Shown piece after piece: positions 1 to 64,000 of a stretch of 64,000 bases of DNA. The DNA is from Felis catus. Its lineage: Eukaryota. Within the stretch, counting starts at the first letter, position 1. Each line of letters begins with the position of its first letter. Below the pieces are notes generated by a model, which saw only the letters and a list, made by a program, of their open reading frames with translations, was not told the DNA's origin and did no database searches. The stretch is from contig NC_058368.1 of NCBI RefSeq assembly GCF_018350175.1, positions 187,240,001 through 187,304,000 of the forward strand, given 5' to 3'. The position numbers were made by a program, and so were the translations under genes.

Positions 1-173
1 TATTATCTTTTTCCTTCCTTTACCCTGGGTTTACCTTGGTGTTTTTCTAGTTTCTTAAGGTAGAAACCTAGATCCTTGATTTTTAAATCTTCTTTTTTAA
101 TGTAAGCAATTGAAGCTATAAATATCTTTCAAAGTACTCATTTAGCTGTATCCCACAGATTTTGATGTTTTAT

Positions 174-339
174 TTTATTTTATTTTTTAATTTTTTAAAT
201 ATTTTTAATGTTTATTTATTTCTGAGACAGAGAGAGGCAGAGCTTGAGTGGGGAAGGGGCAGAGAGAGGAGACGCAGGCTCCAGGCTCTGAGCTGTCAGC
301 ACAGAGCCCGCGGGAGGCTCAAACTCACAAACCGCGAGA
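174..339 (-). mobile_element. CanSINE, 5'-truncated
   Basis: Poly-T/TTTA tail, (GA)n, ggctccaggctctgagctgtcagcacagagccc core; TSD tttgatgttttat at 161-173 and 340-352. Confidence 0.9.
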
Positions 340-522
340 TTTGATGTTTTATATTAATTATTCAGTTCAAAATATTTTTTTCCTTATTTATTTCTTCTTT
401 AGTACACAAACTATTTAGAACAGCATTGTTTACTTTCCAAATACGTGTGACTTTCATAGATAGCTTATTGCTATTGATTTTTAATTAATTCCACGGTGGT
501 TAGAGAATATACACTGTAGATA

Positions 523-722
523 TGCCTGAGTGACTTAGTCAGTTGAGCCTCCAATTCTTGCTTTTGGCTCAGGCCATGATCTCGCAGTTTCAGGAGTTCA
601 AGCCCCACAGTGGGCTCTGCACTGGCAGGGCGGAGCCTGCTTGGTATTCTCTGTCTCCCTCTCTCTGCCTCCCACACTCATGCTGTCTCTATCTCTCTAA
701 AAATAAATAAACTTTAAAAAAA
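523..722 (+). mobile_element. CanSINE (older subfamily)
   Basis: tRNA-like head, ggagttcaagcccc B box, (CT)n, aaaataaataaa tail. Confidence 0.88.
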
Positions 723-2536
723 TCACACATTGTATGATTTCAGCCTCTTTAGATTTATTGAGATTTGTTTTATGACCTAACATATCCTGGTGAGCATGTG
801 CCCTTGAAAAGAATGTATGTGCTAGCAGTCATTAATAGTTCTATAAATGTCAAACACACAAAGGCGATTGATAATAATACTCAGATATTATACATCTTCA
901 CTAAGTTTTTGGTTAGTTCTGCCAATTGCTAAGAGGTATTAAATTTCTAACTGTAATTGTAGAATTGTCTATTTTCTCCTTTAACTAATTGTTTGCTTCA
1001 AATACAGACTTTAAAGGTCTGTTTTCAGGCTCATATATATGCACGATCATCATATCTTCCTAATAAATTGATACTTTAACATTATGGAATTTCTCTCCTT
1101 ATCTTTGTCTTGAAATCATCTTTTTCCTGATATTAATATAGCCACTCCAGTCTTCTTATACTTGGCTGTTTTCATAGTTTTTCTTTATTCCCATACATTT
1201 ATTTTCATCCTGTGTCTATTTATATTATTTTTATGTTAATTTTATTTGTAATTCACTGATTTTTACCCATCCTGAAAAATTCTACATTTTAATTGGGGTG
1301 TTAACTTTCTTAATATTTAATGTAACTTTTATATGGTTATGTTTTAGTCTACTATTTTGGTATTTATTTTCAAATTGCTCCCTCTGGGTTTTGTTTTATG
1401 TTATTGTTGCTCCTCTGTTCCTGAAAATTTGGGGATTCTTTTCATAATTTTTAGAATTCCATTTTAATTTTTCTCTTGTTTTTTTAGCTACACTTCTTTA
1501 TATTATTTTTTTTTGGTAGTTTTACTAGGTCTTAAAGTATAAATCCTTAAATTTTAATGGTCTACTTAGAGTTAATGTGTAACATTTCACATGAAATGTA
1601 AAAGCTTTGAAATCAAGAAAGTCCATTTATTCTCTAATTCTATCTTTATGCTATTGTTATATGTATTACATCTACTTACATAAAAATCCCAGAAGGCAAT
1701 GTTATTTTTTTCCTTATTCAGGCACATGTATTATAAACAAATTAAGAAGGAAAAAGCAAAAAAAAATACACTTTTTTACATTTACGCAGATATTTACCAT
1801 TTGTGATGCCTTCTTTTCCTTTCTGGGGATTTGAGTTTCCATCTGGTGTCACTTTGCTTTAGCCTGAAGAAGTTCTTTTAGTATTTCTTATAGTGCAGAT
1901 CTGGTGGCAACAAATTCTCATAGTTTTCTTTTAGATGAAAATGTCTGTTTTGCTTTACTCTTGAAGAATTATTTTTGCTGCTTTCATAATTCAGTTTTCC
2001 CCCCTTCAACTCTTTAAGGATGTTCCAATCTTCTTTGGCCTTTAATCAAGCCATTGTTCCCTTATATGTAATGTGTCATTTTTCTTTGATTCCTCTCCAG
2101 ATTTGCTCTCTTCTTTGGCTTTTCATAGTCATTGACACATGTATGTGCCTATGGCCTTTTTCATGTTTATTCTTCTTGGGTTTATTATCTTTGTAAATTT
2201 ATCATTTATCAAATTTGGGAAATTTTTGGCCATTATTTCTTTACATATGTTTTATTCCCCATTCTCTGATTCTTGTCCTTCTGGGACTTCAATAACATTG
2301 ATGTCAGACTGCTTTATATTTTGTAACAAGGCCCTGAGGCTCTCCTCATTTTCTCTCTGTTCCTCACACTGGATAATTCTTACTGATTTATCTGCAGATT
2401 CACAAACTTTTTTTCTGTCTTGTCTGTTCTCCGTTGTCTGTCCCATGAATTTTTTATTTCAGATATTTTATTTCTGGTTATAGAATGCTAATTTTTTGCA
2501 TTTTTATTTTTTTCATATCCCTGCTGAGATTTTAAA

Positions 2537-2748
2537 ACTTTTTTTAATGTTTTTATTTATTTTTGAGAGACAGAGACAGAGTTCAAGAGGGGAAGGGCCA
2601 GAGAGAGAGGGAGACACAGAATCTGAAGCAGGCTCCAGGCTCCGAGTTGTTAGCACAGAGCCCGATGCGGGGCTCAAACTCACAAACCGTGAGATCATGA
2701 CCTGAGCCAAAGTCGGACACTTAACCGACTGAGCCACCCAGGTGCCCC
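2537..2748 (-). mobile_element. CanSINE, full length
   Basis: Ends gagccacccaggtgcccc; 18-bp TSD ccctgctgagattttaaa at 2519-2536 and 2750-2767. Confidence 0.95.
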
Positions 2749-2819
2749 ACCCTGCTGAGATTTTAAATTATTTATTGCAAGCATGTTTTCTTTTATATCA
2801 TTGAAGGTGGTCATAGCTT

Positions 2820-3066
2820 TTTTTAAAATTTTATTTAAATCCAATTAATGGTTTCAGGAGTAGAATTTAGTGATTCATCACTTACATATAACACCCAGTG
2901 CTCATCCCAACAAGTGCCCTCCTTAATGCCCATCACCCATTTAGCTTATACACCAAGCCAACACCCCTCCAGCAACCCTCAATTTGTTCTCTGTATGTAA
3001 AAGCCTCTTATGGTTTGCCTCCCTCTCTGTTTTTATCTTATTTTCCTTCCCTTCCCTCATGTTCAT
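2820..3066 (-). mobile_element. Carnivore L1 3' end fragment
   Basis: acacccagtgctcatcccaacaagtgccctcc 3'UTR motif shared with L1 copies at 16.2 kb and 35.1 kb; near-TSD ggtcatagctt / ggttatagctt. Confidence 0.85.
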
Positions 3067-4269
3067 GGTTATAGCTTCTTTAAATTTTCTGTGTGCTAAT
3101 TCCAAAGTCTGAGTCACCTTGGGATTAGTCTTAGCTGATGAGTTTTTCCTTTTAGAATTAGTCACATTTTCCCTGGTTTTATATGTTGAGCATCCTGGAC
3201 ACTATGAATGTTAAGCATGAAGATTCTGGATCCTGTTATTTTTCCACAAGATATAGTTTTTTGTCTTTTAACAGGCACATACTTTGCTGGAATTTAACTG
3301 TAAACTCTTTTTCTTGAACAGCAACTCCCATCTCAGGTCAAATCTGTTTGTTTTTAATGGATATTCTTGGAGCCTATTCCATCATGCATAGTTCAGGAAT
3401 CAGCCAGAGATGCGAGCAAACAGAACTTGGGGGTCCCCTCTCTGGCTTATTCCTGTTTGAAATCATTCCTCTTTCTTTCTACAGTGAATATGGTTTCCCT
3501 AGACCCAGTCCTCTGGCTACCCATGTCACAAAGACTGAGATTTTTCCACAAGCACTCTTACCAACTGCTCTTCACCAAATGTATTGCCCCCTCCCCACAC
3601 CTCCTCCTCCACTTCTGCATCTTTTTGGTGTTAAAATTACTTCTATTGATAGGGAAACTTATTAACACATAAATCTTTATTTGTATTGAGTTCTACTCAG
3701 GTTAGGTTTGCCAACATTCCATTTCTTAATACTTCTTTATCATTTCTACCAATCTCTATTTACGTTTGATCTTCCTCTCATTTTGAGTTCCTTCTGTAGT
3801 GCTTCTTTGGTTATTCATGGTTATTCATTTCCTACCATCTAAATCCTAACTCAGATTCCACTTTGAAACCTTCCATCATTCTATTCCCAGTTAACACCAT
3901 CTCCTTTGAGTAACATTTTTTACATATAATGTCTTTTTGAGGTAAAGGTGGGATTTTTCCCCCTCATAATTGGCCTAAACTCCATGGTCACAAGAAATAT
4001 GTCTTAGGCAATTATTTTTCATCCTCCTCATAATTAAAGTCAGACAGATAAAGATTAAATCCAAATTGTGCTTCTTATTTACTGTATATTTCTAACAAGT
4101 TACTTACCTCTGTAACTTCAGTGTCCTAAACTGTAAAATAGACTTAACAATACCTGATTTATGGGGCTATTTTAGGATAAATAAAATTATTTCCCTAGAA
4201 CAAATACTCTTTTATTCTTTGAGTGTTTTATACCTTCTTTTTCCTCAAATTTCCAATGCCTCTGCCCCT

Positions 4270-5830
4270 TCTTCATTTTCACTGAATGAATTTTTGCTTC
4301 TGATTTCACTGAGAAAAGTGTGAAATAAGTAGCAATGAAAAAGAAACTTTCACACATTCCCACCAACTGATCTACCTTTGTACTTACATCTATGTCCATT
4401 TTCCCTCTTTCCTCTTGTGAAATGTCAACACTGCTATATAAAGCGATTCCTTCACTTGTGGACTTGGTGTAATTTTTTTTTTTTACTCAAGGACATTGTT
4501 CCTGTGATTGTTCCCTTTCTATCCTAGGTCATCAGTTTTCCACCTCTACTCAGTTGCCCCTACTAACGTGCAAACATGCTGTGATGACTTCTCTCCTTAA
4601 AACAAAATGAACTTCTTTTGACCTCACATCCTCTCCATTGGCCTATCCTCTATTAACAGTCCTTAAGAGATCCTTTCCTTGCCCCCCACCCCATTGTCTG
4701 CTAGATCAATGTAATTAGGCTTTTCTAGCTATCAACTCATGAGAACACTTCTCATTAAGAGTTTCATATTGGCAAATCCAATAATCAGTTATCACTCCTC
4801 ATTCTTCACTTTCTTCACTGGCTTCCAGTATTCTATTCTTTCTTAGTTCTCCTTTTACTTCACCAGCCATTCTCTTTTAATCTTTCAGCTTCAGTTCTTA
4901 GGATACTTCATTCACTGTCTAACTGATCTCATATTGTCCCATTGCTTTAAATACTATCTATACATTGATGACTTGAAAATAAATATCTCCAACCTAGATC
5001 TCTTCTCCAGATTCCAGATTTAAATAACTAGTTGCATACTGGTTATTTTCACTTGGATAATTAATAGTTATCTCAAACCTACTTATGCAAAACTGAACTC
5101 CTTGCCTTATCTCTCAAGCCACCTCCTTTCATAGTCTTCCCATCTCAGTACATAATAACTCCATCTTTCCAGTTGCTTGTATCAAATATTGCACTCTGGT
5201 TCTTGACCACTTTTTCTCTTTTATCCAGCATGCAGTACATCAGGAATTTTTTTTTAGGCTCTTCTAAATATATCCACAGTCTGACTGCTTATCATCTCTA
5301 ACCCTAGCTTACTGGTCTAAACTACCATAATCCTTTAAGTAGCAACATTATTTTAGCAACCTCCAAACTGCTTTTCTTCCATTCTTTTCTCCAGCTACAC
5401 TGGCCTCCTTGTTCTTCTCTAAAATGATACGCATGCTTCCGCTTCAGGGCTATACACTGGTTCTTTTCTCTTCCAGCAGTTCTCCTCCCTAAGATATTCT
5501 CATGGCTTTACTCCCTTACTTCCACTTTCTGTTCAAATGTCGCCTTCCCCTAGAAATTTTCCCTGAACTCACCACATAAAATAGCAACCATATCTTCATT
5601 AACTAGTCCCCTTACCTTGCTTTATTTTGCTCCATTGTACTTATCACTCTCTGAACTATCATATAGTTCTCTCTTTCTCTCTCTCTCTCTCTCTTGCACA
5701 CGCACATGCACACACACACACTTGGTGACAGAGGGTTGATTTTGTTGCCATATCCTCAGGGCCTACAACAATGCCCGACATATAATAAGCACTCAGTAAT
5801 TGTTTGTGATTAAATGGATGGATGAGTAAT
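4270..5830 (+). mobile_element. L2 LINE remnant
   Basis: L2-type motifs (ttcactgagaaaa, ttcacttggata...tctcaaac, ccagctacactggcctccttg) and L2 3' end gcactcagtaattgtttg...atggatgagt. Boundaries approximate. Confidence 0.65.
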
Positions 5831-6197
5831 ACAAATTGAGGTCTTATCTCAATACCTGGAGTATAGTTAGCACTTAATAAGTCCTCGGTTTTATTATCAG
5901 GCACTTGATAAATATGTGTTGAATAAATAGATAAATTTGTTCAAAAGTAGCTAAAAGAATGTTAACTATATTCAGACAGAACCATCATCTGCCTCTTGTC
6001 TTGTATCTCACCTCCTAATGACTTCACCAGATTCTCCATCCAGAAGCTAGTGCCCAGGGTCCAGAAAACCATTGCATCATTCTTGTGAAAGATCCCCTTA
6101 ATGTAAACTTACCCTCGAACACTTACAAAGGCGTCAGGAGAAGCTATCTGCTCACTTGCCAGAGAGATCCCCTGTGCAAAGCCAAACTCACCCACAG

Positions 6198-6325
6198 AGG
6201 TTCAGCCCAGATATGGCCTGGCTGGTCATTACGACAGAATTATGACCACACAGCTGTTCTGAACTTAAACATTAGAAGCATTTTTATTCCGCATGTTTTC
6301 CTGAGACCCATACACTGCAAACAAG
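6198..6325 (+). other. Candidate non-coding 5'UTR exon of ATP10B
   Basis: Unique sequence bounded by ctcacccacag| (alternative AG 2 nt later) and a good donor AAG|gtgggt at 6325/6326; pyrimidine tract is weak. Unverified. Confidence 0.2.
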
Positions 6326-7869
6326 GTGGGTTCATCTCAGTAGGTATCCTGGGTTTATGACTTTTAATATTTAAAAGTAACTGAAAATAATAACAGAGAC
6401 TATTGTTGAGGTTTTTTTTTTTTTTTTTAATGGAAGCTTGTACAGCTTTGCTATAGTTTCTATAGTCAGAATTGACTATTGGTTAAATTTCTTTGCTTTG
6501 CTTACTTCCAACTAGAGGAAATGTTAAGAAGGCATTTATGGGAAGGTTAATAGGGTCTCACACAGTATCCAAGGAAAGGCTGTACCTAGGCCTCTGGGAG
6601 GGCTGGGGTCAAGGCAGCCCTGGGGACAGAAGTCCAGGATGCTTTCACCAGCGTTCTGCCATTAGAATTACCACATGTCAACTCCAAGCCTAGAAATAAT
6701 TTGACTGGGCCAGCTGATTTTGAGAAGCTCTCAGGCCTAACCAATTGTTCCAACCATTTGACCGGAGTGGGGAGGATCATATAAGAATCAAACATGATAC
6801 TGGAGGTAGGAACATTGTAGTTTTCAGAAAAGAAAGAATAAGTGGACAAATATCCTCGAAAATGCCTCAAACGCATAAGGGAGAGTAGAGGACAATTTAG
6901 AGGAGCTGCTTTGTGGGCAGCATACACATGCAAAAGAAAAATGCTTTGCCAACTCAGTCATCTGAACTAACAACAAAAAAGTATTGATTTTTCCCAGCAG
7001 CTCATTCAACCTTGAGCATATGCAACACCTATGCATGCTGTATCTTACATGCATCATTACAACTCCCATCAAGCAGGGGGAAAGTGTTTTGGGAAGCCAA
7101 AGAATTAATTTCCATCTTCATCATGTGGTCTTGGGCTTATGATTTAACCTTTATTTGCCTCAGGTTCCTCATCTATAAAATGGGAAGAGTAATATTTTCC
7201 CAGACAGGTAAGAATGAAGTGAGATAGCTGGTGGTTCAGTGCAGAAGTTAATAAAAGAGGCCTTAAGTCTAAGCAACTGCTCAAGCCTTACCTTCTCAGA
7301 GCTGTACACTCTGCATCTCTAAAACAAGGACAGGTGTACCCAGTGTGGGCTTTGTCAGCATTAAAAAATTTATACAAAGCACTGTGCATAGAGCCTTATA
7401 TTTCAAGGACTTAAAACCTTGGTTAAAAGACTTTTTTAGGTAAGTCATGGTACTTTGAAAAATGTAAAATACCTGTGGGGGCACACTTAGTTTTTGATAT
7501 TATCATTGTCACCATTACTATTATCATCAGCATCACCACTGATTCAAGAAAGCACAGTAGGAGCAAGAATGAAGAAAGTACAACTTCAAAGTATGTTCTT
7601 ATCTTTCTTCAAAAGACTCTTCCTTGCTGCCAAGTAAAATAAAAATACTTTGACTTGCTGGATAAAGCCATCTCCAGCCTCATTTCTTGCATTCTCTCCT
7701 TCCTGTTCCTACCGCTTCCCCTGCTGCATTTCATAACCCAGGCTCACTGGTTATGGGTCAGTCCCCAAATACACTTTATACTTAAAAATCTCTGGGGCTT
7801 TATTCTTGCCATTTTCTTTTCTTGGAAAAACACTTTCATTAATCTCTACCTGTTGAAATTCTTATTTTA

Positions 7870-8081
7870 TTTTCTTTAAATTTATTTGAGAGAGAGAGAG
7901 AAAAAAAATGTGTGCCCACAAGTCAGGGAGGGGCAAAGAGAAGGAAAGAGATAATTCCAAGCAGGTTCCACGCCATCAGCACAGAGTCTGGTGCTGAGCT
8001 TGAACTCATGAACCATGAGACGGAAACCTAAGTCAAGATCAAGAGTCAGATGCTTAACTGACTACACCGCCCAAGTGCCCC
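7870..8081 (-). mobile_element. CanSINE
   Basis: 16-bp TSD tgaaattcttatttta at 7854-7869 and 8082-8097; antisense SINE body. Confidence 0.92.
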
Positions 8082-8864
8082 TGAAATTCTTATTTTAAAT
8101 CCCATATACCCTCCTAGGCCCTTATTTCAAGGACTACCATTGCCACCTTCTGAGTTATTCATTTACTTCTTAAAACTTTGCTTGTACCTTCCTTTATAAT
8201 TAGCCCTGTTTTATTTAGATACTCTATTTAGTTGTTTACATAACCCAATCTCCCACCCTGTTAAAAGCCCCATCAGGGGCAGGGGGCAGGAATGTACATA
8301 ATCATTTTGTAATCACTGCTAGCTAGCACAGTGGCTGACATATGGTAGAATACAGAATTGTTGCAAGGAAAGGAAAGGAAAAGAAAAAAGGCAGAAATAC
8401 AGAGTGCTGTAAACTGCCCTCTGGGGAGCTCAGATCCATGATCACAACAAGCATTTGCACTGTGTTCTAATCAATCAAGCTACTCAGCCCAGCACGAATA
8501 CCCAGAATTGGAAAAATAAGCTTCTTCTGAGTATAAGCTTCTAGAGGGTTTTCACTCTTTCCATGCTGGCAATCACAGAATTTCCCTAAAATCTAAAGCC
8601 TTAAGGGACCTAGTGATAATTTAATTCAGTATCTGTATATTACATGTAAAGAGACAAGCCCAGAGAGCTTTAACCTCCAACCCCCAAAGGCATTAAGCAA
8701 GTGAGCAGCAGAGCTGAAGCTAGGATCATGGACCCTCTGTGCCTGCCATGTGCAGACCATCCTTCCCTAGCTCCCACCTGCTGTTTTCAGGTTTTACCTG
8801 ATTTTCATTTTCCTGGGTTTGACCCCTGACTTAATGCTCCCAGTCCCTTGCTGGCCCAACCCAA

Positions 8865-9565
8865 TGTGACAATGGTTCATTCTAGGGGCTTGTTATTTAT
8901 ACAAGGAGAGGTACACAGCCCAAAAGCATGAAGCAGCCAGCAAAGGGATTGAATGAGCCCACAAAGTTAGAGAGGAGCACAGTCCCTAAGCCCACCCTCA
9001 CCTTTGACACCAACTTAAAGTTTGGAGGTTCCCAAGACTACCCTTATGGTTGTTAATTCACTAGCAGGACCCAGAACTCACTGCAAACTGTTAGACTCAT
9101 AGTTATGGTTTTTGATGGGGAAAGGATACAGATTAAAATCAGAGGAAGATTCAGGAGGCAGCTTCCAAGAAAGTTCCAAATGCAGAGTTTCCATTGTCTT
9201 ATTCCCACAGAACTAGGAATAGTGTTACTTCCCCAACTTCAATGTGTGACAATATGCACAGAGTATTTGCCAACCAGGGATAATCCCCCTGCCCTTGGTG
9301 TTCAGGGTTTTCATTGGGGATTCATCATATAGACACAGTTGGCTGCCCACATGGCTAATTTCAGTCTCCAGGCCCTCTGCATGCTGAGCTGATACTATGT
9401 GACCCAATGTTCCCACCCTAAATCACATGGTTACACTATCTAGCATAACCTAACATCCATAGGCAAACAAAACACCCTCACACATGACTTTCTGGGGCCT
9501 TAGACACTACTTCCCAGAAGTGGAAGGAGAAGGGAAGACCTTTTTCAGGCAAGGTTAAAATCTTT
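8865..9565 (+). mobile_element. MER21-like LTR
   Basis: Contains taattcactag...cagaactcactg...gttatggttt...gaaaggatacagattaaaatcag and ends ggcaaggttaaaatcttt, as recalled for MER21. Left boundary uncertain. Confidence 0.65.
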
Positions 9566-11189
9566 GGAGCACATACTCTTTCTGAAGCCCCGACCCTCAC
9601 TTCAGCAAAGCATAGTGGGAAATGCATGAGCTTTGGAGTCAGTCCTGTGTGCGCTGTCACTTTACCCACATAATTTCAGCCAGATACTCACATCTCTAAG
9701 CCTGAGTTTTTCCCTTTGGAAAATGAAGATTAAATACCTATCACTGGCAGCGTTTGTAAGGATCAGAATTAATGCTTTTAACATACTTCATGTAATGCTC
9801 ATGTGTAGTGGGTACCAAATAAATTAATAGCCTTCTTTTCTTCAGTCCTTTCTTCATCCTTTTCTCTCTCATGATCTCTCTTTCCCTGTCTCTCTCCCTC
9901 CCATATGATCTCTTTCATTCTCCTTATCCTGTTTCCTTTTCCAACCTTTCATCTTCTCTCAAGATAGGAGGATGCCACTTCAGTGTGCTATGAATAAGGA
10001 AATGCCAAACTCAGAGGAACCAAATCCTGCAAGCAGCAGCCTTGGGATATGCTGCCCCCTAGAGACAGCTGGTGATGGTATCTGTGGGACAAAGCCAGCT
10101 GTCCCAGGCTGGGATGAATAAGAGCTAACACATTGTAATAACTTAGCTTCACTCCAGATCTGGTGTAAATTGAAGATGAAAATGTGTTTTCCAAAAATAA
10201 TCGAGCTGCTACAGATGTCTGGGCCTGTTTCACCTTTGGTTATACAATAGTCTTGCTTGGGCTTCTCTTCTGGGTTCACAGGGATGGCTGGGCTCACATG
10301 CCAGGGAATTTTCCTAAGAAAAGCTCTGCACTTCTCAGTAGCATTAGCAACCAGTACGCCCACTGCACAGAGCAAGAGTCTAAAGCACCCAAGAGTAACG
10401 TTGACCATGTTATGAAGTCAGGTCTTAGCGAGACCACAGAACTCACACCATCCTGAGCCACATTTGTACATCTTTCTGAGGCTCCCTGATGCTGCCTGGA
10501 ATTATTCTAGGGTTTAGGAAAGGGAATTCTTCTCCAGATTCCTATTCTGTGGTTGAGATCAGCCTTCTGTGTACACTTTCCTTCAAAATACCTTCTCCTG
10601 CAGTGCTACGATCATAAAGAAGAAAATCCAAAAAATGTCCTGGTTCAGGACCTCTGTTTTCAGACTGTTAAAGATCTGAGTCACAGGTTTTGCTATTTCC
10701 TTCTCTGCACCTCTTCCCACAAACGTGGCACTTGGAATGGTCAATGATAAGGAGACTTTACATTTTCTGCTTGAGAATCTCATGATAAGCCTGTGAAATA
10801 GTCCCAGGCCATAAAAACTGGGTAAGATAGTTAAACATCAGTGCACTGCCCTTATTTTACCTACAAGGTCTAGAGAGAGAAAGTCATTTCTCCAAGGTCA
10901 CAGACATTCTTAGTGAGCTGAGTGGGTGACTAACTAATCTTGGGTAATGAGTAAAGACTGAACTGAAGTGAACTAAGCAAAGATTTTGCTTTCAATGTCT
11001 CTGGCTATTTTTATACCTGGCCTCTCTCATTTCGCTTGAAATTCTATTTCCCCTATGAACATTCCTTCCTTCCTTTACCTTATTTGTAGTCATTCTCCCT
11101 CCTCTTCCTTCTCTAAATCAGATATCATTATGTTTTTCAATCTTGATATTTTTAAAATTATCAGGTCAGAGGAATAGGGCCTCTTCTTT

Positions 11190-12120
11190 AATTCATTAAT
11201 ACAGCAAATATTTATTAGGTGCCTTCTACACACAAACTATTCTAGGCAATCTTAAAAACTGGAAAGGACAAAATACACAAAAATCTCTACCCTCATGCAG
11301 TTTGTATTTTAATAGTGGGAAGCAAGTAAGAAGAAAACAAAAAATAGTAAAAACATCTATAAAATAGTGATAAATGTTTTGGAGGAAAAAAATCTAAGGA
11401 AGAATAATAGAGTTTTGAGGCATAGGGGGCTTGCAGTTTATGGTGGCCAGCTAAGTCCCCTGTGAAAAGATAAAACTTGAGCAAGAATCAGGTGATCAAG
11501 GGAGCCCAGCAGGTACCAGGACAGAGGTAACAGCAGTCTCTTGGGCTCTGAGGAGCACATGCCAGGAGTGCCCTAACAACAACTAAGAGGCAACAGTGGC
11601 TGGAGCAGAGTGAGTGTGAGGGGAGGGGCCTTAGAGAGTCAGAGAAGAGAGGAGCAGCCAGAATGTATAGGATCTTCTGTTGCAACTGCAGAGTAAGGAA
11701 TACAACCAGAAAGGAACTTCAGTTACTTTGACTTTTGCCCTGAGCATATAGGAAGCCATTGGAAACTTTTGAGTTAGAGTCATGAAATCACTTGATTTAT
11801 ATTTTTAAGAACAAGTATGGCTATTCTTTTAGGAACAGACTTTAAGGAAGAAATAGTAGAAATGCATAGTAGAAATGCAATCAGCTTGGTGTTTATTGCA
11901 ACAAGCCAGTTCAGAGATGATGGTGGTTTAGACCAGGGTATATCAGTGGTGAGAAATGGTTAGACTCTGGACACATATTGAGGCAGAAAAGAAGGTAGTA
12001 TTTCCTGATTTCTTCTATATGACTGGATACAGGTTATAACATAGAGACAAAGTCAAAGGGAAATGAGAATGACACAAAAGTATTTGGCCAACAAAGATGG
12101 GAGTTGCAATTTGGAAACAA
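11190..12120 (-). mobile_element. L2 LINE remnant
   Basis: Begins attcatt...cagcaaatatttattag (antisense L2 3' end); aagaggcaacagtggctggagcagagtgag and gagatgatggtggtttagaccagggt motifs. Confidence 0.7.
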
Positions 12121-12207
12121 ATTATGTTTAATCTCTTTCTGCATCAGTTTTCTCATCTACCAAATGGGCAAATTAATTAAAATTATAGGTTTATAAAAAT
12201 TAAGTGA

Positions 12208-12418
12208 GGGACACCAGGCTGGCTTAGTCAGTGAAGCATCCAACTTTGTCTCAAGTCATGATCTCACAGTTGATGAGTTCAAGCCCCACATTAGGTCTTT
12301 CTGCTGTCAGCATAAAGCCTGCTTGGGATCTGCTGTCCCCCTCTCTCTCTCTGCCCATCCCCTGCTTGTTCCCTCTCTCCCTCTCAAAAAAAAATAAACA
12401 TTTAAAAATAAATAAATG
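12208..12418 (+). mobile_element. CanSINE inserted into a MIR
   Basis: SINE head/CT tract/A tail; near-TSD aaaattaagtgag / aaaattaaatgag; MIR motif cagttttctcatct upstream. Confidence 0.88.
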
Positions 12419-13539
12419 AAAATTAAATGAGTTGTTACAAGCAAAATGCTTAGAATTATTCCTGGTTCACAACAAGCAAGTGTTAGCTGCTATTCTCATG
12501 ATTCTCCTCTTTTTCCTGCTTACTTCTTTCAGGAAACTAAGCGTAATCTGCCATAAAATCTTACTTAATTTTTTTGTCATCTACTTCCTTCACCAAAATG
12601 TAAGCCTCATGAGGACAAAGATCTCATGTGTCAAGTTCATACTATCTCCTCAGCTTCTACAATAGTGTTTCAACACCTTAACATATGTTTGATAAATATT
12701 TAGAAGTGTGAAAAGATGGAACACTCAGCCTGCCTGGATTTCCCATGATGTCTTTGTTTGACATATGTACTATATGTTTCGTACACTCATAAACATTTAC
12801 TGTTTAGAACACTTAGTCACTGGCATTAAGAAGAGACTTAAAAGGTAGACCACACATAAGTTATACAGTTCATTCTGAAAAATCTCCCTGTGCTACGCCT
12901 TGATGAAAGGAAAAGTTCTATCTAAATACAGAAATCAGCAGGAGCTCTGAGATTCTGGGCACCACAGTCCATGCCTGCTCCTTCTGAAACTGAAATCAAT
13001 GCACCTGGTTGTTCTTTAATTAGCAGAGCTGTTGCCCTGCCTCCGCCCCCTGGTTCCGCTGTCAAGATGTCGCACATCTCTGAGCTGGCTTTCCATCCCA
13101 AGATGGTTTAGCTTGCTGTGCATGGCTGGAGGAAGGCAGGAAAAGGGCAGGGAGCCAATTAGATTGAAATGGAATCTGGTCTTTTGAGGCCCCTTGTCAG
13201 GGTGAAGAGTATTGGATGTTCCCAAAGATGACAGATGCTTCTTTATTTGGGTTGATCTCAGGGGTTAGAGGTCATTTGTAAATAAGATTTGCTCCATTTG
13301 GTATGGCAAGTCCTTTTTTCTATGCCTTACTTTTTTCAGTCCCTGAGTCTTTTTCTCTGTGTTTGACATGCTCACTGCCAGTATAAAGGCCATTTGGTCT
13401 GGAATGAATATTTCAAATCCTTGGGAGCAGCTGAAGTAGCAACCAAAAGTTAGATAAGCTCACTGAGGAACCTATGTGATCAGTTCACATAATGCTAAAA
13501 ACAATCCAGTGGAAAGAAAGGAGGTAGAACAACTGGTGT

Positions 13540-13612
13540 GATGGATAGATGGATGGATGGATAGATGGATAGATGGATGGATGGATGGATGGATGGATGG
13601 ATGGATGGATGA
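13540..13612. repeat. (GGAT)n/(AGAT) tetranucleotide microsatellite
   Basis: Direct reading. Confidence 0.95.
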
Positions 13613-14773
13613 ATATATTAGTGAAGACTTAAAAATCATTCCCTCTTTTTTAGCTGAGAGGAGAGGATATATGCTAAATTTTATTATTTAGTCCTTATTT
13701 TGTTGGTCTAAGTAAATTTAGCCTTTATATAGATGGTTTTCCATGGAATATAATCTTCAAGTAAATAAAAACGCATTCTGAGTACAAATGAAACTTTTTA
13801 TCCAAATAAAGGAATTTCTAATCCAGGTCAATGGACTCAAGTATCCATGAATTGCTTGAAATGTGCTTTTAAAAATATATTTAGTTAACAACCACTTATA
13901 AGGAAAAACTTAGTATGGAACAGTCATTGTTCTAATGTTTTAGATATATTATCTCATGTAATACCCACCTTAGATAAATATTATTACTAACCCCATACAA
14001 ATAGTGTCATTGAGATACTAAGGTAAGTAGTACTTAATAACTAGTAAATGGCAGAGGTAGGATTTTAACTTAGGTAGTTTGGATATAATTGTATATACAT
14101 GTTTAGATAGGTCAAGGAGAGGACATGGTTATAGAGTTGTTTTTGGTTGTGCCTTATAAAAGAGGGTATAGTGCAAAGAATCAGAGCATCTCATAGAGTC
14201 CAAAGGCAAAGAGAGCAACTAGCCTCACAATGCATTAGAACCAGAGGCTATCAAGTCATCAGGAGCCTTTGCAACCATCTATCTGGTCTCTTAGCTTTTC
14301 TTTGTGTTTTCTCAGCAAGAGTAGCCTATGAACCTTCCCATCAGCTTAAATGTGACCCATCATAGCTGACCAACACACAATCACAGCTTCTTAGCCTTTG
14401 CTATCTGTCTCTCACATTTACCCTTCATCTGTGGTTCCAAGAGATAAATAATGATTAGCCTAAATGGATAGAATTTAAAAGTTTAATTTCTAGAAGATTT
14501 ATTGGATATTTTGAATTGCACTGCAGCAGCCTGTTCAGAACTGTGTGTTCCATGTTCCTTCCTTCATGCCATGATATTCATGGTAATGAACCTTGGCCTT
14601 GGAAAAGGCAAAAGTGTGGGCTTGAACCCAGGGATGATAGCACTGAAGATCTTGCAGAACCCACTTTATACCTTGAAACCTTATTTTCCCCTTTGATAAA
14701 ATCAATATTATAAATCAGGTCAACATCACCATAATTACCTATGAATGTCCATTGCTCAGGAAGTGTTAATATT

Positions 14774-15229
14774 TGAGAGGGAGAAGAATGTCCCACCCCA
14801 GAATGTGCCACTTTGGCATGTGGATTATTTAAAGCTGAGTATAGTCAGGGCCTAGCAGACTCAGAAATAGCTTTTAACCTCCCCCCTCAACTGCCCAAAA
14901 GAATTTAAACAGGGGGTCTGTACTAGGAAGAGAGCTATTACCAGAGATAACTTTTTATATCAGAAAGACTTACCTACGTGTCATGGCAAACATTTGTTTA
15001 CCAAACATTTGCTCTTTATATCTTCCTATGAATTGTCTTCTTTCTCTTTGAAGTCTCAGATCCCTTTTCCTTTTTCTTACCTCAGAGTGGTATATAAGTC
15101 CCAGTTACCTGACTGTCAAGGAGTCTCATGTTTTAGTTTTTCTTCTGCTAATCTGTCCTATGTCAATTTAGTTTTTAGATTAGCCAAAAAACCTAGAATG
15201 GAAGAAGGGAAAATATTTCCACCCTTACA
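14774..15229 (+). mobile_element. ERV1 solo LTR, MER34-like
   Basis: TG...CA termini, 4-bp near-TSD tatt/catt, opening cccaccccagaatgtgccactttggcatg-ggattattt typical of the MER34 group; TATA-like gtatataag near 15090. Confidence 0.7.
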
Positions 15230-16159
15230 CATTCCATGAGGACAGAGCACCATTGTTCACAAATCCCTAGGTGAACACATGAATCCCTAGGTGATACATC
15301 CCAACCTGCGATTCAAAGAGAGCAATGTGTGTACATTGTCCCCAACTTATGAAAGTCCAAGTGGCAACTTTCCTATTTATACTATTTTTATCATAGGTAA
15401 CACAGCACACACACATATACACTCACTCATTGGATGCCACAACTTGTATTAAAATTGGCCTACTCACTACAACCAATGTAGGCACGCTTGCCATTTACCA
15501 TCTGAGTGAATTGGCACCAATAATAATAAGAAAAGGCAATGGACTGAGTCGTGAAGTGGAATAATTTTTGATTAAGGCCTTATAAGCAGACATGCAAATC
15601 ATATGCTTCTTTATCAAAGCTACAATTTTGACCAAGGCAACATCTTGCTTTAAAAAGCTGACAACAAATGTGGTGAAACATCAAAGGAGTTTTCAGCATG
15701 AGTAAAGGATAGTTTGAGCTCTTCAGGAAGAGGAGGCTATATACCCAAAGAAAAGATGCAAATACAGAAAAGAATCAAGGCAAGAATCTTCCAGAAAGTT
15801 CCAGAGTTGAAACTATTGAAGTAAGAGGCTAGCAATTACAGAGTATTTTACATCACAAAGCAAGATCAAGATTTCCTGGTCAAAGCCTGATTGCAGAGGT
15901 TTTCAGGCATACTGACTCATAAAAAAAGTTTAGGAGGGTTGACTTTAATTTAAATTCAGTTCAAAGGACTCTGAAGCAAAGAAGGTTGCTTAAGAAGCTT
16001 GTTAGAGACATATTGGCCAAGATAGGAAGCCAGCATTTTCATTTCAACCTTCATTGCACTCAGATTTTTGTCAAGTCTTTTTAAAAAAAAAAAGGAAATA
16101 CGAGGTAGACTTTATATTCACTATTTGATTTTCACCTTTTTTAGCAAAATATCAAAATT

Positions 16160-17060
16160 TTACTTTAATTTTTTATATATGTAATTTATTATCAAGCTAG
16201 CTAACATACAGTGTAGTGTATACAGTGTGCTCTTGGTTTGGAATGTAGATTCCTGTGATTCATCACTTACATACAACACCCCAGTGCTCATCCCAACAAG
16301 TGCCCTCCTCGATACCCATTTCCCATTTCGTCCATTTCCCCCATTTCCCCCCTCCCCCAAGTCCTCCCACCCATCAACCCTCAGTTTGTTCTCTGTATTA
16401 AGAGTCTCTTATGGTTTACCTCCTTCTCTGTTTGAAACTATTTTTACCCCTTCCCTTCCCCTATGGTCTCCTATTAAGTTTCTCAAGGTCCACATGTGAG
16501 TGAAAACATATGATATGTCTTTCTCTGACTATTTCATTGGCATAATAACCCTCCAGTTCCATCCACATTGTTGAAAGTGGCAGGATTTCATTGCCAAAAC
16601 AGCAGAACAGATCAATGAATCTAAGAGCCATATTTTTGAAAAAATAAACGAAATTGATAAACCCCTATCCAGACTTCTCAAAAAGAGAGAGGACCCAAAT
16701 GGATAAAATCACAAATGAAAGAGGACATATCACAACCAACATTACAGAAATACAAACAATTATTATAGAATACTATGAAAAATTATATGTCAACAAACTG
16801 GACAACCTGGAGGAAATGGACAAATTCCTAGACACCCACACACTACCAAAACTCAAATGGGAAGAAATAGAAAATGTGAACAGACCAATAACCAGTGAAG
16901 AAATTGAATCAGTTACCAAAAATCTCCCAACCAATAAGAGTCCTGGATCAGATGGCTTCCCAGGGGAATTCTACCAGCCATTTAAAGCAGAGTTAATACC
17001 TATTCTTCTCAAACTATTCTAAAAAATAAAAACAGAAGGAAAGCTTCTGGACTGATTTTA
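16160..17060 (-). mobile_element. Carnivore L1 insertion with 5' inversion
   Basis: 16160-16592 is antisense L1 3'UTR/ORF2 end; 16593-17060 is sense ORF2 ([21 protein letters not shown]...[14 protein letters not shown]). Confidence 0.88.
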
Positions 17061-17484
17061 GCTTCTTAATAAATATTTGTAAAAGCACATATTTGAGAGG
17101 TTTTCCCCATCATTTATTTTCATGATTAGTGTTAGGTTTCTATGGTATACAAAGTTTCCATAGGGTAATACTAATTCATAACATCTATCCTATGGAAATA
17201 AGGGCTTCGATTATATCAACTAGATTTGCCTGTAGAAAACCATTAGGTTAGGAGTTACAGCTGAAGCATATTGAGTAGTCATAAGTACCCAGTTCCTTGA
17301 GAGGGTTTTACAGTGCTTCACATTTGATAAGTAAATATCTGTTACTGATAAGGAACTGATAAGTAAATAATTTACTCCTGTTAAAGCAGGCATTCCAAAA
17401 ATGCTGCACTTTGGAACAAACTATCCTAAGTCCAGTAAGGGCTTAAGTTTTCAAGAGGGGAGGCAGTTCTCTTCAAGAAGAGAG

Positions 17485-17829
17485 TGTCAAAAAGAAAAAC
17501 GCAGGCCCAAAATGGTGTCACTTAGACCATGTCACCAAACCAGGGCTTAATACCAATCCTAATTTCAATGTAGTGTTAACTAGGTAAGTGAGGAATTTTC
17601 TGATCAGCATCATTAAGGTATCTGCCACATAGGCCCTCTGCATTCCCAAAGGAAAATGTGTAAACCACCTAAGACCCCTGCCCTTCCCCCTAAAGGAAAG
17701 TGGCCTTACTTGGAACAATACTTTTTAAAATTTTGCTAATAACTTTCTTGTCCCACCCTCCTTCCCATAAAAGCCTTCCATGTCTAACAACTCCTCAGAG
17801 CTCCTCTCTTCAAATTTTTTTCTTTGACA
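17485..17829 (+). mobile_element. Short ERV1-type solo LTR (carnivore LTR-like)
   Basis: Terminal inverted repeat tgtcaaa...tttgaca, near-TSD agag/agtg, caggcccaaaatggtgtcactt opening. Confidence 0.65.
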
Positions 17830-19645
17830 AGTGAAAAAAAGACAGTGAATGAACTACACAAAAGAAGAAGAGATCCTAGAAAACACACATATACCTCCCA
17901 AACGACACATCAGGTCTTATCTTCCACCCAACTTGTCAAATTTTAATATTATCTCATTTTTGCTTTAGAGTTTTTTTTAAAGATTAGAGATATAGTTGAA
18001 GTTTATTGTGTATCCCTCTCTAGTGCCTCATCGTCCCTCCTTCTCTAAATATAACTATTGTCCTAAATGTGATATTATTCCCATACATGTTTTCCTACCA
18101 TAATAAGTATGAATATAAATTCATAAACAATATATAGTATTCTTTTAAGCCTTGTATAAATGGTACCTATGATAGAAACTCTTAGTTTCCTACTGGATAT
18201 TTATTAGTTGACCTACTCAGTATTTACTTTTCTTCTTTATAGAACATGTAGCATATTCTGGGCAACAATGCTCCCTATTAAAGGCCTACTTTTCCCACCT
18301 TCTCTCACAGCTACAGGGATAGCCGGGGAGATGAAAGCAAAGGTCATTGGGCAGGGCTTCTGGGATGACCCTTTAAAGTGACTCAGCTGACAGGTGTACC
18401 TTTTGCTCTTCCTCCTTTTTCCTTCCTACTTGGAGCATAACTGGCAGATGAAACTCCAGTAGCTCTTTGGTTCAGGAGATCACCCTAAGGTCAGAAACCA
18501 GTGCTCAGGATGGTGGAGCAGACAGGTCTGAGTCCTTCATGACCTTGGAGCCTCTGTATCAGCCTTGGACTACCCACCTCTAGACTCATTTTGTGTTATA
18601 AACAAATATCTTGTTCAAGGCACTTTTTGTTGTTAAATGTAGTTGAAACTTACCTGAAATAATAGACAATTGTACTGTATGAATCATCTTCCAAATTAAA
18701 TTTTTTGCTCAACATAATATTTTTGTTGCTCAGCATTCTGAATTTATTTTATAAGACAGGTACAGTGTTTAAATCACCAATTCTAAAATTAGCTGATTTA
18801 CAGCCCAACTCTGTCACTGACAGCTATGAGGCTTGGGGGTAATTACTTACATTTTTCTGTACTTGGTTTGCTCATCTATAAAATGGGGATGATAATAGTA
18901 CCACTGTCAGAAGATTATCAAGAGAATTAAATGAGTTCAGATTTACATGCAAAGTGCTAACAGTACTACCTATAGGAAAATTCTTAAACCTATAGAGAAT
19001 TATTAACTATTATTTTGCTATTTATCCATGATGGTATAGTTCAATTTTAAGTGCCACATAACATTCCATTTTGTAAATATGCTATAATTTATTTTTTCAT
19101 TTTATGTTTGATGTGTATTTAAGTTGTTTCCAGTTTTTAACTTTTACTAAACAATGATACATTGAACATTTCTGAATACATTTCCTGAATTTCTGAATAC
19201 GTATGTGCAAATTTTTCCAGGATACCTACCCAGAAGTAGAAATGCTGAGTCTAGGGGCATGTGCACTTTCAGCCTGGCTTGATAAAGCTAAATTGCTTTC
19301 CAAAGTGGTTGTAACAATTTGTATAAGAAAGTGCTCATTGCATTTTATCTTTGAAAATCTGGATGTAATTAGGATTATTTTTTGCCAGTCTAACGACCTA
19401 GAAAGGTATCACTTTGTTGTTGTTTTTCTTTGCTTTTCCTTGACCACCAATAAAGCTGGAAATAATTTCATGTGATTTAAGCCATTTGGGTTTCCTCATC
19501 GGATAACATCCTGTTCCTATCATTTCTTATTTTTCCCCTGGGTTGTTTATCTTTTCCTTTTTGAATTTGTACATGTAATAGTGTCACAAACATCTCCCCA
19601 TCTGCGACTTGCCTTTCTACAATCTTTAGGGCACAGGAACTTTAA

Positions 19646-19847
19646 ATTTTTTTTTTAATACTTATTTATTTTTGAGAGAGAGAGAGTGGGGCAGGAACAG
19701 AGAGAGAAGATGACACAGAATCTGAAGCAGGCTCCAGGCTCTGAGCTGTCAGCACAGAGCCCAACACAGGGCTCAAACTTATGAACTGTGAGATCATGAC
19801 GTGAGCTAAAGTCAGACACTTAACCAATTGAGCCACCCAGGCACCCC
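19646..19847 (-). mobile_element. CanSINE within an old L1M remnant
   Basis: Near-TSD agggcacaggaactttaa / agggcacagaaaatttaa; antisense SINE body. Confidence 0.92.
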
Positions 19848-21342
19848 AGGGCACAGAAAATTTAATGTAGTCAATTTGTCAACCTTTAATTATTGATATC
19901 TTTGCCTTATGAGTTCCCTCCCTACCACAAGGTCATAAGGATTTTCTCCTATATTTTGTTTTAAATGCTCCCTCCCTGGGATGGAGGTTTTTACTGTACC
20001 CGGAATTTATTTTTTGCATGCAGTGTAAAGTAGAAATTTGTTGTTGTTGTTGCTATAGGAGTTAACGATGATCTCAGCACTACTGACTGAGTAGTCTGTC
20101 TGCACTGATTTGTAAGGCCACATCTGTCACGTATCAAGTCCCCATATGTACGTAAGTCTGTTGCCCAGCTCTCTGGTGTGTATCATTTGTCTATTTGCTA
20201 TTTTGGTGCCAATACGCACTGTCTGAATCTGTCTCCAAGGGGTCTTTAATCCATGAGATAATTCAGGAACCTTGGTTTGTTGGCATCGTGCAGATAAATC
20301 AAATCATAGGATGGATTTTCCCCTGTTCAGACAGCTCTTCCAACACTATGTAGGGCAAGTCTCAGTGCCACGGGAACACAGCAGAAGGGAGAAATAGATT
20401 TAACTCAAACTTGCCTTTTACCTCTCATCTCAATATACATATACATGGTGTTTCAGGTTCTAAAATCCACACACTCATTCTGCCACCAGCAAAGCCTACT
20501 CTTTATGATGTACTCAACAGTCCCCCTCCCCCACTTGCTGGACAGCAAAGCCATTTGTCTTTCTAATAGCCTAGAGGAAAAGATAGGTGCCTAGACAATA
20601 TTTATAGCCTGGATAGTATGAAGCCCTTGTGACAAAGACCATTATATTGGTCTTTATTGGTCACCAAATCTCTACATGCATGACTCTAAAAAGATTGAGA
20701 AAATTGGAAATAAATTATCCACTCACCAAGGGATGTTATCTCCTTGGCTCCTTCATGAAAGGACAGAATGAAGTGATTAGGGGGTGGGAGGGAAGGTGAG
20801 TATAGCTACCTACATGTGTTAATTTGCTTTTTTCTAAATTTCCTATATCAGAATAAAAAGCCAAAGAAAGTATCCTGGAAAGAATTCTAATGGTGTCTTA
20901 TATATAAAATTTTAAAAACCCTGAAACACCCTAAAGATGTTTAAATGGTTGCCAACCCCCCTGGGCACCAGGAAATGTCAGCAGATCTCCTCAGCAGACT
21001 CAATCACAGTCAATCAGACAGGAACACAAAAAGCAAGGCCCAATGTTTTTTTTTTCTAAACATCCAGGTTCTCTCGCCAAGGATTGAGTTTTAATGAAGA
21101 GAGAAGAATTGAGTCTCAGGGACTAAGTCTTCAGAAAGGAAAGATTCCTAAAGGGGTGGGAACTCCTAACCCTCATCAAACAGTCCAGTCAAGGGGACAT
21201 CACTCTTGTCCTTCTCCTTCAAGCTTGTGGTGACAGATTGATTTATCACTATGCTGCTTCTCCACATTTCCATGAGCCTCTGCCATTTTAGCCATAGGAG
21301 TATTTAAGTGATGACACTTGTTTCCCTACTTTTTTTTTTCCA

Positions 21343-21344
<2 letters not shown>

Positions 21345-21392
<48 letters not shown>
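21345..21392. repeat. (TG)n(CG)n microsatellite
   Basis: Direct reading. Confidence 0.95.
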
Positions 21393-23214
21393 CTGTCTCT
21401 GGGTTTACAGGTCTGTGTTTTGTCATAGGAGACTACAGTCATGTTCTCCTTCACAATCTTACCTCCTTCCACACATCCAACTTTGATAAACCTCTTTCCT
21501 ATAGGAAACAGATGAACATGTATGGTGCATTGTTCTTCAGAAAGCTATACATGGATCTGTTTGCCCCTATCCTGAAGATAAAATATGCATATTGCAATAA
21601 ACGAAAAAGTTTATGCAATAAAGTTTATGTGTTGTCACATGCCAATGCAAAGTCTCTGTCCAGACATATTCTTGCTTGAAGTTTAATGAGTCTTATGACA
21701 ACCAGGGAGCCTTTAAGAATCTCAAATGAGGCAAAAATGTTATGATACACTATCCTGGAGAGTCCAGGTTTTCTGCCCTGAAGTGCCAGACTCCTGCATG
21801 TCCATACCAGCTCAAGGGTCCTACTCATAGTGGGAGAGCTAGAAGTAGTGTGGCTCACAGCAGAAAATCACTTAGTATTATTTCAGGTAGGGATAAAGGA
21901 ATATTAAAACAAATGAACGATCCATAAACAAACCTTTGACCAATTGAATTTCTTGATACCAATAACCAAATATCATTGTGGCACTGCGGTCAGGATCTGT
22001 GCTGTTATCTAATTTGAAATGTTCTCTAATTTAAGAAATTTTTAAATGCCCAGGTGAAACACAAAGTCTGTAAATTATTTAATAGTACTGTACCAATGTT
22101 AGCTTCTTATTTTGATAAATGTATCCTGATTCTGTAAGATTAAGAGAATGTCAGGTAAAGGAACTCTCTGTACTATCTTTTGCAAGTTTTCTGTAAGCCT
22201 AAAATTATTCTAAAATCAAAAGTTTATTTTTAAATGAATCATCCAGTGCAATCACAGACGTCTAAAGTTTTAGGAGCAAACACAAATGGCTCACACTGAG
22301 GTAGAAAAACCCAAAGCCAAGCTGTCCAGTCTGTGCATTAGGAAACTGACAGTTCTGCTTCTAATTACCTTTGTGACCTTAAGCAAGTCACCTAACCTTT
22401 CTTCATCAATTTTGTTATTCCAGAGTAAAAGATACATCAGATCAATCTCTAAACATGGAAAAATTCAGAATTATTCGCAGCCATACCCTCCAAGCCACAA
22501 TTTCACCAAATATGAAAATTCAGTATAAACAAATTTAATTCCGCAATCTTCCAACTGACCTAAACAATACAGTTCCACTATGTGCAAATATCAAGTCATT
22601 TCTAAGAAAATAAGGAACTAAAGATTTAGTAATACATAAGGACAGTGTATCAGAAGTAAATATTTGCATGAGATAATATTGAAAGATAAAGAATATTGAA
22701 AGCACAGGAATTGTGATTTTAGAACTGCAGGAAGAGCTTTTGCTAAGAGCTCTAAGAGCATCCTTTTACAAGTACTTTAGTCAGAAAAGCTCCTGAGCAG
22801 TTAAGGACATGTAATCCTGTGTCATGGGAAGGGAGTTTCAGAAACACTTCCCGAATAATTTGTCCATCTCAAAGATCCAGTCAGAATCACTGAGATCTAA
22901 GAAGCCCGAAGTCAAAAACCCTTCTTCATAAATCAGAACAATTTTGTTCTTATGCTTCATAACAGATGTGCACTGCAAACAAAATTAATTTCAAGTTTCA
23001 AGTTTCTTGTGTTAGGGGAGACAAGCATTAGAAAGTTCTAGGGAGAACTTATGTAGTAATACCATAATACCTCAACGGATTGTTTGGAGGGTAAAATGGA
23101 ATAATAGGGTTGAGGTTCCTTGAAATTTTTAAAGATAATATTGAAAAACAATTTTTTTTATTCATCAAAGAAATCAGATACCTCTTGGTGCCTATCATTG
23201 TACTGAGTGGGGAA

Positions 23215-23420
23215 GGAGGTGTAAAGTGCTGATGGTTCCTAGGAGGTGCTGGAGTAAAGTGATGACTGAACTGGCCAAGCCCTGGGGAAGAGTAGTGACT
23301 TTTCCCAGAATTCGCTGTAGGGAGAGAGTGGTCACTGCTTTCAGGAGACACTGGGGGGTTAAAATAGTGACTTTCCCAAGAGACCTGGAGGATAGAGTGA
23401 TGACTGCCCTGTAGAAGCCT
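23215..23420. repeat. Degenerate ~33-bp tandem repeat, about 6 units
   Basis: Recurring GG(N)AGAGTGRTGACT(N)CCC(N)AG(N)CCT-like units. Confidence 0.6.
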
Positions 23421-25144
23421 TCAACCTAGAGAAGCACATAGGCTCAATACACAGAACTAAGAGCTAAAATGGGATAAGGACAGAGTACTATGAAGCACAT
23501 TATTAACCCCTCAATCATACTTCCGGACCAAGGAAGGTTTTCTGGGGGAGGGAACATCTAAGTCATAAAAATGAATGGAAATTAGCTAGGCTTTGGGGGG
23601 TGAGGAGTAGAGAATGCTGCTGGTATTGGTTGTGATGGTGAAAGAGAGAAACAAAAGGAAATAAAATAATTTCCTATGACTAGATAGATCATGAAAGAGA
23701 TGAACAAAAGAGGAGCTGTATCTAGTTCATGGAGGGAAGGACTTGTAAATCATGTTAAAGTTTTGTTCCTTATTCTATTTTGAAAGCTTGGAAGGGTTTT
23801 TGAGCAAGGCAATGAGATGAATGGATTCACAATTTGATGATATCTTTTTTATTTCATTTTGTGAAAACAGATTAGAGAGGAGCAAATTTGGAGAGGGACA
23901 AACTATGAAACTGTTCAAGTAATTGAGGCAAGAGATGAGAGTGGCTTAGACTGATGTGTAGTGGCAATGAGCCCAGAGGTGAGTGGACAGAACTGATAGA
24001 ATGTGTATAGGTTAGAATCAACAGGACATGGTAGTTGATTGGATACATTGGATGAGAGAGAAATCAAAAGGGTAGCTGAAGGGGTAGCATCACCGTTCCA
24101 TGAGATAAGAACTGGGGTCAAATAGCAAGTATAGGAGTAAAGATAATGAGTCTCTTTGGAAGCAAACTGAGCTTGAGATTCTTAAGAGAAATCCAGATGG
24201 TGATTTCCAGTAGAATAATTGGATCTTCCTTGAAACTCCTCCTTATATTGTGAATAGAAGTTTGGAACACATGGAGGCCTTTTGAGAACCTTGTCTTTAC
24301 TATATTAATTTAGTAAGAGAGGAGAAATAATAAATATGAGAGGATTCACTTATTTCTTTGGAAATATGAGAATGTTCAGCCCAAAGCATGGATGAAAAAA
24401 AAAAAACTCAGCCAAAACAGATCTACAAAAAAGCCTCTATTTCTGAAAAGAAAGGATCAGTCACTTAGCAACTATGTGCTTGAGATCTTCCTTTTTATGG
24501 ATAGGCTATCACCTGGGGAGGAAATAGTCTTCTCTCTGGCAAAGTCCCTCATGAGGGCCACTCATCTCCTTGACTTCTGAAAAGTCAGGGTGGGGATTAA
24601 ACCTGAAGCAAAAGTGTTAGAGACACACGTGGGCCTGAGTGATAACCTGCTCCAATTCCCTCATTCATAGTGGAAGGAACTAAGGCCCAGAGAGCCTTGC
24701 TCCTGGTCACACAGCTGGTTAGTGGGATGTATAAACCAGGTGTCAGCCTGGCTTGGCTTACCCTTCCCTTTAAAATCCAAATTAGATGAACTTGAAAAAT
24801 GAAAAACCCTATGCCACTACATGCCTCCCAAATTTCTGAGAATTTTTATGGGACTTATGTTTCTCCTCATAACCTCTGGTTCTGATTTCTAGTATTTGCT
24901 AAGTTTCTTGTTCTCCACTCTTTCTTGTGCCTCTTCTTTTAGCTTCTCCCCTTGACATTGAGCCAAATATGGGAGCAACTCCTTCTTGACTTCTAGACTT
25001 CTAATCAAAGGTTAACATTTATAAAAGTCCATTCAGCACTGTGAAGTTTTACAAACAATTTTAAAGTAACATGAAAAGAACATATATCATATTTCAATAT
25101 CATACATATATTAGTACATATCTGACCTTAAAAAAAAAAGTCTC

Positions 25145-25614
25145 ATATATACAATGGAATATTATTTGGTCATAAAATAGAAGGAAGCCTTGCCATTTGC
25201 AACTACATGCAGTGGATCTTAAGGGCTTTATGCTAAGTGAAATAAATCAGAGGTAAACAAATATAGAGTAATCTCACTTATATGTGGAATCTAAAAAGCA
25301 AAATTTAAAAAAAATGTGCTCATAGAAATAGAGAACAGATTGGTGGTTCCCAGAGGTGGAGGTGGAGGGATGGATGAAATAGGTGAAGGGGGTCAAAATG
25401 TATGAACTTTCAGTTATAAAATAAATAAGTCCTGGGGATGTAACATACAACATATGACTATAGTTAATAACTATATATATAAGGTAACTAAATGTAACTA
25501 TATATATAAGGTAACTATAAGGTAACTATATATATAAGGTAACTAAATATAACTAAATATATAAGGTATTATATATTTAAAAGTTGCTAAGAAAGTGGAT
25601 ATCAAAAAAAAAAA
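25145..25614 (+). mobile_element. L1MA/MB-type 3' end with internal AT-rich minisatellite (25469-25567)
   Basis: atatacaatggaatatta...gccatttgcaac...atgctaagtgaaataaatcag...aaagttgctaag; flanked by A-run + gtc on both sides. Confidence 0.8.
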
Positions 25615-27094
25615 GTCCCTCTACCCTTTTCTGACAACACAAGCACAAACCTGCTGCCATCTTAATCACTATTTCTTGTGCTCTTGCCAACTAATTCTCT
25701 CCTCCTTTCCCTCTCCCTTTTCTTCTTCCCCTTAATTTGTGTTCCCTTACTTTTCATCCCAAGTGCTAATCAGCCTATATTCCCTTCCTAAGGAAACTCT
25801 GGAGGCACCTGCTAAAATATCAGTTTTTCTTACCCCATTTTACAAATCTGGTGCAATTGCTTTGCACTAAGCCAGGTGTCTAGTCCATTTGACCTTGACA
25901 AAGCTTCTCCCAAATTTCCCACTTCCTTCTCACTTGCTGCCTGCCTCACCTCCATCTTTCCTGGAGGTATTAGTGAGCATGTAACTCACATAATCATGCA
26001 TATGTTTGGAGTGAGGTGAACTGAGCCTGTCAGTGTCACTATTGTCTTTTAATTGCTTTCAGCCCTGCAGACTTTGAACAACTTTCTTCACCCTTCAGCT
26101 CAGCACTGATTTATTCAGCTTGTGCAAGCAATTTGTTCACTTTTAATTAGACCCAACTTAATTATTTTGTCAGTAAAGTAAACCAAAAGAATCTATAAAA
26201 CAACTTTTAAGTGAAATCACATTTCTGCCTGAAGGGATATAAAAAATGAAATTATGCATCTCATTTTGCCTGCCTCTTACAAAGAAAAGATTGCCCACAT
26301 TGTCTTTTTATTTCCCAAGATCTTTTGCCTTTATTAAGAAGATACTTGGGAAATCAGGCCTGTAACAGAGGAAAGAAAATGGTTAAAGGTAGATTTCAAT
26401 GGAGGGAAGATATGTGAGTGCATAAGGCAGGGTCTCTCCATGTTTGTTCTTTGGAAGTCACTACTTTACAATGATCTGGGAGCTGGTTAAGAGTACATAT
26501 TTCCCACCCCACCCCTAGAGTGCCTAACTCAGTAGATCCGAGAAGTGGGAATAAGAGACAGAGCTTCTCACTTGCCTCTTCTTGCACATTCTGGACTTAT
26601 CCCTGCTTCTGGATACCCAAGCTTTCTTATTCACTAATAGACCACTTCTGCTTCTCCAGGAAGCTTGCCTTGTCCTCTCCAGTCACCCATATTTTCTTCT
26701 ATCTTTGACAACTTCCAAAGTGTCTATGTTTATTCAATTCCCTGTTCATACCCTGTCCATTACCTTTCCTGTGTATATACCTCATCTCTCCAACCATTTT
26801 GTTGGGGTGGGAAATGTGCATTAGGGAACTTTCTCTCTGCCCTTAGCCAAATACCCTGTATTCAGTTTCATGTTCCCTCTGCTACACTGGTGTTTCCAAC
26901 CTTTCAGAGCCCGAAGACCTCTTTTTTCATAAAATATTTTCATAACCTATACCTAAGAGTTGGTATAATTTTAGTATCATGGATTGAGAAAATACATAAT
27001 AGCAAAAGCTTACCATGAAATCAGTAATGGCTTTAAACAAATTTGCAATATATACATCTCAACCATATCTGCTACACTTAAAAGCAGTGGCTTA

Positions 27095-27465
27095 CATTTG
27101 CAATGGCATGGATGGAACTATAAAGTATAATGCTAAGCAAAATAAATCAGTCAGAGAAAGCCAAATACCATATAATTTCACTCATATGTGGAATTTAAGA
27201 AACCAAACAAACAAGCAAGGGGGAAAAATTAGAGAAACAGAGAGAGAGACAAAGCAAGAATCACTTTTAATTATAGAGAACAAACTGACAGCTTTGAGAA
27301 GGGAGGCAGGTGAGGGAATGGGTTAAATAGGTGATGGGGACTGATGAGTGCACCTGTCATGATGAGCACAAGGTAATGTATGGAAGTGTTTAATCACTAT
27401 ATTGTATACCTGAAACTATTATAACACTGTATGTTAAGTAACTGGAATTAAAATTAAAACTTAAA
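27095..27465 (+). mobile_element. Carnivore L1 3' end fragment
   Basis: catttgcaatggcatggatgga...tttcactcatatgtggaatttaagaaac...gtatacctgaaactattataacactgtatgttaa. Confidence 0.82.
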
Positions 27466-28893
27466 GTACTGTCTCACATGTGACTGCAGCACATGATGTG
27501 TTCTATCTACAGACTATGCCAGGAGCATGTATGAATTCACTAACATCTCACTATCAGCAGCCTAACTCAGGGCAGCATCTGAGGGCCAGAGTTTAGGGGT
27601 CACTCTCTTGGCTTCAAATTTGAAGGAGAACACCCAAAGAGAAGGTGTCAGAGTGTTTAGAAAGTGTAGAATCCCTTTCCTTAGCTTACAGGAAACAATG
27701 ACAGGTCTTACCATAGCCTATGGCCATGCTGGCACATTGCCTTAGTAGCCCTCAGTGGATTAATCCTATACCCACTCTGTGAAAAAATGTCATTTAATCT
27801 GGGACCTGGAAATGACACCAGTGCTTACCAAAGATTCTATGTGTTCCCCACATAGTCAGCCTCTCTTATTGCCAGGATTAGACAATGTAGCTAATTGTCA
27901 CCATTTGACTGAAGCAAAGTGATGTAGTTCACTTCTGCATACTGTTATGGCTCTATTTAAAGCCACATGTTGAGACTGTGATGCAGAGGGAGGCTGGACC
28001 CCTGAAACGTTGGATTGAGGAGAGTTATTTGGAACTGCAAACTCTTCATAGGTTGTGCAAAGTCACTGAGATTTGGGACTTTGTCTCATAGCCTGGCCCA
28101 TGGCCTAGCCTGACTAATAAGGTAAGCAAAATGTGAAGGAAGGACCCTCAAGGGAGAGGAACTACCAAGTGCCCAGATTCTCATGTAGGGATGGGGAGGG
28201 AAGAGGAGAAAGAGAGAAAGCTTGGAGTGTTTGAGAATAGTTGAGTAAGAAGAAAAGAGGTAGGTACAAGCTGGGTCACATGAAGTATAATGTAGGCCAC
28301 GGTGAAAAGGCTGGGTTTTATACAAAAGCAAACATAATCATCAAGAGCATTAAGAAGAGACCTGACATGATATGATTTGCACTTGAGAAAAACAACACTG
28401 GCTGTCATGAGAAAACTAGGTTGGAACAGGAGCAAGTGAGGATGCAGGACCCTTATGGAGGTCTGTGTAGTGGTCCATACAAGACACAGTGATGTCTTTT
28501 ATTAGACTGGAAGCAGGAGAAATGTTGATAAACAGATGGGTTTGAAAAATATTTAGAAAGTAAAAATGGATAGAACTTAAAAATAGATTGACTGTAGCAA
28601 ATGAAGGAAAAATCAAAGATGAGTTCCAGGTCATTCAGGTAAAGGGAGATGCTATTCGTAGGAATGGGGGCTACTGGACCAAAGACACCTAGAAAAGAAA
28701 TGAAGATGGCAAAGAAGCAGTGGGATACTCTTGTCCAAAACTCACGAGTGAGGCCTGAGCTCCAGATATACTTAATGGGAGACCAGCTTGCTGGGTGCCT
28801 AGTGATGCCCTAAACTCCAAAAAAAACTGGGGAGTAATGGAGTATAGCATAGCAGACCACAGATCTTTCTTGTTGTCTAAGAAACAAAATCAT

Positions 28894-29109
28894 GGGGTGC
28901 CTGAGTGGCTCAGTTGGTTGGGCATCTAACTTTGGCTTGGGTCATGATCTCACGGTTTGTGAATTCAGGCCCCATGTGGGGCTCTGTGCTGGCAGCTCAG
29001 AGCCTGGAGCCCACTTCAAATTCTGTGCCACCCTCTGTCTGCCCTTCCCCCGATTGCACTCTGTCTCTCACTCTGTATCAAAAATAAATAAACATTTAAA
29101 AAAATTTTA
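28894..29109 (+). mobile_element. CanSINE, full length
   Basis: 15-bp TSD aagaaacaaaatcat at 28879-28893 and 29110-29124. Confidence 0.95.
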
Positions 29110-30672
29110 AAGAAACAAAATCATTGTCCTTGAAAATCTGTTAGATTAAGGCTCTCATGGACCATGGCGCTAAGAAAAAATCAGGGTAAACAGCATTCAC
29201 AAAAAAGACTAGCGATGGAGACTGAGTGTGGTACACCATTGATGTCTGAGTTCTATAAAGATCTACCCTTTGATCATTCCTACAAAGACCTGTTCTATAG
29301 GATTTCATTTGTCACGTGTTTTTATTACCTTCTACAGAAGTACATCCTTCAGTTAATTTTACTTAAGGTGATTCCCATTTTCTTTTCACTCTGCCTTCCC
29401 CTTCCACACTGGTGCCCATTTTCACCAGCCTCCAAAAGCCACAATCCCCACCCCACCCTGTGCAAGGGCCTGCAGACACATTTCTTATTCAATATTTCTC
29501 TCTGGAGGAAGTCAGCATCTGGCATCCTAATTATAGGACACATTTTGTAGCCTGTGAATGAGGCAAATCACAGCTCCTGCTCTTCCCATTGGGAAGGACA
29601 GAGCACTTTCTGGTGCTTGTAAGAACTGATTGCACTCAGCAGCTATATGTAGAATCCCATAGCTGCACAAGACAAATGAAGGCTCTGATGTTCAGCCATC
29701 TTCAAGGCTTCTAGCCTATCTGAATTGCATTGAAGAATGTCTCCTCTTGGGTCATTCATTTCCCAAGAAGGCCTTACCAAACTTTCCCAGGCAGGTTCCA
29801 GAACTGGAAAGCTTAGTGAGGGCTTTTCAAATTGTGATTTCTGTTTTCTAGCCTGCAACTAAACATATTCCCTTGAATCTAAAATGTCATGAATTTAATA
29901 ATATATTATGAGGGTAAAAAGAAAAAAAAAACCTATTACCATATCAGTTATGTGACATATCCTAGGTTCAAAACGTTAAAATGTGAACCAAAAATTACAT
30001 CTTGGATTCTAAAAAATATAGGTTTTTCTGAAAGGGAGAGAAAAAGTTCTAGAGAGGAATTATTCTATTCCCCTTTTTGTTTCTCCATCTGTAAAATGGG
30101 TATGGGTAAAATAGAAGACTACATAAAAGTTATGACCATTTCCTCAAGCAAATCCAATTAGATTAAGTGGGGAAAAAACAAAATGAATAGAAAATTGGTA
30201 ATAAGATTGTTGTATTGCAAATCTTTCCTTGATCTAGTAGAATGCTTGGGGAATATATAGGAATCGAGTTCTCTGGATTTTTTATTTAATTCAGGGTAGA
30301 TGAAAAACCTTTTGTTGCTGTTGCCTTTGTTGTTTTGACACTTCTGTGGGAAGTGAACAAACAAACAAAAACCTTGAAAAACATGTTAGCAGCCTTTCCT
30401 GCATTAGTACATAAGCCTCCAATAATGAAAATGACTGACACTTTCTGGATAATTGGTGATGTTTCTGAGCCTCATTCTCAGAATAGCAAAGAGAGATATG
30501 GAAGGCCTGGGACAAAGCTGTGATAATGGGCCAACAGTTTATATTTCAATAAAAGTAGGTCTATGTTAGTGCCTATGAAAAAAAAAATCATGTGTATCAA
30601 ACCCCTAATTTCAGATATCATTGCTTTACATGAGGCCAAAGACAACATTTAAGCTTTTGAAAAGTTATTTGA

Positions 30673-30912
30673 GGGGTGCCTGGGTGGCTCAGTCAGTTAA
30701 GCGTCCGACTTTGGCTCAGGTCATGATCTCATGGTTGGTGGGTTTAAGCCCGCATCGGGCTGTGTGTGCTGACAGCTCAGAGCCTGGAGCCTGCTTCAGA
30801 TTCTGTGTCTCCCTCTCTCTTTGCCCCTCCCCTGTTCATGCTCTGTCTTTCTCTCTCTCTCAAAATAAATAAACATTTAAAAATTTTTAAATAAATATTA
30901 TTAAAAATTTTT
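30673..30912 (+). mobile_element. CanSINE, full length
   Basis: ggggtgcctgggtggctcagtcagttaagcgtccgact head; near-TSD aagttattt / aagtgattt. Confidence 0.93.
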
Positions 30913-31269
30913 AAGTGATTTAACTTAAAATATACTGCACTTAATAAAACAAATGATCTTTGGGTATGGCAGAAATTGGAACAGTGATTCAAGAATGATT
31001 ACAATTTGGGGAAAACTGACATAATTGATTGATTTAAGGACACACTAACCCCTGACTATTCTAAGGTGGTTATTGTTTGTTAACGAGGTGTCTAACAGGA
31101 AATTATCTTATGAGATTTACACATTTTGTAGCACACAGGATAGAGTGCTTTACAAACCCCTGTGGTTAAGTGAAAGCCAAACTCTCTTAGCTTCTAATTA
31201 ATTCTAATATCAAGATAGTGTACTATTTATTAAGAATCTAAGTATAGATTACATTTAATTTTATAGTAT

Positions 31270-31472
31270 TTTTAAAGTTTACTTATTTTGAGAAAGAGAG
31301 ACAGCACAAGCAGGAGAGGGGCAGAAAGAAAGGGAGTGAGAGAGAATCCCTCTCATGGTCCCACTGACAGCACTGAGTTGAATGTAGGACTTAAACTCGT
31401 GAACCATGAGATCATGACCTGAGCCGAAATCAAGAGTCGGACACTTAACTGACAGCCCCCCAGGCATCCCCC
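31270..31472 (-). mobile_element. CanSINE (older subfamily)
   Basis: gagatcatgacctgagccgaaatcaagagtcggacacttaactgac...caggcatcccc. Confidence 0.9.
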
Positions 31473-31661
31473 AACTCACATACTTTTTAAAGAACTGGAC
31501 CTTTAGGTAAAGTAATTCTCTAGTCACCACTTATTACTGCTTTCTAGCCTTACTTCAGTTTTCTTTCCATTTTTAAAATCAATGTTTGCTCTAGCTAACA
31601 GGACACTTGCAAATGTGGCTTCTTTCTAGAATGCTCACTTACTTCCAGACATACACAAACA

Positions 31662-31663
<2 letters not shown>

Positions 31664-31703
<40 letters not shown>
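31664..31703. repeat. (CA)n microsatellite
   Basis: Direct reading. Confidence 0.95.
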
Positions 31704-31705
<2 letters not shown>

Positions 31706-31829
31706 CCCATCCAGTTACCTCACATTGATGATCCTGATCTTAGCTCAAGTCCCACCTCTTCAGCAACAAGGTCACATCCTTCTGTTATGTAATAGCAGTG
31801 TACCCTGTTCTCCTTTGTGGCACTTATCC

Positions 31830-32164
31830 TAGTTGNNNNNNNNNNNNNNNNNNNNNNNNNNNNNNNNNNNNNNNNNNNNNNNNNNNNNNNNNNNNNNNNN
31901 NNNNNNNNNNNNNNNNNNNNNNNNNNNNNNNNNNNNNNNNNNNNNNNNNNNNNNNNNNNNNNNNGATAACATAAACAGTTAATTAGCACATAATTTGTAT
32001 ATGTATTATATACTGTATTCTTATAATGAAGTAAGCTAGAGAAAAAAATATTTAAAAAATAGTAAGAAAGAGAAAATACATTTACAGTTCTATGCTGCAT
32101 TGAAAAAATTCCACATATAAGCACACACATGTGGTTCAAAGCCATGTTGTTCAAGGATCAACTG
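31830..32164 (-). mobile_element. Tigger2a-like DNA transposon (spans assembly gap 31836-31964)
   Basis: Right end tgttgttcaaggatcaactg followed by TA; left end agttg before the gap; internal tactgtattcttataatgaagtaagctagagaaaa. Confidence 0.75.
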
Positions 32165-32507
32165 TATCATTATATCTATGAGTGTTTATTTATAATCTGT
32201 CAGTCTCACTAGAGTGCAAGTTCCGGAAGAAAAGAGATAGATATATAGGCTTTACTCACTTGGTACAAAACAAGAGTTCAACAAGTATTTTTTGGCTCAG
32301 TGAAAGACTGGTTGACCCCTAACAGTGAAAGTAGAATTTGCCAAAAACGGGGTTTACTTGGTTCATTAAAATAAAAAGGGAAATGGGATTAATTGGAATG
32401 TGGGCCAGGCAAGATGGAGAAAGTTGAGAGCAAGAACAGGATTTGTCAGTAAACTGTACTTAGTATGTTAGGCTAATGGCCCACCATATAAAAATGCACC
32501 CCCCTAA

Positions 32508-32731
32508 TGCGCCTGGGTGGCTCAATCAGTTGGGCATCGGACTTCAGCTCGGGTCATGATCTCACGGTTTGTGGGTTTGAACCCTATGTCGGGCTCTGCG
32601 CTGACAGCTCAGGGCCTGAAGCCTGCTTCGGATTCTGTGTCTCCTTCTCTCTCTGCCCCTTCCCCACTTGCGCTCTCTCTCTGTCTCTCAAAAATAAATA
32701 AATGTAAAAAAAAATTAAAGAGAAAAAAAAT
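32508..32731 (+). mobile_element. CanSINE
   Basis: Near-TSD aaaaatgcacccccctaa / aaaaatgtaccccccta; SINE head and tail. Confidence 0.93.
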
Positions 32732-34859
32732 AAAAATGTACCCCCCTACCATCTAGAGCACATTTTGCCCAGGGGCAAATGATAGTGGTGCTGGAAAGAA
32801 TTACTACTTCAAGCCAGAAGGATCTGAGTGTAAATTAGTAAAACTAGAATACCTTCAAGTTTATTGTTAGTGGGAGGTACCATTTCAGAAAATTAGAATG
32901 AGAGACTTTATCAGTGACCAGACCTTGGAGAGATGCTTCAGACATGTCCCTCCCTTTATGAAAGCGATAAACCACACCTCAGATCGAAGGATTGCACAAT
33001 CTCCCTTTGTTTCCTGTTCCAATTTTGGAAAGAAGTAGCTTACTCGGAAGAAAGAAGAAGCAATGGGTTAAGGAGCTACTTTCCTGTCCTCTCCTGGCCC
33101 CCCTCCCCAGTCCATCGTTGTGTGCTTCCACCAGAACAAAGCGTGGGATCCACAGCTGTGGTCATGTTGTTTCACTGCCTAAAACTCTTCAGGACTCCTT
33201 TGTACTCTGAGCATAATAAATAGCCTTAACAGGCCATCTGGTCCTTGTCTGTGCCTCCATCCTCAACTTTGACTGTTCTTTGTCCCTCACTTCATGTATT
33301 CTATAGGACACTCCTATGAACTTTGTTTCCAGAGCCGGTTCTTCTACCTGGAACACCCTCGCACAACCTTCCTACCTAGCTAAGTGTGTATGTGTACATA
33401 TGTATACACACACATATACAAACATGTACATTATTTTCTAAACCATTGAAACATCTTGCCCCTTTGCTCATAACTACTTTAGGATGGACGTCCTAGGAAC
33501 AAAAACATTTTCTTACATAACCACAATGTAATTATTATAATGGAGAATTTTGACATTATTGAAATATTATTACTAATCTTCAGTTCATTTTTAAATTTTA
33601 TGCATTGTCCTATTATGTGCCTTATACCTACTTTATCTCCCCCAATCCAGGATCCAATCCAAGATGGACCCATTTACTTGTCATATCTTTTTAGTCTCTT
33701 TTAATCATAAATATTTCCTCTGCCTTTCTTTGATCTTTGACACTTGAAAAACATAAGCTAGTTATTTTGTAAAATAATCCCCAGTTTGAAGTTTTTCAAT
33801 ATTTCCTTGTGATATCAGAAATGATGCCATGTCCTTGGTACATCATATCAGGAGGCACAGAATGTCAAGTTATACCATATTGGTGATATTGCTTTGATCT
33901 CTGGGGTAAGGTGGTATCCGCCATGTTACTTCACTGCAAAGTGATTTTTTTTTTTTTTTTTGGCCATTGTAATTAATGATCTGGGAGAAAGATACTTTGA
34001 AACTATGGAAACATTCAGTTCCCCATCAAACTTACGTCTACTAGTTTGGCATCCATTTTGCGTGTGCTTTATTTTTAAGAAAACTTATTTTACAGTGTTA
34101 AGAAAAGTAAAGACAACTAAAATAAAATAAAGAATATGATACAATAAATGAACTTTTTAAACCACCCCACCAAAAATACCTGCATCTCCCATATCAACCC
34201 AATCTTCTTTTTTGAAGTTCTCATAACCTAAAATTGAGAGAAGTCTGTTATGTATGGCATTAGCCACTGCAAGATTTCTCATTTGCATTTTCAACTCTAT
34301 TCATGAATTATCTTTTCATTTCCTTTTCTTTTATAATAATAAAAAAATCCATGAAAGGGACATATTTTAAAATGAGAAAGAAGATATACAATATTATTTC
34401 TGGCTTACCATATGTCATAATATTGCTTTTGGTCACATAATAATGGGCATCAGTAATTGCATTTATTTTTTCATGCTTGCTACAAGGATTCACTTAAGAC
34501 TCTGAAGAGCTCCTGTGGATTGAAAATCATTTGGATTGATTAAAGTCATGAGGAGAATTATGATAAGGGTCCGATCATATGGGCATCAGGAAAGTAAAAT
34601 ATTATCATTTAAACTAGAAATGGAACTTTTTCTCCTTTAAAATGGAACATTTTCAATGACAGGTGGAGTTTCTCATAGTAAAATTAATAATATCTGATGT
34701 TTATTCATCCATTTATTCAAAAGAAAATCATCCTGTGAGCCTAGTAGGTGAGAAGCACCATTATATACAACTTCTAACCTTTCAAAGTATGTCTCAATAA
34801 TATCCTTCGTGGTCTTTAAGTAAGAATGGCTAGAGGGAACCTTAAAGTTTTGCTTATAG

Positions 34860-35044
34860 GTTCCATTAAAAGAGCTCAGAAACAGGAATATCCTAAATAA
34901 CACAGCATTCGTCCATCATCTAGGAGGATCATCTGAATAAGTGCTCAGTTTCAGAAACCACTAAATCGAGTGGAAAGGAAGGAAGGGGTTTCCCACCCTC
35001 ACCCCCAATCAACACATTTAAAAGAAAAAAAAACAAAACAGGCG
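34860..35044 (+). other. Candidate non-coding 5'UTR exon of ATP10B
   Basis: Acceptor ttttgcttatag|G at 34859/34860 in unique sequence; only a weak donor (GCG|gtgttc). ATP10B is recalled to have several 5'UTR exons, one shortly upstream of the ATG exon. Unverified. Confidence 0.25.
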
Positions 35045-35065
35045 GTGTTCATGGAACAACATTCT

Positions 35066-35741
35066 TCTTTTTTTTAATTTTTTATTTATTTATTTATTTT
35101 TTATATATATATGAAATTTATTGACAAATTGGTTTCCATACAACACCCAGTGCTCATCCCAAAAGGTGCCCTCCTCAATACCCATCACCCACCCTCTCCT
35201 CCCTCCCACCCCCCATCAACCCTCAGTTTGTTCTCAGTTTTTAACAGTCTCTTATGCTTTGGCTCTCTCTCACTCTAACCTCTTTTTTTTTTTTCCTTCC
35301 CCTCCCCCATGGGTTCCTGTTAAGTTTCTCAGGATCCACATAAGAGTGAAACCATATAGTATCTGTCTTTCTCTGTATGGCTTATTTCACTTAGCATCAC
35401 ACTCTCCAGTTCCATCCACGTTGCTGCAAAAGGCCATATTTCATTTTTTCTCATTGCCACGTAATATTCCATTGTGTATATAAACCACAATTTCTTTATC
35501 CATTCATCAGTTGATGGACATTTAGGCTCTTTCCATAATTTGGCTATTGTTGAGAGTGCTGCTATGAACATTGGGGTACAAGTGGCCCTATGCATCAGTA
35601 CTCCTGTATCCCTTGGATAAATTCCTAGCAGTGCTATTGCTGGGTCATAGGGTAGGTCTATTTTTAATTTTCTGAGGAACCTCCACACTGCTTTCCAGAG
35701 CGGCTGCACCAACTTGCATTCCCACCAACAGTGCAAGAGGG
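35066..35741 (-). mobile_element. Young feline L1, 5'-truncated (ORF2 C-terminus + 3'UTR + poly-A)
   Basis: Uninterrupted minus [17 protein letters not shown]...[13 protein letters not shown]...WMELESVMLSEIS; perfect 14-bp TSD tggaacaacattct at 35052-35065 and 35742-35755. Confidence 0.96.
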
Positions 35742-36397
35742 TGGAACAACATTCTATACAGCCCAGTCACCTCAGGCCAAAGTTTTCTAGGAAAGAAACT
35801 ATCTCCTTTGTACTACCTATTACTCTTCTATGAGGTTCTGATCACAAATGAGGTTCTTCAAAATATCAGTACCCAGTACCTGAAAATTTTATAGCTAGGG
35901 AACACCTTTCCCTTTAAGACATACTTTATATACTATCAATTTCATTCCTTACAAAAAGCTGGTGAAAAAGTAGAATAAGACTAGTTTTCCTCATATTACA
36001 GTGAGGAAACTGAAGACCGGGAAGGTAAACAGACAGTTCAGCATTAGGAACAAGCCACAGATAGCATTCTGACCTCTGGTGTCATAGCCCACAGGACCAT
36101 ACTTTTCCTGATAGGCCCAACAAGGTCATCTGCACCCTCCCCCCAACCTTAAATGCTTTCATGGTACTTGTCACAGTGTTAGTTGTATATTATTTATATA
36201 TTTATATGATTATTTGCTTTACGTCTCTTACTCCTAAACATGTGGTTTGTAGGGATTGAACCTATTTTCCTCACATTGTATTCCATAATCTACCTTGGTT
36301 GGATGGGTGAACAAGTGGGTGAGCCAATATACCATATATTTTCTTCTGACCATAACAACTTCATGTGTCTGTTTTAGACCATAGCTTCCTGCCAGAA

Positions 36398-36672
36398 ATG
36401 GCACTCTCAGTGGACTCATCCTGGCACCGGTGGCAGTGGCGAGTCAGAGATGGCCTCCCCCAGTCTCCATCAGAAGCCACACCACTATTGTCTGAAGAGA
36501 AGAAGAGGCAAAGCTACAACCTGATACAACAACGGGTCGTCTTCCCCAACAACAGCACGTGCCACCGAGATTGGGCAGAGATCACCAGGAGATACTCCGG
36601 CAACAGAATCTGCACGACCAAATACACCTTTCTCACTTTCCTGCCTCAGAATCTCTTTGAGCAGTTTCATAG
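36398..36672 (+). CDS. ATP10B: ATP10B canonical first coding exon (N-terminal cytosolic tail up to start of TM1); exon probably begins at 36378
   Basis: Translates [19 protein letters not shown]...[25 protein letters not shown], recognisable as the ATP10B N-terminus with the P4-ATPase N-terminal motif. Acceptor ttttag at 36372-36377, ATG at 36398, donor AG|gtacac at 36672/36673; 275 coding nt, phase 2. Confidence 0.96.
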
Positions 36673-37669
36673 GTACACAACCACTTGGCCAAACGATACA
36701 CGCTTTAACCAAGTATTTGCCAGTATTTCTGAAACAAAGATGCTGCCCTCTGGGTTACCTATCCTTTAATATCCAAATGCATGTACCTTAAAAAGACTTG
36801 TCATTCATTTGCTCATTCATTCATTCAATAAATATCAGATTCTACTGTGTTAGGCTATGTGTTCACTGCTGGAGATACATGAGGGGGAAAAGAGAGACAT
36901 AGTCTTGACTATATTTTCTCATGAAAGAGACAGACATTAAATTTAAGAATTATATAAACTGATGTCAAATTAGAATTTAAATAGATACTTCTAAAAAGAG
37001 GTATATGGTGATGTTAGAGTAAATAAGAGGGAGATCTGGGCTAGTTAAGAAAGTCAGGAAAGACTTCCAGGAATAAGTGACAATTGAAATAATCTGAAAG
37101 AAGAGAATGCATTAACTTGGTAAAAACAGAGAGAAGTCAGGAAGGGAGCCAGGAGAATGTCCCTTCCAACAGACCTTCATGTGCAAAGGCACAATGGCAA
37201 AAGGATGCTAGATGCACTTGGAAAAGTTAAAAATGTAAGCCATAATTTCGAGATGATACATGCAAGATCGTATTATAATTATAAAGCAAAATATACACTT
37301 AGATATCATCCTAAATTTTGTAATTATCATTACAAGTTGTCATTTATTGAGAAACTACTATGACTGAGAACGCTCTATTACATATGTAACAAATATAATC
37401 CTATGTAATATTTATAAGAGCCCTTTAAAGTACATAGTACTAGCCCCATTTTACACAAGTTGAAACAAGCTCCAGAAAGTCACACAACTAATAAACAATT
37501 TGAGTTTGAATATAGCTGGATCTGGCTTCAGAGCCCTTACCATAATTCGAGGTCACCCTAAAAGAGAATGTCATTTTAATTGATAAAGGCCAACAATAGG
37601 GAAGAAATAGTGTGGAAAGTATATTTCCTTCTCCATGGTTTTCACTCACACTTTTCTTGTCCCTTCCAG

Positions 37670-37864
37670 ATGGGCTAATCTGTATTTCCTATTCCTGGTG
37701 ATTCTCAACTGGATGCCCTCCATGGAAGTTTTCCACAGAGAAATCACCATGTTACCATTGGCTATTGTGCTGTTCCTCATCATGGTGAAGGATGGCATGG
37801 AAGACTTCAAGAGATATCGTCTTGATAGAAAGATCAACTGCTCCAACATCTGGATATATGAAAG
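37670..37864 (+). CDS. ATP10B: ATP10B canonical second coding exon (TM1-TM2)
   Basis: Pyrimidine tract plus ttccag|A acceptor; encodes [65 protein letters not shown]; donor AAG|gtaaaa; 195 nt, phase 2-2, in frame with the previous exon. Confidence 0.97.
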
Positions 37865-37979
37865 GTAAAAGAAATCACCCTTCTCTTTTCTTGCTTCCAA
37901 ATAGGTTATGAAAACTCTTCAGCATTTTCAAAGGATTGGTCTCTCTTGTCATATTTTATTTTCTTAAGTTCACTTAATT

Positions 37980-38194
37980 CAGTGATTCTCAACCAGAGCA
38001 ATCTTTCCGAGGAGGAAACATTTGACACTTTCTGGAGACATTTTGGTTGCCATATTGAAGAGAATGCCAATGGCAGGTAGTGGATAAAAGCAGAAGGATG
38101 ATGCTAAACATCTTACAATATACAGGACAGCCCCTCCACAACAAAGAATTATCATCCAGCCCAAAATATCACTAGCGCTGAGATTTAGAAACCT
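37980..38194 (+). mobile_element. MER20-like hAT DNA transposon fossil
   Basis: cagtgattctcaacc...ctggagacattttggttg...tgctaaacatcttacaat...caggacagcccc...aaagaattatc...gaaacc. Confidence 0.8.
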
Positions 38195-38489
38195 TAATTT
38201 AGCACATGTAAACACTCAAAATATTAAGCACAAAAAAATGTTATATTATTGACAGTAAGGTTGAAATCTCAAGAATTGGTCTCTAGAATTTACTGGATCA
38301 TCTCAAGAGACCAAATTTAAGAGTGGCTCTTTGGAGAGTGACAGGCGACATCTCTCAAACAAGAAAACATATACCATTTTTAAAGCATCTGAGGCTCTTG
38401 GCTAAAAATTCTTATTTTTAAAACTTAACCAGGTAGGTTTTATGACCAGAGTTGGCACACTTGTTCTCAGCTGCCTGGGTGGAAAAGGA

Positions 38490-38805
38490 AGATCCCTGTG
38501 GGTGACGTCTACATTCCAATAGGTGGAGTCCCAACAAGTAGAAGGAAGTGACCTGACAAGTGCACACCTGTTCTCTGCCAGCTTTTTCCTTGTCATTTCT
38601 CCCCCAGCATTTGTAAACCAGCCTTTTGTTTTTAATTTTCCTTTTGAAAGAAGAGAGAGAAATTTCCAGCAAAGAACGCAAATAAAAGATATCAGGGACG
38701 TGACTCACTGGCAGCTGAACAATGGAACTGATTAGGGGAAAAAACTCTTTTACGGAGAACTCACATGCCATCCTATGAGAATTCAAGAAACAGGATTGAG
38801 CAGAG
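38490..38805 (+). promoter_or_regulatory. Putative internal promoter / 5'UTR of the alternative N-terminal exon
   Basis: Repeat-free stretch with CRE-like TGACGTCT (38503), CCAAT (38516), AP-1 TGACTCA (38701) and E-box CAGCTG (38712); also a strong acceptor-like site ending at 38607. Motif inspection only. Confidence 0.35.
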
Positions 38806-39191
38806 ATGGGAAAGGAAGTCAAAAGAAGGCAGAAAAGGAAAGAAGACAAGAAACGCATAGTAATCTCCAATCTGCCCTTTGAAGTATGGTCCTACAAGGA
38901 GAATCCCAACAGGCATTATTGTGGGAATCAAATTAAGACCAGCAAGTACACCGTGTTGTCCTTCATACCCAAGAACATCTTTGAACAGCTACACCGGTTT
39001 GCCAATCTCTATTTTCTGGGCATTGTGGGTCTGAATTTTGTTCCCGTGGCCAATGCTTTCCAGCCTGAGGTAGGTGTGATACCAATCTGTATCATCCTGG
39101 CGGTCACTGCTATAAAGGATGCTTGGGAAGACCTCCGAAGATGCAAATCTGATAAAGTGATCAATAACCAAGAATGTCTCATCTATAGCAG
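38806..39191 (+). CDS. ATP10B: ATP10B alternative N-terminal coding exon (single exon encoding tail + TM1 + TM2; ATP10A-like)
   Basis: Strong Kozak GAGATGG; in-frame TGA just upstream (38797-38799); 128 open codons + 2 nt (MGKEVKRRQKRK...GNQIKTSKYTVLSFIPKNIFEQLHRFANLYF...LNFVPVANAFQPE...KDAWEDLRR...LIYS-R); donor CAG|gtaaag in phase 2, compatible with the exon at 55219. Confidence 0.88.
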
Positions 39192-41916
39192 GTAAAGCAA
39201 AACTCATTGGGGAAGTCTGGTGGGTCCAGAAGATCTTTCTGTGCCTGCTGCCATTGCTGCTACTTTTTATAGAGGGGATACTGTAGGGAGATAGCATCAT
39301 TTTGTCTCAGTGAAGCTGTTTAATTCTCCAATGTCAGAATTATTACCTAAAACCAAAAACTACATAGAAAAAAGGGTTGAGCCCATGTTTATTAAAATTA
39401 GGAGGTCTTTATTATTTGGTGTTTTCTTTGCTATTTAAAATGTGTTTAGCATTTAAGAATTTTGCATAAATTCTCCTCCATTCCTAGTCCAGTGTATGAG
39501 CACACTGGAGCATATTTAGAGACCGTTGGTGGGAAGAGACATCACTGTTTTTCAGGGGAGCAGTAGAGCATTGTATTAGATGAACTGGAGACACACTGCC
39601 TGGGTCGAATCATTTATTAACTACATGACTTTAGGCAGGTTACCCAACCTCTCTGAGCCTGGTTTTGTCATCTGTAAAACTGAAACCTCTCCTGGGGTGC
39701 TCGTGAGAATTGCATCCTTGGAAGGTGCTTAGCACTGTGCCTGATATATAGTAAATGCTCAATGTGCAAGCTACAATTGCTCTATTTTTATAATGTAAAA
39801 CTCACAGTAGCGCCATCATCAAGGTTTTCTTTATAATTCCTCTCTGACGTCCCAACAAAAGCAAAAACTGCACACCACCCATCTTGCCACATTATTTAAA
39901 ATTATTTTATACATGCTGTCACTTTACAAAGGTTCCATTGAGCATTTGGCAAAACAGGGTTGTTAGGGAAAGGATATGATCTTGGTCAGTCATATCTATA
40001 TTCTTCTCCAGTGAAAGAAAGGAAGATAAGAGTTATTATAGGTCTCAATTTTATGACTGCACATATAGCCAAGATAGAAGCAAGAGAGTCAAGTCTGGGC
40101 TAAGAGAGAGACTTCCATGACTGAGTGCTTTGTGGGCTAGCCTTTGATGATTGAGTCACTAGCAGGTGAGGGTTTGACTTCTTGGCAGATAAGGAAAATG
40201 TCCATCTCTCTCTCGACGAGCACCATTCCTGTCTGACTTTTTCCCTCTGACTTTATCAGCCCTAATTGGCAGAAATTCTCCAGTCGCTCTGGTCCCTCTT
40301 AAGATGAAAGGGGCTGGCTTCAGGGTGTGCACTGTAGCCATTTAGGGGCTTCTTTCTAAAGAGGGGTTCTCTTCCCCAGGGGAATGGCAGGTAACCGACT
40401 TGTAGCTGGCTGATGAGAGGATTTAATGGGAGACTATCGAATGCAAGGGACTCATTTGTCTTCAGGGCACCTCTACGAAAATCTTCATGTCTCCCCTCAG
40501 CATCAGATGCGCTTCTGGCCTCTTTGCTGGCAGGGCCACAACTGCACGTCTAAAAAAGTTAATCTGAAGGGTGTGTGTGTTTTCTAATTGTCTTGAATGT
40601 TGTTAGCACACTGAACATCTAGAGAAGGAATATAATTGGCAGGCTGCCTTTTTTCAAAGAGACTGTCACCAACCCACACCTTCACTTTTTGTTTGCTGCC
40701 TTTCTTTTTCCTTAGTTTTTTTTTTTTTTTTTTCTCAGAGAAGATACACAGTGGTGAGCCAGGAAGCTGATTCCTTAGGGAAGAATGAGTGTGGACCTCA
40801 ATTAGCCTGATCCTATTCTCCCTGCTCTGCCAGAAATCCTCTGCCCTAAGCCTCCTAGAATCACAGGCCTGTTCTTGGGGATAATCTCAGTGTTTATCAG
40901 ACCTTAGACTGACCTGTGCTGAGAACTGGTTTGATGTATGCCAGGCTGTTGTTCTGTTCTCAAAATAGCTTCCAGGAAACAGTGAAAAACCAAGGTGGCA
41001 GCAATCCTAGCAAAAAGAAGCCTTAGTTCATAGGTTCACTGGCAGGGAGGGACATAAGAGGTTTTATAATAGCAATATTTCCTGAAGTGTATTCAGTGGA
41101 ATAATAATGACTAAGAGGTGGTCTCCGAAAAAAAAGACACTCATGATCAAAAAATTATACATTAGCCCTCCTAACCCATGTTCCATGGGGGAACTAAGAT
41201 ACGCAGTAAAGATATCTGTCCATCCTTAATTCAGTGTTGTTCCAAACTTACTAAACCTTGGAAATTTGGGGAATTTTACTTTCTTCAGTATAGCAAAATA
41301 ATTGACTAGAGGGTCAGGCAGGTAATTGAATGAAATAAACTAAATACAAAGAGGGGAGCAATGTTGTCTGTGTGCTGATAAATGGGGACGGATACTCAGC
41401 ATCAGTGTTAGATTAAGACAGGGAACGGTAGGCATTGTAGCAAATAAGGGGACCCAGGCCCTCACATCAGAAGGCAGAGCTAGCCACCATGTGCAAATAT
41501 AGACCTAGTGTTGCCACATTGTCTGAATTTTGTTAAAGGAGCTAGAAGTTCATGTTTTTATTTGAAATAACCTGGCATTTAAGAGAAATAACCTAATATA
41601 TTTTTTTCAATTATTTCACACCTATTTTGTTTGACCTAAAGTTCTTATTTTGCCTGTGAGCCCCAAATTTGCAGACTTTGCTTTATAATCAAGTCCTAGG
41701 AATCTGGATCTCTGCAAAAGAATGATTAGATTCTTCTTTTGAGATTCATCTTCAGTGAGGGAACCACTTAACCTCTTAGGGCAGAGATGGGGTATGACTT
41801 TGAAGTAAGAATGCAGGCCTCATACTCAGAAGGCCTAAACTTTAAGCCCAGACCTGTGACTGACTACTAACAACAGCTTAGAAAGTCATTTAAATCCTGC
41901 ATCTCAGTTTCCACTT

Positions 41917-42122
41917 CCTAAAAAAATTTGTTTAATGTTTATTTATTTTTGAGAAAGAGTGCAAACAGGGGAGAGGCAAAGAGAGACACACAGAATCCAA
42001 AGCAGACTCCAGGCTCTGAGCTGTCAGCACAGAGCCCGACGTGGGGCTCAAACTCATGGACTGCAAGATCATGACCTGAGCCAAAGTCAGGCACTTAACC
42101 AAGTGAGCCACCCAGTTGCCCC
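41917..42122 (-). mobile_element. CanSINE inserted into a MIR
   Basis: 15-bp TSD tctcagtttccactt at 41902-41916 and 42123-42137. Confidence 0.93.
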
Positions 42123-43214
42123 TCTCAGTTTCCACTTTGTAAAACCTGGGAGTCAGATTAGATCTTGTCCTGTGAAATATGCTAGAAAGAACAGAATCCA
42201 CAACCAAATAAATTTGGGAAATAGGACATACTTGATCCTACCAGGACCCTCAGTAAGTAACCTATCCAATTTTGTGTAACTCAGTTGTGTCCTCTGAAAT
42301 ACTCTCTGTTGTAAGCAGCAGAAACCTCAACTCAAATTTAAACAACAAAGGGACTTGTTGGTTTTTAAGTCACTACAAATATTCTGAGATGAGCAAGTGA
42401 TCAGGCATGAATCTGCATTCTAGATCTCGCACTTGGCTGTCATTTCATTCAGTCCTCTCTGCATCATTTTTACCCTCAGGCATACTTTCCTCATGGCAGT
42501 GAGATGGCTGCAACAGCCTTCACGTCTATATGTGGTAACTCACAAAGGGAGAAAGAAAGGCACTTGTGGGATCATTCTTAGAAGGTCAAGGAAGCTTACT
42601 TTCCAGATCCTCCTCACACCTCAGTGACCCCAGTGACTCACATGTCCATCCCTGAACCACTCCTGTGAGTAGGGATTATGCTTATTGAATTTTACCTGAA
42701 CCACAGAGTTCATCACAAAGTCAGCTTTCCTGAAAGCATATGTGCCACCCAGAGAAGATGTAAAACCCAAATGGAAAAAAATAAGATAGTTTCTAAGTGA
42801 AAGGGGAATAGATATTGGAGATGCCACCTTTATGTACTCATCTTAAAATATTTTTGAGCCTAGACTCTTTGTAAATTGCTTTCCACATATTAGGAACATA
42901 CACACTTGGCATCATTCTGTACTATAGATCAGTGAAGCTCTTCCAACTCTGAAGTGGATTGATTCTATAAAATATTCCAGAATAGGAAGCCAGGAAATGC
43001 TAGATAAGTGTTAGTTATTATCTTAACTGATGGATGCTGAAGGACATTTTCTTTTGCCAAATATCAATGACACATGATAGGATGTTAGGCAAATGATACA
43101 AGATCTGAAAGGACAATTCGTTTGTTCAGGACAAGATAAAAGCTTCTCCCTCAAGCACTAGCTGTATCCATTTTGTCTCAGAATCATACATTTGAGAAAT
43201 GATATCTTTGTAGC

Positions 43215-43253
43215 GGGTGGGGGTGGGGGGAAGGGGGGGAGGTAGGGGGGAGG
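43215..43253 (+). other. G-quadruplex-forming G-rich tract
   Basis: Five runs of >=3 G with 1-5 nt loops. Confidence 0.6.
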
Positions 43254-46200
43254 ATTTGCATACGCTTGTATGTAATTGAATACTAGGGCCCTTAGAATGT
43301 TGCTTAACCCAGTCCCATGCATCATACAGTCCAGACTTTTTTATACTGTGAAAGAGTCCTTTTGCAAACAGCAGAAGTCTTGTTAACAGAATTACAATCC
43401 TTTTAGAGCATTTTCTTTTAATATAGCAACTGTGCTTGTGGTCTAAAGGTGACCCATTAATCAGATTTATGGAATGACTTTAAGAAGAGATTAGCTTCAG
43501 AATTGTATTAGCTTAGTTTCTCCCAGGGCTCAGTTTAATAAATCTGGGAACCATACCCAGCAAGAGATTTCTATCCTTCCATTCAGCTTAGTAAATTTTT
43601 ATTTGTATTCAGAAAACATGTGGTAAGGAAGCAGGGGTGTGAACAGAGGAGATCCATGATGGGCTTTGTCTCCATACTGCAATGAAACAAAAGCCCTCCA
43701 GGGTCTCAGCAGCTGAGCAGTCATTTGGTCCCAAATATTCACCCGGATCTGGTGTGTGTGCACCACATGGTAGGCCCTGAGTGCCCTCCAGGGGCTCTCA
43801 GTCCAGTGATCACAAGGAACTTGTAAACAGCCACGGTGTCCCATGCCTCTGTACAAAGGGCTATAGTCATTAAGGGGATGAGGTGACTCATCTACCTGCA
43901 GAAAATATCAAGGCCAAGGGAAACCTTCCCCAAAGAGGTGACATTTCCAGAGGCATCAAAAGGTGAGTAGCATTAAACAGGCAGAGGAAACACAATTTTA
44001 GCTCACAGCCTCTTCATGTGTCAGCTAAAGGTTGTATGTGTGGCTTATGCTGGTATCAAAAAGACTAGAATCAAGAAATGTCAGAAACTTAGAAGAATGA
44101 CTCCGATTAGAAAGTTTAAAATTCTGGCTCTTTGATTAATACTTGGAGATTCTCTTTTCTGGAAGCCAGGTGGCTTCTATAACAGAAAAATAATTCCAGA
44201 TGATACAGGAGAGTGGCCAGTCTTCAGACAGCCTAGCACTGAGGGTCTGATTTCCCAGTAGTAGCCAGCGCTGGTGGGAAGAAAGAAGCCTGGCCTGTAG
44301 CCTGTTTTTATTTGTATGTCAGTTGCCTTTCATGACAGAGCCCACATTATTGGAAAGCTGAGAACGAGGAAACCAGAAGTCTTGGTCCTGGGTCTGCCAC
44401 AATTAACTGTATGATGTCAGTGAAGTCACTTAAGTGGTTGGGGCCCCATTTGTCTCATCTTTAAATAGTGATCATAATCTCTATGGTATATTTTGCAAAA
44501 AGACGTGCAGTTGATGAGCAAGAGTGCTTGAAAATAACAGAGCTATAGAAATAAACTATACAATGCAGTACCAAAGGAGGGTGAAAAATGAGCCTCAACA
44601 ATGGTGTTTAAAATGTGACATCTTACTAGGTGCTTAGCTTCAAGGACTTTGGCATCAGACTTAGGATTGTCCCAGAACTGCCACTTACTAAAGCTGTGAA
44701 TATATGTAGTCAGTGGATCACTTGAGACTTCATTTCAACATCTCTAAAGTGGGAACAATACTAGCACCTATTTCCTGGAGTCCTGTGGATTGAATGAGAT
44801 CATCTTTATAAACCTGTTTAAGTCTGCCTCTGTACCATAAGTAGCACTAAGCAATCTTTTTTTAATTTCCAGTGACTTCAACTCTAATTTTTTCAGTGCC
44901 AGGCCCAGCCTCAGTTTTGAACTTTCATACCATACTCCCCACACATACAAGGGAGTAATCACTCATATTATTAGTAAAAATCAAGGATTCTTGAGCTGCA
45001 TTTATCAGTGGGCAGAGTTACAATGTTTTCAGAGCAAAAACCTATTCTGTGCTCCCTCATAAAATTCTGTGTGGCAGAATTTTAAACCTGAAATCAAGAA
45101 ACCCCTCTGGAGCCTGGCCATCTTTCCCCCTCCTCCTGTTCTACAGCACACCTGAGCACACCTATACCAACATTTACACTCAGGCAAGGGATCTAGATGG
45201 CCCCAACCAGCCCAGAGCCTAGGGCACTTTGGCCAATGCAACTTCTAACACAGAGTGTGCTTGAGAATATCACACTTGTGTGGATATTAATAAAGCAGGT
45301 ATTTGGGCCCAATTTCACTATTATTTCCTCTGGGTAACAGCTCTTTGGGAAACCCAAAGGAGATGAGATGATTGATAAGACAGAATTCAGGCTTTGCCAG
45401 GGTTATTCTAACATCAAGACATATAAACACGCTTTCATCCTAAAACTACCTCCCGGGGTTGTTGTGGGTACTAAATGAGACAATGCATGTAAAATGCTTA
45501 GCATAGTGCCTGGCATTCAGAAAATGTTAGCTAAAATATTGCTAAAGAGAGTTCTATAACCTTGCTACCCAGGAGTTGCCATGAACTGGACCCAAGAGGA
45601 TTAAGGAAGAAATGCCATTGCCTAGCATTTGAAACTACATGAGAGAAGACAAACTCTTTAGCTAAAGAACTTGAATTCCAGGCTTTTAATAACATAGCAA
45701 AATGGGCCTGAGGGAAGAATCTGAAAAACGCAGACAACAGAGAAACATCTAGTGTCATATGAAGCATGACCATGAAAAGCACCACTGGCTGGAGTTTACA
45801 GAGCAGCAGACCATTTCTTTCATTGCACACATCTTTGCTTCACATGTGGCATCAGCAAATGAGGCTCTGCTCTGAAGCATCAATTTTACAAGTGCCCACC
45901 CTATCCCCACTGCCTGTCCTGTGCTCACAGAAGGCCATAAACTATTTGGGCCAATTCATTTGTCATTTCAGTATAGAATGCATTAGGTCTTCTCCAAAAC
46001 TCAATGGATGGAAAAGTCATAAAACGAGAATTCAGGTGTCCCTGAAGCTCTGCCCTCATGTCAACAGGCATGATTTATATTTATATTTTGGCAGGTGAGG
46101 ATTTAAAGCTTCTGTTAAGGAGCTCACAATTCCAAAAGGTAAGGCTCCAATTTTCAACCCAGCTTCACTTGTTTATGTCACTAGCTTCTGAGGCTTCATC

Positions 46201-46435
46201 TGCCTTGTACCTCACTCCCATACAAAACCAAGGGTCCACAGTAAGCCATGAAGCTCCTATGGCTGTCACTTGTATGTCCTTGTAGACATACCTATGTGAC
46301 CTCACCCAAGTTAGGTAACCTTTCTGGGCCTGCTTTCTCATCTATGAAATGGAGATAATGATAACAAAAGTTGTCTCATTATTAGGCAGCTAAATAAGTA
46401 ATGTAGGTTAAGTGCCTGGCCCAAGACAGATAAGC

Positions 46436-46505
46436 GTATTGTATTGTATTGTATTGTATTGTATTGTATTGTATTGTATTGTATTGTATTGTATCGTATT
46501 GTATA
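46436..46505. repeat. (GTATT)n pentanucleotide microsatellite
   Basis: Direct reading; sits at the end of a MIR remnant. Confidence 0.95.
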
Positions 46506-47113
46506 TTATCAGAAGTCTCCCTGCTGAGTCCATAACAAAAACAAATTGGATGTTAAAATGGCTAAAGGTTAGGAAAAGTTTCCCTTCTACTGCTTCATGT
46601 TCAAGACAGATCTACACAGAATCAGTTACTGAATATTTACTGAACACTTCCCCATATGCTAGACACTCCACCAGACCCTATGAAGGAACAGAAATATAAG
46701 GCCCAGGGTCATCCTAGCTCTCCACAAGCTTATTAGATTGTTGAAAATAAGAGATACATGAAACAGCAAATAGGGCCATAATGTGTCAGGAAATGGGACA
46801 AAGAAAAGTGCACCACTGACACTCACTGCCCAGAAGTGAAAGTGAAAGGTAGTGTTTGGATCTGCAGAGGCTCAAGGTAACATTTGGGGTAACATCTCAT
46901 GCCTTTGATGCCCCCAGGCTGTTTCCCCATAACCTGTGAATGTGATCTTGATGGAGTGCACCTGTGAATCTCCTGTCCCCTAAGCAGGGTGTTTCCATGG
47001 CCATCACTGTTTGTGCCATTCGGTGCTCATTTCTGCTTTCTGCATGTGACAAAGTGCACAAAGAGGTTAGAGAGTAGGCTGCTCCTTGGAGCTTCAATAA
47101 AGATGGGGCTCTT

Positions 47114-47327
47114 GGAGTGCCTGGGTGACTCAGTTGGTTAAGCGGCCAACTTCAGCTAAGGTCATGATCTCGCAGTTGGTGAGTTCTAGCCCCGCGTTGG
47201 GCTCTGTGCAGACAGCTCAGAGCCTGGAGCCTACTTCGGATTCTGTGTCTCCCTCTCTCTCTACCCTTCCCCTGCTCATGTTCTGTCTTTCTGTCTCTCA
47301 AAAGTAAATAAACATTTTTAAAAAACT
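47114..47327 (+). mobile_element. CanSINE
   Basis: Near-TSD taaagatggggctct / taaagctggggctct. Confidence 0.93.
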
Positions 47328-47813
47328 TAAAGCTGGGGCTCTCAGTATAAAGAAGGACTTTAACAGCAGATATGACCTGTTGTGTTAGGCCTCATTGGCC
47401 TCTAGGTGAGGTCATATTAATACAAATACTCCAGTGATAGTTAGACCCAAATTGTTGATTTGAGATGTGTCCTCCCACCCTAATTTCAAGCATCCCCAGA
47501 TATGCCTGGGCAAACTTACATATGGCGAATGTCACTGTGTCCACCAATATTTCCAGCCAAGCCAGAAATCAAGGTATCCTACCACTCCTCTGGCCTCCAT
47601 TGTCTCCTTCTGGTACTTTCCTCAATCTTGTGAGCCTGAAGGCCACTCACTGTGGTCTGTAGCTGACAGTTAGATACAGAGGACGAGGAATAGCCAGGCA
47701 GGGGGCACTCACTGCCCAGGTTCAGACTGTCTCTAACATAACTGCTTTAGCTTCTGTTCCACTTCCTGGGGCCAGGTCAAGGACAAAGGCCACACAACCT
47801 GTTGTCCCTTTTC

Positions 47814-48021
47814 TTTTCTTTTTTTTTTTTTTAATTTTTTTAATGTTTATTTTTGAGGGGTGGGGCAGGGACAGAAGGAGAGAGAGACACAAAATCTGAA
47901 GCAGGCTTCAGGCTCTGAGCTGTCAGTACAGAGTCCAATACGGCGCTTTAACCCATAAAGTATGAGATCATGACCTGAGCTGAAGTCGGACGCTTAACTG
48001 ACTGAGCCACCCAGGCACCCC
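47814..48021 (-). mobile_element. CanSINE
   Basis: TSD tgttgtcccttttc on both sides; ends gagccacccaggcacccc. Confidence 0.93.
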
Positions 48022-48654
48022 TTTGTTGTCCCTTTTCAAGTCTTCTACACCCTCTTGCCAGATTCCTCCTCCAGCAAAACTAAAAACAAAATCCACAAAA
48101 AAACAAGCAAAAAAACTGCTTATGCATTTGACATCATAAAAATAGACAATTAACACTGTCTCCATAGCAGTGACCCTGTTTGCTCCAAGCTAATAATAAC
48201 TATAATGATAATAATAGCAGCAGTAAAGGCCATTTACTGTGCGGTCATTAGATACTTCTCACATATTATTTTAGTTAGCTCTCACTATAACCTATAGAAT
48301 ATATTTTAGTTGTCCCACTTGATAGATGAATAAATTGAGTGTCAGATAGTTAAGCAGTGGGTTCAAGGCATCACCACATATAGGAGATAGTTCCAGGTTT
48401 CAAATCAAGTTCAACTGACTCCAAAGTTTTTAACCACTCTGTGGGACTGCCTCTACCTCAACATACCACTGGCAAAACAATTGGGTAGTACAAGTATTCC
48501 TGAGCCAGCCACAAGGCCCTTGGTTCTCTTTCTTGGCACTGTAGAAAGAGTAGAGATTCCAATGCAAGTTTCATCACTGTGTATGTTGACCAGGTCACTC
48601 AGCCTCCATTTCCTCAGCTGAGAATTAGAAATCCATCAAATCCCTTCAGCTCTG

Positions 48655-50500
48655 ATTTGTTTTATTTATTAAGACTTTATTTTTTTAGAGTAGTCTACTG
48701 TTGGTTCACAGCAAAATTAGGGGAAGGTACAGAGATTTCCCATTTACCCCTAGCCCCACTCATACATAGCCTTCCTCATTATCAACATCCCCCACCAGAG
48801 TGCTACATTTGTCACAACACATCATAATCACCCAAGATCTATAGTTTATGGCTCACTCTTGGTATTATATATTCTGTGCATTTGGACAAATGTATAGTAA
48901 CATGTATCCATCATTATAGTATCACACAGAATAGTTTTAATGTCTTAAAAATCCTCTGTGTTCTGCCTTTACACCTTCTCTGTCTCACCCCCACAACCCC
49001 TGGCGACCCCAAATGTTTTTATGCCTCCGTAGTTTTGCCTTTTCCACAATGTCATATTGTTGGAATCAAGCAGTATGTAGCCTTTTCTGATTGGCTTCTT
49101 TCACTTACTAACATGCATTTAAATTTCCTCCCTGTCTTTTTGTGGCTTGATATCTCACTTCTTTTTAGCATTGATTAATATTTCATTGTTTGGATATACC
49201 AGTTTGTCTATTCACCTACTGAAGGTCATCTTTCTTGCTTCCAAATTTTGGCAATGGTGAATAAAGCTTCTATAAATACCCACGTGAAGGTTTCTGTGTG
49301 GAAATAAGTTTTTTAACTCCTTTGGGTAAATACCAAGGAGCATGATTGCTGGACCATGTGGACAAAGTATATTTAGTTTTGTAAGAAACTGTTGAACTTT
49401 CTTCCAAAGTGGCTATCCCATCTTTCATTCCCACCAGCAGTGAATAAGGGTCCTTCTTGCTCCACATCCTTGCCAGAATTCAATGTTGTCAGTGTTCTGG
49501 ATTTGGGCTGTTCTAATAAGAGTATGGTGATATCTCATTTTAATGTGCATTTCTCTGATGGCATATGGATCTTTTCATATGTTTATTTGCCATCTGTATA
49601 TATATATTTGGTTAGGTGTCTGTTCAGCTCTTTTCTCATTTTTCAGTTGAGCTGTTTGTTTTCTTATTGTTGAGTTTTAAGTTATTTGTATATTTTGAAT
49701 TGCAGTCCCTTATCAGATGCGTCTTCTGTAAAATACATATTTTCTCCCAGTCTGTGGTTGTGTTCTCATTCTTTTTACCATGTCTTTTGCAGAGCAGAAG
49801 GTTTTAATTTTAATGAAGTCCAGTCTATCAATTATTTCTGTCATGGATAGCACCTTTGGTGTTGTATCTAAAAAGTCATCACCATAGACAAGGTCATCTG
49901 GATTTTCTCCTCTGTTAACTTTTAAAACTCTTATAGTTTTTAATTTTTCAGTTAGGTCTATGATTCATTTTGAGTTAATTTGGAAGATGGGTGTAAGTTC
50001 TGTGTCTAAATTTCTTTGTGGACATCCACTTCTAGAACCATTTGTTGAAAAACTATCTTTACTATATTGCCTTTGGTCTTTTGTCAGAGATTAGTTGAAT
50101 TTCTGTTATAAATAGATGAATAAATTGAGGGTCAATTTATAAATAGATGNNNNNNNNNNNNNNNNNNNNNNNNNNNNNNNNNNNNNNNNNNNNNNNNNNN
50201 NNNNNNNNNNNNNNNNNNNNNNNNNNNNNNNNNNNNNNNNNNNNNNNNNNNNNNNNNNNNNNNNNNNNNNNNNNNNNNNNNNNNNNNNNNNNNNNNNNNN
50301 NNNNNNNNNNNTGGCCATTGATCTGTTTATCTGTTCTTTCACCAGTACCACACTGTCTTGATTACTGTAGCTTGAAGTCTTGAAATGAGGTAGTAATCGT
50401 CCTCCAGTTTTGTTCTTCTCCTTCAATATTTTATCGGCTGTTCTGGGTCTTTTGCCTCTTTTATATAAACCTTAGAATCCAGTTGTCAACATCTGCAAAT
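48655..50500 (-). mobile_element. Old L1M (3'UTR and ORF2 3' part), spans assembly gap 50150-50311
   Basis: Antisense L1 motifs cattcccaccagcagtg, ttttaattttaatgaagtcca, ccagtaccacactgtcttgattactgtagct. Confidence 0.82.
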
Positions 50501-53500
50501 TAACTTGGTGGGCAGCACTGATTTTAAGGATACACTTTTCTGGGAGTTTGTGCCAGTAGCCAGATACCTAAGTCTTCAATTGGCTGGATTTGAATCCCTC
50601 TTTTCTGAGCTTGAGGGAAAGGATTCAATTTTTAGAATTTCTTGTGTTTGTGTGTTGTATAACTGGGCCCAAGCCACAAAATGCAATCATGGGCATAAAA
50701 TGGGTGTCCCAATAGCATGAAGGAGAGAGTGCTGGGGCTGGCAGAGTGGGGGGTTAGCACGCACCATGATATTAACAATCATTGTCATCATTATCATTGT
50801 GGTCATAGTCATCATCATTATCATCATAAAAGAAGCTTGTATGTATTGAGTACTTACTAAATGCAAAGCCTTAGCTCAGTCCCCTACATGGGTCATGTCA
50901 CCAATCCTTTCAACAACCCTCTGAGGCAAGTGCACATATTACCTTCAACTGAAGAAACAAAGGCTCCTAGAAGTTATATAACTTGCCCAACATCACATGA
51001 GTAATAAGCTGTGAAGCTGGAGTTCAAATCTACTCTTTATCCCTCTACTGCACTTATTGTCCCTGACATTCCCCTTTCATTATGGGGTAGCGATGCTGAC
51101 TGTTCTGCCTCTGGCATTCAAGCTTCCAGAAAGACAGCTGAGGTCAGTTCCTAACCCTGTTTTGAATAGGAAGTCCCACAGATACCTAAACCTCCTGATA
51201 AGTCCTCTTTACTCTAGTTCCTTCAAGCCCTTTTCATAAAACCCACACACTTGAGAAATGGAACCTTAAGCATCCTCTCCTCCCCTATTTCTCTCCTTTC
51301 ACCTGCTCCCCCATGGACTCCAGTTGGTTAGAAACCTCTCTTGCTGTTTATTTCTCTCTTAATAAGCCCCATCTCCTCTCAGAAAGCCATTTAGCACGGC
51401 ACCACTTAATTTCTCCTCGAAGCAGAATCTGCCAGATGGAGTCTTCATCCCAAGCCATGTTGATTTGTCTTATTTTTAAACAGCAGTGAACATCCCATGA
51501 AACTAAAATAGCAGTCAGTTCCCAGGTGTGACTCACTGAGCATGGAGGTGATCAAGAGCGTATGGACACATCCACCTGAGGCAGCTGTTCCAAATGACTT
51601 CCTCAGGTGGCACCCAGCCAGCTGCTGTCCACATCTGGATGTCACTCAATGCAGGGACATGCTGATTTTCCGCATCAACTGGGTTCAGCCACTCATTACC
51701 TCCCCTGGCTGGACCCCTTGGGCTGTGCATCCTTGCCTTTTCCACAGACATACTCATATTCCTGATTATTGGGGAGACAAAGTGGACCCCAGAGGACCAA
51801 GAGACTAGCACAAAGTAGCCAAGTGAAAGAAGGTCTCATTTTTTACCCTGATGTCTCATTGTTTTACAAAAAAATTCCTTTAAAATTTGACTCTGATTTT
51901 ATAACCTAACTATGCTAGGGTTAATATAAACATAATTCTTCAAATTATGTACCAGCTAAATACTAAACTGTATCCTCTCACCCAGCCCCCCAAAAAAACA
52001 TGTTTTTTTAAAACTAACATCCCAAAATCATGTTGATTTCATAGCCTCTGTATTCCCAGACACACATAATGGGATGTGTGCCTGAAGCATGCATGTCTCT
52101 GTTTGAGAAGCACTCATTGTATTCACAGAGATGTGCATTCTCTTTCTTGGGGATGGTAAGCCTACAACAGGGACTAAGAATGTTTCTTTACCACCACATA
52201 TCATCCTAAGGAAAAGAGGATTAATATAAAGGAAAGACAGAGGTGATTGTTACTAGTAAGGCAGTGACTTCCCTGAGATCCAAGAAATAATAGAAGTCAG
52301 AGACTGGTCTGACTTACAGCATCTTGGGTGGCTCCACTTACCACATAACACCTATCATCATGATGGGAATTGACAAGACAACATGCCAGCCCAGCTCACA
52401 AAAGTGACCACTTATAAATATGTATATACCATAAGCTCATCTCCATAACCCTCCATCTTCCATCACCCTTATAGCCCATATCCCATAAGAAGCAGTGGTG
52501 TCCTTTATTAGAAGGGGGAAGAATAAAATTCACTATTCATGGATGGAGGTATGTTGGCCTTGCCTCCAATATGTCTATATATACACCAATCCCAACTAGC
52601 ATTTGACAATCTTCTGAACCAGTGCCCTCTGGAATAGTTGGCAATCAGGATATTCCTCAGAGTCAAAGCCATTCTCACTAAACCCAATCTCAAATACCAG
52701 TCAGAATGCTGAGATTATAGCAATCAGGTGATACCCACCATCCCCAAAGGCATTATCTTATAGGACACAGAACTCAAAGAGGGGAGGTGGGGAAGAATGT
52801 GGACAAGTTCAGTGATAATCCTTTATCACTTGGAACAATTTTGCTACAATATTTAGGAATTTTTTTGTTTTGTTTTAAGCACCCCCTCAAAAAGAACAAT
52901 AACAACAAAAAAGCAAGAGAGAAATCCAATCTTTCTTTGGCCTGTGAGATTCCTTTTCCCATGGAGAGTACAGGCCACTCCAGTTTCTTTAAGTAGTCTT
53001 ATAATTGAACATTTAACAGATGTTCTCAGGGCTACTCTGAAGAAAAAAACAAATCTTTCCCTGAATCAGCAGAGAAACCATGAATTATTTTACAGTAATG
53101 TTCACCTTTCTGATGGAGGGGTATCCACCCTAAATATATCCATAAACAGATAAATATATTTCTGAAGTGCCACTGAGAAATAAATATGGGGGGTGGGGAC
53201 TGACTGTCCTTGTTCTTCACAGGGGAAAAAAAGGTGATAAAATAAGCTGATGGAATCAAAAAGTGTTTAGAAACCTGTTAAATGTCTTTCCATGGAAAGA
53301 AGAAATATTACTAAGATGCTCTAGATGCATTGCCTCCCAAATCCTCAGAGGTGATTTCAATAGACATTTGGGTGATATTGCCCATTGACTGATTTTGCCA
53401 GTAGCTGCCGTGCTGTGCTTTCTGGAGCCACGGGAACTTCCAAAGAATTCTATGGGTCTTTAGCATGGCAGGGTGTTCCCCAATACTAATGTCCCTGATT

Positions 53501-55218
53501 ATTTTGTAGACTCTGATCAGACCTTCCCTTGGTTGGCCTTCCAGATAGAAGCACACTCATTTCAGGGGACTAGGGGAATCATCTTCATAGATCTTTTATG
53601 ACAAGGACAATGGGGTCTTAGGAGGGCTTGTTCAGGGTTCTCCAGGGGGCACCAAAGAGGAAGCAAGACCTCAAGCCCTTATCCTTCTTAGGGACTTTTA
53701 TGAAGTCAAAAGAGAAAAGTGAAATTCCAGTCACATATCTTTCTCTGTGGAAGAGTAGTCTTGTCATGCCTGGGCACCCAGATTCTAACAGAAACTGAAG
53801 CAATAACATGCCCAGAGGGGTTCAGCATCCGTAAAGAAAACCAGCAAAGGAGAGCTTACCTCCTTAGGTCTGGCTGGTCTGAGAGGCATCCAGCTGCAAG
53901 CCAGCTGGGCTCAGTTGAAAAGACCACATGTAGAATATTGGTTTGGTTCCACATCCCATATTTAAAGAGAAACATTTCCAAATGCAGCCTTAGACAAAAT
54001 AGCTCACACCTCGACAGCTCTTGAAACTATCATTCATACAAGAATAACAGAGGACACTTGGAAAGTTAAATTTGACTTGGGAAGCCCAAAAGATTTCAGG
54101 GGCCACCTGATGAATGCCTTAAAATATTTACAAAATGGTAGAAGATGGAATATATCAGGCTCTCCAGGAGAGCAGATCTAGCTCAATATTTGGCTATGTA
54201 GATGGAGGACTTTCTAAGATGAGAGCTCCTTGAAATAGAATGTCTTGCCTTGGGTAGTAGGGAGTCCTTTTGCTGTTGGTGCAAAAGCTGAGGCTGCATA
54301 ACCACCTGAGACCCGAGGAGGGAGAGGGATACTTTTGAGGCAGTAGGATCTCCAAGCATTGAAAACTGTAGGGATGTGTGTCAAGCTGGACCTGGTCTCA
54401 GGTTTCAGCTCTATTTTTGTAAGACCTTGGAAACTTTTCTTGGACCCTCAATTTCCTCATTTGTGAACTGGGTCTAACAATATCTATTCTAGTGGGTTAT
54501 TATGCAAGTAAATAAAGTATTAACAAACATTAATGCTTGGCACAGTAGAAATCCTACATTTGTGATTATTGCTGCCACTGTTATATCTGAGCTTGATAAA
54601 TTGAATAGAAAGAGACAGTTCATAATTTCGTCAGATTTCTTTAGCCCTCTGATTCTATGATCACCATGGGTCCCATCTTGTCAACCTTACTGTTGCTGTC
54701 TTCCTAATTCCCTGACTGCCCAGAGTTTTCTGTTTCAGCACAGCCCCAGATCTTCCTCCACAATGGTCTATATCCTCACTTTCCTACTACCACTTTCCTC
54801 TCATAATTAGAAATAATCTTTCCTTGCAACCTGCTTTCTACAGGTTAGCTAGCTATTCTGGAAAATTATGTATATTAAGAGTACTATAATAATAATATAA
54901 TAATATGACTATGTAGTCACCTTCTCCCTCTTCCTTCTTCGGCTAAGAAGCAAGGCTAAGCACAGTCAACAGCCAGCAGTCAATCAAAACTCTAAATGAT
55001 CGTGAGAACAGATCTTCTACTAGTGGTATTCTATAGGTCATGCTTAGCTTTTCTAGAGAGATTATGATGGTGGTCATTTGGAGGTAAAATACTAAACAGT
55101 CTTGCGACAGGCTTCCTGGGGGACATTTAGGCACAGGTGGGACCTTCTTCTGTTCACTCATTTAATTTTCTAGAGAACCTTAAAACTCACTCTGACCCCT
55201 GTTGTTCTCCCACCCAAG

Positions 55219-55423
55219 AAAACAGCAGAGCTACGTGAAGAAGTGCTGGAAGGATGTGCGTGTGGGCGACTTCATCCAAATGCAATGCAATGAGATCATC
55301 CCAGCAGACATACTCCTGCTCTTCTCTTCAGACCCGAATGGGATCTGCCACCTGGAAACTGCCAACCTGGATGGAGAGACAAACCTCAAACAAAGGCGTG
55401 TTGTGAAGGGCTTCTCACAGCAG
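55219..55423 (+). CDS. ATP10B: ATP10B shared coding exon, actuator domain with DGET motif
   Basis: Encodes [68 protein letters not shown]; P4-ATPase LDGETNLK signature; acceptor ...cccaag|A, donor CAG|gtaagg; 205 nt, phase 2-0. Confidence 0.96.
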
Positions 55424-58400
55424 GTAAGGATCTTTCTAAGATTTCCAAAGGTGAGGTCAAAGGGAAGAAGCAAGCCAACTCCACTAGAAAACTGAACTCA
55501 ATCTGGTGCCAGAGGGAAAGTAGGAGATGCCTCCTTTTCCCAAGCACTTAGGTACACTTAATCTTCCCAGCAAGCCTCTTAATGGGTATTATCCCTATAC
55601 CACTGATGGGGAAACTGAGGCTTAAGAAAGGTAAATAACTTGCTAAAAGTCTCAGAATTCCTAAATGGGGGCCCACTATGTTTAAGGAAACTGTGGTCTC
55701 TGTTCTAAACCAAGGAGTCTAATATCTATTTGGTTACCCTTGGGACCAACCTGCTTTCCATGTTTATGCAGCCCTGCCCATCCTGCCCAGCTCTGCTCCC
55801 TCAACCTCTCCCTCCCTGAATCTTCTCTAGTACTACTTTGACCCCAGCATAAGCTTATAGGAAGGTATTGTTAACTATTTTTTCACTTGTGTACATCTTA
55901 CCTTCCCTCCTAGACAAACAGAGAACAATTGTCAACATCTTTATTTAACCCCCACACTTACACATATGGTACCTTGAACATCATGGGGAAGTCATTATTG
56001 TCTGGAGGTTTAAGAGCCCAGGCTCTGGAGGTTGACAGAGCTACACTACCATTTATTAGCATTGTCACCTCAGGAAAGTTACTCCTCTCTCACTTCTTTA
56101 TTCCCTCATCTGGAAAATGGGTATAAAAATAGTACCTTTTCCATTGGAGTGATTCTTAAGACTGAACAATATGTATAGTAATTACTTAGTATGAAGGTAG
56201 ACATATAGTAAGAGACCAGTAAATAGTCTGCAGTAAATATCAACAGTGTTCATAGGCAATGTGTTGAGTAATTGAAACTGGGTGTGATTGATATTCCAAT
56301 TTTTAATTAAAAATCCCCTTGAAAGGGTTGACTTTCAATCTGGAACCTTTCTCTGCACATGGAAAAGAATAAAATTCTATCACTTTCTTCATTCTGCCAG
56401 TCTTCGGCAGGAGAGAAATTGGATGAGTCAGGGGATTTACGGGTGAGAAGGCAAGTGCTTCATTCCTCAGAGATTATCATAAGCTAGAGTTAGGTTATCT
56501 AGATTGAAACTTCTTGAGAGAAGACAACTCCACTTACCTCACTTTGCCCCTCCCAAAGCACCGGATGAGCAGTTCTCACAAAATCTCTTTGGTACGATGG
56601 ATTCCTTAGGGGTCTCTTCTCTCGCCTCTGCGTGTTTCTCCCCTAGTTCTGTTATGAGATTCACATGAGATAAAGGAAGGAACGAATGAAATATAGGGCT
56701 TGGTGCATAGTAGGCCCACAGTAAATGGTCTGTTGCTGATACCTCAGCTGCACTTACTGCCCTGGGCATGGAAACCACCATGACCACATGGCTGCCATCT
56801 GCTTTTCTTGTCATTTCTCACGTTCAGTTTTCCATTGGTCTCCAGGCCCCACCCAAGTCAGTCACTGCACTGGTGCTGGGTGTCTAAGTTTTCTCTCCTT
56901 TGCTTGTCCCCACCACATTCACCAAACCACCTTAGAGTTTACAAGGGCAGGATCTGAGGAAAGTTCACAAAGCCATTCTAGATACACAGCAATCTATTTC
57001 CTGGCTCAGGGCCCTGTGGCCTGCCCTCTAGATCAGAGACTTTTAAGCTTCTTTAAACATAATTCACAGTAAGAAATACATATTATGCATGTGCAACACA
57101 CACAGGTGGATGTGTGTATGTGAGATGTAAAATTGCCACCTGATACTACATGCAAAGCACTCTGAGACTTTCTATTTCATTATTTTGCAAAGCTCTGAGA
57201 GCAGTGAAACTTGTGTTTGCTTACAAACCTACCCCTCTGCCGCCCCTTCCCAATCTCCTCATCTCTGTTCTGAGTCCTCTTTATTCTCTCTCAGGCAGCG
57301 GGTTTTCAGGGTTGTTGAGTTTCAACCAGTAGCTTCTCTTTTTGTCTCTGGCAGCAGCTCCCAAGCTGTTTCTTGTATTTTAATTAGTCAGATAGTTTGG
57401 GATTTGACTGGAATGAAGAGCCAGATAAAAGGGTCATTCACACTCCAGTGCCATAGACCATCCAATTTAATAACATCTCTCAAACTCTAACCCTGAATTC
57501 TCACAGGGTAGTTGGCATAATGATTTACAAAAAAAAAAAAAAAAAAAGTTAAATTCATTTGTGAAGGGAAGAAGATTTATTTGAGCTTGAAGGTTTTTAG
57601 CATTCTCTATTTGTTCCTTCATTCTCCCCCTCACTTTGCTTAAGTGTGTTTTTCCATTTCTGTAATAATAGTTATAATGATGACGTACTTTTATTAAGTC
57701 CTCACTGAGCCTTTGCGTGATTATCTCCTTTATCCTCACAAATCCCCACTGAGAGAGGGCTATTATTGTCCCCACTATACACCTGAAGAAAATGAAGCAT
57801 AGGAAGGTTAAGTTACTTGTCCAAGGTCACTGAGCCAGGAAGTGCTTGAAACAAGATTCAAAACCAAGTTTATCCAAAGTCTCAACTCTTAAGGTTTGTA
57901 GCAGCTCATCTCCCTGGCCTATTGACTATTACCCAGAGTTTACCCAGAGATGTTTACTTGAAAGCACACATTTATCATTTTTAATATTATTTTCACATAT
58001 AAGTAGTACATCGTAGGAAGAATAAAAGTAGGCTTATCCAGGTCCCTGAAAAAGGAATCTGGGCTGTTCTTTGCTATCTTGCTTCTCCCTTATGTCATCA
58101 GTGCAAAAAGATTTCTGAATATAGGTAGAATTCTCTTCTAACTCTATACTATAGCATTTCTCAAATGTGTTGGGCAGACATTGATGACAGTTGCAAGAAA
58201 AATACATTTTGCAAAATCAAAAAGACAGAAGACATTAGGTTACAAATTTTCAAATATTTCAAATATTTCTGCCAGACTTCTCAGGTACTTTGGTAAGCCC
58301 AAGGAGGAGAGGGGACAAGTACGAGTATGTACCATTTCTAAACACTTAACCACAGAAACCTTTTATTCCAAGGAACACATTCCAGGACTACTACAGGAGA

Positions 58401-59549
58401 TGTGGGATCACAGTTTAGGGATTTGTCCCAAATACATTAGAGGTGTTCAAGATGTACCATAATTACCACAGAGAGAATCTTTTAAAAATATACATGCATC
58501 CTTCCACATTATCACTAAGTTATGGCTCACCAGGACTGAGTAGGGGTCAAGCATGCATATGTTTTAAATGTTCCCCCATATGATCTCAACATGAACCTAC
58601 TACCTTCTTGAAAACCTGTACAACAGGTGTCACCTTGGGCACCTACAAAAAACACTTTTAATAATAAAAACAAAACTACCATCTCCGTGCTTCTTACATG
58701 TGCTAGTTTCTTTGCATGCATTGTCCCTGTTAGTCCTTGCAACCACCCTGCGAGATGGATATATCTATCCTCCTTTACAGATGAAACTCTGAGGAATAGA
58801 AATAGCATATCTTACCATTGTCTCAGAGAAGGTTTTGAGTACCTACAGATATGGTTTGTATGGAAATTTTATATCTTAAGTGATAAGTATCAATGGCTTT
58901 TGTTTGTTTTCCTTCTAAATCCCTAGGGGTTAATACCTTCACCTTGCCAAAAGGGTTTTTACTAACAGATTTCTAGAAATTTTCCACCCCATTCGTACAC
59001 CCACACTCATTTTTACATCTTGTGGATGATGAGAGATTAGTATATTCTGTTAATTCAAAATCACTAAGACAAACTTTGTCCCAGCTCCCCTATATCAGCA
59101 TTTCTCAAAGTGAAGTCTGCCAAATGCTTATCTCAAGAGAGAGTTGTTGAAAAACAAGGTTCATGGTCAAATCTGGATGGAAAAATCTGTGTCCTGTCGA
59201 CCTCTCTTAGAGGGTCCAGCATACATCAACATAGTAAGGTCTCTGAGAAGATCTGCAGGCAACAGATCTTTTAAACTTTAACCCTGAGTTTTCAGAACTG
59301 TTCTTCAAGACAATAATTCTAGCATTCCCATGAAAATTTGGGGGGGAAATTAACCTGGATTGTGAAGCACACATGATCAAAGCAGATGAGCAGTAACAGA
59401 GAAGTTAACAATCTTCATGACTTAGGCAATTCATTCTCCACTTACCCAAACAGGTTCCAATGAAATTATAAACATAAAAGAGCTTCTCAAAAGTAATTTC
59501 CTCCTGTGACATGAGACATCATTCTCAAGGTTTCCAAAGAGTTGCTTTC

Positions 59550-59766
59550 TTTTTTTTTATAATATTTTTTAATGTTTATTTATTTTTGAGAGAGAGAAAG
59601 ACAGAGAATGAGTGGAGGAGGAGCAGAGAGAGAGGGAGACACAGAATCCGAAACAGGCTCCAAGCTGTCAGCACAGAGCCCGACGCGGGGCTCGAACTCA
59701 CAAACCGTAAGATCATGACCCAAGCTGAAGCCAGCCGTTCAACCGACTGAGCCACCCAGGCGCCCC
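59550..59766 (-). mobile_element. CanSINE, full length
   Basis: 16-bp TSD ccaaagagttgctttc at 59534-59549 and 59767-59782. Confidence 0.95.
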
Positions 59767-60249
59767 CCAAAGAGTTGCTTTCAAATTCTTTTTCTCAGAA
59801 TTCAACTTGGACGAGGCCAATTGTTTTCTCAATTCAGACTTTTATCATGCTGGGTGATCTTGGAATTCACAAAATTATTGACCTATTCTTGCAGTATTTA
59901 TTCCCACATCCCATTGCTGAGGAAAGGGAAGGGATCCAAAATTAGTCTTATGCTAAGGTCTGCTGAGCAGGTCAGAGGACTTTATTAGAGAATTAAATTG
60001 TACCATTTTCTCTTTGGTGACATTCTGATACCTGAAATCTCTTCTTTAAAAGGATTTCCTAGATGAGTACTGGGAATTTAATGCCTGAAAAGGAGTATGT
60101 GACATTTATTTTGGTAGATGTAAATTACCAAAGCCAAAGAGTCAGAAATGAATTCTTCCAGTTAGTATTTCAGATCAAACATATTTCTGGGTATATCTTA
60201 TCCAAGTCACCGAATCCTAAGTCCTACTAAAACATGTGTCAGATCATTT

Positions 60250-60427
60250 CCCAGTACTAAACAAGTGCTTGCTACAGCAAGTATGATATATGGACTAACC
60301 TCTTCAGCATCAATTGGAAGCTTGTTAGAAATGCAGAATTTCAGGCCCTGCCCCAACTCAATTGGAATTTGCAATTTAACAAGATCCCCAGGTGATTCCT
60401 GTGCACAGTAAAGTTTGAAAGCAGTGG
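60250..60427 (+). mobile_element. MER5A-like hAT fossil
   Basis: gcttgttagaaatgcagaat...caggccc...tttaacaagatccccaggtgattc...aaagtttga. Confidence 0.75.
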
Positions 60428-60856
60428 CCAAGGGCATCAATGATTAATGTAATAACTGTGCTTATCTGTTTATTGCCCAAATTAAAGATTTTTAATTGAC
60501 TCTCCTTTTTAACTAGCTTGCATTCCATGATGATTAGTGATTTTAAACCATTTTCTCAATTATGAAGAACCATTGTAGCTTGGATCCTCTGCAGTGAATG
60601 TGTACACTGACTTTAACATACTTAGGCAGCAGAGCACTTTGCCAAAAGATTGAGATAGGGTAAATGAGTTATTTATTTATCACCCTCGTGGTTCACTGAT
60701 GATGCACCTGGAATGAAGCAAAAGGTAGATGTTCTCTCAACTCTGCCTGCCCTGACAACCAGAGAAAAAGTCTCTTTCCTGGTGGATTTTGTAATGGAAC
60801 CTGCCCCTGACAGGCTGTTCCAAGTTTCCTTAAGAAAGACCCTAAGGGGTCTTTCA

Positions 60857-60985
60857 GGGCCCCTGGGTGGCTCAGTTGGTTACGCGTCCAACTCTTGATT
60901 TCAGCTCAGGTTATGATCTTGTGATTCATGATTTCAAGACCCACGTTGGGGCTCCACACTGCTGACAGCACGAAGCCCACTTGGG

Positions 60986-61064
<79 letters not shown>

Positions 61065-61126
61065 CCCTCCTCCACTCACACACACTCTCTCACTCAAAAT
61101 AAATAAATTAATTAAAAAAAAAAAAA
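60857..61126 (+). mobile_element. CanSINE with expanded (CT)n tract
   Basis: SINE head, ~70 nt (CT)n at 60988-61062, A tail. Confidence 0.92.
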
Positions 61127-61249
61127 GAACGATAGCCCTTCTACCTATTATCCACTGCTTAAATGTTGAGCAGAGATCAAATTTTCTAGTGTCCCTTTAA
61201 TATAAAATCTACATGATGATATATGATGATAATAAATAATATCAACAGA

Positions 61250-61475
61250 GGGGCGCCTGGGTGGCACAGTCGGTTAAGCGTCCGACTTCAGCCAGGTCAC
61301 GATCTCGCGGTCCGTGAGTTCGAGCCCCGCGTCAGGCTCTGGGCTGATGGCTCGGAGCCTGGAGCCTGTTTCCGAGGCTGTGTCTCCCTCTCTCTCTGCC
61401 CCTCCCCCGTTCATGCTCTGTTTCTCTCTGTCCCAAAAATAAATAAAAAACGTTGAAAAAAAAATTAAAAAAAAA
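61250..61475 (+). mobile_element. Very young feline-type CanSINE
   Basis: ggggcgcctgggtggcacagtcggttaagcgtccgacttcagccaggtcacgatctcgcggtccgtgagttcgagccccgc with CpGs largely intact; TSD atcaacaga at 61241-61249 and 61476-61484. Confidence 0.96.
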
Positions 61476-62019
61476 ATCAACAGATAGGTTGATTAAACAT
61501 ATACTGTGTGCCATAGGCAGTTCTCCTAAGTGTTTTATACCTATTATCTCTTTATACTCCCCATAAATAACCCTGTGAGATAAGCACTTTGATTATCGCC
61601 ATTTGACAGATGAGTTAAGTAACCCTGCTAGCAGTGGACTAAGCTTGGACTTAAACTCAGGATTATCTTATTTTAACTCTTTATTATGAAAATTTTCAAG
61701 CATATCCAAAAGTAGGGAGAATAATATGATAAGTTTGTAATGTGCCCATCACCTGATTTCAACAATCAACTCATAATCAATCTTGTTTTATCAATAGCCT
61801 CACCCTCTTCATTCTGCAATTTATTTCAAAGCAAATCTTCAATGTTGCAACATTTTACTGGCAAACATTTTAATATATATCTCTCAAGGATAGGATTTCT
61901 TAAAAATGCCCCTATACCATTATCATTCCTAAAATATTAGCATTAATTCCTTGATATCAACTTTCAATTCAGTGTTCAATATCTTCCAGTTTATTTGAAT
62001 CAGAATCCAAACAAGTCTA

Positions 62020-62226
62020 GAGGTGCATGGGTGGCTCAGTCAGTTAAGCATCCAACTTCAGCTCAGATCATGATCTCATGGTTCATGAGTTTGAGCCCCA
62101 CATCAAGCTCTCTGCTTTCAGCACAGGGTCTGCTTAGGATCCTCTGTCCCCCATCTCTCTGCCCCTGCCCCACTTTTGCTCTCTCTGTCTCTCAAAAATA
62201 AATAAAAACATTTTTTTTTAAAAAAG
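62020..62226 (+). mobile_element. CanSINE within an old L1MC-like remnant
   Basis: 19-bp near-TSD cagaatccaaacaagtcta / cagaatccaaataagtcta. Confidence 0.93.
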
Positions 62227-63397
62227 CAGAATCCAAATAAGTCTAAACACTTAGATAAGCTTAACTCTCTTTTATTCAATAGGTTCCCTATTCATCTTTC
62301 TTTTTGTTTGTTTGTTTTTCTTGTATATTTAGTTCTTGTTGCTGAATAAATAAGATTGTTTGTTCTATGAAATTTCCCATAGTCTGGATTTTGCTGATCG
62401 CATTGTCTCCCAGTTATGTCATTTAACATGTCTCCCTGTTCATTGTATTTCTGTAAATTGGCAGTTAGAGCTAGTGCCTAAATCTGATTCAGGTTAGATT
62501 TGTGTTTGTGGGTGGATATGTCGCTGTTGCATGAATTGATTCCCTACCATCCTGCACAGGTGACCAATGAGTTTGTCTATTTTACTATCAATATGCACTC
62601 ATGGATTTAAACATATTTGATGTGTGTCAAATCAGTGCGTTTGTTATCTTTATTGATTGCCCCATTTTTAGCCAGTGGGACCTTCTTCACATTGGCTCCT
62701 GAGCTCTTTTTCATGACCTCAATAGTCTTCAATAGATCTAGTCCCTTTTAAGAGAAAATGGTGTTTAGAAATCACAATAAGTACATGTTGAAGGTACATA
62801 TTGGTATTGGATTGATCATTATTTCTGTGCCATTAAATGGACAGAACTAGAACTTTTTAAAGATTAAATAGATGAGGATTTATGCTAGTACTTGAAATTT
62901 AGGACTAGAGGTCTTTACACAACCTCACCAGTATTAAATATGTAAGTCCTTCTCCCACATTAGACAGTCAATTAGCCTCTGTAGTACAAAGTATACTGTA
63001 GTTTGATATTTGACACAAACAATCCTTAGAAGTAGAAAGGGAAGAATTAGTAATAATTTCAAGATGGGGAAACAATTTCTAAAAGATTAAATCTTATCAA
63101 AGTTTCCTCAGCTAATGCAGGGTTATGCCAAACTTGGAAGGCAATTTGGATGTACCTGATTATTTTTCCCTTTGCTAAAGTAATTCTTAGATCCCTTTAC
63201 ATGTTTATTTCTCAAATAAATACAATTTCACAAATATGAAAATAATGAAACTATACAATTATTTGCAATGATAATAATGAGACCATGATGGACACAACCC
63301 TAAAAAAAACTTACTTTTATTTTTTGCAGTCCTCTGACCTTTTTTTGGTGATTCTCCCCTCCAGAGGTCTTCTAAGGCATGAGCGCGTGTGCAGGCA

Positions 63398-63398
63398 T

Positions 63399-63446
<48 letters not shown>
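63398..63446. repeat. (CA)n microsatellite
   Basis: Direct reading. Confidence 0.95.
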
Positions 63447-63447
<1 letters not shown>

Positions 63448-63521
63448 ACAAACATGGGAGATCCTTTCTCCTTCCCAGTGTTTAGCACTATTTGAAAACT
63501 TCTATTAAAAAGTCTTTTTTA

Positions 63522-63738
63522 GGGGTGCCTGGGAGGCTCAGTTGGTTGAACGTCTGACTTTGGCTCAGGTCATGGCCTCATGGTTCATGGGTTAGATCCC
63601 TGCTTCCAGTTCTGTACTGACAACTCAGAGCCTGGAGCCTCCTTCAGATTCTGTGTCTCCCTCTCTCTCCGCCCCTCCCCTGCTTGTGCTCTGTCTCACT
63701 CTGTCTCTCAACAACAAATAAATGTTAGAAAACATTTT
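63522..63738 (+). mobile_element. CanSINE, full length
   Basis: TSD taaaaagtctttttt at 63506-63520 and 63739-63753. Confidence 0.94.
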
Positions 63739-64000
63739 TAAAAAGTCTTTTTTTTAATTTTTGTCCCTTTAGGGCCTTATGAGGAAGCTCTGCTAGGTTA
63801 TATGAAAGATATGATCATCTAAAGGTGTTAATAGATCATAGCTTCAAGTTTTCTTCTTTCCCACTGTCTCCCTACCCCATGATAACATATTTACATTTTG
63901 ATAGTGGTCTTCACAGTCTTAACCACTAAGGATAACTGTGAGTATTTCAGCCCAATGTGGGAAATATTTGATGCCTCAAAGGAGAACCATACCAATCTAG

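Follow-up and report, generated by a model that had tools for sequence, protein, structure and literature searches.

The window, by which we mean the whole analysed stretch of 64,000 nucleotides from Felis catus contig NC_058368.1 (positions 187,240,001 to 187,304,000, forward strand), contains the 5' part of the ATP10B gene, and the features discussed below are collected in Table 1. Orthology to ATP10B is seen on both sides of the region of interest: canonical exon 1 shares 74% identity with camel ATP10B, and the exon at 55219 shares 84% identity with residues 127-201 of rhinoceros ATP10B isoform X2 (tblastn), along with a weak match to PF00122. When compared with PF16209, for which the gathering cut-off is 29 bits, canonical exon 1 scored 49.7 bits (residues 62-92), while canonical exon 2 alone reached only 24.8 bits because the intron splits the domain; all exons were searched singly and no joined spliced model was used in any search. 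In local tblastn searches with orthologues, where positions 37707-37768 were masked, neither a third head nor any further coding exon was detected between 39191 and 55219.

Table 1 Features of the ATP10B 5' region in the window.
Feature	Position	Strand	Remarks
ATP10B canonical exon 1 (first coding); product: cytosolic N-terminus and start of the PhoLip_ATPase_N domain	36398..36673	+	From sequence; phase 2 end, CAT AG/gt
Dileucine-type sorting motif E-A-T-P-L-L	36473..36490	+	Canonical head only; read from sequence
Canonical exon 2: TM1, exoplasmic loop, TM2; assigned as ATP10D-type head	37670..37864	+	Donor GAAAG/gtaaaa
In-frame TGA, 9 nt before the alternative ATG	38797..38799	+	Closes the frame in this species
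Predicted alternative first coding exon; assigned as ATP10A-type head	38806..39191	+	129-codon ORF; donor AGCAG/gtaaag
249-nt part corresponding to the published human 'MXE candidate in intronic region' of ATP10B	38943..39191	+	Coordinates worked out here
Next coding exon, common to both heads; start of the actuator domain	55219..55423	+	Pyrimidine-rich acceptor in front

The first-pass annotation of this DNA had described an intact ORF, 942 nt downstream of the canonical exon that it resembles, which re-encodes the TM1-TM2 part of the protein, and this description is borne out by the sequence as well as by the PF16209 and structure matches. A single exon holds the ATG, a polybasic cytosolic N-terminus, a complete PhoLip_ATPase_N domain, TM1, the loop and TM2. 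By itself this alternative head scores 80 bits on PF16209 (E 1.1e-22, residues 31-87), and it aligns without gaps to the TM1-loop-TM2 region of solved P4-ATPases (TM1-TM2 matches of E 1e-19 to 1e-22), with E values from 4e-22 to 7e-13 across 9dzv, Dnf1 (7drx), ATP8B1 (8ox4), ATP11C, ATP8A1 and Drs2. The conserved motifs A-N-x-Y-F, L-N-x-x-P and K-D-x-x-E-D that mark TM1-TM2 of P4-ATPases are all present, and the copy in the window has two unusual residues, A82 and C113, at otherwise conserved sites. The ATG stands in the strong Kozak context previously claimed for it, with G at both -3 and +4, and behind the in-frame stop that had likewise been noted. Purine-rich sequence precedes this ATG and a gtaaag donor follows the exon. 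Neither the ATG nor the internal AG (38941-38942) has a pyrimidine tract in front, and a purine-rich stretch ahead of the latter makes it a poor acceptor. The exon combines its own start, a closed frame, the lack of a usable acceptor in front and a good donor, as would an alternative first coding exon. Neither the canonical nor the alternative start is accompanied by a CpG island, and the AP-1-like heptamer at 38701 belongs to a pattern that is not above chance, with 11 matches in the window against 13 expected.

For the comparison of the two heads, BLASTP aligned the alternative head with canonical exon 2 over 65 residues without gaps (26 identities, E 2e-17), and with canonical exon 1 over 61 residues, again with 26 identities. 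Counted from these two alignments, the segment Y38-R129 of the alternative head has 17/27 plus 26/65 identities, that is 43/92, which is exactly the figure that had been obtained by hand. It is clear that the similarity between the heads is far above chance, and within a species their identity is about 40-49%. As had also been stated, both heads end in an Arg codon that is split after two bases and is completed by the A at 55219. The heads show the homology, the vicinity and the end phase of a mutually exclusive pair in the sense of Hatje et al. 2017; inclusion of both via the internal AG would keep the frame, and the two are indeed fused in several ab initio models. The gate Asn, at the position of Dnf1 G230 and Drs2 Q237, is identical in both heads, which differ at its neighbour (F vs W), in the loop and in TM2.

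The alternative exon is already known from databases and from one splicing catalogue, and our additions concern its age, its constraint and the relationship between the head types, not its existence. The human counterpart is ATP10B isoform 5 (NP_001353587.1), which is isoform C of UniProt O94823, and with it the suspicion that a human isoform might already be annotated has been confirmed. In the catalogue of Hatje et al. 2017 (cluster 2328, PMC5740500) the exon counts among the validated mutually exclusive exons, and its use is biased by tissue. Differential inclusion in this cluster peaks in oesophagus for the alternative exon and in colon for the canonical one, and mutual exclusivity of the two heads in human was reported (PMC5740500). 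Isoform 5 and cluster 2328 resemble the window in having the orthologous exon, the same end phase and the same next exon. Unlike the reading preferred here, however, cluster 2328 describes an internal cassette and not a first exon, and its entry in Dataset EV4 comprises 249 nt or 83 aa, beginning K-Y-T-V-L-S-F (PMC5740500), which in the window begins behind the internal AG.

If the exon were such a cassette, splicing would lead from exon 1 to the AG at 38941-38942, with the 249 nt taking the place of canonical exon 2. The phase fits this arrangement, which was modelled in PMC5740500 and counted as validated by splice-junction reads. Since that validation takes up- or downstream junctions, junction reads on the downstream side could have been enough, and reads of this kind would be just as compatible with a first exon. 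The product of the cassette would, moreover, duplicate the segment K-Y-T...F-E-Q-x-H, which is encoded by exon 1 as well as by the alternative exon, and the AG lacks a pyrimidine tract. Furthermore, conservation in mammals extends over the 46 residues ahead of the AG, with the ATG and the polybasic run among them, and the RefSeq, UniProt and assembled rodent cDNA sequences all begin at the alternative ATG. On these grounds we regard the internal cassette as very improbable, and the earlier proposal of an alternative start stands.

Transcript-derived ORFs point the same way as the exon anatomy. In two of them (P0001 and P0164) the alternative head runs directly into exon-3 sequence; P0001 is 82% identical to the ORF of the window across all 129 residues and shares a 90% cluster with the human exon. 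Rhinoceros ATP10B isoform X2 is 79% identical to the alternative exon (tblastn). Full-length RefSeq "isoform X2" predictions with the alternative head are found in mammals, birds, reptiles, amphibians, lungfish, bichir and gar. Taking all full-length models together, which are mostly automatic predictions, the alternative head sits on an ATP10B body in placentals, marsupials, platypus, birds, turtles, lizards, snakes, frogs, salamanders, caecilians, lungfish, bichir, gar and bowfin. The statement that cluster 2328 is absent from marsupials (PMC5740500) is contradicted by the wallaby RefSeq isoform pairs and by opossum and bilby models. The genomic order, with the canonical head ahead of the alternative one, also appears in ab initio models that fuse both (cobra, lizards, birds, arowana, camel and a field mouse). 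Sequencing runs give only an indirect hint: twenty of them contain the stretch, of which X3 alone is recorded as RNA, the others being of guessed or unrecorded type; runs of 124-764 M letters, whose RNA type is guessed, contain 0.84-0.96 of the sampled words in 38600-39300, where 0.84 is the share of this interval at or before the donor.

It could be argued that the exon is transcribed but gives rise only to truncated or non-productive products, either as a regulatory decoy or as the by-product of an intragenic promoter. The curated human protein with the alternative head has only 501 aa, a truncation by which it differs from the product predicted for the window, and our literature search found no functional paper on the alternative ATP10B head. 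Against this, rodent run assemblies contain full-length ORFs of 1439-1445 aa with the alternative head (P0401, P0404, and P0408), on Logan contigs of about 5-7 kb that must be cDNA. In many birds, frogs and fish it is the plain-named protein, without isoform label, that bears the alternative head. The mean protein-level identity is 73% for the alternative head and 60% for the canonical head, with the alternative head higher in 21 of 21 lineage pairs, and its conservation over more than 400 million years includes TM1-TM2 residues that would be relevant only within a working pump. Exclusively non-productive expression consequently appears to us about as implausible as the cassette. Collectively, these comparisons indicate that the alternative exon is a real and conserved first coding exon, that the alternative head is more constrained at the protein level than the canonical head, and that the two-head arrangement dates back at least to the bony vertebrates (>400 million years).

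The similarity of the heads had been taken to mean that they are simple paralogues within one gene, a view that did not survive the phylogenetic analysis. In the trees, camel, field mouse and wallaby canonical heads stood in for the window's own canonical head, and five human- or ape-like sequences (P0001, P0151, P0152, P0158, and P0164) were excluded. ATP10A, the ATP10B-alternative heads and a fish group formed one clade (support 99/97), within which the ATP10B-alternative heads were a clade of their own beside ATP10A (100/93), and ATP10D and the ATP10B-canonical heads formed another (100/94). A single clade of all ATP10B heads was rejected by the AU test (p-AU 0.0025), and with it a duplication inside ATP10B. 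In terms of type, this tree places the alternative head with ATP10A and the canonical one with ATP10D. A recent tandem duplication of the head within the gene, now decaying and with its ORF intact by chance, has only the position 942 nt past the similar exon in its favour and is refuted by the low identity of the heads, the tree and AU test, an ORF length that stays at exactly 129 codons across more than 20 different sequences from mammals, and orthologues that reach ray-finned fish, so that we give it practically no credence.

Some teleost ATP10D loci seemingly hold a second head of the ATP10A type, which suggests that the ancestral ATP10 gene may have been two-headed; it is only suggestive because the AU test did not reach significance when ATP10D heads and fish second heads were placed in one clade (p 0.094). 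The ancestral gene would then have carried two heads, an ATP10D-type one of two exons in front and an ATP10A-type one of a single exon behind it, before the split into ATP10A, ATP10B and ATP10D; ATP10A would have kept one head and tetrapod ATP10D the other, while ATP10B and, apparently, teleost ATP10D would have kept both. Taken jointly with the idea that the ATP10B heads act as a combined switch of location and lipid preference, this vertebrate ancestry is a tentative reading that we consider rather doubtful.

For the locus itself we consider it highly probable that, as a whole, the 5' part of ATP10B provides two alternative heads for one catalytic core, each comprising a cytosolic N-terminus, TM1, an exoplasmic loop and TM2. 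Transcripts would begin with either the upstream two-exon head or the downstream single-exon head, the latter probably from its own promoter, and splicing of either head to the exon at 55219 would yield two full-length flippases. The first-pass annotation had proposed a shared core with different entry gates. The shared core is seen in the RefSeq isoform pairs of wallaby, axolotl, lungfish and bichir, where 1273-1334 downstream residues are identical and the heads alone differ, but the difference of the gates does not extend to the gate Asn.

What the swap may do to the enzyme can be considered for location and lipid separately. The human motif ETTPLL is needed for the presence of ATP10B in late endosomes (PMC7530900). 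The alternative head, as read from its ORF, has no [DE]xxxL[LI] in its cytosolic portion. Because the alternative isoform would be without the dileucine late-endosome signal, its likely residence is the plasma membrane and not the late endosomes/lysosomes. It would present another TM1-loop-TM2 surface to the lipid, perhaps in squamous epithelia. Read as a switch, the canonical head would specify a late-endosomal/lysosomal enzyme and the alternative head one at the plasma membrane, acting in other tissues and with its PC/GlcCer preference shifted. By analogy with other proteins, the two isoforms may differ in targeting or in substrate. Canonical ATP10B moves PC and GlcCer alike (PMC7244618), and since it does so with a head of the ATP10D type, the head alone does not set specificity. 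According to a recent review, it is still unclear by which gate features ATP10D, which takes GlcCer only, differs from ATP10A, which prefers PC (PMC12424579).

All functional or disease work on ATP10B that our search found concerns the canonical isoform of 1461 residues, including the studies of Parkinson's disease risk and lysosomal glucosylceramide export (PMC7244618) and the study of N-terminal sorting (PMC7530900). The alternative isoform would replace residues 1-157 and is older than the tetrapods; variants in the canonical head would spare one ATP10B product, and the description of ATP10B as lysosomal may apply to one isoform alone. The gene may also offer a natural swap of TM1-TM2, with an ATP10D-type or an ATP10A-type head on one catalytic core.

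ATP10A is a plasma-membrane flippase that prefers PC. Its head resembles the alternative ATP10B head in having F after the gate Asn, T in TM2 and Q-P in the loop, and ATP10A-type heads too occur as single ORFs ending at the same ...S-R boundary (P0010). Unlike ATP10A, however, the alternative head is carried on an ATP10B body, with 75-100% identity to ATP10B and 47-57% to ATP10A. In ATP11C, the C-terminal splice variants a, b and c have or lack a sorting motif, which changes their localisation (PMC11775268, PMC7530900). ATP11C and ATP10B are alike as single P4-ATPase genes with an alternative terminal segment with or without a sorting motif, but ATP11C exchanges only a cytosolic tail, whereas the exchange in ATP10B includes two transmembrane helices of the lipid pathway. 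The CACNA1C and SCN channel exons likewise are homologous, tissue-biased alternatives that re-encode a membrane segment (PMC5740500); they are internal cassettes of equal length, whereas in ATP10B a first coding exon with its own start codon replaces two exons.

The head of ATP10B, i.e. the N-terminal segment with the cytosolic N-terminus, TM1, the exoplasmic loop and TM2, is encoded twice in the window, in which the 5' portion of the gene lies on the + strand (see the table). The intact second-head ORF downstream of the canonical exons, described in the first-pass annotation from the sequence alone, is borne out by the window sequence, and so are its own ATG in strong context, with G at -3 and +4 and a TGA 9 nt upstream, and the fit of both heads to the exon at 55219, whose first A supplies the third base of the Arg codon interrupted at the end of each head. 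The sequence directly before the alternative ATG and before an internal AG at 38941-38942 is purine-rich; neither resembles a 3' splice site. Gapless alignment of the alternative head gave 26/65 identities to canonical exon 2 and 26/61 to exon 1, and these alignments reproduce the 43/92 identities to the canonical head previously counted over Y38-R129. The alternative ORF alone gives a full match to PF16209 of Pfam (80 bits), and TM1-loop-TM2 of solved flippases can be aligned to it. Searching by tblastn with orthologues, we found no further head or other coding exon before 55219.

Head exons of ATP10B and runs of N in the window.
Feature	Position	Strand	Remarks
Canonical exon 1	36398-36673	+	starts with ATG, ends CAT AG|gt
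Canonical exon 2	37670-37864	+	ends GAAAG|gtaaaa
Alternative-head ORF, 129 codons	38806-39191	+	942 nt past canonical exon 2; ends AGCAG|gtaaag
Next coding exon, common to both heads	starts 55219	+	pyrimidine-rich acceptor ahead
Run of N	31836-31964		129 bases
Run of N	50150-50311		162 bases

Sequence databases and one splicing catalogue already contain the alternative head. A profile search with this head over 1.8 billion representatives identified P0001, a 200-aa ORF that is 82% identical to it over all 129 residues and whose 90% cluster includes the human protein NP_001353587.1, "ATP10B isoform 5", which is the 501-aa UniProt isoform C; the similar human isoform suspected in the first-pass annotation thus exists. 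In P0001 and in P0164, both from assembled runs on contigs that we take for human or ape, the alternative head is directly joined to the counterpart of the exon at 55219. The catalogue of Hatje et al. 2017 (PMC5740500) contains an ATP10B cluster consisting of the 195-nt canonical exon and a 249-nt "MXE candidate in intronic region", the latter corresponding to window 38943-39191; in their tables the differential inclusion is significant, with the candidate peaking in oesophagus and the canonical exon in colon. Searches of the literature yielded no functional work on the alternative head. A word search of sequencing runs, which is a hint only, found the stretch 38600-39300 contained in twenty runs, including runs of 124-764 M letters with the RNA type guessed by the tool and one recorded as gut metatranscriptome (1421 M letters). 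In several runs the word share was 0.84, which equals the fraction of the stretch lying at or before the donor.

Using the head of a frog ATP10B as query, full-length proteins (approximately 1250-1500 aa) with the alternative head on an ATP10B body were found in many lineages: placentals (rhinoceros X2, deer mouse X2, tenrec), marsupials, platypus, many birds, turtles, lizards, snakes, frogs, salamanders, caecilians, lungfish, bichir, gar and bowfin. Partner isoforms were taken from the cluster listings, and in the RefSeq isoform pairs of wallaby, axolotl, lungfish and bichir the head alone differs, all 1273-1334 downstream residues being identical. Rodent run assemblies contain alternative-head ORFs of 1439-1445 aa on contigs of about 5-7 kb, which, given the size of the gene, can only be cDNA. 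The ATP10B cluster has been stated to be absent from marsupials (PMC5740500, evolutionary dynamics section); both heads are present in the wallaby isoform pair and in opossum and bilby models, as well as in birds, reptiles, amphibians, lungfish, bichir and gar, and the statement is therefore outdated. The canonical-then-alternative order is repeated in fused ab initio models from cobra (P0002), two lizards (P0276, P0456), two birds (P0277, P0278), arowana (P0280), camel (P0297) and field mouse (P0400), and a Chinese hamster model (P0306) is also a tandem two-head protein. Tandem splicing of both heads would give two extra membrane helices. These public models are most likely annotation errors that are still of use as evidence for exon order.

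More than 20 distinct mammalian sequences share an ORF length of exactly 129 codons. Among seven lineages possessing both heads the alternative one was better conserved in 21 of 21 pairs, with a mean identity of 73% vs 60% for the canonical head. Both are strong protein-level proxies for constraint on the alternative head, which is a real, well-conserved feature.

For analysis of the origin of the heads, a maximum-likelihood tree was calculated from 89 gapless heads of 100 residues each, and a 57-row tree agrees with it. One clade (ATP10A type, support 99/97) unites the heads of ATP10A with the alternative heads of ATP10B and a fish group, and a second one (ATP10D type, 100/94) comprises the heads of ATP10D and the canonical heads of ATP10B; invertebrate heads, including amphioxus, fall outside both. 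Placing all ATP10B heads in one clade, a group named after the tree was seen, lowers the log-likelihood by 50 units, and the AU test rejects it (p-AU 0.0025). The two heads are therefore of two ancient types, and the paralogous modules of the first-pass annotation did not arise as an in-gene duplicate. Among ATP10A, B and D the catalytic bodies show about equal pairwise distances (approximately 47-57% identity). The ab initio models P0279 (residues 62-162 and 197-297) and P0282 (68-168 and 192-292), from Prochilodus and Electrophorus, have an ATP10D-type head and after it an ATP10A-type head on bodies that match ATP10D best, and about 40 short single-exon ORFs, the named ones teleost, belong to the same clade as the teleost second heads. 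Teleost ATP10D may thus have an alternative head too. Such models suggest that ATP10D was formerly two-headed, and a common ATP10 ancestor with both heads appears somewhat more probable than not; grouping the fish second heads with ATP10D heads instead was not rejected (p 0.094). The additions that deserve specialist attention are how old the alternative head is, its stronger constraint and its relation to the two head types. P0009, a sturgeon ATP10D model, served solely as query for ATP10D-type heads; it repeats a C-terminal segment as well as the stretch from head to actuator, apparently an artefact of the assembly or the model, and NCBI flags it UNVERIFIED_CONTAM.

The canonical head contains E-A-T-P-L-L (36473-36490), and late-endosome localisation of human ATP10B depends on the equivalent dileucine; when this is lost or the N-terminus is that of ATP10D, the protein goes to the plasma membrane (PMC7530900). 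In its cytosolic part the alternative head is polybasic and lacks a dileucine motif, which by analogy would make the plasma membrane the likely location of this isoform. According to the Figure 1 text of the same paper, ATP10B with canonical TM1-TM2 is retained in the ER when given the ATP10A cytosolic N-terminus, and the ATP10D N-terminus is tolerated; it may be that N-terminus and TM1-TM2 must be of the same type, as they are in the natural alternative head.

With respect to lipids, the Asn at the Dnf1 G230/Drs2 Q237 gate position is identical in both heads. In alternative-head numbering, the sites separating the ATP10A type from the ATP10D type are the neighbour of this Asn (F78 vs W), N83 vs E and P87 vs K in the loop, T101 vs I in TM2, and C124 vs T. 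Both lipid sites are partly built by TM1-TM2, which shift during transport, and the features separating ATP10D (GlcCer) from ATP10A (PC) are not known (PMC12424579). Since canonical ATP10B already moves both lipids (PMC7244618), the head is at most one determinant of lipid choice.

An ORF upstream of the alternative ATG (38523-38735) terminates in W-Q-L-N-N-G-T, which is also found within the N-terminal read-through of P0181, an ORF of another mammal. The DNA approximately 100-280 nt upstream of the ATG is therefore conserved, which is consistent with a putative 5' UTR or promoter. The coding N-terminus of the alternative head is longer in sauropsids, monotremes and marsupials. Residue 82 (39049-39051) is Ala in this species vs Val in 94% of ATP10A-type heads, and residue 113 (39142-39144) is Cys here and Tyr in nearly all other ATP10B alternative heads shown; the tree branch of this head does not exceed the tenrec or deer mouse branch in length.

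Follow-up and report, generated by a model that had tools for sequence, protein, structure and literature searches.

Two alternative front ends of cat ATP10B, a likely inheritance from a two-headed ancestor of ATP10A, ATP10B and ATP10D

The window analysed here, a stretch of 64,000 nucleotides of the domestic cat (Felis catus) genome, carries the 5' coding part of felid ATP10B. Two modules for the N-terminus and the transmembrane segments TM1-TM2 precede the first shared exon (Table 1). They are referred to below as NW and NF, the names of the two module types being taken from the TM1 dipeptide.

Table 1. Features of the 5' coding region of ATP10B (positions in the window)
Feature	Position	Strand	Description
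Canonical (NW-type) module, coding exon 1	36398..36672	+	Cytosolic N-terminus to EQFH-R; translation and phase-2 donor
Dileucine signal E26-A-T-P-L30-L31	36473..36490	+	Counterpart of human ETTPLL, which directs ATP10B to late endosomes/lysosomes (function: PMC7530900, partial text)
Phase-2 intron, 997 nt	36673..37669	+	Inside the Arg codon after EQFH; same position in cat ATP10D and bird ATP10B
Canonical module, exon 2	37670..37864	+	TM1 (N105-W106), loop, TM2; phase-2 donor
Short upstream ORF	38722..38778	+	Likely decayed remnant of the longer marsupial/platypus N-terminus; homology by eye
Alternative (NF-type) module, single exon	38806..39191	+	Own Met, TM1 (N77-F78), loop with P87, TM2; phase-2 donor
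First shared exon	55219..55423	+	Actuator domain with DGET; takes either module in frame

In the NF exon, the ATP10B N-terminus and TM1-TM2 are encoded a second time, intact and without an intron. The exon opens with an ATG at 38806, extends over 386 nt and ends at a phase-2 donor (AG/GTAAAG); the preliminary description had reported that it is unsplit at EQLH-R, where the canonical module is interrupted by the 997-nt intron, and these coordinates were confirmed. Both modules splice in the same phase and in frame to the shared exon starting at 55219. Our recount of identity between the two cat cores, 42 of 91 positions (46%), agrees with the roughly 47% over 92 aa given earlier. The NF exon thus has its own start, homology to the canonical head and a shared donor phase, as expected of a duplicated first coding exon. 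Its N-terminus is basic and lacks the dileucine signal, its module contains the PhoLip_ATPase_N domain PF16209 (76 bits in the protein P0001, which is identical to the window exon), and comparison of the cat and bird copies indicates purifying selection (pN 0.18, pS 0.84).

Two possible acceptors upstream of the NF exon, at 38581 and 38607, are compatible with splicing from shared 5' UTR exons. We infer that the exon serves as the first coding exon in place of the canonical one, probably under a promoter of its own, and that the NF isoform is expressed in the cat. At 38722-38805, an in-frame ATG lies ahead of the NF start, and its frame runs into a stop. Segments in two reading frames look like parts of the longer NF N-terminus of marsupials and platypus; in placentals this extension has apparently degenerated into the upstream ORF. 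All sampled words of 38700-39191 were present in 20 of 24 listed runs, two recorded as RNA; this was not counted as support. Other open frames in the window, at 16648-17019 (+) and 35332-35766 (-), belong to ordinary repeats, presumably LINE-1 ORF2 fragments. At other genomic sites, the shared exon has weaker matches (L035, L036 and L037, two of them with an internal stop), which are other P4-ATPase exons or broken copies. None of the 20 matches in a sequence search of the PDB was an ATP10 structure.

The exon itself is already known. Among the matches listed (the best 120 of 362 passing, from 512 candidates), the best was RefSeq ATP10B isoform X2 (P0001), 100% identical, and human NF isoforms were also present. 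The same exon is annotated in RefSeq isoforms X2/X4 and in cluster 2328 of mutually exclusive exons of Hatje et al. 2017 (PMC5740500; this and the other publications are cited here from partial text), where an 83-aa part of it was listed as mutually exclusive with canonical exon 2, present in placentals and absent from marsupials. These authors reported different use of the two exons across human tissues (P about 2e-15); one row of their supplement pairs the NF exon with oesophagus and its canonical partner with colon, under a column whose meaning is undefined (PMC5740500). The published placental-only age is contradicted by our matches, since the listed NF-type ATP10B proteins come from placentals, marsupials, platypus, turtles, crocodile, birds, lizards, amphibians and arowana. 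The exon therefore reaches well beyond a shallow mammalian clade, in agreement with the earlier view that it is ancient and not felid-specific. Most of the vertebrate evidence in this analysis consists of predicted gene models. In species other than cat, 16 Logan proteins of 1423-1444 aa carry the NF head on contigs of 4.5-7.1 kb, a size that points to spliced transcripts as their source. At a bird locus (L062), an NW second exon, an NF exon and the shared exon follow each other in the same order as in the cat.

According to Hatje et al. 2017, the NF exon would be an internal exon of placental origin that replaces only canonical exon 2, as listed for cluster 2328 (PMC5740500), and a few gene models do join canonical exon 1 to the NF exon. 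In the cat, however, the proposed acceptor has no pyrimidine tract, the NF exon reads through the position that would match the partner acceptor, and such a join would duplicate the TTKY-EQFH stretch. The NF exon's own Met and N-terminus are conserved, and its presence in marsupials, platypus, reptiles, birds, amphibians and fish argues against a placental origin. We consider this reading very unlikely, and return to the NF exon as an alternative first coding exon. Both modules, NW first, also occur together in 15 public gene models, 10 of ATP10B and 5 of ATP10D, which are probably annotation errors. These fused models have four N-terminal helices (P0004, P0005, P0006, P0010, P0017, P0018, P0019, P0021, P0047, P0059, P0060, P0063, P0070, P0075 and P0123).

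The distribution of heads among the paralogues was examined next to that in ATP10B. In line with the preliminary description, the module of cat ATP10A is a single NF exon and that of cat ATP10D a two-exon NW module; the ATP10D intron interrupts the same codon as that of ATP10B, in the same phase. The cat alternative module is identical to ATP10A at 54 of 91 positions and to ATP10D at 47, and the canonical module to ATP10D at 54 and to ATP10A at 41; averaged over the sampled sequences, NF modules of ATP10B share 65% identity with those of ATP10A and 61% with those of ATP10D. When a fish NF module served as the query, many of the matches were teleost isoforms named "ATPase VD". Of eight same-species NF/NW pairs of teleost ATP10D, four have bodies that are 99.9-100% identical and modules identical at 49-51 of 91 positions; the bodies of the remaining four are 90-98% identical. 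In Coilia grayii, two models with consecutive locus tags (P0246 and P0220) respectively end with the NW and begin with the NF module of ATP10D, and in a sturgeon ATP10D model (P0234) some of the NW module appears twice together with the exons that follow it, which probably reflects faulty assembly or gene prediction; this model was treated as an artefact.

A profile search revealed NW-type modules in catshark and elephant shark. The catshark module matches the N-terminal part of a full-length Heptranchias "ATPase VA" at 81% identity, and in the body tree this NW-headed protein joins cat ATP10A with support 100. No NF module was seen in sharks and no sequence from lamprey or hagfish turned up, so shark ATP10A may be NW-only. 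In the same tree (37 rows), ATP10A, ATP10B and ATP10D each form one clade at 99-100 whatever the head, and the body of the NF-headed P0001 falls within the ATP10B clade with support 100. The vestigial second modules envisaged earlier did not turn up in the cat regions searched: there was none in 90 kb around ATP10D, including its 17-kb intron, none in 110 kb around the first exon of ATP10A (best stray match 7.6 bits), and no NW remnant in 240 kb of ATP10A when shark NW modules served as queries.

The module tree rests on 91 columns and on 63 rows hand-picked from roughly 400 modules. In it, all 22 NW modules of vertebrates, whether from ATP10A, ATP10B or ATP10D, fall into a single clade (100/99); the 25 NF modules make up a second one with moderate support (89/74). 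Within the latter, the ATP10B (100/96) and ATP10A (97/94) copies are separate clades, ATP10D has an NF clade of its own, and the ATP10A and ATP10B copies are weak sisters (84/27). The AU test rejects pairing of the two ATP10B modules (p=0.005) and of the two ATP10A modules (p=0.002); for ATP10D the result is borderline and the pairing formally unrejected (p=0.0515). When 19 entry-gate columns were omitted (41 rows), the NW clade persisted (98/94), the NF clade was weak (76/83) and pairing of the ATP10B modules was still rejected (p=0.015). In these trees the modules group by type and not by gene. The history of the heads thus cuts across that of the bodies, as it should if the module had been duplicated before the genes split. 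The two-headed ancestral gene proposed in the preliminary description is accordingly supported. The description of the alternative module as specifically ATP10A-like did not hold, as support for a sister relation to the ATP10A copies rather than to those of ATP10D is weak (84/27).

Invertebrate and bird loci came from one metagenome scan that gave 78 loci, most of the others being short or belonging to other P4-ATPases. Two modules were found in three of the 78: the bird locus mentioned above, and L058 and L059, which are 99.8% identical and were counted as one organism. In L058, one shared exon is preceded by two modules that lie about 7 kb from each other, lack an intron and both end in a phase-2 donor. 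This exon is closest to P0370 (51/63), and P0370 and P0300 form a lineage between amphioxus and vertebrates (98/93); this being the position of tunicates, the tree suggests that the L058 host is probably a tunicate. The second L058 module falls with vertebrate NF in the tree (93/91) and has the same loop Pro, the first keeps Lys as in NW, and the module order matches that of vertebrates. Both have Phe at the W/F site, an independent duplication in this lineage is unrejected (AU p=0.41), and the link to NF vanishes without the gate columns. We favour, if only somewhat, a single origin of the two heads before the tunicate-vertebrate split. No second module was present within 10 kb upstream at four other invertebrate loci (L069, L074, L075 and L079), which are single-headed. 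In amphioxus, three of the four listed isoforms were compared, and one module is common to all three. Pro in the TM1-TM2 loop also occurs in other invertebrate ATP10 modules (P0287, P0305, P0324, P0331, P0332, P0343, P0352 and P0380), reflecting either convergence or further two-headed genes. Invertebrate modules in the scanned loci, in a scan that favours unsplit exons, run through EQFH without an intron. This indicates that the intron was gained in vertebrate NW and that the intron-free state is ancestral. The missing intron is thus no sign of kinship with ATP10A, nor of retrocopying.

Two other histories were weighed against this background. If the module had been duplicated separately in each ATP10 gene, the likeness within NW and within NF would be convergence at the lipid gate. 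The unrejected ATP10D pairing (p=0.0515), the moderate support of the NF clade and the recurrence of the loop Pro among invertebrates agree with such a scheme, but the ATP10B and ATP10A pairings are rejected, the NW clade persists without the gate columns, and ATP10B and ATP10D have the same module order and a common NW intron. Separate duplications are largely refuted and, in our estimate, highly improbable. Insertion of a retrocopied or transposed ATP10A fragment into ATP10B, the less favoured alternative of the preliminary description, would account for the single exon, for the highest cat identity being to ATP10A (54/91) and for the weak sister relation of the ATP10A and ATP10B copies (84/27). 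Yet the ATP10B NF clade lies outside that of ATP10A, which rejects a retrocopy, the intron-free state is ancestral, and the NF module of ATP10D, a clade of its own, occupies the same position in its gene. The retrocopy is refuted by this last point, and we assign it a negligible probability.

The two heads differ in their sorting signal, which is an addition to the earlier reading of the locus. Okamoto et al. showed that ETTPLL targets ATP10B to late endosomes, that full-length ATP10B with L30A goes to the plasma membrane, that the acidic residue of the signal is dispensable and that ATP10B stays in the ER when given the N-terminus of ATP10A (PMC7530900). Among 12 canonical-type ATP10B rows, ExxPLL occurs in nine, from arowana to camel; the stretch is missing from the other three. 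The motif [DE]xxxL[LI] was found in 0 of 104 NF N-termini, and some LL/LI pair in 12 of 104, human included. Given the absence of the dileucine signal from the NF head, the NF isoform of ATP10B is predicted, with fair confidence, to reside at the plasma membrane. The LL/LI pairs, the dispensable acidic residue and the ER location of the chimera speak against this prediction. An acidic dileucine-like motif occurs in 11 of 104 teleost ATP10D NF N-termini (P0220, P0222, P0223 and P0225-P0232), and the address logic in fish ATP10D may differ.

The modules also contribute to the lipid entry site, which is formed by TM1, 2, 4 and 6 (PMC12424579). In alignments, N77-F78 of the NF module falls on the GA motif of Dnf1. 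In ATP10D, N110 and W111 are required for glucosylceramide (GlcCer) transport, their counterparts in ATP10A being N98 and F99 (10.1101/373712). Eleven core positions divide NW from NF across the three genes, and five of these fall in the region that runs from the exoplasmic end of TM1 through the loop to where TM2 begins; W versus F and K/R versus P are fixed in all 21 NW and all 25 NF modules. That the NF isoform prefers another lipid is plausible, about as likely as not. It may be that the two-headed history is right and that the switch alters expression and location only, with lipid preference unchanged. The clear difference in sorting signal and the differing use of the two exons among human tissues (PMC5740500) would suit this reading, as would the position of the TM4 and TM6 lipid determinants, including a key TM4 Gln, in the ATP10 body common to both heads (10.1101/373712). 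Moreover, canonical ATP10B already flips both phosphatidylcholine (PC) and GlcCer (PMC7244618), PC flipping being reported also in PMC11775268 and one cell assay giving PC only (PMC7244618, PMC11775268), so that NW does not equal GlcCer-only. The eleven dividing positions, with their concentration near the TM1 exoplasmic end, the loop and the TM2 start, and the role of TM1-2 in the entry gate (PMC12424579) speak against it. An effect on expression and location alone is quite possible, although we lean slightly away from it.

The explanation that we prefer is that two tandem, in-frame front ends (N-terminus plus TM1-TM2) serve one ATP10B pump body and would have been inherited from a two-headed ancestor of ATP10A, ATP10B and ATP10D. 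One module duplication would predate the split of the three genes, which we hold to be very likely; fish ATP10D with both heads and shark ATP10A with NW indicate that the design is likely older than the split. Later, ATP10A would have lost NW in those bony vertebrates that were sampled, and NF would have disappeared from ATP10D in the cat and probably in further tetrapods. Choice of the NF head would drop the lysosomal sorting signal and might retune the lipid entry gate. This scheme as a whole, with its function predicted, is likely; the history is well supported. The earlier statement that ATP10A and ATP10D each kept one module is correct for the cat but not since the duplication, teleost ATP10D having both and shark ATP10A having NW: head losses are late and lineage-specific. 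By the same token, the proposed isoform subfunctionalisation stands as regards an ancestor with both heads and complementary forms in the cat (ATP10A NF, ATP10D NW), and fails as regards a partition soon after gene duplication that would explain retention. More tentatively, the cassettes may have arisen once, before the tunicate-vertebrate split, and may set GlcCer (NW) versus PC (NF) as well as location; mammalian ATP10D and ATP10A would then be the two frozen halves, and ATP10B would still make an unstudied, ATP10A-like flippase of the plasma membrane.

Duplicated alternative first exons are of a known kind. UGT1A and the clustered protocadherins place homologous variable first exons on a constant body, and in teleost mitf isoforms are partitioned between duplicates, the paralogues keeping complementary forms. 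ATP10 differs in having two cassettes only, each with part of the transporter substrate path, and in the loss of heads long after the gene duplications. Whereas cluster 2328 is internal, placental-only and 83 aa long (PMC5740500), the unit described here is a whole first coding exon, which occurs across the bony vertebrates and is matched by equivalent modules in ATP10A and ATP10D. The switch resembles the N-terminal chimeras of Okamoto et al. 2020, in which an N-terminus swap or L30 mutation shifts ATP10B between late endosomes and plasma membrane; those constructs exchange the cytosolic N-terminal region only, while the natural switch also replaces TM1-TM2, and the examined text does not mention a natural isoform (PMC7530900). 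ATP11C-a/-b are likewise P4-ATPase isoforms with different sorting signals, but they vary in the C-terminal tail only, without a duplicated membrane module (PMC11775268). The word "isoform" is absent from the examined text of PMC10910339. The common ancestry of heads across the three genes, the two-headed fish ATP10D, the NW-headed shark ATP10A and the invertebrate locus did not turn up in the literature searched, which takes in few subscription journals.

The results correct the published placental-only age of the exon and explain the recurrent fusion of two modules in gene models. In the study linking ATP10B to Parkinson's disease, the 1461-aa form was used and the 26 exons of NM_025153 were resequenced (PMC7244618), so the NF isoform may have escaped assays, antibodies and variant screens. 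A 2024 review considers the entry-gate features behind GlcCer-only ATP10D and PC-preferring ATP10A unclear (PMC12424579). The isoform pairs with identical bodies, in ATP10B and in teleost ATP10D (NW/NF), together with the NW-headed shark ATP10A, make this gate question directly testable.
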